Positions 1 through 64,000 of a DNA stretch of 64,000 nucleotides are shown one piece after another. Both the position numbers and the translations under genes were made by a program. The notes under the pieces were generated by a model. That model was given only the letters and a program-made list of their open reading frames with translations, did no database searches and was not told where the DNA came from. The first letter of the stretch is position 1; the number at the start of each line of letters is the position of its first letter. The DNA comes from Octopus sinensis (Eukaryota), in the NCBI RefSeq assembly GCF_006345805.1, contig NC_042999.1, forward strand, positions 54,808,001 to 54,872,000. Reading direction: 5' to 3'.

Positions 1-363
1 TTTCGCCCGGCGTACTAACGTTTCTGCCAGCTCGCCGCCTTGATTTTATATTATACCTGTTTAGACAGAAGTCTTGCTAGCCACCTCATTATTACCGTTT
101 TTAACAGTAATAATACTTCACATATTTACTTATATATAGTATATTTTTTGGATCATGGAAATAAGTTGAAGAGCATCTTTGGGATTTTGTAAGGGCCACA
201 TTAGGCCTAAAAATTCTGCATGCAATGAGAAAGTGGTGTCGTCACATAAAGACCTAACTGGTTAGAAGTACGCAGTTGGCGGCAACTGCACGTGGGCACC
301 CTGTGATAATCGGTGGTGGTCTTCTTCGGACATGGATCAGCAGCTATCGTATACGCCTGTTTA

Positions 364-404
<41 letters not shown>

Positions 405-943
405 GTTGGATTGAAACGAGAGTAACATTCTAAGACAGAAAATGAAAAATGGGGAGAGAAGAGACGAAATGTACTTAATTTCAGTCTTATGCTGCTGTAA
501 GAATGTATGTACGGAAGTGTCTGTGTGTGTGTGTTCGAGAGTTAAGGGATGTTCTGAAATTACTTCAAATACAAGCATAGGCGAACATCTGTATCACTGT
601 TTACTGGTTGCATACCCAAGACTTTTTACACATTCCATCTGCAAATTATGGACTAAACAAACATCAATGTTTGTGTTTAGTAAACTACGAACATAGTCAC
701 TGTTAAATGAAATGGAAATTGTATGTTTTTGAATTTCTTCAAATGAGGATACACAAATTATTTTTACAGGAAATGAGATTTCCCCCAAAGCTGCTGTTAG
801 TTGCTAAATTTAATTCTCTACGTGTGTACAAGCAAGTATGGAAAGAATGAGATATCACTAGACCTGCCCTTTAATTGTCTGCTGCCTACATATTCTTGTG
901 GCAGCATGAAAAGTGAAATAGCAAAGAATCTGGTTCTTGTAAT

Positions 944-982
<39 letters not shown>

Positions 983-1974
983 ATATATATTATATATACA
1001 TACATACATATACAGGAAATACGTATATTTCATCGCTTTTGTTTCAGATTTTCACTTTCAACAAGCAATAGCTGTGGAAATTCTACAACCTAATATATGG
1101 TACAAGTCAGCCATATATATATTATATATATATATATATATATACATACGCACTCACATACACACACAAACCCATGTGTGTGTGTTTTCACTCGTGACGG
1201 CATGAAATCGTAGGAGTCATGTGATAAATGTCTTTCTGCTGGTGATCGAGAGAGAACAATATTTATACTCAATGCTAATTGTTATGATTCTGCATTGCAC
1301 TTAACTGAGAGAAAACATGTAATAATTGTGGTAAAAGCGACAAATTGTCAGCTATGCTACAAAATGTCATCTTGGCTTTGCATCTCAATAACAAGCAATG
1401 GTAATACTCCTTATCGAGCCGACTTCGTTTGAGTGAATTCGTGTAGTTCACCATATACACCGACATATAACTTGCTATCTTTGATGGTTGGGACCCATAA
1501 AACAACTGCTTTTAATAACTTCTGAGACCAACAAAAACACTATGTGGTCACTCGACTTACCAGAAATGCCAACTAAATCTCCATCGTATCACATTTCACC
1601 AATTTTAAAAAGGAGTGGAAATATTGGACAATGTAGCCGTAGATAAACAGGAACGTTAGTAGAACGATGTTCGATTTGACCACAAGCTATTGAGATGCAC
1701 TTCGATGTATGTATCTCTTACAATTTCTTGTGAGCATCTCAGTTGTTACTAGAAATACACTCGGCTTACTATCCTTTTCCGTCAATCATCTGTCATTAAT
1801 CATGAATGGTTGAGCACAATAAGTCAGCCATCAAGTAGTTTATCATTAAAGGATGTCTTTATATTCCTTCATAGTCTTTCATGTTTCTTTGTAGTTCTTT
1901 GTACTCCTGTAGACTTTTAGGAACTTTATAGTACTTAATACTCCTTCCTCTTTAAATACACACATTTATACACA

Positions 1975-2005
1975 CACGCGCGCATTATATATATATATAT
2001 ATATA

Positions 2006-2036
<31 letters not shown>

Positions 2037-2073
2037 AATTTGCGCGCGCGTATATATACATATATATATATAT

Positions 2074-2107
<34 letters not shown>

Positions 2108-2130
2108 AATTTGCGCGCGCGTATATATAC

Positions 2131-2169
<39 letters not shown>

Positions 2170-2186
2170 AATTTGCGCGCGCGCTC
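1975..2186. repeat. Higher-order compound microsatellite
   Basis: A unit (CA)n-AATTT-(GC)n-(TA)n of about 65-70 bp, repeated about 3 times. Confidence 0.8.
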
Positions 2187-2780
2187 ACACACACGATGTC
2201 ACTGTCAACTTTTCACTGAAAAATGTGTGTGTGTGTATTATATGTAAACATCATCTAAAACGTGTAAACAATCAGTCATATGTTGAAAGTTATATTATAA
2301 ATAGGAAGTGGCTAACATTACTATTGCCTGCTGATAATATCTTTCTTTAAATAGACCCTTAGAACGCATTTCATATTTCTACAGATTGTATCACATAATA
2401 AATATTTTTACACATAACGAATGATGTAATATGAGTAGTGGCTGATATTATCAGTTCATGATATCTTAATGTTATTGTATGATGAAACAAATGTATGTTG
2501 ATGTATTGAGAAATATTTTACAATTTATTATTCTTTCATTGTACTGTTTGCTTATCAAATCAACGAGAGATAACCGTAAAACAATTAATCCCGAACAGCA
2601 CGCTGGTGTACGGCATGTTGGAGGTCGGTGGGTTTCAAAAATAAAATTTTTAACGTGAAAAATATCTTCTAAATTGTGGTTATCCACGTTTTATGTATTG
2701 AATGAAACACCGGAGCGGGGGAGGTCGATGATATTGGTTAACCCTACATCAAATCGACTTAACTTATGTCTAGATTAGAA

Positions 2781-2830
<50 letters not shown>

Positions 2831-3154
2831 TATTATAAAGTCGGCGATATGATTGAATCGTTAGCACGCTGCGCAAAATGCTTAATGGCGTTTTGCTCGT
2901 CTGTACGTTCAAATTTCAAATTCCACCGAATCAGACTTGACCCTTCTTCCTTTCGGAGTCGGTAAAATAAGTACCAGTCGAGCAGTGGAGTCGATGTAAT
3001 AGACTTACACACTCCCCCGAACTTCCTGGCCTTGTGTCAAAATTTGAAACCAAATATTATTATTATTGTTGTTTTACTTCTCAGGAGCTCGGTTTTTTTT
3101 GCCCTGGTTGATCCTGTGAAAGTGGATAGCAGTCTGTTGTCAGAAGTCTCACAG

Positions 3155-3254
<100 letters not shown>

Positions 3255-3854
3255 CATTATAATCTTTGATAATTGGTTGTTAATTATCGTGGGAGACATT
3301 CAACATCCAAGTACCATTTTCAAAATCCTAGCTGTCTCCAACAGAGCAGTTTTGGGGGCTTGCTCTGCTCTCATGCCATTTCCCATTTCTCTGGCATATT
3401 TCTCGAACTTAATTGTTTGTGCCGAGTACCCCTGCAACTATTGGAACGACAGACACTCTCCTCATAGTCTACATTCTTGCAATTTCGTCTTTTAGTAGTC
3501 TGTATTTTTCAATATTTAAAAATGTTATTATTATCATCATTATTATTATTATTATTATTATTATATTATTATTATTATTATTATATGTTTGACTTTGCTT
3601 TATATTTGTTCAAGTTGGCTCCAAGTCTCACCCGGAGACCTCAAGAGACAACAGGTTGGAAGTTCACGTTGTTGTTATGCCTAGTGTGCCATATATTTGG
3701 TTGTTTTTTGTGTTGTACTAGTGGATGTCTAAAAAAAAAATTTTTTTTAATGTTTGTTTTAAACCTTGAGATTACATAGAAAGTATTGAATAGAACATAA
3801 TAATAATGATTATTATTATTATTATTATTATTATTTTATTATTATCTTTTTCAG

Positions 3855-3992
3855 GCCGAATGTCTGTCCTTACCAAGAAGTGGAAATGTCTTTGGTGCGG
3901 CAGCCTTGCGTACAAGCTTACACACGTTTAGTCAAAGTTTGGAAACCCAACTGTGGTTATATGCACAAATGGTGCGTTGGTTATGAACGAAA
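3855..3992 (+). CDS. MEGF6: MEGF6-like gene exon: EMI domain, N-terminal half
   Basis: Acceptor ttttcag|G, donor AA|gtaagt, 138 bp, phase 2/2. Translates PNVCPYQEVEMSLVRQPCVQAYTRLVKVWKPNCGYMHKWCVGYER, matching the MEGF6 EMI start as recalled (PxVC..QPCVQA..VWK.GC..WCVG.ER). Confidence 0.9.
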
Positions 3993-4824
3993 GTAAGTTT
4001 CAAATATTCAAACTCTCCTTCTCTCTTTCATTCACTACTAAAATATACTCTCGTTTCTTCGTGTTTTCTTATAATCAGGAAGCACATGTTTCTCACTGTC
4101 TCATTCTATCTCTCCCTCTTCCTGCTCAACTTTCTCTGCCACTCCAACCTACTCTTCGTATATCTTTCATTTTGTAATCAATTTCCCTCTCTTTGAGTCT
4201 ACTGCAAAATCCCGCCCCCCCCTTTAGGTTAGGATTCTCTCTCTCTCTCTCTTCATCTCTCTATCTATGGGTGTATAAATTATATATGTGTGAATATATC
4301 TATCTATATATATATATATATATAATATATAATATATAATAAAATCAAAATAAGCAAAGGATATCCAAGTAGAGTAGTAGAATTGTTTCATGCTACTTCA
4401 TTTTATTAAACACTGTTAGTATTACGTCAGTTTTAAAATGTCGAGCAATCTTCAGCCACATATAGAATTTTTAAATTAAACGGACAATTCACATTCTTAT
4501 ACTTATTTCATTTGACAACGTTACAAAGAGGGTAGATATATGGACAGAGAGGTTAATTTCATCATTAAGAACATGATGGTAGTATGTTCATTCTCCTTGT
4601 TGCTTATTTTGATTATAATCGCCCCATTTGATTTATATGGATAATACCATACAAAATTCTGGTGCCTTTAACTTGAGTACCATATTCATCTGAATCTAAA
4701 TTTTGCTGAACCTATATATATATATATATTATATTATATAATATATATATATATATAACCCTAGATAATAATATTTAATAATATCCTCGCAAATATTCAC
4801 TCCTGAATTATTTGCTCATGATGG

Positions 4825-4868
<44 letters not shown>

Positions 4869-6004
4869 TATATACATACATAGAGAGAAAGAGAGAGAGG
4901 GAGATTTGGCGATGCAAACAGAAACATCTTTTTTCTCTCTCCTTCTCTCTTTACTTTTTTTTTTTAACCCTCACAAATGGCGCCTCACCTCATTCTGGCA
5001 TTCCTTCAAACCTCGTCCTCCCCCCTGCTCCTGTGACAACTGCCACATCTAACGCTATTCGTTCTCCAAAAGCTAAATACGTTGCACATATTTTGCAACG
5101 ATGCATCTCTGTTAAGGAGGGCAAACTCCGGAAGATCGTGAAAATCTAAACTATATTTTAGCTTCTACTCGTTTCAGTCATTAGACTGCGACCATGCTGG
5201 GGCAGCGCTCTGAAGAACTTTTAGTCGAATGAATCGACCCCAGTCCTTTTTTTTTAAACCTCCTATCGATTCTTTTTTTCCGAACCGCTAAGTTACGGGG
5301 ATATAGATAAACCGACACGGGTAGTCGAGTGGTGGTGAAGGACACAAACACCACACACACACACACACACACCACCCACACACCACACACACACACACAC
5401 ATCACACACACCACACATATATATAATTATATAATATATTATGATGGGCTTCTTTCAGTTTCCGCCTGCCAAATCCATTCAAAAGCTTTTGTCAGCTCAA
5501 GGCTATAGTAGAAGACACTTGCTGCCACGCTGTGGGACTGAACTCGAAACCATGCATTTAAGACTCAAACTCCTTACTACACAGCCACGAAGATATTGCT
5601 TTTGTTGTTGTTGTACGTTTCCTGGTCGGTTCTGATCCAGCGGACCTAAGCCAGAGAGGTATTCGGCCGAACTATTAGGTATGACCCTCAGATGTAGCGT
5701 TCCAAATATACTTTCTGCTTGGCTGAAGATCTCCGACACTCGGCAGTTGATTGTATGGAGGGCAGTGTGTCAGTCTGGACATGCCCTTTCTCTACTGTGC
5801 ATTGTTTCCGTAAAACTGTAGAAGATAACGAAGTTGTGACCTATATGTCAAAGGCGCAAGTGTCCTAAGAGAGAATCAAACCGGATTCATGGACCTTTAT
5901 TGACTATATTTAGTACATGGTGCGGCATAAAAACCTCCCCTATTTTACACGACTGTTGGAATGTCGCTAGTAAAATTAGTCATGTGATAATAATATTTGT
6001 ACGT

Positions 6005-6212
6005 AAGGCGGCGAGCTGGCAGAAACGTTAGCACGCCGGGCGAAATGCTTAGCGATATTTCATCTGTCTTTACTTTCTGAGTTCAAATTCTGCCCAGATT
6101 CACTTTGCCTTTCATCCTTTCGAGGTCGATAAATTAAGTTCCAGTTGCATACTGGGGTCGATCTAATCGACTCCCCACCAAAAAAAATTCGGGCTTTGTA
6201 CCTAGAGTAGAA
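6005..6212 (+). mobile_element. SINE family B (GGCGGCGAGCTGGCAGAA..GAGTTCAAATTC head)
   Basis: tRNA-like A/B boxes and central CTTTGCCTTTCATCCTTTCGGGGTCGATAAA. Other + copies lie at about 2837-3050, 11150-11342, 14352-14510, 14592-14800 and 36565-36775. Confidence 0.8.
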
Positions 6213-6472
6213 AAGAATAATGTTTGTACGTAACTAATATTTTATCGTTTTGCGTTCGTTACCATTCTGTTGGAACTGGTGTACATTCTTCGTTTATTGT
6301 TGAAATATTTACCAAGAATAGGGAGTCTTGGAGGATGTTTTTTTTCTGCACGTTATATTATTTCACAGTATTAACCCATTCTTGCTAATTGGTAGCCATT
6401 TTGAAAATATTCTAGTAACTTTTGTTAGGGAATGTTTTTAATAAGCCCTTCTAGTCTTAGTCCGATTGTGTG

Positions 6473-6786
6473 AAGGCGTAGTAGTTAGAGTATTCGACTC
6501 ACGATTGTAAGGTCGTGAGTTCAATTCCCGGCAGCGCGTTGTGTCCTTGAGCAAGACATTTTATTTCACATTGCTCCAATCCATTCGGTTGGAAAAAATA
6601 AGTTGTACCTGTATTTCAAAGGTCTAGTCTTGTCACAATCTGTATCACGCTAAATATTTCCAAGAACTACGTTAAGGGTACACGTGTCTGTGGAGTGCTC
6701 AGCCACTTGCACGTTAATTTCACGATCAGCCTGTTCCATTGATCGGATCAACTGGAACACTCTTCGTCGTAACCGACGGAGTGCCT
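6473..6786 (+). mobile_element. SINE family A (tRNA head with CORE-like GTGTCCTTGAGCAAGACACTT)
   Basis: A/B-box-like head (TAGTGGTTAG..GAGTTCAATTCC). Same body as the other family A copies, ending ..GTAACCGACGGAGTGCC. Confidence 0.8.
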
Positions 6787-7364
6787 TCTATATTCTGGAG
6801 TGTATCGCTAGGATATTTACGATTTTAACACATGCTCCCTGTACTAAAAGTCATATCAAGTTCATTGAGGACAAGTTGACTGCTAGTCTAGTTTGACAGG
6901 TGGCGCAGTCGCGTTGAGACTCGCTTGGTCATTTATCATTAAATGTAGGCGGATAGTTTAGTTTATGGGGTTTATCTCCATAATTTTGGCACTCTGCTCA
7001 CTGGGTGAGATTAATTATTGCCTGGGTAGTAGTTATTATCATCATCGTAATTTTTATGTTGACTTTGTATGCTGGCATAAATTGGACGGGATATTTAGAC
7101 AATATGTTAACCGTCATTTATCTCACCATCATTTATCTCACCAACCCTTTTAGACACACACAGACAATGTATTTATTCTTAAACTTAGATTACACCCTCG
7201 TAAAAATAGTAATAGCAGTAAATGTAATACTAGTAAAAGCGACAATTGCAACAATGGTTGGATTGATGAATACGTGTCCTTGCTTTGCAGTCATGAGATT
7301 CCGGGATCAATCCCACAGCATGGCACTGTGATTAATTAATTCTTACCATTCTTAATAAAATTAA

Positions 7365-8185
7365 GTTAAAGGGAAAACAGGAATCTCAACATCGAGAGAT
7401 GCCTTTACTTGGGTGGTAAACGTAACATGTGGTCGGGGTTAACACCAACGCATGGTCACACTAACAGGTCATCAGGGAATCTTCATTTAGAATCAGGCCT
7501 CCATTTTAAGAATAACAAGGTGGTCGCTGCCTTCTTCCCTCTGATTAAACGATGGAGGAAATAAATACATAATCATCGTGATCGATTGTGACGGTAAAAT
7601 TAAGCGAATTTAAGGGGCACTCCGTCGACGAATGTTCCAGTTGGTCCAACCAACGGAACGGCCAGTTTGGCAAATTAAGGTGCAAATGGCTCCATAGATA
7701 CGTTTACCTTTAACGCAGATCTCGAGGAGATTCAGACACAGACTGTGACAAGGCTGGTCCCTTCTTAATTACAAGTACAATTCAATTTTGCCAGCTGAGT
7801 GGACTGGGACAACGTGAAATAAAGCGCCTTGCCCGAAGATACACCACGCTGTTGCGCATCGAACTCACGCTCTTACGACTGTAAGCTGGATACTCAAACA
7901 GCTAAGCCACGCGCCTTCGCTAAACGCAATTATTCCCAGAAGCTCATCATTAATAAAAACCTGGCACTGCAACAAAAACGTAGTCTAAACAAACAGAATG
8001 GTCATGGCTGGACTGTCTTTGGTCTTAGAGCTGCTTCATTAGGGACTGACTTAGAACTGATTGAAACACTGAAGAGGTCAGGTTTGAATATACCGTCCTT
8101 GTGTTTATTTTATTCTCCTGTTTACAACAAGTAAAACCACCAGAGATGGAGGACAGCAACAGCTGTAACGATCATTACACCTTGC

Positions 8186-8240
<55 letters not shown>

Positions 8241-8671
8241 GGAAACATTTTTTTGAAAAAAACCTGTTTCAGACTTCAAATCACTCTTAATATACGACTT
8301 TACACACTGATCACTTTACCAGAACATTAGTACACAAGCACACACACACACGTGTGTATATATATATATATATATTTGCCTCTCTCTCTGTATGTATGTA
8401 TATGAAAGTATACGTGCGCGTGTTTGTGTGTGCGCACATTCATATTCCCCTCTATGCACTTATGCCCATATACATGCATACACTCATACATGCATATCGA
8501 CTACTCATGCACACACAAACTCCGGTAACACTACACTAATTCAATCATGCATGAATGCATATATCAACAGAGCAGTTTCACAGACTACTGCACATGTCTA
8601 AATGGTGGGCAGCTTTTTGTGCGTAGATGAATGTGTGGCGCTCGTATACATAATAAATATTACGTGTATAT

Positions 8672-8721
<50 letters not shown>

Positions 8722-9303
8722 CTTATGTGAAAATGCTAATGTAATTCATAAATACACGTGTGAGTGTGTGTGTGTGTGTGGGTGTGTGCGCGCATACACA
8801 TACATACACAGAGACAGATGATATACGAAAAGTTTTCACAGAAGGCGAAGGTACCCAAAACACAGGACAGCACGACAAAGAAAGATTCTAGATGAATGCC
8901 AAATCAACGAATGAGGGTTGTTTAACGATATGGACAAGAAATGGGTTTGTGAGGACTGAAAAAGCTTCCACTAGAGCCAGAAAAGATGTAGATGTACATG
9001 AACACGTAGCTTGCTTCCGTCAGCTGCCAGCTAAGATCCACTGTGGTTTTGACACATTTAAATTCGCTTTATTTTACCATCACAATCGATCATGATATTG
9101 TATTTATTTCCTCCATCGTTTAATCAGATGGAAGAAGGCAGCGACCACCTTGTTATTCTTAAAATGGAGGCCTGATTCTAAATGAAGATTCCCTAATGAC
9201 CTGTAAGTGTGACCATGTGTTGATGTTAACCCCGACCACATGTTACGTTTACCACCCAAGTAAAGGCATCTCTCGATGTTGAGATTCCTGTTTTCCCTTT
9301 AAC
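7365..9303. repeat. Inverted repeat pair of about 245 bp (7365-7612 / 9059-9303)
   Basis: GTTAAAGGGAAAACAGGAATCTCAAC..GCGAATTTA is the reverse complement of TAAATTCGC..GTTGAGATTCCTGTTTTCCCTTTAAC, with only scattered differences by eye. Confidence 0.85.
7616..7919 (-). mobile_element. SINE family A
   Basis: Reverse complement of the family A head and tail. Confidence 0.7.
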
Positions 9304-9479
9304 AGTCTGTTGTTATCGGAATCTAAACTTAGATCTAGCAGGCAAACATAAAACAGGATGAATAACTAAGCCATCATAGGACAAAGCACAGTGAACACCG
9401 ATTTGAATTTCCAACCTAATCAGAAAATGTTGCGTGCACACACACACAAATATATAAGGTTCCTGGCTTTAAGGGTATC

Positions 9480-9650
9480 GCGAAAGGAGGCCCAAACTTC
9501 CGAGTTCTTGTACAGGGCTTGAAAAACTGAAAGACCACTGCAATAAGTGTGTGATTCTGAGAGGGGAATATGTTGAATATAATCATAATTAACTGATCCT
9601 CCTGTATTTTCTTTTATCCAAACCCAGGAACTTTTCAGCAACCCCTCGTA
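9480..9650 (+). mobile_element. Mariner 3' fragment
   Basis: GLEKLKDHCNKCVILRGEYVE (mariner C-terminus), followed by the TIR GGAACTTTTCAGCAACCCCTCGTA. Confidence 0.7.
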
Positions 9651-9661
9651 TATATGAATAT

Positions 9662-9703
<42 letters not shown>

Positions 9704-9984
9704 AAATCTTCCAGACATACATTGATATTCCATATATCGTCGACGAGAGATTCGGCTATAATATCGCTACTGGACATCCATCACTGAAGATCCAATAGCA
9801 AGACGAAATCACACGATCTGCCAGTTCTGGTGGCCGCAACAGACACTTCTCGTCTGTCAACACTATAAATAGGAGTGCTTACCACGAGTCCTTATTAGAG
9901 GTTTTCTCATGGTAAACAACGCAGTACCTGTCGCCATCATATATAATGTGTGTATCTGTGTGTGTGTGTATGCACACACACACT

Positions 9985-10031
<47 letters not shown>

Positions 10032-10170
10032 ATATACATCTATTAAGAAAAAGAAGTAGTCCGGATTTTGGATAATCATTTATTTAGCGTATTCATCTCG
10101 TTTCAGAAATTCAGCAGGAATGATATTTTTACAGAAAATTTATGCCTTATCCATCTCTCTCTCCTCCCCC

Positions 10171-10207
<37 letters not shown>

Positions 10208-10244
10208 ACACACACATACACACACCCTCACACACACACACATA

Positions 10245-10291
<47 letters not shown>

Positions 10292-10332
10292 ATAATTAAA
10301 GCTGCAATAACATCACAAAAATGTCGCAAAAG

Positions 10333-10374
10333 AACTGCTACTCAGAGTTTCACGTTCCTGTTCGTCGGACAGTT
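10333..10374 (-). ncRNA. Minimal hammerhead motif, CCGACGA core variant
   Basis: Minus strand: AACTGT-CCGACGA-AC-AGGAAC-GT-GAAA-CTC-T-GAG-TA^GCAGTT. All three stems pair, and the core has U4C. Confidence 0.65.
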
Positions 10375-10515
10375 GGGATTCAGAATCATGAAACTCCGAG
10401 TAGCATTTTTTTTTGTGATGTTTTTGCAGCTGTAATAATAAAGGATATTACTCTACCTCCAGTATTCGAGTACAATTTTTTCCCACCTTATTTCACATTT
10501 ATGTGCTTACTCTGG

Positions 10516-10557
<42 letters not shown>

Positions 10558-10891
10558 ATATATAAAACAATTGCTTTTTGAATTATCATCAACGTAACCA
10601 TCCCAGAAAACACCCCTTTTTACAGCCGACAACTGACCCAGAACGTAATACATTTCAAACCGGCTCAGAATAAGACTCCTTTCTCTCTGTTCTTTTCTCC
10701 TTCTGACTTTCATTTCATTTCAGTCCTTCTTTCTTCCTGTTATCTTTTTTTTTCTTTTTTTTTTTTTCAATTTTCTTTTTTTCTCCTTCTAACCAAGCCT
10801 GCAAAAATCCACCACAGACACACACTCAAAATAACAAAGAACGTTCTCTCCAAATCCAACACTAGGTTTTGCAATTAACTCACACACACAT

Positions 10892-10943
<52 letters not shown>

Positions 10944-11338
10944 GCTAAGTAGAGTTAGAAGTTGGAATAACCGTCTAAGGGATAACAGTATTCATTATAC
11001 CATTATACTACTGGTATATTACTTATAGATGGGATGCAGTTTATGTGTATTGTATTAAAAATAATAACTGATGTAAGTTATTGTTGTTAATAATTCTCCA
11101 TTTTCTGTTTACTTATATATATATATAATATTATATTATATATATATATATGAATGCTTAACGGTATTTCGTCTGTCGTTACGTTCTGAGTTCAAATTCC
11201 TCCGAGGTTGACTTTGCCTTTCATCCTTTCGGGGTCGATAATAAAAGTACCAGTTTCGCACTAGGGTCGATTTAATCGACTTAATCCCTTTGTCTGTCCT
11301 GTTTGTCCTCTCTATTTTAGCCCCTTGTGGGCATTAAG

Positions 11339-11386
<48 letters not shown>

Positions 11387-11760
11387 ACATACATTTTCTG
11401 TAAAAAATCATCCCTGATGAACCTCTGAAACGAGACGAAAGCGTTAAAAAAATAGTTATCCAAAATTCTAACTACCATTTTTTTTTTTCAATATCGACTA
11501 ACTGTACAGCACTTCAAACACCTATACATAGGTGCGTGCGAATTTGTGGGGTGTATCGTAATATAAGAGTCGTAAAATATATTTCTATGTATTTGACATA
11601 TTTGAAACCTTATCTGATATAGAGAGCTCAATAGCATGGGTAGAGAGCGGGGCGAGGTATTTATTATATAATCATATATTCATATGCTGACATACTCATA
11701 ATACACTCTCAAAAATCTGCACTGCCTCGACATGAGTATAGACAAGTCCACTGACAACTA

Positions 11761-11803
<43 letters not shown>

Positions 11804-12056
11804 TGATGAGGAAACTGGATATAAACGTCTGTCTTCAACAAAGACCTGTCTTCTCATATCATATGATTACAATAACACACGCACACACACACACATACAT
11901 ATCTATATGATATATACGCATGTGTCTATAATCATATATGCATATGTATTATATATATATATATAAGAATGTATGCATAAGAATATATATGCATAACGGC
12001 ACGTACGTATATATATATATTTATGCATAAGTGTATATCTATATGTGTGTGTGTGC

Positions 12057-12088
<32 letters not shown>

Positions 12089-12413
12089 ATACCCATATAT
12101 TTATGCATGTATGCATAAATAGAAATGCATACATATATGCATATACGTGTATGTGTACGCATGTATCTACACATGTATATATATATATGTGTGTGTGTGC
12201 GTGTGTGTGTAAATATACACACACACATGCATGATTATGCATGCGCGCGCGCGTATGTGTGTTTGTAATTCGTTGATGAAAGAGAGAAATGGTGGTGTTA
12301 TTTATTTTGCTGAGAATAGGAAAACATTTCCCACATCTGAATTGAAGCGAATAAACCAGCAGACATGTTATGTGGGTGACGTATGTCTGGTGATATATGA
12401 TATCCATCTCCGA

Positions 12414-12462
12414 AACACCACCAGGCATGGTATATATCTGATATACCATGCCTGGTGGTGTT
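12414..12462. repeat. Perfect 22-bp hairpin with a 5-nt loop
   Basis: AACACCACCAGGCATGGTATAT-ATCTG-ATATACCATGCCTGGTGGTGTT. Confidence 0.9.
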
Positions 12463-12512
12463 ATTTGATATCTATGTCTGATATACCTCTGGACATGTTA
12501 CATATATGATTA

Positions 12513-12722
12513 AAGGCGCGTGGCTTAGTGGTTAGAGAATTCGACTCACGATCTTAAGGTCGAGAGTTCGATTCCTGACGATTTGTTGTGTCCTTGAGCA
12601 AGACACTTTATTTCACGTTGCTCCAGTCCACTCAGCTGGCAAAAATGAGTCGTACCTGTATTTCAAAGGACCAGCCATGTCAGATTCTCTCTGAGAACTA
12701 AGTGTACGCGCGTCTGTGGAAT
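12513..12722 (+). mobile_element. SINE family A, 3'-truncated
   Basis: GGCGCGTGGCTTAGTGGTTAG head and CORE-like segment. Confidence 0.75.
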
Positions 12723-13247
12723 GTGCTACTGTTCCCCAAGTGACGCTAAATTCTCTGCTGTTGTTTTACCATATAATATCCTACACAAAAACTCAACGTG
12801 TTTTTAATATTCGATATATATTTTGTTATGCTCTCATTCAGCTGTTTCTCTTCTATGTTGTTAGCAGTTGTTAACTTCTGTTTGCTTACAGTCACCTAAT
12901 GGGCGCAAGATGCTTACTCCATGCAAGAGAGTTCCAATTCTCAAGTAAAAACACTTCTTTCATTTTTTTTTCGCGGTAAATCTTGAGTTTTATTCTTTAG
13001 TTACTATTTTACTCATTAGACTGCGGCCATACTGGGGTACCATTATGAAGTGTTTAGTCGATCAAATCGACCTGAGTTCTAATATCTAAGTCTGGTCTTT
13101 TTTACCGAAATGCTAAATCATGTGAACCCTCTCTGTGCATGGGGTAAACATCCTGCGCCCATTCTGTTATTGTAGTTTATCATATATCAATATAGATACT
13201 TATATGTGTGTGCGTATATATACATTTATACTGCTTTTTTTCTACAG

Positions 13248-13357
13248 AACACAATATTATATGACATATCGAGAGACGTTTCAGCCTCGTTATCGAACCA
13301 AATATAAATGCTGTCACGGCTGGAAGCAACGCAATAAAGAAAAAGGATGTTTATTCC
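13248..13357 (+). CDS. MEGF6: MEGF6-like gene exon: EMI domain, C-terminal half
   Basis: Acceptor tttttctacag|, donor C|gtaagt, 110 bp, phase 2/1, in frame with the previous exon. Translates (K)TQYYMTYRETFQPRYRTKYKCCHGWKQRNKEKGCLF. Confidence 0.92.
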
Positions 13358-14309
13358 GTAAGTATACAATTCTATTTTTTTCCTTTTTCACAAAATTCCA
13401 CTCAAAAATACTAACCAGATATATTGATCTGTGAAATTATTCCAAGAGTCCAGGAATTTTCAGGAATAAATGGTTTGGTAGAAATTTAATTGGGTCAAAC
13501 GGTACTTTTGTAAGACCTCTTTTCTGAGATTAATTGGTTAGAAGCAGGAGGACCAGCTCAACGGAAATGACGAAAGTGGGGTCGACCCCTCTGCTGTCAT
13601 TGAACATAAAAAAACCTGCATTCTTGGGCAAACGTTGTCTTTTATAATCTTGGGTCAGCCCATATGTTTTGAGTGGAATTGGTCAGACGAAAACTGTACA
13701 GAAGCCAGTCTGATGGATTGTATCTGCAATTTCCAAGGTACATGCTTGTCATACACCGTATCATGCTGGGAATTACTCTAAGGGTACTCGGGTACCTAAC
13801 ATGAAAGCCGTCCCAACTGTGACCACTCCGTCGTTTTCCTAAATGCAAGAAACCCAGCGTCAGTATTGTCCAACGTGTATTCCCAATCAGTAATGTGTGA
13901 TCAAAGGGCGGTTTGACTGTTATATCTAGGAGATCGAGTCATGAAGTAGAGGTTTCTTTGTCGGTTCCACAGTGAAGATAATTGGCTATAGCTGCTCTAG
14001 TGGAGATTTAATAACTATTTCTATTATGATATAGTAATATTTGCATAAGTCGGAAGAGCATCGGATTAAAGAACATGCGGAATTTAGTTCCGGCTCTTTA
14101 CATCCTGCAGCCAAATCCTGCCGAGGTTAACTTTGCCTTTCATCCCTCTGGGATCGATAAAATAAAGTACCAGTCATGTACTGGGTGTCAATGAAATCAA
14201 TTAAACCCTTCCTCTCAAAATTACTGACCCTGAGCCAAAATTGAAAGCAATTATCATATAGCATTATTTACATTATATATTATAATGATCATGATGATAA
14301 TAATAATAC

Positions 14310-14341
<32 letters not shown>

Positions 14342-14949
14342 GGTGTATTTAAGGCGGCGAGGTCTTTATGCTTTTGAATTCGTAATTCGCTGAGGTTGAC
14401 TTTGCCTTTCGTCTTTTGCTATCGATGAAATAAGTCTCAATGGAGAGCTGGGGGTCGATGTAATCGACAAGTCCTCTCCCTACAAATTTCAGGCTTTCTG
14501 CCTATAGTTGAAAGGATTTTTAGGTGTATTTCGTAAAATGATTAAGATTTAGATTGCAGGATAATACATGTCCCTTATTATTATTATTATTAAGGCGGCG
14601 AGCTGTCAGAATCGTTAGCACGCCGGGCGAAATGGTTAGCTGTATTTCGTCCACCGCTATGTTCTGAGTTTAAATTCCGCCGAGGTTGACTTTGCCTTTC
14701 ATCCTTTCGGGGTCGATAAATGAAGTACCAGTGAGACACTGGAGTTGATGTAGCCGACTAGCCCCCTCCCACAATATTTCATGGCCTTGTACCTTCAAAA
14801 GGAAGGATTATTATTATTATTTAAAACATTATCTTACTTGTTATAACGCATCTCACAACGCGAAAAATTTTGAGAAAAGCAATGTTGGAGTACTCCAGTT
14901 TCGATCGACATAATACCTGGCTCATATGTGTGTGCGTGTGTGTGTGGAG

Positions 14950-15329
14950 GTACAATGGCCCAGGGGTTAGGGCAGCGGACTAGGCGTCGTAGGATCGTAG
15001 TTTTGATTCCCAGACCGGACGTTGTGATTGTTTCTTGAACGAAAACACCTAAAAGCTCCACGAGACTCCGGCAGGGAGTCGTGGCGAACCCTGGTGTACT
15101 CTATCACCACAACTATTCTCTCACTCTTTCCTCCTGTTTCTATTGTGTGTGTATTTCAAAGGGCCAGCCAGCCTTGTTACATTCTGTGTCACGCTGAGCC
15201 TCCCCGAGAACTACGTTAAGGGGACATGTGTCTGTGGAGTGCTCGGCCACTTGCACGATAATTTCACGAGCAGGCTGTTCCGTTGATCGGATCAACTAGA
15301 ACCCTCGTCATCGTAACCGACGGTGTGCC
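14950..15329 (+). mobile_element. SINE family A, long subfamily
   Basis: tRNA head, an AAAACACCTAAAAGCTCCACGAG insert and the family A tail. The same subfamily occurs at 38367-38746 (+) and about 49480-49733 (-). Confidence 0.75.
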
Positions 15330-15365
15330 ACGCTATACAACACACACACACACACACACCACACA

Positions 15366-15429
<64 letters not shown>

Positions 15430-15431
<2 letters not shown>

Positions 15432-16025
15432 TAGTTACCAAGTCCGGTTTCACCCGGACGGTTTGGATGAAATGGCTGTAAAACCTGTTTGTGTAAGCAT
15501 TCGACTTGTTTGGGCACGCTTACGTTAAAAATCAATCTTAGTTGACTTTTCTTATGTCAAAACGCTAAAAGTAACTGACCAACAAAAAAAAACAACCGAG
15601 ATTCGACCAAATCAAAATCTAAACCCAAATACTAAGCGAACAAAGATGAACCATCCCACTTCTATTACGTCGCACACGCACACATCCACACACATATGCA
15701 CACACACACACACACACACATTCACATGTCCCCCTTTTACATATACACATATATTCACACAGAGTTGAAAACGCTGTTTAATTTATTTTTTTAGCGTACA
15801 ATTTTCATCATCCCACTACCAAGTATGACATCACCCCTTCCTTTCTCATTCATAAACACGAGTATTATTATAATAGATTATCTCGGTAACCATGGGAGCT
15901 ATGAAAATATTACAAAGCCCAGCATGACCACCGGATCATTCTACACATCTGTGTAATTTTTCGCGGTTTCACCGAGCCGTTTGACCGTGAATCTCAAGAC
16001 AAGAAAGAATCGCCCATGTCAAATT

Positions 16026-16030
<5 letters not shown>
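15430..16030 (+). mobile_element. Helentron/Helitron-like non-autonomous element
   Basis: Starts with ACTAG and the hairpin GTCCGG-TTTCAC-CCGGAC, contains an internal (CA)n, and ends in (TA)n. This organisation is typical of DINE/HINE-like elements. Confidence 0.45.
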
Positions 16031-16093
<63 letters not shown>

Positions 16094-16138
16094 TTGTAAA
16101 AAAGAAGTTTGAAAACGCCACTATATTAGATAAATTTT

Positions 16139-16810
16139 AATTTTACATGTTTCGGTTCTTGAAAAAAACGAACCTAATCAAAAAAAATTATTATAAAAAG
16201 TATAATGGAACAGTTCATAATCGTTACATACATTCAATAGAATCCATGTTACATACATTCAATAGAATCCATGTTCTTGAATGAGGCCTTCAGCACCATA
16301 CTACAAAGCACAGCCCTACTAAAGGGAGACCCAAAGATGAACCGGATCCTCGAAACACACACCATCATTAAAAGTAAACGGCAACCAAAATCCTTGAAAT
16401 GATTTTAACCCAAGCTAAACTGCACTCAACATCAACACAAAACCGGCAGTTAGAAAATGTGGAAGGCCCAACTGCGGATCTGTGTCATCTTGGTAGAAGG
16501 TTCAGAATTTATACTAGAACAAGCCATCAGTTCACCATTAGAACAAACTTCACCTGTGCATCAGAAACTTAATTTACGTCTTTGCAGGCTGCAATAGGGA
16601 GTATATAGGCCATACAAAAAATAGCTTACGTACAGGATGGCGGTGCATAAATCACAAATTAGAAACCCTGAATACCGGAAAATACCGGTCAGCGGACACA
16701 TAGATAGATGTGCTGCAAATGAAAATCCGAAATTTACAACTTACCCACTTTACAAATTCAGTGAAGAATTATCAACCCAATCAAAATACCGTATAAGCTC
16801 TCCGTTGGTA
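16139..16810 (+). mobile_element. Penelope-like element remnant: GIY-YIG endonuclease region plus inverted degenerate hammerhead
   Basis: Frameshifted translation ..KSKRQPKSL..AVRKCGRPNC..NLIYVFAGCNREYIGHTKNSL..RMAVHKSQIRNPEYRKIPVSGHIDRC..F..YPLYKF. The minus strand at 16139-16188 reads TTGATTA-GGTTC..GAACC-GAAA-CATG-TA. Confidence 0.75.
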
Positions 16811-18393
16811 CACTAGGCTAACAATATTGTTGAGATTAGTGAAGAACTCTAGGTATTTTTATGGCAGGTTTTTTTTATATATATGTATGAATACACGCAC
16901 GCACACACACACACACACATATAGTTATTAATCCAAACAAGTGATAGTACAGAAGAAATGAAGTTGAAAACGCACAGAGAATAAATAAGTATTTAGTTAC
17001 ATTTTAAAATGTATAAATATGCACTTGACTGGCTTAACATTTGGTCTTCAAAAGTGTACCGCGAAAGAAACCGTGTCACAAACTGAATTTTTCTGACTGT
17101 CGTTGTAAAACTACACACACACACACTCACACACATTCACACACCACACACACACACACACACACTCTCTCTCTCTCTCTCTCTATTTATCTATCTCTCT
17201 CTCTCTCTCACTCACACACTCACAAATAAGCTCTCTAGAAACAGACTAGAAAACCCTTACTCAATCCTAACTTTCTTAAAACACCACGTTAAAAAAAATG
17301 TTGCACCTACCATACATCTATCCCCCCAACTTCCGACAATTATTTCCCTGGTCTCTCTAAACAACCCCTAATTATCATTCCCCATAGCTCCACCTACCTG
17401 TAAAATATAACTTGCCATAGACTATGCAAAGCCGAAAAGGATCCTAGTATGACGTATTTTGACAAAAGCTAGCAAGCCGAAACGTCGAAGTCACTTTCAA
17501 CATTCCTTTTATTAAGGTTTAATAAACATAGACTCAACTAAAACATTCTTCCGTTTAATTGTTAAATTGTTTTTATGAGAACTTATAATAAAAACAATCT
17601 ATTTACGTACGTGTGTGCGCGCGCCCGTGCTGCTAGTTTTGTTACAGTTTTAAACAACAATGCCGTGAAAGCATTTTATAAATGATATCAACGAAACACA
17701 AAAATGTTTCGTTGGGTTTTTTTTATCGAAACCTCTTATCTGCTGTAATACTTCTCGAATTTCAAAAGCCTTGTGAGTAACAAACACTTTTGATATTCAC
17801 TCTAAAACAAGCCTCACTCACATCCTCCTACCATAGCAAATCTACTTAGATTTATATTGTCAAGTGTAAATGCGCTCTTTGGCGTGTGGAGATACTTTAA
17901 CTCGGTTTTCACCCAAACATTTCTGGAGTAAAGATCAAAACACAATCTTGTGTAACCTGTAATTTTCTAGATGGAACCATAATACCTTACAGAAACGATA
18001 TCAACGTATCTACTGTACCGTGTTGTTGCGTTCTTCTCGGTATCGCAGCTATTTCTGACATTCGAAGAGGAGTTATTTAACGTACGAACGCAGCCGGAAA
18101 TCATAGGATAGGATCGTAGTTTGGTAAATAAAAAAATTAAAAATGACAGCAGTTTTATCTTTTAAACAAACCATTTGCAAGCTGATACGTTTCAGGTCAA
18201 TGCAAATGAGCAATAATAATAGTCTACACCAACCGAACCGTGACAGCCAGGAAGAGATAATAATAATAATAATAATAATAATAATAGTGTTCAACTCGAT
18301 ACTGCATTTACAGTTATGACGAGGTGTAAATTAAGATACCGGATACTGTGTGAGTTCATTCTACATATGGGTGTGCTTACATACATACGTGCA

Positions 18394-18434
<41 letters not shown>

Positions 18435-18618
18435 TATATATACATATGTGTGTTTGTGTGTGGACATACACATGAACACGACCTGTGTGTATGTGAGTGT
18501 ATCTGAATACAGCAGTTGTATGTGTAGGTATGTTGAAGTGTTTTCTCTTACTTATTGTATAAATACGTTTCCTTTAGATTACTTTAATATATATCTATAC
18601 AAGTGTATATATATATAT

Positions 18619-18650
<32 letters not shown>

Positions 18651-18891
18651 TATATATATATATATATGTATATATGTATATATGTATATATATCTCTGTG
18701 TGTATAAATATATGTATGTATATGCATATATATATATATATAGATATATATATATATATGTATATATATCTCTGTGTGTATAAATATATGTATGTATATG
18801 CATATATATATATATATGCATATATATATTATATATATATAATATATATATATATATGTAAATGTATATGCAAATGTATATGTAAATATAT

Positions 18892-19258
18892 GCAGCAGGG
18901 GATTGCAGCAAATGGAGGAAAATGTGTTTTTTAAAGACTAGAGAATTTGAAAGTAACCGTCTTCGTCATAGGGACGCCCTTCGTGCAAATTTGAAAGCAA
19001 TGCATCATCAGCAAAATCCACCAAACAATGACTGTGTGTGTCACTGTGGGTTTAAAGCACGAAGCAAAGCTGGGTTAACTGTCCACTCGAGAAGACATTT
19101 TGAATCAACGAATACATGCAGGTGTACCATTTGCGAGAAAGTTTGCAAGACATCTGCTGGATTGAAGGTACACATGCGGTGTCACAAGGCTTAGGAATTG
19201 TTGAAGGTTATTTACTGAGCCCTCATTCATCGTCTTCGATGAGAGAATCCACCACATA
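18892..19258 (+). mobile_element. RTE-clade LINE 3' end with two C2H2 zinc fingers
   Basis: [17 protein letters not shown] (RTE A.DR..WR..FE..R motif), then CHCGFKARSKAGLTVHSRRH and CTICEKVCKTSAGLKVHMRCH, stop at 19194, and a short 3' UTR. No splice sites were seen. Confidence 0.7.
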
Positions 19259-20604
19259 TTAAATGTATATATATATATATATATATCACATGTTTTAATA
19301 CACGTGTGTGTGTGTGTGCGCGCACACACACACACAACAAATATTTTCGCTGTTCCGTTCCTTTTAAAATACAGAACTAAGGTCATTCAACAATATTTAG
19401 GCCTCTCATAGAACATGTTACCTTGAATTGTTGTGCGGACCCTCCTCACGATCTTCGGGTCAAATTTGTTACTTTTATCATTCTATTCTATTCTAATACG
19501 ACTAATTGTTATTTCAGTCAGTTGTTAGAGTCTGCCCTACACTGGTTATAACATTTTCCAGATGCTTTATCTTGGACGGTAGAAAGAGGGGCATCTCGGC
19601 TCCCTTAATAATGTCTTGATCTGTTTAGGTGTTAATAAACAACCATAATAGAGATTCCTGATATGAGATCGGGAAATAGGAAGTTTCGATAGCAAACGCT
19701 GGGTACTTCCCATTTCTCTCGGTTGTTTCTTTGATGCTAATATTTGGTTCACGACACATCCACAAGGAAAAACATAGCGTTCATGATGGAATTCCATAGA
19801 TCGTAAACGTCTGTACGTCTTTTAAAGTCTTAGCCTATAGGAAGGAGTTATGCCCATAGCCGCCTTCGTTACCAATGACGGGTCAGCTGATATTATATCC
19901 TTTGTAAGAGTAGGACTGTCGTAAAAACATATGTAGGCAAGGAATTACAGATGACTTCGGGGGAGGAAGAATAGTAGGAAGTGGTTAATATAGGGTCTGG
20001 AGAGGTCCCTTGATCGTAAAGTCGTGGGATCGATTCATAGACAGAGTGGTGCGTTGTATTCTTGAGCAAGGTGCTTCACTTTGCTACGGCTTATTCTACT
20101 GAAAATGGGTGTCAATCTAGTGCTAGTGCAGCCGTTCCACCCTTCGATATTCCGCTGAGTTGAGAGGCACATGAAGCAGTTGGTGAAAGAGTAGCGCTTG
20201 CTACCAGCTCCTTCTCGATTGCGATTGACAGCATTGTTCATTGAGTAAAATGGGGTACCTCTGTAGAAGCGGCATAAATTACAGAGTGAGAAGATAACAG
20301 GACTGAGGGCCAGATATTGGAATATGTTGGTGAGGGACTTCACGACAATCAAACGTTCCCTCCCAGTAGTTCAAAAATCTAGCTCTTCCGGAAAAATTTT
20401 TAGTTTTCTTAATTCATATCTGAGGCCTGGGCCACGAGGAGACCATCGCGTGCACATCCATAGATTTGCACCCACTATTCCTGGAAAGATCATTGGGGTC
20501 CTCGAAGCACCTCGTACGTCCTCCAAAGGCTCAATACAGAAGCGTGTATAAATATATATATATATATATATAAAGAGAGAGCGATATCTACATGTATATA
20601 TAGA

Positions 20605-21400
20605 GATGATATTCTTAAAGTCTTGGGAACAGGTTTGAACTCTGATGTCATATATCTTGACTTCAGTAAAGTCTTCGATAGAGTTGACCATGATATGTTA
20701 CTCTCAGAATTGGCAAATGTTGGAATCCGTGGAAAACTTCTACACTGGATTGAGTATTTCCTGGCGAACAGAACACATGTTGTGGTCGATGGAGTCCACT
20801 CATGCCTAGCAAAAGTCACCAATGGTGTCCCTCAGGGGATTGTCTTGGGCCCGCTCCCTTTATAAACTATATTAACGACCTTTCCAGCATCGTAAAACAC
20901 AGCAAAATGAAAATATTTACTGATGACACTAAGCTTCAGCAAATCATCAATGAAGAAGGCCGAACTCAACTCCAGTCTGATTTACATGCGGTGAGTCAAT
21001 GGGCAGACAAAAACAAAATGCAACTAAACGAGGAAAAATTTGAGCTGATGCATTTTGGAAAAAAGATGATGTTAAAGCCATGCTCTCTTCCTTTAGGGAA
21101 ACCTCTCACAGCATCTAATAATATCAGAAACCTAGGAGTAATTGACGATAACAATCTCAGTTGAAGTGCCCACATCAACAATGAATATGCAAATACACTG
21201 CAACACAATTTCTTTTCCTCAACAGGCTCTGCCCTTGTTAACATTGTCTCAAAATATATCAAAGAGAGAAAGGATCCCATCACTTTTAAACGGAATCTGG
21301 ACAAATTTCTTGAAAGAATACCTGATAAACCATCTATACCTAGATACAACTCACTCAACAAGAACTCCCTACTCGAATGGACCATGATACCACAAAACTT
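20605..21400 (+). pseudogene. CR1/L2-type LINE reverse transcriptase remnant
   Basis: Frameshifted DVIYLDFSKVFDRVDH, GVPQGIVLGP, YINDL, IFTDDTKL and RNLGV motifs, then FKRNLDKFLERIPD near the C-terminus. There appears to be an internal deletion near 21160-21240. Confidence 0.85.
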
Positions 21401-22171
21401 AACTTGAAAAGGATTTAGATAATCCTATCAGTTGTTGCTATTAAGTTAGACATGGAATGGACCAATCTTTGGTCGAAGCATATCTAAGATTTATTCAAGT
21501 TTTATATGGCCATTCCTGCTCACCGGCTTAAACCTAAGATCGTTAACAATGTGGTGTATTAAACCGAGCGAAACGGTTTATTTAACGAGAGACCTTTTAT
21601 GACGTCACCTAACAAGACACTTCTGCACCGAAGGATGCACCACAAGCAGTTGTACAGTATTTTACCCGCAAAGGATCGATGCAGAATGGGTCGAAACGAT
21701 CGTTATGAGTTATAAAGTTTCTCACATACTCCATTTACCGTCTCCATTTGTTATATATTCCCCCCAAAAAAACTGCCAGCAACTCGTAAAATATGAAACC
21801 AAAAAACTTGATAAAATATATAATTAAACCGCAGCCGTGTTTTGTATATTATCTGTGTGTGTGTGTGTGATATATGAAAGAGAGAGGAGTGGGGACGGGG
21901 TAGATAGAGAAATGATGTCTTATCTGCGTAATGAGGTCGACAATGATTTAGTGTTTGATGGTCGTGGTTTGTATCTTAAGGTTGGGTGTAACATCTCTCA
22001 TCACTGTCAAATGTCTACACTCGGAATACACGGCTTTCATCTTGCAATCTCTTTCGTATTTCTCCACTCGGATTAACATTCTGTCATTCCGTTATTCACC
22101 AATGTTCAACCCTCAACTTTGTAATTCCCGACAACTCTCTCTCTCCCTCTCTCTCTCTCTATCTATCTATC

Positions 22172-22202
<31 letters not shown>

Positions 22203-22358
22203 CCCTCTCTCTCTTCCTCTCTATTTTCTCCCCTCCCTCTCTCCCCTCCCCTCTCTCTCACTCTCATTCTCTCTCCCTCACCCATTCTCTCTCCTCACTC
22301 TCTCTCCATCCCCCTGTCTCCTCCCTCTCCCCTCCCTCTCCTCTCTCCTCTCTCTCTC

Positions 22359-22413
<55 letters not shown>

Positions 22414-22434
22414 GCGTTTATTTTAGTTATATAG

Positions 22435-22745
22435 GGAAGTCGCGTGGCTAAGTATTTTGGGTGTTCAGCTCACTGTCGCGAGTTCAATTTCCGGCAACTC
22501 GTTGTGTCCTTGAGCAAGACACTTCATTTCCCTTTGCTCCAGTCCAATCAGCTGGCAAAAATGAGTTTGTACCAGTAATTCAAAGGCGCCAGCCATATCA
22601 CATTCTGTGTCACGCTGAATCTCCCTGAGAACTACATTAAGAGTATGCGTGTCTGCGGAGTGCTCAGCCACTTGTACGTTAATTTCACAAGTAGGCTGTT
22701 CTGTTGATTGGATCAACTGGAACCCTCGTCGTCGCAACCGACGGA
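22435..22745 (+). mobile_element. SINE family A
   Basis: Matches the family A consensus along its length. Confidence 0.75.
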
Positions 22746-22779
22746 GGGCCAGTTATTACACGCGCACGCAAAAACACTG

Positions 22780-22818
<39 letters not shown>

Positions 22819-23533
22819 ATATATGATGGTTGCGATTGGTTTTCGAGTGATGGAGCAGCTTCGTTGTTCTTTAAAACAGTGAGGAGCATGTTGTGGATTT
22901 TCATACCTGCTGGAGACTTACACTCTTGTGCCCAGATGTGACAACGATGGGCGCCTCTTGCAGCCGGTGTTAACCAGACTTGCCCCCCAGACTGATGCAT
23001 ACGTTCATATTCCATGGAATTTTTCGTTGAGTGTTTTGATTTTTTCTCACTATGGCCAGCCGTAGTATGCAACACATTATACAGATGTTAAAAATCAAGT
23101 GACACCCTGTACCCGAGGCTTTTAAATTGAGGATAGGCCTTGCACAGGGCCAATTCCTCTCCCTAAAAGGCGTAAGCATTTGCCCAAAAGAGCTCAGCTA
23201 CATCATCGGATGCAAACAAAGCCACGTGTGTTACATTTGAGTTTTCCGTTTCTTAGTTCTCTTAGCGTTTCTGGTGATATGCAACCCGGTACGATTTGTC
23301 GCATAGTTTGGCCGTCGGCAACTAAACCGACAATCCTACCAAGCCCACTTAGTAAAGACGCTTATTTCCGTTTGATACCAATGGAAACGAAAACCAGTCA
23401 GCAGTCAACAGCATCCAACTGAGAGTCAGTGATCCCTAATCTTGGCATTAGGTGACATAGGTAAACGCCCATATTACCTGATGCCTTCACGCTTACCGTG
23501 TGTCAGTGTATAGATATATACATACATACATAC

Positions 23534-23574
<41 letters not shown>

Positions 23575-23595
23575 TATATATATATTATATATATA

Positions 23596-24550
23596 ATATA
23601 ATTAGGGCTTAGTAAAATAAATTACTTTGCCACATACTGAACTCAGTAGAATAGCAGCCAAAAAAGTTTTTCTTAGCATTTCTACTACTTAAAGAAAATT
23701 TCTCTCAGATAATGTTTACTCCAGACAGCTCACGAAGGTTTGGGGGTAAATACAGACAGAAAAATATCACAAGTACATAGATCGTTTGAGTACGTCAACG
23801 TTTCAAGATTAGCCAAATAAAATCAGCATTTCTTTCGTCAGCTCAAAAATTCTTAATTTGGATTTGGAAACACTAAAAAGAAGGAACTTTACCTGTCAGC
23901 GAACTTGTCGCTTCAGATGAACCACTCCAACTAAACAGTGTCAACAAATTCAAAATGCGCAGGCGTAAAATTCTGCACTCCCCATTCCACCCACGTGGTC
24001 TATCTAGCAAAACATTTATTTAACGCGAGAACCGAGGCAGTATGACCGAGAGAAATGAATTATAATATCAACAATTGAGGGTAAAATTAATTAATTAATC
24101 AATTTCACCAAGTGTTCAGTATGTAAAAGGACCATTTAAGGCGAATTCAAAATATTACATTATATAATTAGGGCTTAGTAAAATAAATTACTTTGCCACA
24201 TACTGAACTTAGTAGAAATAGCAGCCCAAAAAAATTTTTATTTGGCTAATCTTGAAACGTTGACGTACTCAAACGATCTATGTACTTGTGATATTTTTCT
24301 GTATTTACCCCCAAACCTTCGTGAGCTGTCTGGAGTAAACATTATCTGAGAGAAATTTTCTTTAAGTAGTAGAAATGCTAAGAAAAACTTTTTTTGGCTG
24401 CTATTTCTACTAAGTTCAGTATGTGGCAAAGTAATTTATTTTACTAAGCCCTAATTATATAATGTAATATTTTGAATTCGCCTTAAATGGTCCTTTTACA
24501 TACTGAACACTTGGTGAAATTGATTAATTAATTAATTTTACCCTCAATGT
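23596..24550. mobile_element. Penelope-like pseudo-LTR array with direct and inverted copies
   Basis: 23596.. recurs at 24165.. (about 569 bp apart). From about 24236 to 24548 the sequence is the reverse complement of 23596-23820 plus 24073-24164. Contains a minimal hammerhead and is flanked by (TA)n. Confidence 0.7.
23785..23847 (-). ncRNA. Minimal type I hammerhead ribozyme in a Penelope-like pLTR
   Basis: Minus strand: TTTGAG-CTGACGA-AAGA[22 nt]TCTT-GAAA-CGT-TG-ACG-TA^CTCAAA. Canonical core, 6-bp stem I, short stem III with a 2-nt loop. Confidence 0.8.
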
Positions 24551-24551
24551 T

Positions 24552-24616
<65 letters not shown>

Positions 24617-24634
24617 TATATGTTGTGTTTTATA

Positions 24635-25008
24635 TAGGCGCAGGAGTAGCTGTGTGGTAAGTAGCTTGCTAACCAACCACATGGTTCCGGGTTCAGTCCC
24701 ACTGCGTGGCATCTTGGGCAAGTGTCTTCTGCTATAGCCCCGGCCGACCAATGCCTTGTGAGTGGATTTGGTAGACGGAAACTGAAAGAAAGCCTGTCGT
24801 ATATATATATATGTGTGTATGTGTTGTGTTGTGTCTGTGTTTGTCCCCCTAGCATTGCTTGACAACCGATGCTGGTGTGTGTTTACGTCCCGTTACTTAG
24901 CGGTTCGGCAAAAGAGACCGATAGAATAAGTATGGGCTTACAAAGAATAAGTCCCGGGGTTGATTTGCTCGACTAAAGGCTGTGCTCCAGTCAAAGGACT
25001 GAAACAAG
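24635..25008 (+). mobile_element. SINE family C (GGCGCAGGAGTGGCTGTGTGG head, internal microsatellite)
   Basis: tRNA-like head (GGTTCAGTCCC B box), GAAAGAAGCCTGTCG-(TA/TG)n, and a 3' body ending ACTGAAACAAGTA. Confidence 0.8.
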
Positions 25009-25040
<32 letters not shown>

Positions 25041-25140
25041 TAATGTATGTATGTTTGTGTATATATATATAATTTTCCAAAATGGTTCGAGGGATATTTA
25101 ATCTTAGCGGATACCGTGTTCGATCTTATCGAATGTCAAC

Positions 25141-25228
25141 AGACCCTGATGAAGTTGCACCGATGATGTTAATGTGGTTAAATGTCGGCGCATCGATATC
25201 GGCCTGCAACGGAAACGCACGTAGGTCT
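25141..25228 (+). ncRNA. Type I hammerhead ribozyme with extended stem II
   Basis: AGACC-CTGATGA-A-GTTGCA[...]TGCAAC-G-GAAA-CG-CA-CG-TA^GGTCT. Stem I is AGACC/GGTCT, stem II is GTTGCA/TGCAAC with inner CCGAT/ATCGG, stem III is ACG/CGT, and the cleavage triplet is GUA. Confidence 0.8.
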
Positions 25229-25314
25229 TGACGAAGAACGATGTGATTAACTGTATAATAAAACATGGATGTGCATAAGTCCGTTCTCCTGATCTTTATT
25301 AATTTCATTATATA

Positions 25315-25362
<48 letters not shown>

Positions 25363-25664
25363 GTGTGTGTGTGTAATAAGGAGCTTGCTTCCCAACCACA
25401 TAATTCCAGGTTGAGACCCACTGCTTCTGATGACTTTGTATGTGTATGTCTACTATCCTTTCAGCGGCCAGAATGGTATGAAAATAAGACGCAGTGTCTT
25501 TACGTACAACAGTGACGTAATGGAGGAACTCTAATCTTTGTCAACATTCTGTCCATCACTTCAGTGTCAGCCCTTGGCTTAATACGCAACAGAAACCGCA
25601 TTTGATATCGCAACATCATTAGAAAGTCTATCATTTTGAAAAGCATTTTTTTCTTCCTTCCCTC

Positions 25665-25960
25665 CAATCATCTCTCTCTCTCTCTCTCCTCTCTATCCTC
25701 TCTCTCCCTCTCTCTCCCTCTCTCTCTCCCTCTCCTCTCTCTCATCTCTCTTCCCTCTCTCTCCTCTCTCTCCTCTCCCTCTCTCCTCCTTCTCTCTCTC
25801 TCCCTCTCTCTCCCTCTCTCTCCCTCCTCTCTCTCTCCCTCTCTCTCTCCCTCTCCCTCCTCTCTCCCTCGCTCTCCCCCTCTCTCTCTCCCTCTCTCCC
25901 TCTCTTTCTTTCTTCTCTATCTATCTATCTATCTATCTATCTTTTTCTCGTTTTTTTCTC
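25665..25960. repeat. Polypyrimidine (CT/CCT) tract
   Basis: About 300 bp almost purely C/T. A similar tract lies at about 22200-22410. Confidence 0.9.
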
Positions 25961-28206
25961 CCCTACTCAACAATATCTCTTTTGAGAAATTTATAAACCT
26001 CATCAAAAATCCTCCAAGTGTTTCCGCCTCGCTTAGTTTTTGTCTCCTGGTACAACGGCACTATTCAAATATCTTTGAAGTTGTGGCTAATATCAGCTCC
26101 ACTTGTTAAATATTTCTATTCTTTATATCTAATTAAAATCTCTCCTCGACAGTTTTGTTTTTTTTAATCACAATTTAAAATATCAGATCTCTAAATTCTA
26201 CCATTTTGTTGTTAAAACAGCAAAACATTTGGTTCAAAAAGTTCAGTAACTTTCCTATTAGCCAGATGCTTAAACTAATATCCTGCTTGGGAAATTTTGT
26301 TTGAAACAACAACAAAAAATTAAAAAGAAAAGAGAAAAATCGAGTATTTATTTCCATTTGCTTTATTTAGAAGTTTCTTGTAACAGAGTTAACATTCTGT
26401 TGCCTAAGTGTAACTAGTCTCCGTTAACCACTTAATTTTCTACTTCCCTAAAGAATTAGTATTTGATACTCAATTGCCTTGAAATATTAGTCTGACTAAT
26501 GCCAACATATAAAACTGTTTTTTTAAAGCATTTGAAATTTCTAGTCTTAAACTTCTTACTTCCATTGTCATTTGACGATTTCGCTCTCGTCAAGGCCGTA
26601 ACTGCGTTTTAAGCTGTTAACGTAAGTCTAGACTTATTTGTCGGACTCCCCACCTCAAAGACACTTCTCATCTTTACGTCGATATGAAATTCCCAGAACT
26701 GCTTCTACTAATCACATAGCTGCAAACAGTTTTATAGTTTTACACCCCCCATTCACCTCCAAGATAAACTTTAGCGGATAATATTACAGCCGACTGGTAC
26801 AACAGTGTTTAGCTTCCAGTTGCTCGATGTGTCTACACTGTAACTTTAACTTATTGCCGAATAATGGCTGTGAACTTTAAGGGAATTTCTATCTCTCATC
26901 GGTATGAATTCCTTTTTCGGATCCCTTCATAATGAACGTTAGCCAGGACTTGAAATATGTTAATGACAAACCAGTATGTTGGAATCCAACCCTTCTTTCT
27001 AGTGTGACTGCAGCATATATGAGGAACCATTATTATCATTTAATGTCCTTGTTGCACGGTTTAACAGGATCCGATGCGTCCAAGGACTGCATCGTACTCC
27101 AGTCTGCTTTGGCATGGTTTCTATGGCTGGATGTCCTTCCTAATGCCAACCACTTTACAGAATGGATTGAATAGTTTTTTTTTTAATGTTACAAGCGATA
27201 GCGAGGTTTCCATGCAACTTGCAAGACTGCGAACCCTAAAGGGTCGAGGGAGCTTTACACTAAGAGGTGAACGATAAAAGTTTGTGAGTAGGGGCCAGAG
27301 CAGAACAGGTTTTTAGATGCAGAGGGGCTATATGATTACTCACATTTTAAAACAGGGAGTGAGGGTCCGCGGGATGGAGCAGGGAAGAGGTAAAAGTAGT
27401 AGTAATGAGGGGAGACCCTTAATGTACGAAGTGTGTGGAACAGACGGGGTGGAGTTTGCAAGAGTGTGGGGAAGTTAAAGACGAGGAAATGGTAAGGGAA
27501 GAGGAGATTGATAAACACTGTAATTATTGAGTAGGGATGAAGATAGAGAAGAGTCAGGGATGATTGATGGTGCGGAGCTGCAGAATAGGAATCGTGGTAG
27601 CTTTTTGATCTTTTAAGATCCTTCCCGAGTGACATAGACTCATAGAGCTGGTTTCTCGGTTTCTGTGGCGTATATATTCCCCCACTGGACGGGACGCCGG
27701 TCCGTCGCAGGGTGACTCATTTTTGTCAGCTGAGGGGACTGGAGCAACGTGAAATGAAGTGTTTTGCTCAAGGACACAACATGTCGTCCGGTCCAGGAAT
27801 CGAAACCACAATCTTATAATCATAAGTCCAACACCCTAACCACTAAACCACACACCTCCACAATGATGATACAGTAGACAAGAGAAGGGCGAGAGAGAGA
27901 GTGAGAGAGAGAGAGCTGATATGACATGTGGTTAAATAGATTGGAGGTGTGGAGGAAGACAGAGTGATGGGGATAGTGCATGAGGGGTGTAAGAAATGTG
28001 TGGTAGGTGGAGGGGAGATAATGTAGAGGCTCAGTTTGGTCAATGAGGGTGCGGGTAGAGAGAACAGTGTTAATGGATGGTTCTGGATAGGAAGAAACGT
28101 GGAACCAAGAGCCGAAGGGTGGTGGGGATGCATTGAGAAGATACGGCATTGGGCGAAAGGAGCAATTGCACATATTTAAATACACACACACACACACATG
28201 TATATA

Positions 28207-28453
28207 TATATTTTAAAGATGGGGAAGGCCAGGTTATGGGATTACCCGGAGTTTCCTGTCCATAAAGGGTTTAGCTTTATGGATTATTAGACCCCTAAAA
28301 TCTGTTGGCCTTAAAGCCCCTTGAAAATATTTTGAAGAGGCCTTTTATGCCAACAGGTTTTGGGGTCTGACGATACGCCATAATGCTAAACTCTTTATGG
28401 ACAGGAAACTTAGAGTAATCCCATAAACTAACCTTCCCCATCTTTAAAATATA
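28207..28453. repeat. Foldback/MITE, imperfect palindrome of about 247 bp
   Basis: The arms pair almost to the centre, e.g. TATATTTTAAAGATGGGGAAGG / CCTTCCCCATCTTTAAAATATA and GTTTCCTGTCCATAAAG / CTTTATGGACAGGAAAC. Confidence 0.8.
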
Positions 28454-28506
28454 AATTACTCTTTGAGTGTGCTTCTTCTCCGGATCTATGTTTACTACAA
28501 TCGATT

Positions 28507-28544
<38 letters not shown>

Positions 28545-29786
28545 AAGCTATCAGAATTTAGTTTTACCGAGATGAGCGGTTCTTCTTTCATACCGCCAGT
28601 TATCCCGGTCCTTTGCCATCTCCTAAGACAGTAGAGTGAAATAATTCAATTCAGAATCGTACCTGTGTGGGAGCCCCAGTGTGCAACTAACGTACCTCCA
28701 TTGTAGGGTACTCATAAGAGGTACCCCAGTCTCCACCTAATAAGATTAAAACGTTCCCTATTTGAGCTCATCATTAATAACATTTTAGTAATAGACATCG
28801 TTTGGTTATAAATATATTTTGCATTAGAGTTTTGGAATCGCTTTTTTTTTTTCAGTATTGATCTACTTTCTTCATTAATAATTCTAAATCAGTGACTGTG
28901 GTTGTTGTGAAAAACGTTAAATATTATTATTTGCAAGGGTCTCCTTCATCGAAAACCGGTGTTTACCATGCGTTGACGAGAGGCAATTACCTCGAAACTA
29001 TAGTCCGTATGTATCACTTAGGTTTTCGAGGGAGGATGACCTCCCTTTGCAAATAACACAAGGGTACTGAAATTGTATCTAAGGCCAGCTGGTGACGTTG
29101 ATCTCCTGGGGCTAAAAGCATCAGTAACACCCCATCCCCAGTGGCTAGCCACATTCAGATGGCTAGTACACTTTACGTTGTCTACTTTCTTCATCCTTAC
29201 GAAATGGTATATGTTCTGCAGGTGGTATTTCAACTGGCGTATGCAGTGTATATATAATTAAAACAATTTTAGGAAGTTATAATAAAACCAATTTTGCATA
29301 AAACTAGAGGATTACCCAATAATTTTAATAGAGAACATATTTATTATATCAATACTTTAACAAAAGACGAGTGACAGTGACAAGAGCTGTCCGTTGAAGG
29401 CTAAGCTGGCCAAAACTATATATATATATAAACTGTCACATTTCTATTACCCTTTCTGCTATATATAACTGTTATATTTACTGTATTGTAAGGGCAGCGG
29501 AAGTAAATCTAAATTTAAAGATGGAGACAGGAAAAAGATGACGAGATGACTAAACTGTATGAAAACTACGAAGTGTTACCTATGACTCTATTCAAAATAC
29601 ACTGTGAAATCACTATTTCTATTAAAATATTTGGAAACTGGAATGTTTGAGATTTTACTATCATTTGTTGTATGTATATTTTGATTTTGGTTACATACAC
29701 AGATCCGTTTGCATTAACATCATTATATAAAAGATAAAAAGATATCGTAGTATATTTAGTTTTGGTTACATATATAGGTTTGGTTG

Positions 29787-29819
<33 letters not shown>

Positions 29820-30005
29820 TCTTTATTTGCGGTAGAAGCTTTGGCTGTTATTTCTAGTGGGTGAATGGCCTATTATGGCCGTTCCTTAATTGTTAATGTT
29901 GAACTTAAAAATGGTCTATGACTATTTAATTTTTTCCCACTGGGCCGCTGGTGGCAATAAAATTCTACAAAATTTTCCTTGCCACCCTATATTGATTAAT
30001 TATGA

Positions 30006-30043
<38 letters not shown>

Positions 30044-30918
30044 AAGGCATTAAGTCAGCTTCTCTAATAAGATGGCAATAATCTCTTCCATACTTTATTG
30101 TCTCTGACAATGTGTTAATCCTAAATATTTTCTCAATCTCACCTCGGTCAACTGATTATCTCCCACTTCATACAAATCTAAAGATTCTACACTGTAATAA
30201 TCCTATAATCCCAGTCATAAACGCCGAGTATCGATAGTTGAAAGCTCAACAAGAAATTTCTGGGATCAGTGACGGCTACTGAATACACAAATATATGTCC
30301 ACGACTGTCCTCTTTACGCAATAAGCTTGTCCGTTTCCTTAATGAAGACTTCCAGACTCTTGAAATTATCTCCGCGTCTCATATGGAGCTAGACACATCT
30401 ACATGAGCAGCAATCGCCTACCGTTTTTGTAAGCTGGTTTCATGCGAGACTTTTTTTTTCTATGGTCCGAGGCGGGAATTTTTTTTTTCGCACGAAAGTT
30501 CCGGATCCCGGTAATGAACTCATTTGCACACAGCCAATCAGAGTCCACCTTGACCTTGATGTCAAGTTAACCAACACACTCTACCAAGCAAACTCAAGAC
30601 GAAGAACGGTGTTGTAAGTCGACCGATCGCCAAGTTATGCCTGATTTTAGAAGGAGACAAGTTATTAGATAGATTTGCATCTATACCTATTATCGGATTT
30701 TGTTAGGGCTCCATATGGTAAAGGTGTAAATGAGAAATATGTGGGTAAAGGGTGATGTGCTAGCAACCCTTACTGTTTTACAAAGTAAACAACAGCACAA
30801 AAATTTACGCAAAGGCAGCCATGGTTGAAACAAGAACAAGAAGAACAAGCATTCTTAAAAAAGTAAAGAAGCATGGTCATTCCTTACCCAAGTGAACTTA
30901 TCTAGTCGCCCATCGCTT

Positions 30919-31148
30919 GTTATGCGCTCATAAATTAGTTTGATAGTTGAGCCCTGGTTGGCTGTATGCAAATGAGTTCATAACTTGGGTCCGGAACTCT
31001 CGTGGGAAAAGAATTTGCGTTCGGGGTGTCACGTTATGCGCTCATAAATTAGTTTGATTGTTGAGCCCTGGTTGGCTGTATGCAAATGAGTTCATAACTT
31101 GGGTCCGGAACTCTCGTGGGAAAAAAATTTGCGTTCGGGGTGTCACGT
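30919..31148. repeat. 114-bp tandem duplication containing ATGCAAAT
   Basis: Copies start at 30919 and 31033. A diverged inverted copy lies at about 30478-30548. Confidence 0.85.
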
Positions 31149-31178
31149 GCATAACAAAAGCACAAAGTGCATATAATA

Positions 31179-31515
31179 CAGTGGTTCTCAACCATTTTCG
31201 CAGATGGGTCCCTTTTGATTCCTGTTAGACTCTGCTGGGCCTCCATAGCCATTCAATGGAAAGAATTTGCGAAAATATTGCGCGTATTGTAGCATTAAAA
31301 CCAACTTATTACTCTTTTACTTGTTTCAGTTATTTGACTACGGTCATGCTGGAGCACCGCCTTTAGTCGAACAAATCGACCCCAGGACTTATTCTTCGTA
31401 AGCCTAGTACTTATTCTATTGGTCTCTTTGACCGAACCGCAAAGTTACGGAGACATAAATACAAACATCAGTTGTCAAGTGATAGTGGGGGAAACAAACA
31501 CAGACAAACAAATAC

Positions 31516-31552
<37 letters not shown>

Positions 31553-31709
31553 CGACGGGCTTCTTTCAGTTTCCGCTATAATAGAAGTCACTTGCCCAAG
31601 GTGCCACGCATTGGGACTGGACCCGGAACCATGTGGTTGGGAAGTAAGCTTCTTACCACACAGCCATACCTCATCTAAATCTTATATGGACCCCTTTTGA
31701 GAACCATTG
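31179..31709. mobile_element. hAT-type MITE interrupted by a SINE
   Basis: TIRs CAGTGGTTCTCAA / TTGAGAACCATTG and an 8-bp TSD ATATAATA / GTATAATA (7 of 8 match). A SINE is inserted at about 31310-31672. Confidence 0.7.
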
Positions 31710-31935
31710 GTATAATATGTAATTTAATTATTACATATTCAATCAAAAAGCATTCTGTAGATTGTGAGAGTGAATAAAACAGGAAGAACATTTTAAGGTT
31801 TATTCTTTCTGTGCGACCCGGCACCAAATGTTACTCGACCGGTGGTTGGGGACCCCTGCTCCAGAGGAGGGCACAATTCTAATAAATCAAAAATGTATGT
31901 TGTGCGGTATTTGATATAATCTATATTTATATATG

Positions 31936-32317
31936 ACTAGCACTATGACCCGGCAACGCCGGGTCATAGTGCTAGTGCATGCATATACAGCTGCGTGTGT
32001 GCGCACATACACGCGAGTACTGTCCAAATCTCCGACCAATCACATACAGCTAGCTGGCATTCAATTGGCGTATCAAGTTTCGGGCATTTTGATTGGGTTT
32101 TGGATAGAAAATTCACAAAAAGTCACTTCTATTGATTTTTTAATGGCTTTGCGGAGTGACTGGGGAAATGTAAAGACGTGCACGACTACCCTTGGACGGT
32201 TTTGAATGACCATAGAAAGTGCGAGCCCTCTAACTGAAAAATTGTGGATTTGTATAAAGGACACGCACACACACATACACACACACAAAGACATTTTGCC
32301 GTTTATATATAGAGAGA
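31936..32317 (+). mobile_element. Helentron/Helitron-like non-autonomous element with a 19-bp perfect palindrome
   Basis: ACTAGCACTATGACCCGGC-AAC-GCCGGGTCATAGTGCTAGT start, a (CA)n near the end, and terminus TTTATATATAGAGAGAT. Confidence 0.5.
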
Positions 32318-32520
32318 TGTTCCAATACATGCCACAGGTCACTCTGAGACCATTTTTCTATAAAATAAGCATATTCCTGAAATCGCTGACTTTCCTATAA
32401 GACCAGAATTGAATTATGTTGACCAACCAAATTGAGATTTACAAAATTAGAAAAAAATAAAGTTGAATTTCTTTTTTCCAATGAAAACCTCCTTACTAAC
32501 CTTTTTTGTTTAATTTTCAG

Positions 32521-32625
32521 GTCAATGCAGCCGTGGAGTCTGTTTCAATGGAGGGGCCTGTAATGGTGGATATATGCCGGCCTGTTCTTGTCCCCCAGGT
32601 TTCCATGGTCCCCGTTGCCAATATG
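32521..32625 (+). CDS. MEGF6: MEGF6-like gene exon: EGF-like domain 1
   Basis: TACTAAC branch point at 32494-32500, acceptor ttttcag|, donor G|gtaaga, 105 bp, phase 1/1. Translates (R)QCSRGVCFNGGACNGGYMPACSCPPGFHGPRCQY. Missed by the ORF track. Confidence 0.92.
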
Positions 32626-32777
32626 GTAAGATCATAAGCTATTTCCTTTTCATTAAAAGTTATCTTTGATTTCCACACTTACTCCCCGAGAGAGTTCTAA
32701 TTTATTTACCGACAGTAAAACTCCGAGTTGTTTTGTTTTTTTAATTCCTTTACACTTTTTCCCTATGAGCCAAGTTT

Positions 32778-32825
<48 letters not shown>

Positions 32826-33475
32826 AACATTTGTGTTTGTGTGTGTATACACATAGATATGTACATACATCTGATGGTACGTTTGTGTGTGTACGCTATT
32901 AATTTTATTTCTAGCCCTTTTTTGTCAATGGCGAAAGAGCCGGTTTCAAACCTAATCTAGGGCTACTTCTTTGGAATTTCAACAGATACACACACATAGT
33001 TGTGCATCTATGTGTGTATATGTGCAAGCAACTGGAACCAGTGCATGTTTTGTTTTATTTGTGTGTACTCATATATACTATTGAATGTTGAAATATGCGC
33101 AGATGTACTTAAATGCTAAGCTTTTAGAAAGTTTTACATATTTTGATAGTTCTATTATTAGCTTGTATCTGAAGTCATCTAATTAGCTTTCTCCTTTCTG
33201 GTTTTGAAAACCTAATTTCTCAAGATTCTTGTTGGAGCAGTTAGTTACATATCCAAGCGCGGCAACTGTATGGAATCCCACTGTTTATATACATAAACAC
33301 ACACATATGTCGGTCAAATGTTCTTAAGTCCGAGAAGAGTAGACTAAAAATGTTTTGACCAGTAATATTTGATGTAGACGTTGATTTTGACCAGTCAGAA
33401 AGTTACCATTAGTTTCACGCATATAATGGTCTTACCAATATCAGCGGCTCATCGGACCTGCGGGCCGGGGACATA

Positions 33476-33724
33476 TTAACTCTTACTAATGGCAGTAGGA
33501 ATACAGTCTTGATCGGCCAGGTTTGTGAAAAAAAAAACCTTGAAACTAAATTCTTTGAAGCGAAATCTCCTTTTGAGCAGGATGGCGTTATTTCCCTTGA
33601 CCGATTCCATCTCTCTCAGAAAGGGTTTCGCTTCGAAAGATTTAATTTGTTTTTTTTTTGGGGGGGGGGTTACAACCTCGGCTGACCAAGACTGTATTCG
33701 TACCTCCATTAGTAAAGAGGTTAT
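33476..33724. repeat. Foldback/MITE, imperfect palindrome of about 250 bp
   Basis: TTACTAATGGCAGTAGGAATACAGTCTTG is inverted relative to CAAGACTGTATTCGTACCTCCATTAGTAA. The inner arms also pair. Confidence 0.65.
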
Positions 33725-33864
33725 GAGCTTCCAGCCAGCATACATCAAGCAATTTAGGTAACCACAAACCCTAAGAGCTGTCTTGACTTAAAAGAGCCTT
33801 GTCACTTTATTACTGACTAGTGCTTGAATGCTGCAACGAAAAAAATCTTAAATCATAAAGTATA

Positions 33865-34205
33865 ATACATACATACAAACATAGAATCATACATACACAC
33901 ATACACACATAGAATCATACATACATACATATATACATACATGTACATACATACATACATATATACATACATGTACATACATACATACATGTACATACAT
34001 ACATGTACATACATGTACATACATACATACATGTACATACATACATACATACATACATACAACATAGAATCATACATACACACATAGAATCACACATACA
34101 TACATATATACATACATACATGTACATACATACATACATGTACATACGTACATACATACATGTACATACGTACGTACATGCATGCATGCGTACATACATA
34201 CATAC
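33865..34205. repeat. (TACA)n tetranucleotide array with CATAGAATCA variant units
   Basis: Seen directly in the sequence. Confidence 0.9.
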
Positions 34206-35574
34206 AAACAAAAATACCCTGTTGTTGATGTTGAAATTCCAATGCAGGAACCTTGGATCTAGGTTAGAAACTGGTTCTTTCTCCATTGGCAAGAAATCCT
34301 TGAAATAAACTGAATAATGACATACATTATATTATCCAAATTATAAATTCACATTTATACCAAAAATAACTGGTGCACTTAGTTTTGATAGTAAATACCT
34401 AAATGACAATCTGGATAAGCTAGGGTTTTCAGAAGAAAAAAAATCAACCAACACATATATTACAAACACTCTGTAAGTGGAACAGTAATAATATACAAGA
34501 CTTTTCTCAAGTTGTGACATTGTTTTCGTTATCTACATTTCAACGAGAGAGCTTTGTATCTTTGTTAGAAACCAGCGCCTTTCTAACGGGAAGAATTTAA
34601 AAATTGAAAACAGAGATAAAGGAACATATATGGATACGAACAAGTATTCAGACATCCGTTCGTTGTTTCAAGCGTTGACAAATCTATCGTCAGGACCATC
34701 AGAAGGGGAAGACATACCAGTTCTACTACAAGCTTAGTGCCTCATGTTTTCAAGATCGAATCCCGCTGAAATCAGCTTTCCTATTTTCCCTTCTATGTGT
34801 GTGTACGCGCGCTCGCAAATATGTACTTATATATGTACTTAATATCAAAGTTTAGGTCGACGGCTAATGTTCCTTCCTAATCCCCAAATGCTAATTATAG
34901 TTCCTCCTCCTTCTCCTCTATCCCTCCCGTCACCCCACATTTCTACTTCCTATTACCATCTCCCCCATGCACACGCCTAACACCAACATTATCCTCCATT
35001 CTTTCATCTCTCCACCTTCCACCTCTCCCCATCCTTCTCTCTCCTTGTCCCTCCTCCCTCCTCTCTCTCTCTCTCTCACTCACTCACTCTTTCTCATCCC
35101 CCTCTCTCCCTTTCTCTCCATGGGGAGTTGTGTGAGGAATTCATTACATCAGCCTTCTTTACTGCAAAACATCTTGAACGAATTCTCAGAAATGGGATAA
35201 TCAGCTTTGCCGAAGATAACCCCGGACACGCGACAGGTCGGGAGTCGGGAGGGAAGGGCTGCTTGTGGTGTCGGGGTGGTGGTAGTGGTAGGGTTCGGGT
35301 TAGTAATGGTGGAAAGTGGTTGTCCCTGGGGTGGGGTGGAAGAAAAAGACACAAAGATCCTTTGATTGAAACAGAAATAATTTCAGATACACGACACCAC
35401 CAATAATAATAATAATTCTTTCTACTAAAGGCACAAGGCTTAAAATTCTGCGGGAAGAGAACTAGTCGATTGATCAACCCCAGTATTTCACTGGTATTTA
35501 ATTTATCGACCCTGAAAGGATGAAGGGCGACCTCAGCAGAATTTGAACTAAGCACGTAGCAGCAGACGAAACAC

Positions 35575-35808
35575 CTATTTCTTTTCTACCCTCAAGGGGC
35601 TAAACACAGAGGAGACAAACAAGGACAGACAAACGGATTAAGTCGATTACATCGACCCCAGTGCGTAACTGGTACTTATTTAATCGGCCCCGAAAGGATG
35701 AAAGGCAAAGTCGACCTCGGTGGAATTTGAACTCAGAACGTAACGGCAGACGAAATACCAGTAAGCATTTCGCCCGGCGTGCTAACAATTCTGCCAGCTC
35801 GCCGCCTT
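35575..35808 (-). mobile_element. SINE family B
   Basis: Near-intact reverse complement copy. Other - copies lie at about 1-41, 35407-35556, 36365-36500, 47495-47679, 48490-48785, 51003-51218 and 60745-60949. Confidence 0.8.
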
Positions 35809-35835
35809 TCATGAATAATAATAACAATAATCATA

Positions 35836-35879
<44 letters not shown>

Positions 35880-37089
35880 TCTGCTTGTTCCTCCGTTACT
35901 TAGCCCGTCTGTAACGCTTCCACGTGATTAGTTGAAGGGGAGGGGAGGAGAGAAATGGGTCGGGAGAGGTGGTGGTGAGTGAAATGTGTAATGTTTTTTA
36001 TCTAAGTTTTTTTTCTCTCCGTTACTTAGCCCGTATGTAACGCTTTCACGCGATTGGTTGAAGGGAAAGGCGAAGAGCGAAAAAAAGAGGATAAAGCAAA
36101 GAGTGAGAGAGGAAGAGGGAAAATGCTGTGTATTAAGTCTGTAAAATTGTGCATAAAGTATATAAAGTGTATATATAAAGTGCATTAAGTAATCATCGTA
36201 TTCCAATTTCCTTCACTTTTCAATGAATAGCAGACGGGCGACCATCTTTTGATACAGACACAGCACAGGCCATGCTTTCGGGTTTCTTGGATAAAGTTTT
36301 CGGGAATAGCCCAATAAGTTTATCGTTAATTCCGTGAAATATTCACGGGTCTTGCTGGGGTAACAATAACAATCCTTTCTACTGTAGACACACGGCCTGA
36401 AACTTGAGGGAGGGGTAGTCGATTACATCGACCTCAGTACTTAATTTATGAACCCCGAAAGGATGAAAGGCAAAGTTGAGCTTGGCGGGATTTGATCCCA
36501 AAGAGCCTGGTGACGCTAAGCGGCAAGGAACTCTTCAGTCGTTGCTTGATATTACAAAACTTCAAAATGGCGAGATGGCAGAATCGTTAGCATGCTGAGC
36601 AAAATACCTAGCGGCTCTTCGTCAGCCTTTACGTTTTAAGTTCAAATTCCGCCAAGGTCGACTTCGCCTTTTATTCCTTCAGGGTTAATAAAATAAGTAC
36701 CAGTTGTGTACTGGAGTCGATATGATTGATTTACACCCTTCCTCGACATTTCTAGCCTTGTGCCAAAATGCGAAGCTGATATTATAACACTCAATAAGGA
36801 TTGGGGTAGATTTTATCAAGGGTCCTCTTTCTGTTCCTCAGAAATTCCCATATAAGCAACAATACAAACGATTCCTTTTCTGCAGGGGAAATAGTTGAGA
36901 TGTTGTGAAGTGTATGCCTTTTCCGGAGTCATTGATTCTTCGTATGCTGTCTAAAAGACCATTCATTGTATCAGTGTTGGGGAAGTAAGCAGTGAAGGGT
37001 ATAAGGAGCCCCGTTAATATAGGGATGTAAAACAATGGACTGGAACCCCGATGTGTGAAGTATCAAGGTGTGTGTGTGTGTGTGTACAT

Positions 37090-37285
37090 ATAGGTGCCGG
37101 CGTTGTTGTGTGGTTAGAATTTTGCTTCCCAACCACATGGTTCCGGGTTCAGTCCCACTGGCACCTTGGGCAAATGTCTTCTACTATAGCCTCGGGCCGA
37201 CCAAAGCCTTGTGAGTGGATTTGGTAGACAGAAACTGAAAGAAGCTCGTCGTATGTGTGTATGTATGTGTGTATATATATATATA

Positions 37286-37384
<99 letters not shown>

Positions 37385-37472
37385 GTGTGCATATATATAT
37401 ATATATATATATGTGTGTGTATATATATATATATATATATAATATATATATATATGTGTGTGTATATATATA

Positions 37473-37519
<47 letters not shown>

Positions 37520-37540
37520 ATATATATATGTGTGTATATA

Positions 37541-37582
<42 letters not shown>

Positions 37583-37603
37583 GTGTGTATATATATATAT
37601 ATA

Positions 37604-37676
<73 letters not shown>

Positions 37677-37850
37677 AGTTTGTGTGTCTGTGTTTGTCAC
37701 CCCCAACATCGCTTGACTGATGTTGGTGTGTTTACGTCCCGTAACGTAGCGGTGCGGTAAAAGATGCCAATAGAATAAGTACTAGCTTGCACAGAATAAG
37801 TCCTGGGGTCGATTTGTTCGATTAAAAAGACTGAAGTAAGTAAAAGAATA
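37090..37850 (+). mobile_element. SINE family C with an internal microsatellite expanded to about 430 bp
   Basis: Head at 37090, (TA)n/(TG)n block at about 37252-37680, then the 3' body resumes. Confidence 0.8.
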
Positions 37851-37879
37851 AAAAAGAAAATATATGTGTGTGTGTTATT

Positions 37880-38222
37880 TGTTTCAATCAATAGACTGCG
37901 GCCATGCTGGGGCACCTACTTGAAAAAGGTTTAGTGGAATGAATCGATCCCAGTGCTTGCTTTTTAAGCCTGGTACTAATACAATTAGTCCTGCTGACCC
38001 GCTAAGTTACGGGGATGTAAACAAACCAAGATCGGTTGTCAGGCGGTGGAGTGCAGACACACACACACACGTATACATATATATGGCGGGCTTCTTTCAG
38101 TTTCCGTCTACCAAATCCACACCCAAAGGTTTGGTCTACCCGTGGCTGCAATTGCCCAGGGTGCCACAGAGTGGGGTTGAACCCGGAAAACATGTGGCTG
38201 GGAAGCAAACGACGAACTACAC
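37880..38222 (-). mobile_element. SINE family C
   Basis: Reverse complement copy, tail-to-tail with the copy at 37090-37850. Confidence 0.7.
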
Positions 38223-38366
38223 GGTGTATGTATGTATAACTACTTATGTATTCTGTGTGTGTGTGTGTGTGTCTGTGTGTACGAACACAGGTTACGTTAG
38301 ATTTGGGTATTGTTCGTGATGTTGGTATTGCATTCCAAGCCACAGTTATATACATAGATGCAAGTG

Positions 38367-38746
38367 TGGAAGCGCAATGGCCCAGTGGTTAGGGCAGCGG
38401 ACTCGCGGTCGTAGGATCGCGGTTTCGATTCCCTGGCTGGGCGTTGTGAGTGTTTATTGAGCAAAAACACCTAAAGCTCCACGAGGCTCCGGCAGGGATG
38501 GTGGTGATCCCTGCTGTACTCTTTCACCACAACTTTCTCTCACTCTTACTTCCTGTTTCTGTTGTACCTCTATTTCAAAGGACCGGCCTTGTCACTCTCT
38601 GTCTCACGCTGAATATCCCCGAGAACTACGTTAAGGGTACACGTGCCTGTGGAGTGCTCAGCCACTTACACGTTAATTTCACGAGCAGGCTGTTCCGTTG
38701 ATCGGATCAACCGGAACCCTCGTCGTCGTAACCGACGGAGTGCTTC
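38367..38746 (+). mobile_element. SINE family A, long subfamily
   Basis: GGCCCAGTGGTTAGG..GGTTTCGATTCC head and family A tail. Shorter family A copies lie at about 27690-27858 (-), 45202-45345 (+), 55435-55583 (+) and 63079-63225 (+). Confidence 0.8.
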
Positions 38747-39614
38747 CATCCAGATGCAAGTACTTATACAGATACTCAGACACAGACACACACGCACACA
38801 CCACATGCACCCGCGAACTCTCACGCGCACCACTTACGTATATACATAACATTCACACCTACACATACTCGCAAACATACACGTACACATGCATTCTCTT
38901 CAACAGACCTACCACACATACACACACACACACACAGATTAAAAGTACTTCCTCACCATCTCTTCCCTCGCCACACCCACACTCACCCCGTCCCCCCTGG
39001 CTACCAAACAATCAAAGAATGATTCAGAAGTGACCCGAGTTCTTTACCTTACAATGAACATTAATTAAACTAATTAAGCAACTCCATCGTGGCGGCGGCA
39101 GTGGTTGGCGGGTGGTGGCGGCGGACGTCGTTGTAACGGTGTGAGGCTGGCGAAGAAGGTGGTGATGGTGATGATTATGAACGGTTGGTACAGCTGATGG
39201 CGTTGTTGTTGTTGGTGGTGGTGGAGAGTTGTGATAGAGGAAGGGGTTGTAATGATGACGTGGGTGAGGAGAAAGAAGAAGGGGGGAGTTGTGTGAGCAG
39301 CATTTTGATGAGGGATTTCTGCTGCAGTTTGTAATTAAACAGATGGTGGAAGATGATGACAATTAAAGGGTTGTGTAGGGTGATGGTGGAGTACATCAAA
39401 AGGGCATTCACACACACACACACACACATACACACACAAACACACACACACACACACTTGTGTACTGTCTGTTTCAGCATCGTACCCTGGTTTCGTGGAA
39501 TTAATTAAGTTGCATTACTTTTCACCATTGCGCTGTGCATAATGGAACCGCGTGGCGATGTCAGTGTATACTACATACATACATTTATGAGTGAGGAGGG
39601 TGCACGCATGATTA

Positions 39615-39645
<31 letters not shown>

Positions 39646-39650
<5 letters not shown>

Positions 39651-39691
39651 TCTGACGAGGGCGAGCAAGCTGAAATTTCGAAGTCACTGTC
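39646..39691 (+). ncRNA. Partly degenerate minimal hammerhead motif (pLTR remnant)
   Basis: GAGAGT-CTGACGA-G-GGC-GAGCAA-GCT-GAAA-TTT-CG-AAG-TC^ACTGTC. A related, more decayed copy is at 17459-17498 and a 3' half at about 61127-61152. Confidence 0.5.
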
Positions 39692-39826
39692 AACCTTTTC
39701 CATGTGAAAACTTATGTATGTTCTCTACTAGTAAGAATCGAGTTTAATTTTAAATTATTTTAATATATAACTTGGCATAAAACAAATATATTTATATTTG
39801 TAACGGTATTGTTATGGTAATGGTTG

Positions 39827-40052
39827 CCAGGCGAACTGGCAAAAACGTTAGCTCGCCGGGCGAAATGCGTAGCCGTATTTCGTCTGTTGTTACGTTGTGA
39901 GTTCAAATTCCGCCGAGGTCAACTTTGCCTTTCATCCTTTCGGGGCCGATAAATAAAGTACCAATTACGCACTGGGGTCGATGTAATCGACTTAATCCCT
40001 TTGTATGTCCTTGTTTGTCCCCTCTATGTTTAGCCCCTTATGGGCAATAAAG
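39827..40052 (+). mobile_element. SINE family B, full length with GCCCCTTGTGGG-type tail
   Basis: Complete head-to-tail match. The mariner begins immediately after it. Confidence 0.8.
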
Positions 40053-40055
40053 ATA

Positions 40056-41308
40056 TATTGGGTTCCCGCCGTTTTTTTTAATCTAAATTTTTTCTATGGT
40101 TTAATAAAATATAACAACTAATTAATAATGTATTCACCCTTGTTGTTTACAACTTATTCCCAACGTTCAACAAGATTTTCAATACCTCGTTGGTAGAAAT
40201 CACCCGATTTTGACTCGAAAAATTGACCCAACCAAGCTCTCAATTCTACATCAGTTCTGAACGAAACTCCGCGCATAGCATTTGAAAGAGATCGAAAGAG
40301 GTGGAAATCCATTGGTGCCAAATCAGGAGAGTACGGCGGGTGTGGCAGCACTTCCCAGCCATGCGTTTGAATAGCTTCCTTGGTCATATTGACAATATGA
40401 GGGCAGGCATTGTCGTGCAGCAGAACTCCATGCTGCCGATTAGGTTTTTCTCTTGAATAGCCATGTTGAGTCGTTCCATCTGTTGAACATAGAGTTCTGC
40501 GTTGGCCGTTTGGTTCCGTTCAAGCAATTCGTAATGTATAATCCCTTTCCGATCCCACCATACACACAACATCGTTTTACGTGGATGAAGATTTTGTTTC
40601 ACGCCCGGTATCGCTTGTTTACCGGGGCTAAGTCATTCCTTATGCTGCTTCATATTGATGTAGAGGCACCATTTTTCGTCGCTAGTAACGATTCGGTAAA
40701 GAAATCGTTGCTTGTGTCCATGAGTTGAACGGTGACGGGCAAGCAAACCAGCGGAGATTGTAGCTCGTTGATTTTTGTTGTTGTCACTTAAAACATTCGG
40801 AACCCATGCGCCATACTTCTGAACTTTACTCATCGAGTGAAGATGCTTCTCTATATCAGTGTGGGAGCATTCCATTTTCTCTGCCAGTTCCCTTGTCGTT
40901 TGACGAGAATTTTCGTGCAAAAGTTGGTTTAATCGATCTTCATCGAACTCAACTGGACGACCAGAACGAGGTGCGTCTTTGAGGTCAAAATTTCCATTTT
41001 TGAACTTGGCATACCAATCACGAGTGGTGCTTTCAGCTATGGCACCCTCTCCATACACAGCACAAATGTCGCGAGCAGCTTTTGCGGTCTTATAAACTTG
41101 ATTAAAAGCAAAAAAGAGGTGTCGAAAATGGTCGTTTTTCTTAACTTGGCATTCCATTTTAATGATCTGAAAATAAACAAAAATTAACTAAAATTAACTA
41201 GAAAAAAAACCCAAAATATATTCCAAAATGATTCAAAAATATAATTCTCGAAACACATAGATTCCAAAATTTAAAAAAAACCGCGGGAACTTAATTGTCA
41301 ACCCAATA
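40056..41308 (-). mobile_element. Near full-length mariner (D,D34D) transposon, frameshifted
   Basis: HTH-PRSGRP, IVTSDEKW, LHDNA and SPDLAPMDFHLF motifs over three frames. The TIR TATTGGGTTGACAATTAAGTTCCCGCGG is intact at 41308, and the copy at 40056 has a 12-bp deletion. TA at both ends. Confidence 0.9.
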
Positions 41309-42014
41309 TGTTGGAGTTGGCAATTAGCATTTGTAACGAGTGTTGCTGTTGCAGATGTGGAAGATGAACGAAAAACAGAGATCGAAGTTGTAAAGAAATA
41401 TTTATTTACCGTTACTTTGTATATATCCGAAACCAAGACGGGTTGGTATGTATAATTAGTAAATGGAAAAGCATGCGAGGCAAAAAGAGTTAATTTTGGC
41501 CGGTATGTGTCTACACGTTCTCGTATTAATAATCCACAGATAGAGATAGAATGGTGATGTAAGAGAAAAGAAATTGAGCAAGTGAAAGTTATAGAGTCGA
41601 GGGAAGTTGTATCTCATAGATGGCTGATTGTAACTTTCTTTCTCCCTCTGGTCGTTTGTCTTCAGTGGCTGCCTGCCTGTGGCCATGACTAGTTGGTCTC
41701 TGTTCACTAACTGATTTTGCCTTACCAAATTCTAGTATTTATAACTATCCAAAACAAGCAAGAAGAAAAGACATATTGTTGAGAACTATAGATTTCGTTG
41801 GAGGTCTGTTATCTCTATTCTAGCTTTTGGTAGCCTAGAAGAGACTACAAGGGTCAAGTGGCAAAGACATTATTCTGCTTAGCGAAGGCATCTGGCAAAT
41901 GTAACTGCTGTCACTCACAGAAAATCTATTGTTTTACCGTGCGAAAAGTGCTGTTGAACTGTTAAGTGAATTTTGGCAATCGAGGATCGAATCCACGACA
42001 TACCTGCATGAAAC

Positions 42015-42127
<113 letters not shown>

Positions 42128-42415
42128 GAAATTTACAGAAAAACAAAAGACGAAGGCAGGTGTATGAACAACAAGCAAGTGTATTAGTTTGACACTCAAC
42201 AGAAAAGAATATGAGGAAATAAACAGTGAGAGAATAAAATAAACTTGTGGATTTGGCGACCAATCATGGCAACTACTTGAGAAAAAATACTTTGACAGGA
42301 GAGCTAGGGAGAATGGGAGTTAATAAAGTACTGGTGATCCCAAAATGAAAATGCGTGTGTGTGCATGTGAGTGTGTGTGGACAGGGGCTAGTGATTTTGA
42401 TATACATATGTATGT

Positions 42416-42584
42416 ATATATCATTTAATATACGCAGTATATCAAATAACAGCTACTAATAGTTTCTTGCCAAGTGGACACAGAGATAAGGCATATTATA
42501 AAAATTTGCTTAACCACGTGTCACTATGGCAAGAAACTATAAGTAGCTTTTATTTTGAATACAGCGTACATCAAATGATATTTA
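42416..42584. repeat. Foldback element, arms of about 66 bp and a loop of about 36 nt
   Basis: AGCTACTAATAGTTTCTTGCCA..GACAC pairs with GTGTC..TGGCAAGAAACTATAAGTAGCT, extending to ATATCATTT / AAATGATAT. Confidence 0.7.
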
Positions 42585-43012
42585 TCTCTCACCGGAAGGA
42601 GTGCATTTTTGTCGATCCTACCTTAACGGAACAGTAAACAATATGTGTGTGTGTATATATATATACACACACATATATACACGTTTATTAATTTGTGTTG
42701 CAAGATTCCTGATGTGAAACTGTGTGTTAAAACAGATATATATATATTTTTTTTTTTTTTTGACAAATGAACGCACGCACTATATATTCGTTTATTACTG
42801 TTCTTATTCTAACTCATGTCCATTGTCCGAAAATCTTTCGTCACACGTCTGTGACCTCTTCGGCGACACTTTCCGTCCTCGTTAGAATAAGAAGGGTAAT
42901 AAACGAGTGAAGAACGAATATAGAGTGCGTGTGTTTATTTGTCAAAAACAAAAAAAGAGAAATGACCTTCACGAAATACAACAATGTGTGTAGTGGCTAC
43001 TACAGTTTCCTA

Positions 43013-43243
43013 TTTCTTTACTACCCACAAGGGGCTAAACACAGAGAGGACAAACCAGGACAGACAAACGGATTAAGTCGATTATATCGGCCCCAGTGCG
43101 TAACTGGTACTTATTTAATCCACCCCGAAAGGATGAAAGGCAAAGTCGACCTCGGCGGAATTTGAACTCAGAACGTAGCGGCAGACGAAATACCACTAAG
43201 CATTTCGCCTGGCGTGCTAACGTTTCTGCCAGCTTGCCGTCTT
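43013..43243 (-). mobile_element. SINE family B
   Basis: Near-intact reverse complement copy. Confidence 0.8.
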
Positions 43244-44329
43244 AAACTGGCTACTACAGTTTCCATCAACCAAATTCCTTTATTGAGCATTGGTTGGCCC
43301 GGGGTTATGGTAGAAGATACTTCTCTAGATGGGAGTGAACCAGAATCCACGTGCTACAAAACGAGCTTCTTAAATACACAGCCATGCTTACATTTCACGT
43401 TCTTCTGTGTTGCCGATTAAAAGAAGAAAAAAAATGAACGTAAAGTTTGCATGTGATAGCTGTTACATTTAGTCGTTTGTATGAGTGGGTGGGGGGGTCA
43501 ACTTTCAAGAGTTCTAATGCAAGACTCCGTTATGGTGAGATGACGTTACAGTGATGTCATCAGTACACGAGGTAATGTGTGACAATGCGTGCGGTGGCTG
43601 GTTATGGAGGTATTAACTTCAAACAATAGGTGAGAGGTCAGAAGCATGCGTTAATGTCCCATAATAGACATTAAATATCTTATTATACATTCTCTCTTTC
43701 TCTCTCTCCCTCCCTCTCTCTCTCTCCCTCTCTCTCTCTCTATATATATATATAGTATTTTGTATGTGTTGAATTAAATATTTACTATTTTTCTGTATAA
43801 AGCCTTTTGCTGAGAATAAAGTCAAAACGCCGAACCAACGCCGAAGAGTTATAAAATAATGCTTGCACGTTTTAGCTCAGTTTCTAGAAAATGGGTCAGT
43901 CGATCACACCGCCCCCAGTTCTTGTCTGATACTAATTTTATCAACTCCACCAAAATTTTAACGTAATGCCAGCAATTTTGGGGGGGGGGCTGGGGGCGAG
44001 GGAGTTAGTCGATTACATTGACCACACGGCTTGACTGGTACTTTTTCGAAAGGATGAAAACAAAGTCCGCCTCGGCGGGATTTGAACTCAGAACGAAAAG
44101 ACGGACGAAATGCTTCGCAACAATTTCGGGGGACGGAAGTAAGTCGATTAAATATCTCCCCACCCCCTCCCTCGGGCTCAATTGACACTTATTCAATCAA
44201 CCCCGAAATGAGGAAAAGAGAAGACGGCCTCAGCAGAATTCGAACTCAGAGCCTGAAGTCAGACGAGTTTGTTGTTAATATCGCTAATCATTCTGTATAT
44301 AATTATACTGCTTGTTCTTGTTAATGTTG

Positions 44330-44720
44330 CCGATTATCAGTCATTTGACTACGGCCATGCTGGAGCACTACCTTTAGTCGAGCAAATCGACCTCAGGACT
44401 TATTCTTTGTAATTCTAGTACTTATTCTATCGGTATCTTTTGCCGGGCCGCTAAGTTACGGGGACGTAAACACACCAGCATCGGTTGTCAACCGATATGG
44501 TGGGGGACAAACAGACACACAAACACACGCACATACATGCATACATATCTATATACGACTGGCTTCTTTCAGTTTCCGTCTACCAAATCCACTCACAAGA
44601 CTTTGGTCAGTCCTAGGCTATAACAGAAGACACTTGCTCAAGCTGCCACGCAGTGGGACTGAACCCTGAACCATGTGGTTGGTAAGCAAGATACTTACCA
44701 CACAGCCACTCCTGTGCCTA
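44330..44720 (-). mobile_element. SINE family C
   Basis: Near full-length reverse complement. Other - copies lie at about 5165-5585, 31310-31672, 46760-47142 and 49050-49335. Confidence 0.8.
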
Positions 44721-45499
44721 TAAGTTTGATTACTTTTTAATATTGTTAATTACACTCTATGTAATTTTATCTCTTGTTTGTTAATTACAGACTTTTACCA
44801 TTCTTTTGCGATTTCTGTGATTTACAATTCTCTGCAAGTTTTCCTCATTAATTCTATTCATGTTTCTACTTCCTTGTTTAAATTGCAAAGTGTTCCCTTT
44901 AATCCTGTTCCGCGTCCTATTTGTATGTTTGCAGTTTCCATCTTTTTTCATTTTTTTTTTCTTTTCTTTTCTGTCAGGTTGTCTATTTCAGTTGCGTATT
45001 TGAGGTCGTATTGTTTTACATTGCCTTCTAGAATATGTTTTAGAATTTTCTGCAAGTATTTTATGGAATATGTATACAATGGGGTTTTATAGCATTGATG
45101 AAGTCTGCGGAATGTAATTCTGTCTTAGTATTCCTGATTCTACCTGTTTTTTTTTTTTTTGAAAAGTGATTTTATTTTGCGCATTGATGTACCAGTAGTG
45201 GAGGCGCAGTGGTTTAGTGGTTAAGGCGTTGGTTTCACGATCATAAGGCCGTGAGTTTGATTCCAGGACTAGTTAGTGCGTTGTCTCCTTGAGCAAGGCA
45301 CTTCATTTCACATTGCTCCTGTCTACTCTGCTGAAAATGAGCACCAGCCTCATGTCAGTGCAGTTTTCTCTCTCCCTCCAAGTGTCACAGCCTCTATGTT
45401 CCGCTGGTTCAGGGTGGGAGGGTAGTAAGGGTGTCTATGCTTTCTCATGTCTGCACAGACGCCTATAACAATAAGCGAAAGCAAGGTACATGTTATACC

Positions 45500-45718
45500 T
45501 ATTTCTTTACTACCCACAAGGGGCTAAACACAGAAGGGACAAACAAGGACAGACAAAGGTATTAAGTCGATTATATCGACCCCAGTGCGTAACTGGTACT
45601 TAATTTATCGACCCCGAAAGGATGAAAGGCAAAGTCGATCTCGGCGGAATTTGAACTCAGAACGTAACGGCAGACGAAATACCGCTAAGCATTTTGCCCG
45701 GTACGCTAACGTTTCTGC
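45500..45718 (-). mobile_element. SINE family B
   Basis: Near-intact reverse complement copy. Confidence 0.8.
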
Positions 45719-46279
45719 TATACCGTCGTACATACTATGAACCATCACTCGCTCGCGTGACAGCTGTGGTTAATACGACAGCGTGTTGTGATGATGTTGT
45801 TGAGATGGACATAACATACCCGGGGTAAAATTTGCTATACGATTCTGTTGGTTAAGAACGCGAGTAGAAAATGGTATCTAAAGTGAAGTTTGTAAAAGTG
45901 TTATTAGGAGTCTATTGTGTTCCTTCAGGTATTATCTGTATTGTTTTTCAGCCAGGATGTGTTATGTTGGTTGTCCCTCTTAATGAGTGTGCTTGCTCAA
46001 GTTTTACGATAGTATGATTGACATACGTAATTTGGTGAGACACTTAGGAGGGTGATTATTATGTGTGTGTGTGTGTGAAAATAAGTGATCATAATACACT
46101 GGATTATAAAAACCCTTGGGTGAGAAAAGACAGACAGCCACCCGCATGACTCGAACACGCATCTACCGTAATACAGTGTATCACGAGGTTTTATTTATAA
46201 TTGCATTCGTATTCAAGATACTCCATAAGCCACTGTTTTCGCTTTTATCGATGCATTTAAAAATTAAGATTGCGCGTGT

Positions 46280-46320
<41 letters not shown>

Positions 46321-46955
46321 AACGTGAGTTATGTATTCTTTCATATACCCATGATACATATATGCCCGAATGTATGTACATACTTGTTTGCTTGTGTGTG
46401 TATGCGAATGTATAAATATATATGTGTATACACACACACACACCATACACACGCACTCGTATGTATGTATGTATGTATGTGTGTGCGATGTTACCGTATT
46501 TCGTGCTGACTTTCTCTTGAACGCTCCCATTTTCTGAGCGTTGCCATGTCTTATTAGTGCTGTTTATGTCACATGTGGAATGTGTGTACAAGTTGTATAT
46601 GATTGATTTCTGTGTATGTTATGAAAGCCGCCTCATATTCTGGGTCTGTTCTGCTCTCTCTGATGTAGTTTACAATTTCTCTTGTCTTTTGTTAAGATAT
46701 CATTTCATTTCTTATTTCAAGCAAATGTAAATATCGAGTATTCTTATTCTTTTTTTTTTTCTTTTACTTGTTTCAGTCATTTGACTGCGGTCATGCTGGA
46801 GCACCGCCTTTAGTCGAGCAAATCGACCCCAACACTTTGTGAGCCTAGTACTTATCCTATCTCGCTCTTTTACCGAACCGCTAAATTAAGGAGACATAAA
46901 CACACCACCATCGGTTGTCAAGCGATGGTGGGGGAACAAAATATATACCCACATG

Positions 46956-47002
<47 letters not shown>

Positions 47003-47682
47003 GATGGGCTTCTTTCAGTTTCCGTCTACCAAATCCACTCGCAAAGCTTTGGTGGGCACGAGGCTATAGCAGAAGACACTTGCCCAAGGTGTCATGCAGT
47101 GGTTGGTAATCAAGCTACTTACCACACAGCCACTCCTGCGCCTTTATATACATTTCTTTTGTTGATAGTGTTTGGTTGCATTGCAGTATGTTTGCTATTT
47201 TTGTCTTCTGCTGATCTGCTATTCTTTATCCCTGGTGTGTCTTGCTTACGTAATGGCTCTTCTGTTGTGTATTTTGTGGCCGAAATAATCCCAATTTGTT
47301 TTATAGAGTTGCTTTTTCTATATAGATTTTTATTGTTGTGTTGTCGGCATGAGGCTGTAGTAGAAGACACTTCCCCTCGGTGCCATACGGTGGGACTCAG
47401 CCCGGAAGCATGTTGGTGGAAAGCGGCTTCTTACCACACAGCCATGCCTGCGCCTAATAATAATAATAATAATAATTAATAATAACAATAATCTATTCTA
47501 TTCTAGGCACAAGGCCCGAAATTTTGGGGGAGGGGGCCAGTCGATTAGATCGACCCCAGTATGCAACTGGTACTTAATTTATCGTCCTCAGCTAAATTTG
47601 AACTCAGAACGAAAAAACAGACGAAATACCTCTAAGCATTTCGCCCGGCGTGCTAACGATTCCGCCAGCTCGCCTCCTTAAA

Positions 47683-48071
47683 TATTAGGTTGTCGATAAA
47701 GTTCCTCCGGAATTTTTAATTTTGGTTTTAAATGATGTATTTTCAAATTAATTTTCGTTTGATTACTTTGACTTTAATATATCATTTTAAAGCCCGTTTT
47801 TCGGTCTATCGAATCCTGCTACTCTTTTTTCTTTTTGAATAATTTGGCCATTTTTTGGGGACATTGAATACATGGACAAAAGGCAAATTCGCACAATTTT
47901 CTTATTCCAGTTCAAGCTGGACCGAAAAGCTGCTGAAACAGCTCGCGATATCAACGATGCGTTTGGCCCAGGAACCATTAATGAACGTACCGCACATGGT
48001 GGTTCAAGAAATTTCGTAGCGGTGACGAAAGTCTTGAAGATGATAAGCGTAGTGGTCGGCCATCGGATGTT
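47683..48071 (+). mobile_element. Mariner 5' fragment (TIR plus N-terminal HTH)
   Basis: TA-TTAGGTTGTCGATAAAGTTCC TIR. ATG at 47872 gives MDKRQIRTIFLFQFKLDRKAAETARDINDAFGPGTINERTA, then after a frameshift WFKKFRSGDESLEDDKRSGRPSDV, where it is truncated. Confidence 0.85.
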
Positions 48072-50189
48072 TATTTCCTGTTGGTGATGGTGACGCCGAC
48101 GACGACGACTTTGTTGTTGTTGTTGTTGTTCTTGTTGTTGCTGTTGTTGTTGTTGTTGTTGATGATGATGATGATGGCTCCGCCGCCGCCACAATCTCTT
48201 TCCATGTTTGTTGGAGGTTGAGTGCGAAAGCCAATTTCGCCTTTAAGACTGCCTCTCACAATCCTCTCTTCTTCGTTTTGCAAAAGAGACACCGCCATAT
48301 TGAATATTTCACCCTCCAGAGCAGATGACAATGACTTTTGCCCACACTTTTATGATCTGCTCAAGTTAATGACACATTATGCAACAAGAGGGGAAATAAA
48401 AATAGATTTATAACAATGAAAACAATTGGATAACACACACACACACAGCACTCGTAACACGTGTAGTCCTTACGACAAACAACAACAATAATCCTTTCTA
48501 GTAAAAGCACAAGGTCTGAAATTTTGGGGGAGTGGGTAAGTCGAGTAGGTCGACCCCAATACGTAACTGGTACTTATATCATCGACCCCCAAAAGGATGA
48601 AAAGCAAAGTCGACCTCGGCGGAATTTAAGGACAGGCGAAATGTCGCACAAGCATTTTGCCTGGCGTGCTAACGATTCTTATTTCTTCATTGCCCACAAG
48701 GGGCTAACTCAGAACATAGCGGCAAACGAAACACCGCTAAACATTTCGCCCGGCGTGCTAACGTTTCTGCCAGCTCGCCGTCTTAAATAATAATAATAAT
48801 AATACTTTTACCAAAAAATGAGGAAACTGCATTCATTATGAATATGTGTTTGTGTTTGTGTGTGCGTAGTTACTCAACGGAACTGCGTAATTGACACCGA
48901 GGGAATATCGCCTTCACTTATAAAATCGTTATTTACCCTTAAGTCCTCCCTAATCGAGTAAGCTCAAGATGAAAGGCATTCCGTCATTTTAGGCACAGTA
49001 TATCCAGGAATACACTATCTTAATGTTCTTTTGCTTTTTTAAGAAGTACTCTTTTACTTGTTTCAGTCATTTGAATGTGGCCATGCAGGAGCACCGCCTT
49101 TAGTCGAGCAAATCGACCCCAGGACTTATTCTTTGTAAGCCTAGTACTTATTGTATCGGTCTCTTTTACTGAACCTCTAAGTCACGGGGACGTAAACACT
49201 CCAGCATCGGTTGTCAAGCAATGTTAGGGGGACAAACACAGACACGCAAACATATAAACAAACATACACACACATATATATATACATATATACAACGGGC
49301 TTCTTTCGGTTTCCGTCTACCAAATCCACTCGCGAAGGACTTACCACTTGTCTTGATGTATGCATTTGTGCATGTGAGCATATGTTTGTGTGTATATGTA
49401 TGCCACCGACTACCAGTGCTCACAGTGGGAGAAGTCCGAAACGTGGTCCTTTGCTATTCGTAAGACCCGCAGAAGAGAGAGCATCGACGGATGGATGAAT
49501 GCGCATCCAGGCTCAGCAGTTGCATAGGAAGTCAGGGACAAGAAACACGAAGAAAGAGTGAGAGAAAGTTGGAGCGAAAGTGTACAACAGGGGTCGCCAC
49601 CATCCCCTGCCGGAGCCTCGTGGAGCTTTAGGTGTTTTCGCTCAATAAACACACACAACGCCCGGTCTGGGAATCGAAACCGCGATCCTCCGACCACGAG
49701 TCCGCTGCCCTAACTACTGGGCCATTGCGTCTCCGCTTGTTGCTGCTGTCGGCGATGGTGGTAACGATGATGCGAAACAGAACGAGTAATTCAGTAAATA
49801 CATATTCACGGTTGGTTGGTGATGGCACTCCCAAAAGACAGACAGAAATGTAATTATATGAAACGTGTTAAACAGTGTGAAACTTGTGGCTACAGAAAAA
49901 GCATTTCAGTAGAAATAATGTTTTTTGAGGGCAGTACGGTACAGAGGGCCTAATGAATGAAGCTGGGGTCACCCATTCACCTTTCAGCCTGTTATACCCA
50001 TCCATCATTACTTTTGATAAAATTAGGTGGAGATAAAAGGGAAATAGAAGGAAACCCTAACCCCTCATAACCACCCCTTTTTTGACTGGTTTTGAAGTTC
50101 TGAAGGATGGACATGGACAATATATAATTAGGGGTTTACCTTGAAGGTACAGAATGATACCTGGTAATAGAAACCACTGAAATGATTGA

Positions 50190-50256
<67 letters not shown>

Positions 50257-51529
50257 ACATTGTGTGCGTGTATATGTGTTCATATATATTTAAACATATG
50301 TCTGTGTGTGTATATATTTATATACTCACACACACACTTGTAAATAAACATACATATATCTATATTTATATACATATCTGTTTGTGCATAAATATGTGTG
50401 TGTGTATATATGAACGTTAGTTGGAAAGAAATGCCTCGATAGAGCGTACTACATGTTGTGTACCAGATAGAATAGTGTCTGTCATATGTAGCGTAATCAG
50501 TGGGAAAACTTCAATCAATTGGAATAATCTTGGCAATATACAAGACAAAATATATCACACCTTTATTAAAAATAACGTTAATGTAAGTTAGAGTTGCACC
50601 CAAAATTTGCTGCCTCCGTTGCCACAAATACAAACAAACAATGCACTTCTTTCTGAAATTGCAGTAAAAGAAAGGCCCTTTAAACGGTATGTGTCATTCT
50701 AAAGCTTTTCTAAGCTAAGGTCTTTCTTTAAAATAACAGTGAAACAAAAGTCCTGCATTGGCTTTACTGAAATCCTCTTTAAAAGTACATTCTCGCCCCG
50801 TGTACATACATTCAAATTTATAGCAAGACGTTTCGACACTTCGTTGTCCAAATATATCTGGAGTTTAACAATTCTATACTCGCTCGAACAATTATATAAC
50901 AATTATATAATCGATTGAATTCAAACACAGTCGTATTCTTCGATATTTTGGTTCAACCATTATTGTTCCTTTTCCCCCAATTTCCATATACAATATGATA
51001 CAATCCTTTCTATTATAAGCAGTAGGTCTGAAATTTTAGGAGCGGGAGATAGTCGATTACATCGACCCTAGTGCATAACTGGTACTTAATTTATCGATCC
51101 TGAAAGGGATGAAAGGCAAAGTCGACCTCGGCTGAATTTGAACACAGAACGTAGCGACGGATGAAATATCGCTAAGCATTTCATCCGGTGTGCTAACGAT
51201 TCTGCCAGCTCGCCGCCTTATTGTAACGACAGTATATATTACGCTACAATATTCTACACACAGGTACACATCTACACCCGCTAAGAGTGGTCTGGTTGTT
51301 CCCTTTCTCCTTATATGGAAATAGTAACTGCGTAGTTCTCCAAGCCAACCTGTTTGAACAGCCATAAGTTCAAGAGTATTCCATTTGTGACCATCCCGTC
51401 TTTTCCACGTATCAGGAAACGCAGAATCACATAGTGATTTTTCTAAGATGGTGGTTTGTAATGAGGGAGATTTGGTTACTATTTCAACCAGGTCTAGAGA
51501 CCACCTTGTTGTTACATAAGGATTTCGAA

Positions 51530-51962
51530 ACTGAGAATGGTTGTGGCGGTGACGGATGGTGGTGCTGGTGGTGATGTAAATGACCTTCATGGTGGTGTAG
51601 TAGAAATAGCGGCGATGGTGATGCTGGAGATGGTGATGGTGTTATCTATGATAATGGTAATGGTGAAGCGGTATATAACTATAAATGATGATGATGGTGG
51701 TGGTGGTGGTTGCGATGGTATTGCTCTGGCGGTGGTAGAGATGATGCTATGACAGCGGTGGTAGCGGCGAAGGTATGAGGGTGGTAGTTGTGATGGGGGA
51801 TGCCGGCAATGGTGGTAATTGTATGTTGGTGCGATGGTGGTGATGATGATGATAACGGTGCTGATGACGAAAAGGATGGTAGGCTTGGTAGTGCTGGTGG
51901 TGCTGGTGGCGGCGGCGGCGGCTGCTGCTGCTGCTGTTGTTGTTGTTGTTGTTTTCATGATG
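51530..51962. repeat. Degenerate (GGT/GAT/GCT/GTT)n trinucleotide region
   Basis: Low-complexity GTG/ATG-rich sequence. Similar G-rich blocks lie at about 39085-39400 and 62560-62930. Confidence 0.8.
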
Positions 51963-52269
51963 AGATATCTTACCACAGGACAATAATTTGATTCTTATTC
52001 AAAACATGACTAATGTCCGGCTCAGCTTCCACAAACATAACCTCACCCTTTTGGCATACACACACACACGCACACGTGCGCATACATACATACGTATACA
52101 CATACAATCACACAAACACACATGCACATATGTACATGCACACATATACACGCTTACACACACACACATTATCGTTTTAACGTTCACTTTTGCATGCTCG
52201 CATGGGTTGGGTGTAATTCGTTGAGGTAGATATTCTGCGCCGAGATGCCCTCGTCGTCGCCAGCCCCAT

Positions 52270-52545
52270 GTCTGCTTGCAAATAAGGAAGTATTTCCCAA
52301 TGGCCAAACATATTTCTTTGGAGAATGGAAGCGAAGGACACCTCTTGTATGACAGCGACCTCAAATATATACACACCTAAAAGAAAACGTGCCCGACCAA
52401 ATGAAACATGATGGAGAACAATTAACAAAAGATCTTAAAAGCAGAAGGGTTAACAATGGAATAAGCTGTCAAGGACACTTTCAGTGTTAGAAGGTGGAAT
52501 GAACTTGCTGTCGCCTCAAGTGCCACAGGGCACTAAGAGAACCGA
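52270..52545 (+). mobile_element. Decayed RTE-clade LINE 3' end
   Basis: Across frames: TPKRKRARPNET..RTINKDLK..AVKDT..RRWNELAVASSATGH, resembling the RTE C-terminus GKRKRGRPK.TW..DLK..WR.LV.ASCATGH. Confidence 0.55.
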
Positions 52546-52627
52546 ATGAATTAATGAATATATATACAAAATTATTTGACTAGCATATCTCAACGTATAT
52601 AAACATAGCTAATATACACACTTAATA

Positions 52628-52994
52628 TATAGGCGCAGGCGTGGCTTTGTGGTAAGAAGTTGGCTTCCCATCCACGTGGTTCCGGGTTCAATCCCACTGC
52701 GTGGCACAGCCTTGGGATGTCCAAAGCCTTGTGAATAGATTTGGTAGACGGAAACTGAAAGAAGCCCGTCATGTGTGTATATATATATATGTGTGTGTGT
52801 ATGTATATGTTTGTGTATCTGTGTTTGTCCCCACCACCACCATGTTGGTGTGTTTACGTCCCCGTAACTTCGCGGTTCAGCAAAAGAGACCGATAGAATA
52901 ACAGTTTTTGCCGACCTGCTAAGTTACGGGGACGTAAACTCTCCAACACCGGTTGCCAAGCGATGGTGGGGAGGACAAACACACCCCCACAAAT

Positions 52995-53029
<35 letters not shown>

Positions 53030-53185
53030 CACGACATGCTTCTTTCAGTTTCCGTCTACCAAATCCAGTCACAAGGCTTTTGTTGACCCAAAGCTATAGT
53101 AGAAGACACTTGCCCAAGGTGCCACGCAGTGGGACTCAACCAGGAACCATGTGGTTGGGAAGCAAGCTACTTACCATGCAACCAC
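52628..53185. mobile_element. Two SINE family C copies fused in inverted orientation
   Basis: A + copy at 52628 to about 52900 joins directly to a - copy at about 52905-53185. Both have lost their 3' tails. Confidence 0.7.
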
Positions 53186-53491
53186 AAATATCCTATATTC
53201 TTTTTTATCTGCTTCATAATTTTATATTTTATTTTTTTTCAACATCGATATATTCTAACGCCTGCCGTCGTCTTGCTTCTTCTGGCCAGCTTTCGGTTAG
53301 TGTTCATTCTGGTCTTCTACAAGACCATGTCATATTAAGCAATAGTCTCAGAATTGTACACCCGCCCAACCCTTTGTTAGATCCACGGGGTAGAGATGAA
53401 GTAAATAGTTCTCGTTCCATTGACTAAAGCAAGAATATTCTACCATTAACTTACTCTTACATGCGATGCCGCTTGCTCGATTCGCTGGAAC

Positions 53492-53533
<42 letters not shown>

Positions 53534-53566
53534 GTCTTCCCTTCTCTGGATCTTTCCTTCTCCTAT

Positions 53567-53601
53567 GTTTCCGACGAAGAGCTCCGCTCGAAACGTTAAA
53601 C
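53567..53601 (+). ncRNA. Minimal hammerhead motif, CCGACGA core variant
   Basis: GTTT-CCGACGA-A-GAGC-TCC-GCTC-GAAA-CG-TT^AAAC, with a loop-less palindromic stem III (ACGU). Confidence 0.6.
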
Positions 53602-53687
53602 CCTCCTTATTTCCTTCTTTCCTGAGCGTCCAATAATACAATATTTGTTCCACGTCCTCGTGTTGTTGTGTTTTTATGTTTGGATTA

Positions 53688-53731
<44 letters not shown>

Positions 53732-53996
53732 ATACATACACACACACACATATATATTTATGTATGTATATCGTTCGAATGACCACCGAGAATGAATTCA
53801 CACCTATCTCATTAAAGGCGACTTCGTGGGCGTGAGTTCAATTCAAGGGCCAATGATTCTGTATGTGTGTGTGTGTGTGTGTGTATCCTGGTTGTAAATT
53901 TATGAATGTATACATTTACGCATGTGTTTTTGTATATAAAGACACACATGAATGCACCCGCATATATATACATGTGAAATATTAAAATCTTTTTAT

Positions 53997-54033
<37 letters not shown>

Positions 54034-54036
54034 TAT

Positions 54037-54071
<35 letters not shown>

Positions 54072-54240
54072 CGCGCATGTGTGTGTGGTGTGCGCGCGCA
54101 TGTCTTTGTGTGCTCGTTTGCACAACCAAACTACAACTAAACATTTCTAACATCTGCCATCTCTCCATAGGAATGAGGGGCGGGGAGAGGTGAAGATACA
54201 GGACTGTGCGTATAGATATGTGCACGTGCATGTATGTGTC

Positions 54241-54308
<68 letters not shown>

Positions 54309-54480
54309 TGCGCGTGTGTAACCTCGGTGCAGATGTTTAAGTAATTTCGATGGATGACTAGCAAGTCATAATGTTGACATTGTCAACTACGACTGAAATT
54401 TCTTTTATTACTGTCGAACACTGCCGAATTATCGTATCTTATTCTCTTGTATGTATATATATATATATTATATATATATA

Positions 54481-54540
<60 letters not shown>

Positions 54541-54650
54541 TGCATTTATACGTATACATGTATATGCATACATATATAGAAGAATACTCACACACACACA
54601 CATATATATATGCGTGTATATCTATATGTGTGCGTGTACATACGTACGTA

Positions 54651-54715
<65 letters not shown>

Positions 54716-55599
54716 TGTGCGCATGTGTGTGTATGCACAAACATACATACATAGATAGTTAAGAGAACAGTATTTAAACATGCAGCTTGATACGAGAAAT
54801 GTGATCTCATCCATTTTATCAAGTTTTTTTTTTATCCTGGGCTCGGAAGAGTTTCCTGTAATTTATTTCGAGCTCAAAAGTTACTAAGTCCACCATCATA
54901 TTTCTAGACTGTCACTGTCTCACCTTCAAAGTGGAGTGATGCTGGCGTGTGTAGAACCATTATGATTGATGTAGCTACTGCCGCTATAATTTCGACCGTT
55001 AGAACTTCGTCAGGTGACTAATGCAATATGCTAGCGGCAGTCACATCGAAGTTGCATGTTATAATGAGACAGCAATTGAAACTAATATTATTTCAACCGA
55101 CAGATAAGATTGAGAAAATTTAGATATTTTATTTTTCCAAGCAAAATTGGAAAATCACTTTTGCTAAAGATGGATAATAAAACAAGAATATGGCTGTGGT
55201 TTTAGTAAAATGCACACGAACATAGAAAGAAAGAGAGAGAGCGGAGGAATCTCACGTACACATATGCATGCATAGATACATATCTGTGTTTGTGTTGTGT
55301 CTGTGTGTGAGTGAGAGAGCGGGAAATTTACAGCGACTACAGGGTTATCTGATATATTTCACATATATTAGCATAAATTTGATTCTACATCCTACTAACA
55401 CAGTTATATTGAGTCCCTTTTTGTGGTTCTACATCGTCACACGTGATACAAAGGCACGTGACTTAATGATCACTGAATTCTCCCTGAGAACTACATCAAG
55501 GTTACGCGTGTCTGTGGAATGCTCGTCCACTTGCACGTTAATTTCGCGAGCAGGCTGTTCCGTTGCTCGGATCAACTGGAATACTTTAAATATATATTT

Positions 55600-55826
55600 C
55601 TTTACTACCCACAAGGGACTAAACACAGAGGGGACAAACAAGGACAGACAAACGGATTAAGTCGATTACATCGACCCCAGTGCGTAACTGGTACTTAATT
55701 TATCGACCCCGAAAGGATGAAAGGCAAAGTCGACCTCGGCGGAATTTGAACCCAGAACGTAGCAGCAGACGAAATACGGTTACGCATTTCGCCCGGCGTG
55801 CTAACGTTTCTGCCAGCCCGCCGCTT
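55600..55826 (-). mobile_element. SINE family B
   Basis: Near-intact reverse complement copy. Confidence 0.8.
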
Positions 55827-56128
55827 TAAAATACTTTAAATATCGCCATGTAAACAATATCCACGACTGAGCTTGAGTAAAAGAGAGGAGGAGGAGGAGA
55901 GAGAGAGTGTTAGTACGTGTATAGTATGTGTGTCCGCGTTCACTGACACGCACAAATGTGCAGTGTAGGACTTCGATAAATATTCGCAGCCCAATGCCTA
56001 ATACGAGTAAAAGAATGAAAGAATCAGTCAAAAATAGATTTCGCCGTTCACGTTCCGATTTCGAATCCTGTCAGTATGTTCTTTATTGTTTTATTGTGTT
56101 GCTAAATTTCTTCTCTCACAGAACTTAA

Positions 56129-56350
56129 CCCTTTCGTTACCGTATTTATTTTGAGATGCTCTGTGTTTCATTCAATTAATTTTAAATATAACAAAGACTT
56201 TAATAAAAGAACTTGGTTATCATTAAGCTAGTGTTGGGAACATAAATTGTGACTAAGGTTTGGAGGAAGATTTTAATTCAATACTTATGAAAGTAAGACA
56301 TTTGTACTACAGGGCCAGAGGCGGTTTTGGCCGGGTTGGTATCAAAAGGG
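56129..56350. mobile_element. piggyBac-type MITE
   Basis: TTAA-CCCTTTCGTTACC ... GGTATCAAAAGGG-TTTTAA. Confidence 0.65.
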
Positions 56351-57285
56351 TTTTAAAACATTTTCGTTCTATTGGTGTTGTATAGTAATTAATTTTTCTC
56401 CAATTGTTCTAGTAATCATTTCTCGTTTTTCTACTCTCCCCGAATTCGTACCTTACCTCTATTTTCGCTTGTTCATTTTTTCACTTTTTCTTTTCTTTTT
56501 CTCCCTTCTGCTTCTATGCTTTACACTCCTCTACATTTCTCACTAATTTTCTCCCCCCCCCCAAAAAAAAATATATATATATTTATATACCAGTGTTGTA
56601 TTATATTTATTCTTTCTCTAATTTCTCTCATCCTCCTCTCACTTCTCTCCCTAAACTTCCACGTTTTCTCCCACTTTCGTTCTCTTCCAAACAGTAGCAT
56701 CTCACAACCTAACCCTTGCATATATTTCAATCACACTCTCTACAATCCTCTTGCCTTCCTTTTTTCGTACACTCATGCCCTCTCCTGCCCCCCCCCTTTC
56801 ACGCATTTCTCACTCACACACGCAAACATTTCCCGCCACTAACCTTGCACACCTCTATGCACAGAAAGACACTCAGCACTTCCCCACTTGCGCTCACCTC
56901 AAACCACGGATGCGTTCCTATGCGTGTACACACACTTGTCCCCTCCTCCTTCTTAACTCCCCCTGAGAACCGTATCCCTACTTGTCTCCTAACCCTCACT
57001 CATTTTTCTTTTTCTCCTTTTCAACCTCTTTTCTTTTTTACACTCCTTTTGTGCAATTCTGATGATAAAGGACTAACGTCCGAAACGTTAAGACTCTTTT
57101 ACTTCCTTTTAAACAGAAAACCGACACAGTATCTGTTAAAACTTGCCCTTCCCGTGCTGTCTTTTCGTCTCTTTATTTTCTTGGCTAAAAACAAAAAACT
57201 CCGCATTGATTTTTTTTCCCATCAGTTGAGTTAACTATAGGGGTGAGGTTTGGTTCGATTGATAGCAACAGAGCGGACCCAATAA

Positions 57286-57684
<399 letters not shown>

Positions 57685-58589
57685 TGATAATTTGTTGGTG
57701 ACAATATGCAAAAATGTGATGATCTAGTTTCGTCTTACAAAATTGCTGTCAGAGGCTCAGAAAACAGACAAGAAAAGATCTAAAGAGAAACTCTGTAGAA
57801 CGCCCAATTAACTATTAAGATACTTAGATGGGGCCGTCATTGGACCACTACACCGAGGGTAATTCTGGGTAATTCTTTTTTCTTTTAATTTTTCTTCAAT
57901 CGGTTTACATGAAAAAAATTACAAATATTTTTTTGAAGTGTGAATAAGACCGACAAACAACAGTCGCGATCTCCAAATGTACCTCTTTATTCGCTTTCTC
58001 TTAGAAATTCATGAAATTTAGATTAAAAGGAAAAAATCTACTTTCTTACCGTCAGCTATTTCCGGTTGTATTCAAACAGTTTCCTCCTGAATTTTAAAAG
58101 CTAAGTTTATACCGTCTCTATTATAACTGTTTTCTTGGTTATTTCGAGAGGTTTCTGACGGAGCTGATGGGGACTATGATCTGTGTGGTATGTCGATACA
58201 ATCAACCATTCAATATGAATGATAGTGTGATATTATCAGGCGTCAAAGACTAAGGTTGACTGACTGACTGATTGCAAAAGAAAATGTTCGATATTTTGCT
58301 TTATGACATTGTATACGATGGATGAGGTGAAACCAGCCCATATATCATGCACTCGGGATTTGAAACCGTATCCGCTTGATCATTATGATACCATATAAAA
58401 ACATGAATAAAATTAAATAAAATGGAAACAGATATGTGAGGGTTCGGTCTCGCCTCACGACAATTTGAAGAAATAATGTTTAAGTTTAAAGTTAAATGAC
58501 ACAACAGAACACAAATCAATAGCAAGAGCACTCAGAGACCGCAAACCTCCGCCAACGCAACACCAACGTCCTCTCAAAGATTGGCCAGA

Positions 58590-58893
58590 GATAAATTTTA
58601 GAATGAGAATATCTGAAATAAACTCGATTGCTCTCACAAACAAGAATACTAAAAATGAACCCGACTGCTCTCAAAAATTGAATAAAAAAAAAAACAGGAA
58701 AAATAATCCAGAATCCTTGTCCGGTATCGGATCGATCCCAAAATCTAATCAGTTCGTGCCAGTCACGAGGCCAAACATCCCTGAAAGTTTCATCTGAATT
58801 CATTCAGCGGTTCTTGAGATATCTTGTCCACGGACAAACAAACAAATACGACTGAAAACAATACCTCCGCCTTCGCTAAGGCGGAGGAAATAA
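58590..58893 (+). mobile_element. Helentron-like non-autonomous element, 3' part
   Basis: ACAAACAAACAAA tract followed by the terminal hairpin CCTCCGCC-TTCGCTAA-GGCGGAGG. Confidence 0.45.
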
Positions 58894-58962
58894 TAGACTG
58901 AAAGCTTCTATCAGAATGGTGTTTAATGTTGCCGTCTTCGGAAATATGAACACTCGTCAATT

Positions 58963-59362
58963 ATAGGCGCAGGAGTGGCTGTGTGGTAAGCAGCTTGCTA
59001 ACCAACCACATGGTTCCGGGTTCAGTCCCACTGCGTAGCATCTTGGGAAAGTGTCTTCTGCTATAGCCCCGGGCCGACCAATGCCTTGTGAGTGGATTTG
59101 GTAGACGGAAACTGAAAGAAGCCTGTCGTATATATGTATATATATATATATATATGTGTGTGTGTATGTGTGGGTGTTTGTGTGTCTGTGTTTGTCCCCC
59201 AATGCTGGTGTGTTTACGTCCCCGTAACTTAGCGGTTCGGCAAAAGAGACCGATAGAATAAGTATTGGGCTTACAAAAAGAACAAGTCCCGGGGTCGAGT
59301 TGCTCGACTAAAGGCGGTGCTCCAGCATGACCGCAGTCAAATGACTGAAACAAGTAAAAAGA
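58963..59362 (+). mobile_element. SINE family C, full length
   Basis: Complete head, internal (TA)n(TG)n and complete tail GCAGTCAAATGACTGAAACAAGTAAAAAGAG. Confidence 0.85.
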
Positions 59363-59836
59363 GTATACAGTCAACCCGCTGATTATAGTAGTGAACCTCG
59401 TTATTGTCTTAATGTTTACTGATCTAAGCTAATTAGTTGGTTACAACTAATTATTTTTGACGCAGCCGAACACTAGAGATCGAACTTTTGACTCTTCTGT
59501 TGAGAAAATTCATTTACCGTACGACTGGATGTGTTTCGAAACTGGTTTCATTGTCTCAGAATAACAATATAAATTGGAAACAAAATTAGTGACTCTTGTC
59601 GGTGTAAGTTAAGCCCTTTATTAGCTGTGACATGTCACATGTTACAACTCAGGGATTGAAATTTGTGTTGTCTGTCTGGAACCACATTGCACAAAGTAAA
59701 ACTTCCGGAAAATTGAGATTACAACCAATTTTTGGTTCCTGATTGTACCTCGTCCAATTATCTTACATCACTTAACGCGTTCGGAGAGGTATGAACTTCA
59801 TCACATCATCCTCAAGCCACTATCTTTCAGATGCGA

Positions 59837-59857
59837 GGTTAGGGTTAGGGTTAGGGT
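59837..59857 (+). repeat. Interstitial telomeric repeat GG(TTAGGG)3T
   Basis: Three exact TTAGGG units at 59839-59856, abutting the 18S fragment. Confidence 0.85.
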
Positions 59858-60056
59858 CCATGCTTTTCGTATGCAAGCCGGCAGGGCTCGCTCTGAGCAC
59901 TCTAATTTTTTCACAGTGAACGTACTGGCCGCCTCGGACACTCGGCGAAGAGCACCCTCGGAGGAACCGTGCGGGCCGAAACGACCGGGAGGTGGACGCA
60001 CTACTACCGCAACGCGAACGGCGACGCCCGACGACGCGCCTGCCTCGTGGCTCCCG
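59857..60056 (-). pseudogene. 18S rRNA gene fragment (V4 region)
   Basis: GC-rich island. The minus strand reads ..GGTGCTCTTCGCCGAGTGTCC..ACGTTCACTGTGAAAAAATTAGAGTGCTCAGAGC..GCATGGA, matching the conserved 18S segment GTTTACTTTGAAAAAATTAGAGTG(T/C)TCAAAGC..GCATGGAATAAT as recalled. Confidence 0.85.
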
Positions 60057-60704
60057 TAGAAAATTGAAGAGAACAGGTGGTGAATAGTTTAGTTATGTAA
60101 CGTTTTGCTTCCTTCGTGGTTGCTGCTCTATACACGGGGCTGTATTACGTGGGTGTAAATTTATTTCAGGATGTCGTAACGGTGAATGACACACTATTTC
60201 GGGATCCCTGTCGTAAAGTAAATGCCTACAGCTCTTTACAAACTCTGGCTGTTTTTTTTTTATTTCGAGAGACAGTAACACACTGTTGCTATTGTGTTGT
60301 GAAAAATACTCGTAGTTGCGTCCGATAACCTTCAACCTCATTGAAACAAAACTTCATACCGACTCCCAGAAATGGATACCAGAAGTAGCAGCAGCAGCAG
60401 TCAACGTTGTCTCTTAAATGTAAATTAGTTTCTTTCAGCTCTGCACAAGGGTCCTGTACTTTTACGGAGACAATTATTCGACATTTTTGGGGGCAGCTAC
60501 GCCAAATAATCTCAACATAATAAAATGGGTTGATTTTTAAATGAAAGTCTATGTGGATGGTCACTATTTCAATGTGGTATTTTGAATAGACGCATGAACT
60601 TATAAAGGAAACCAGTCAAGATAATGAGGGAAAAAATTTATTGATTGGGTAACTCATTTGGGAGGAGCCAATCAACATGTCTCAATCCTCAGAGAAGCGT
60701 TGTC

Positions 60705-60738
<34 letters not shown>

Positions 60739-60954
60739 TTCTAATTTTGGCACCAGGCCAGCAATTTTGGAGAGGGGAGTAAGTTGATTAAATTGACCCC
60801 TGTACGCAACAGGTACTTAATGTATCGATCCCGAAAGGATGAAAGGCAAAGTCAATCTCGACGGAATTTGGACTCAGAACGAAAAGACGAACGAAATATC
60901 GCTAAGTATTTTGCCCGGCGGTCTAACGATTCTGCCAGCTCGCTGCCTTAATGT

Positions 60955-61057
<103 letters not shown>

Positions 61058-61169
61058 TCATCTGAAGATCGATCATTCAAAACTTTAGTAGAATACCATA
61101 TTTACTGATTTTTATAATAAAAGGGTTAAGAGTGACTTCGAGGTCACTGTCAACCTTTACCTTATAAAA

Positions 61170-61209
<40 letters not shown>

Positions 61210-61730
61210 TATATACACTGGTGTCTGTGCAAGTGGGTCCATCTGTGTATCATGGACACCGTTAGAAGGCATGATGCTGAGGAACTGTCTGAGATAAAAT
61301 CTCTTCATAGACATGCTGAGTTAAAAACAGAGAATATATCGGAGCAAAATTACCATTATCGCTCCAGTGACTCACGAGAACGACAAGTGTGTTTCGCCGT
61401 TGTTGGGGCTTGTCAGTGCCATGCACTTGATTGCCAATTGCTTTAACGAAACTGCTGCCTCTATAAATAGTTGCTCTTTAAAAGGAGTAAGAGTACTTAA
61501 CTCTGAGTTTCTCACTATTCCAGCTTCGGGGATTCGCTTAATCAGGCGGATTATGAAATTCTCCGTTAAGGCCCGATTTATAGATGGGTTCTTCACTCGG
61601 AAATCTATGTAGCAACATTACTGCCACACCCACATGTTAAACAAGATTGCTGACTTAGATTGTCAGAACATATAAAATTAAATATAGTCACAATGTTGGT
61701 GGTAATAGAGTAAAATATTTATGGAAAGTT

Positions 61731-62036
61731 GTGTCTAAGTGTGTCGCGACTCAAGTTTCATGGTTTCGCTTAATGAAACTAATTACGATATGTTTGGGGT
61801 CCCCTTATTTATACTCGAGTTTTTCCCACCCTTTGAAAGGCTGGCCACCGAAAATGCCACGCCCACTTGAAAAACAACTCAGTTAAATGTAAATATACAT
61901 CAAATATGGGGATGTTTTAGAAAGAGACGGCATGAACAAAAATAAAAGTAAAAAGTATCCAAAATCTATAAAATATCTACTGGGATTTCTTAAGCAGCGG
62001 AAACACGAAACTTGAGTAGCGACTCACTCTGACACT
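61731..62036. mobile_element. MITE with imperfect TIRs of about 45 bp
   Basis: GTGTCTAAGTGTGTCGCGACTCAAGTTTCATGGTTTCGCT is inverted relative to AGCGGAAACACGAAACTTGAGTAGCGACTCACTCTGACAC. Confidence 0.55.
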
Positions 62037-63391
62037 GCTTTGAATAAATCTTGCACGCGTGCGTGTGTGTGCGTGCGTGTGTGCGTGTGTGTGTGTGTGG
62101 TGTGTGTGTGTGTCGGACAAATGTGAAAGACAGTTCGGATGTTATGTACGTTTTACACTTAGAATAAGCAGCTAGTTCTCATTTAGAGTACGCCGTACCG
62201 TTTTAAAAAGAGTACGCTTGATTATATATATAGTGAGAATTTACAAAAAAAAAAGAAACAAAAGACGAAGACGGGTGTGTAAACAACAAACAGATGTATT
62301 AGTTTCATGCTCGGGACGTGAGAAAGTCTTTTACGTTTCAAGCCTACGCTCTTCGACGGAAATGAACACATAAATAAACAGGGAGAGAAAATAAAAAGGT
62401 TTGGTGACTAGCGATCTATCATGGCGAATGCCGGACAGAGGGGTCACACAGGAGAACTAGGAAGAAGGGGAGATGATAAAGTAGTGGTGATCCCAAAACG
62501 AAGGTGCACGTGCATGTGTATGTAAGAGCGTGTATCTGCGTGCGGATGGTAGCTGGTGACCTTGACGTGTGCGTATGTGCATGTGTAGGTGTGTGTATGA
62601 TGTTGTGGGTGCTGGGAAGTGGTCAGTGCTAGTGTGTGCGGGGCGGTGTGGTGTGTAGTGTGGTGGTTTGGCAAGATGTGGTGTGGTTGTGGTGCTGGAG
62701 TGTTGGTTGGGATGAGGGTAGGGATGGGGTATGTGGGTGTGGGTGTAATGGATGAGGTGGGGTGGAATGGTAGGTTGGAATGTGTAGGGGTGAGGTAACG
62801 AGGAAGGGTTGACGATGAAGATGGGTAGGAGGGAAGAGCGGAAGTAGGTGTCTAAACAAGAGAGGAGAGGTGGGTGGGATGAAGTAGGTGTGAGAGGAGG
62901 AGGGTTAGATGAAGAGGTGAGGGTGTTGAGCTCATGTGGCGCAAAGGAGCGAAGAGAGAAAGATAATCCCTGTTCACGGTGAAGACGGGAGTCCGGATGG
63001 CCCCTGTGCAAGGACAATCCGTCACTCGCAAGTGAATGTGACCTAGAATCTTGTAGCAGAGTTTTGCTATATTTTATGTGAAGGCGCGTGACTTAATATC
63101 TAGGGTCTTGAAGTCACGATCACAAGGCCGTGGGTTTCGATTCCTGGACGATTCAGTGCATTGTATCCTTGAGCAAGGTATTTCATTTCACATTGCCCCA
63201 GTCTACCCAGCTATAAATGCGCACCAGCCAGGTGCCGCAGGGCCAAGCAGGTGGTCTGATTGCGACAAGCACCTAAAACAACAAATCAGATAGAGAGAGG
63301 AGAGGGTGTGAAACGCAGACCAAGGGTCAAAGATAAATAAGATCGTTTTGAAAAAAGATCGATGCTAAATTTTTATTCATTTATTGAACAG

Positions 63392-63514
63392 ATATCGACG
63401 AATGTGGAATAAATAATGGTGGTTGCCAATACGAGTGCGTGAACACCCAGGGTGGATCTATTTGTCGATGTCCAGACGGTCAAACACTTAGTGATGACGA
63501 AAAAACATGTATTG
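63392..63514 (+). CDS. MEGF6: MEGF6-like gene exon: calcium-binding EGF domain
   Basis: Acceptor tttattgaacag|, donor G|gtaagt, 123 bp, phase 1/1. Translates DIDECGINNGGCQYECVNTQGGSICRCPDGQTLSDDEKTCI. Missed by the ORF track. Confidence 0.92.
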
Positions 63515-63592
63515 GTAAGTAACTATTACTAGTAATTACTACTACTACTAATAATAATAATAATAATAATATTTATAATAATCTAAATATAG

Positions 63593-64000
63593 CTTAAAAC
63601 GACCACGATAGGACTCCAAAGGTACATCTAAAGTAACACCGATTGGAAGATACAGCTGGTAAGACAACTCGAAAAGAGTAAGAAGCTGCACTCAATCCCA
63701 AAGAAGACGTATAAATACAGACGGGAGCTTAACCTCCCTGACTATGATGATGATAAAGAAGACACACCACCCACTAAGGTAGCAAAAAAGTGTAAAACAA
63801 GAGCCAAACAGGAAAGCTTGAAGGAAATATCGAGACTATGACAAGAAAACCCATTGCATAGACAATACCCCAAACGAGTAGGAGAAGCTGAGGTAGATAT
63901 GAGAGCTCATCAATGGCTGCAGAGTGTTGGTTTCAAAGGTGAAACAGAAGGATTTATCCTAGCGGCACAAGCTCAGAGTCTCCTCACCCGAAACTATCAA
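63593..64000 (+). mobile_element. Dong/R4-like non-LTR retrotransposon remnant, 5'-truncated, runs off the window
   Basis: A single frame with 2 stops: LKTTTIGLQRYI*..L*QENPLHRQY..HQWLQSVGFKGETEGFILAAQAQSLLTRNYQ. It begins just after a (TAA)n tract. Confidence 0.75.

What the first reader, a model, noticed from the sequence alone, without database searches (positions are those of the whole stretch)
59837..60056. Antisense 18S rRNA V4 fragment fused directly to (TTAGGG)3 inside an intron
Seen: on the + strand, unique DNA runs into GG(TTAGGG)3 and then, sharing a single T, into about 200 bp of GC-rich sequence that is the reverse complement of 18S V4. The fragment stops at GCATGGA, just where 18S would continue ATAAT. 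I see no TSD or polyA. Established: short interstitial telomeric arrays can arise at repaired double-strand breaks, and in mammals some adjoin reverse-transcribed telomerase-RNA pieces. Inference: the polarity (G-strand repeats followed by antisense RNA copy) is what an RT would make if it added telomeric repeats to a broken 3' end and then switched template onto 18S rRNA. That would be telomerase- or PLE-RT-mediated, rRNA-templated break repair. An alternative is capture of a telomere-healed rDNA fragment.
Basis: partly seen in the sequence, partly recalled or inferred. Interest (0 to 1): 0.78.

Follow-up and report, generated by a model that had tools for sequence, protein, structure and literature searches.

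The report
Telomere repeats fused to rRNA copy
An intron of an octopus EGF-repeat gene holds a 220-bp patch of three telomere repeats joined directly to a backwards copy of part of 18S ribosomal RNA; it is most likely a scar of chromosome-break repair involving reverse transcription, interesting but so far a single case.

Summary
GG(TTAGGG)3 lies at 59837-59856. It runs, through one shared T, into 200 bp (59857-60056) that are the reverse complement of 18S rRNA V4. That piece is 93% identical over 206 columns to a native octopod 18S, and Rfam places its conserved part at SSU positions 737-813. It is the only telomeric array and the only rDNA piece in the 64 kb. Its flanks are unique in the window, with no target-site duplication and no poly(A). 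It sits in a 5.8-kb intron between two calcium-binding EGF exons.

Polarity shows that the telomeric tract caps the left flank, with the 18S piece beyond it. It fits cDNA synthesis primed from a telomeric 3' end, but random capture of two fragments would give this layout 1 time in 4.

A second, independent 92-nt antisense 18S V4 insert in Octopus sinensis has no telomeric repeats. Its rRNA-sense 3' end lies only 4 nt from this one and its 5' end differs, which hints at an RNA-derived origin.

I could not obtain the empty site, the copy number in the host genome or read support.

Verdict: a real compound break-repair insertion and a new variant of known interstitial telomeric and templated insertions. 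The reverse-transcriptase template-switch mechanism is plausible but unproven.

The parts
59837..59838 (+). [quoted passage not shown] It is either the last bases of the broken left end (microhomology for telomerase) or the first added bases.
   Evidence: Sequence. The ancestral state is unknown because no empty site could be obtained.
59839..59856 (+). Perfect (TTAGGG)3, a short interstitial telomeric sequence with the G-strand on the + strand.
   Evidence: TTAGGG is the cephalopod telomere motif (PMC6160780 and PMC13218726, both citing Adachi 2014).
59857..59857 (+). Junction T shared between the next telomeric hexamer and the 18S copy (1-nt overlap).
   Evidence: Native antisense 18S reads ...CATCATT|CCATGC; the window reads ...TTAGGGT|CCATGC.
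59857..60056 (-). 200-nt copy of 18S rRNA V4 with the sense strand on the - strand. It corresponds to about nt 1159-1364 of a 2,645-nt octopod 18S (L001 2784-2989), so it reads as antisense on the + strand, directly after the telomeric repeats.
   Evidence: blastn 93% identity over 206 columns, E=3e-84. Rfam RF01960 positions 737-813, E=2.4e-4. All 3 differences in the first 154 ungapped nt are CpG transitions.
57626..63391 (+). Host intron that contains the insertion.
   Evidence: GT donor at 57626-57627 and AG acceptor at 63390-63391, between two phase-1 calcium-binding EGF exons.
57503..57625 (+). Upstream calcium-binding EGF exon of the host gene (MEGF6/EGFL6-like).
   Evidence: Pfam EGF_CA and FXa_inhibition. 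67% identity to Lottia LOTGIDRAFT_158536.
63392..63514 (+). Downstream calcium-binding EGF exon of the host gene.

Best explanation
This is a one-off compound filler insertion made while a germ-line chromosome break in this intron was repaired.

Step 1 (inferred): the 3' end of the left break end (...GATGCGAGG) was extended by telomerase with about three TTAGGG repeats, as in known short interstitial telomeric sequences.

Step 2 (inferred): a reverse transcriptase used that telomeric 3' end as primer. It could have been telomerase itself after leaving its own template, or a LINE or Penelope-like retroelement enzyme acting without its endonuclease. It jumped, with 1 nt of overlap, onto the 3' end of an 18S rRNA fragment ending at ...GCAUGGA and copied about 200 nt towards the rRNA 5' end.

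Step 3 (inferred): the cDNA end was joined to the right break end by non-homologous end joining and the second strand was filled in.

What is shown directly: the two parts abut with a 1-nt overlap. They have the polarity this order of events requires. There are no target-site duplication, poly(A) or retroelement sequences. The insert is not continuous with rDNA on either side.
For: - Structure and identity of the two parts.
- They are the only telomeric array and the only rDNA fragment in 64 kb and they touch, so they are not independent events.
- Flanks 59400-60700 are unique within the window.
- No target-site duplication and no poly(A), which rules out standard LINE target-primed retroposition.
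- Polarity: the G-strand repeats sit 5' of the antisense rRNA copy on one strand. This is the only geometry in which mature 18S rRNA can have been copied in place.
- 18S homology stops at both ends, and native 18S continues differently at both.
- A second, independent 92-nt antisense 18S V4 insert in O. sinensis (L003 10652-10743, equal to L001 2902-2993, 100% identity) has an rRNA-sense 3' end 4 nt from this one but a 5' end 118 nt away. A common 3' end with variable 5' truncation is the usual signature of reverse-transcribed copies.
- GG in register with the repeats at the left flank, as at about 75% of mammalian interstitial telomeric sites (PMC2246262).
- Precedents: telomeric repeats and cDNA patches at induced breaks (PMC5110952); horse interstitial telomeric sequences co-inserted with extra sequence at 18% of loci (PMC7215372).
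Against: - This is a single locus. No empty site is available, so a break-repair origin and the ancestral GG are assumed.
- Random ligation of two fragments gives this arrangement about 1 time in 4.
- The O. sinensis rRNA insert has no telomeric repeats, so telomerase is not needed for rRNA insertion.
- That second case was found by a search seeded with this fragment, so only overlapping inserts could be found. The coincidence of ends (about a 3-5% chance) is modest evidence.
- None of the papers I read reports telomerase switching to a foreign RNA. Rodent TERC-ITS loci have a different, two-ended architecture (PMC2246262).
- The host's own 18S was not available. The hypervariable end of the fragment differs from L001 by two 3-bp indels and a cluster of substitutions.
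Confidence: 0.4

Rival explanations
1. The break-repair setting is the same, but the 18S piece was a free double-stranded DNA fragment. It could have been broken or extrachromosomal rDNA, or a cDNA made elsewhere. It was ligated by end joining between a telomerase-extended (or telomeric-fragment-bearing) left end and the right end. Its orientation is then a coincidence and no template switch occurred.
For: No target-site duplication or poly(A), and only 1 nt of overlap at the internal junction, which end joining also produces. Capture of unrelated DNA or cDNA at breaks, and 'random sequence' next to interstitial telomeric sequences, are documented (PMC5110952, PMC7215372). The observed arrangement has a prior of about 25% under random capture.
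Against: Both known inserts come from the same approximately 200-nt stretch of mature 18S, with 3' ends 4 nt apart. Random breakage of a whole rDNA unit would not favour this. No spacer sequence is included.
Confidence: 0.3
2. The 220 bp is a copy of a pre-existing junction. It would be a member of a low-copy repeat or transposable element that carries an 18S-derived segment and a telomere-like tail, or a segmental copy from a region where telomeric repeats abut rDNA debris.
For: The host genome could not be searched, so copy number is unknown. The window is packed with SINEs and microsatellites. Another 18S V4 piece exists elsewhere in an octopus genome.
Against: The insert and 400-700 bp of flank on each side are single-copy in the 64 kb, whereas the real SINE families recur 8 or more times. 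No other element in the window has a TTAGGG tail. The other 18S insert has different ends, different flanks and no telomeric repeat. Searches of protein indexes with six-frame translations found no other junction-bearing ORF, although these indexes seem to lack this host's genome.
Confidence: 0.12
3. Retroelement target-primed reverse transcription at a nick, not a break. A LINE or Penelope-like enzyme began on an RNA with a (CCCUAA)n 3' end (C-strand telomeric transcript, telomerase RNA template region, or an element tail) and then jumped to 18S rRNA. This would resemble mammalian L1/ncRNA chimeras.
For: The polarity is the same as in the best explanation. rRNA/L1 chimeras formed by template switching are known in mammals (PMC13174262). 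Retroelement debris is present in the window (reverse-transcriptase fragment at 20802-21164).
Against: No target-site duplication, no element-derived sequence and no tail other than the telomeric hexamers. No element with such a tail is seen in the window.
Confidence: 0.08
4. Assembly or read chimera: rDNA and telomeric sequence were wrongly stitched into the intron.
For: No raw reads could be inspected.
Against: The insert is short and bounded on both sides by contiguous unique intronic sequence. It differs from the reference 18S by CpG transitions and indels rather than being a clean rDNA copy. A comparable insert is present in an independent NCBI assembly of O. sinensis and is even annotated as coding.
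Confidence: 0.05

Closest known systems
Short interstitial telomeric sequences inserted at double-strand breaks by telomerase (Nergadze et al. 2004, 2007; PMC2246262, PMC7215372)
   Same: A few exact TTAGGG hexamers at an internal, unique site, with G residues in register at the upstream flank. In horse, 18% of such insertions carry extra non-telomeric sequence.
   Different: Here the extra sequence can be identified as an antisense copy of 18S rRNA. The host is a cephalopod, not a vertebrate. The empty site was not available to prove insertion.
TERC-ITS loci (telomeric repeats flanked by retrotranscribed telomerase RNA; PMC2246262, PMC8537989)
   Same: Telomeric repeats adjoin a copy of a cellular non-coding RNA at a presumed break-repair site, implying reverse transcription beyond the telomerase template.
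   Different: The RNA is 18S rRNA, not telomerase RNA. In rodent TERC-ITS the RNA 3' domain is in the opposite orientation to the repeats, which is explained by a two-ended model. Here both parts read as one continuous cDNA strand.
Class 2 templated sequence insertions (cDNA patches at breaks; Onozawa et al. 2014, reviewed in PMC5110952)
   Same: No target-site duplication, no poly(A), the donor is a transcribed sequence, and the junction looks like end joining. TTAGGG patches were also seen at induced breaks.
   Different: This is a compound of a telomeric part and an rRNA part in one insert. The review does not mention rRNA donors (no occurrence of rRNA or ribosomal in its text).
Telomere-primed reverse transcription by retroelements: endonuclease-independent L1 at dysfunctional telomeres (Morrish 2007, cited in PMC5110952) and endonuclease-deficient Penelope-like elements such as Athena and Coprina (my own knowledge, not read here)
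   Same: The G-strand telomeric 3' end serves as primer, giving (TTAGGG)n followed by an antisense copy of the RNA.
   Different: No retroelement sequence is present, the location is internal rather than terminal, and the template is rRNA.
L1/ncRNA chimeric retrocopies, including 28S rRNA/L1 (PMC13174262)
   Same: Fragments of rRNA with recurrent end points are incorporated by template switching.
   Different: Those have an L1 part, a target-site duplication and poly(A). None of these is present here.

Membership tests
Short interstitial telomeric sequence (break-repair type) | Head-to-tail exact telomeric hexamers of the host at a non-terminal site | tested here: met
   (TTAGGG)3 at 59839-59856. 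The site lies inside an intron between two exons.
Short interstitial telomeric sequence (break-repair type) | Orthologous or allelic empty site showing a clean insertion with or without a small deletion | not testable with these tools
   No host or sister-species genomic DNA for this locus could be retrieved.
Short interstitial telomeric sequence (break-repair type) | [quoted passage not shown] | tested here: inconclusive
   GG at 59837-59838 is in register, but the ancestral sequence is unknown.
TERC-ITS | Adjacent sequence derived from telomerase RNA | tested here: not met
   The adjacent 200 bp is 18S rRNA.
LINE-mediated (target-primed) retrocopy or chimeric retrocopy | Target-site duplication flanking the insert | tested here: not met
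   No direct repeat brackets 59837-60056.
LINE-mediated (target-primed) retrocopy or chimeric retrocopy | Poly(A) or element-specific 3' tail, or a LINE-derived segment | tested here: not met
   Neither is present. The only tail-like part is the telomeric hexamers.
Class 2 templated sequence insertion (cDNA patch at a break) | Insert copied from a transcribed distant locus, with no target-site duplication or poly(A) | tested here: met
   The donor is mature 18S rRNA sequence only. There is no target-site duplication or poly(A).
Class 2 templated sequence insertion (cDNA patch at a break) | End-joining signatures relative to the empty site (microdeletion, microhomology) | not testable with these tools
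   Only the internal junction could be assessed (1-nt overlap).
Native rDNA or telomere-healed rDNA end | 18S continuous with the rest of the rDNA unit, and telomeric G-strand 3' of the rDNA strand it caps | tested here: not met
   Homology to rDNA ends at both borders. The polarity is the reverse: the tract caps the left unique flank.
Telomere-primed retroelement insertion (endonuclease-deficient Penelope-like element or endonuclease-independent L1) | G-strand repeats followed by an antisense copy of the template RNA | tested here: met
Telomere-primed retroelement insertion (endonuclease-deficient Penelope-like element or endonuclease-independent L1) | The copied RNA is the retroelement itself | tested here: not met
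   The copied sequence is 18S rRNA. There is no reverse-transcriptase ORF or other element sequence within 59400-60700.
rRNA-derived SINE or other multicopy repeat | Many dispersed copies sharing the same ends | tested here: inconclusive
   Single-copy in the 64 kb, where true SINE families recur. The host genome was not searchable.

The most novel reading that the evidence does not exclude
In the cephalopod germ line, a telomerase-extended break end can prime reverse transcription of an abundant cellular RNA. Here that RNA would be a defined 18S rRNA fragment whose 3' end lies at ...GCAUGGA(AUGA). This would be telomere-primed, rRNA-templated break repair by telomerase or a telomerase-like (Penelope-type) reverse transcriptase. 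It would link telomerase healing mechanistically to endonuclease-independent retrotransposition, and the near-identical 3' end in a second octopus insertion would mark a preferred rRNA fragment as template.
Probability: 0.25. Interest if true: 0.75.

Novelty: new variant of a known kind. Interest (0 to 1): 0.45.

Why it matters
If the two parts were made as one cDNA, the locus is a natural record of a reverse transcriptase moving from telomeric-repeat synthesis onto a foreign cellular RNA at an internal chromosome break. That would be an intermediate between telomerase 'healing', telomere-attached Penelope-like elements and endonuclease-independent LINE insertion, which are usually linked only by phylogeny.

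It would also extend break-repair interstitial telomeric sequences, documented in vertebrates, to molluscs. It gives a concrete census to run in the now numerous chromosome-scale cephalopod assemblies. If it is only a random two-fragment capture, it is an ordinary repair scar.

Tried and rejected
- Rfam at gathering threshold on the whole window, and at E<=1 on 59600-60300, found nothing. The 18S hit appears only when the fragment alone is given, so that truncated alignment is allowed. A weak mir-971 hit (E=0.33) is noise.
- I obtained a native 18S indirectly. I searched a concatenation of the fragment's six-frame translations, which found a spurious ORF on rDNA contigs (P0001, giving L001 and L002) and an O. 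sinensis 'protein' whose C-terminus is translated antisense 18S (P0002, giving L003).
- Exact-product look-ups of four window ORFs all returned nothing. These were the junction-spanning ORF 59801-60001, the 18S-internal ORF 59871-60059, the adjacent ORF 60093-60341 and the mariner-like ORF. So there is no independent assembly of this locus and no empty site.
- Searching the three EGF exons found no cephalopod protein; the best hit was Lottia at 67%. The orthologous intron could therefore not be fetched.
- An exact scan of metagenome contigs for GCTTGCATACGAAAAGCATGG gave 0 hits.
- A full HMMER scan of 1.84 billion representatives with the junction ORF returned only six generic 18S-derived ORFs matching the conserved core, with no junction.
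- I considered and rejected these readings:
  - Telomere-healed rDNA fragment: wrong polarity.
  - Standard LINE retrocopy: no target-site duplication or poly(A).
  - TERC-ITS: the RNA is 18S.
  - Native rDNA: the homology ends at both borders.
- I also considered that an 18S-specific R2-like element (such as R8 of Hydra) might generate rRNA fragments ending at this site. The paper I read gives no insertion coordinates, and L001 and L002 are uninterrupted, so this remains an untested idea.

Full report
**What is there**

Reading 59400-60500 shows unique AT-rich sequence ending ...CAGATGCGAGG. It is followed by TTAGGGTTAGGGTTAGGG (59839-59856), a T (59857), and then GC-rich sequence to 60056. 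After that, AT-rich unique sequence resumes (TAGAAAATTGAAG...).

The telomeric 12-mer (up to 1 mismatch) occurs nowhere else in the 64 kb. The expected number is 0.11, and 0 of 100 shuffles reached the observed count. No other 18-mer with up to 3 mismatches exists on either strand. TTAGGG is the only experimentally determined cephalopod telomere motif (PMC6160780 and PMC13218726, both citing Adachi 2014).

**Identity of the GC-rich part**

Rfam found nothing at gathering threshold or in a 700-bp E-value scan. When the fragment alone was given, SSU_rRNA_eukarya matched 59857-59934 on the minus strand, at model positions 737-813, E=2.4e-4. The match is cut at the 3' side exactly after GCAUGGA.

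To obtain a native reference I translated the fragment in six frames and searched the concatenation. This recovered a spurious ORF on rDNA contigs (P0001). Its contig L001 carries a complete 2,645-nt 18S (L001 1626-4270, 1339 bits). The window fragment 59857-60056 aligns to L001 2989-2784 in reverse complement with 191/206 identities, E=3e-84.

In the first 154 ungapped positions there are three differences, all CpG transitions. The hypervariable end differs by two 3-bp indels and a cluster of substitutions that includes extra CpGs in the window copy. The source rRNA was therefore a different 18S variant or species from L001, not simply a decayed copy of it. The fragment keeps CpG observed/expected of 1.32, against 0.81 in its flanks.

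Native 18S continues GCATGGA|ATGATGG at one end and ...CGCGCG|CGGGAGCC at the other (sense strand). Homology therefore stops cleanly at both borders, and exactly one T is shared with the telomeric tract. The whole window contains no other rDNA-like segment.

**Context**

The window shares a SINE family at 92% identity with Octopus sinensis (L003). It is full of (TA)n and (CA)n microsatellites and SINE copies, so the host is an octopod.

Two phase-1 calcium-binding EGF exons lie at 57503-57625 and 63392-63514, with AG/GT splice sites. They match Pfam EGF_CA and FXa_inhibition, and their best protein relative is Lottia LOTGIDRAFT_158536, with MEGF6/EGFL6-like hits. The insert lies in the 5.8-kb intron between them.

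The 1.3 kb around the insert (59400-60700) is single-copy in the window, bracketed by SINE copies at 58962-59365 and 60738-60954. No direct repeat brackets the insert and there is no poly(A).

**What the polarity says**

On the + strand the order is: left flank, (TTAGGG)3, antisense 18S, right flank. A telomeric G-strand always runs 5' to 3' away from the DNA it caps. The tract therefore belongs to the left flank, and the 18S piece lies beyond its distal end.

A broken rDNA end healed by telomerase would instead read 18S-(TTAGGG)n on one strand.

If mature 18S rRNA was copied in place, the cDNA (antisense) must have been extended from the telomeric 3' end towards the right. Priming from the right-hand break end would have produced sense 18S on the bottom strand's extension, which is not what is seen. 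Under random ligation of a telomeric piece and an rDNA or cDNA piece, the observed arrangement is one of four equally likely classes. Polarity alone is therefore only weak (1 in 4) evidence for a continuous cDNA.

**An independent second case**

The same search hit O. sinensis LOC115210491 (P0002), a DUF7041 gag-like protein of a retrotransposon copy. Its last 31 residues are translated antisense 18S.

In its locus (L003, CM016862.1 at about 73.8 Mb) a 92-nt piece (L003 10652-10743) is 100% identical to L001 2993-2902. It interrupts the gag reading frame just before the zinc-knuckle motif. It has no telomeric repeat, and its flanks are unrelated to the window's.

Its rRNA-sense 3' end (2993) is 4 nt from the window's (2989), and its 5' end (2902) is 118 nt from the window's (2784). 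A shared 3' end with variable 5' truncation is what reverse transcription from a defined RNA 3' end produces. It suggests an 18S fragment ending near GCAUGGA(AUGA) as a preferred template.

Two caveats apply. The case was found by a search seeded with this fragment. Two cases give a coincidence probability of only a few percent. It also shows that rRNA insertion does not require telomeric repeats.

**Comparison with what is known**

- Short interstitial telomeric sequences in mammals were inserted at double-strand breaks. About 75% have nucleotides in register at the break (PMC2246262). Here GG is in register, but the ancestral state is unknown.
- In horse, 18% of such insertions carry extra 'random' sequence and one carries telomerase RNA sequence (PMC7215372).
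- Rodent TERC-ITS loci join the repeats to the 3' domain of telomerase RNA in the opposite orientation, explained by a two-ended model (PMC2246262). That architecture differs from this one.
- Class 2 templated insertions are RNA-derived patches without target-site duplication or poly(A). TTAGGG patches were seen at induced breaks (PMC5110952).
- 28S rRNA/L1 chimeras with recurrent rRNA end points occur in mammals (PMC13174262), but they have an L1 part, a target-site duplication and poly(A).
- My searches of the held library found no report of an interstitial telomeric tract fused to an rRNA copy.

**Conclusion**

The most likely reading (about 0.4) is a single break-repair event. In it, a telomerase-extended 3' end primed reverse transcription of an 18S rRNA fragment, followed by end joining.

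The rivals, with my confidence in each:
- Capture of a free rDNA or cDNA fragment, with coincidental orientation: about 0.3.
- A copy of a pre-existing or multicopy junction: about 0.12.
- Nick-primed retroelement synthesis starting on a CCCUAA-ended RNA: about 0.08.
- Assembly artefact: about 0.05.

The enzyme cannot be named from this locus. The decisive tests need the host and sister genomes, which these tools could not reach. They are the empty site, copy number, read support, and a genome-wide census of polarity and of rRNA-fragment end points.

Noticed in passing
L003 10652-10743 (O. sinensis CM016862.1, about 73.8 Mb): A 92-nt antisense 18S V4 piece, 100% identical to native 18S, is inserted in the gag-like (DUF7041) ORF of a retrotransposon copy. 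NCBI's model LOC115210491 translates it, so the last 31 residues of that 'protein' are antisense rRNA. Its rRNA 3' end lies 4 nt from the window insert's, and it has no telomeric repeat.
   Followed up: partly
L001 1626-4270 (Logan SRR9105617): The native octopod 18S is 2,645 nt, about 800 nt longer than the 1,831-position Rfam model, with GC-rich expansion segments. Gene callers place spurious ORFs of 200 or more aa on it (P0001).
   Followed up: partly
window 59857-60056 versus L001 2784-2830: The hypervariable end of the inserted copy differs from the reference 18S by two 3-bp indels and a substitution cluster that adds CpGs. The insert may preserve a different or older V4 variant of the host rDNA.
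   Followed up: no
window 32514-32666, 57503-57625, 63392-63514 (+): EGF and calcium-binding EGF exons of a MEGF6/EGFL6-like gene (67% identity to Lottia LOTGIDRAFT_158536). No cephalopod protein for it was found in the 5.8-billion-protein index, so the gene may be unannotated in octopus genomes.
   Followed up: partly
window 58962-59365 and 60738-60954, plus 8 or more further copies each across the window: Two abundant SINE-like repeat families (70-86% identity between copies). One has an internal (TA/CA)n tract and the other is followed by a (TA)n array at 60955-61051. ARAGORN finds no intact tRNA-like head.
   Followed up: no
window 40633-41157 (-): A 174-aa ORF resembling the N-terminal half of a mariner-type transposase (judged from its sequence, not checked against any library).
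   Followed up: no
window 20802-21164 (+): A 120-aa ORF that looks like a fragment of a non-LTR reverse transcriptase (judged from its sequence, not checked against any library).
   Followed up: no
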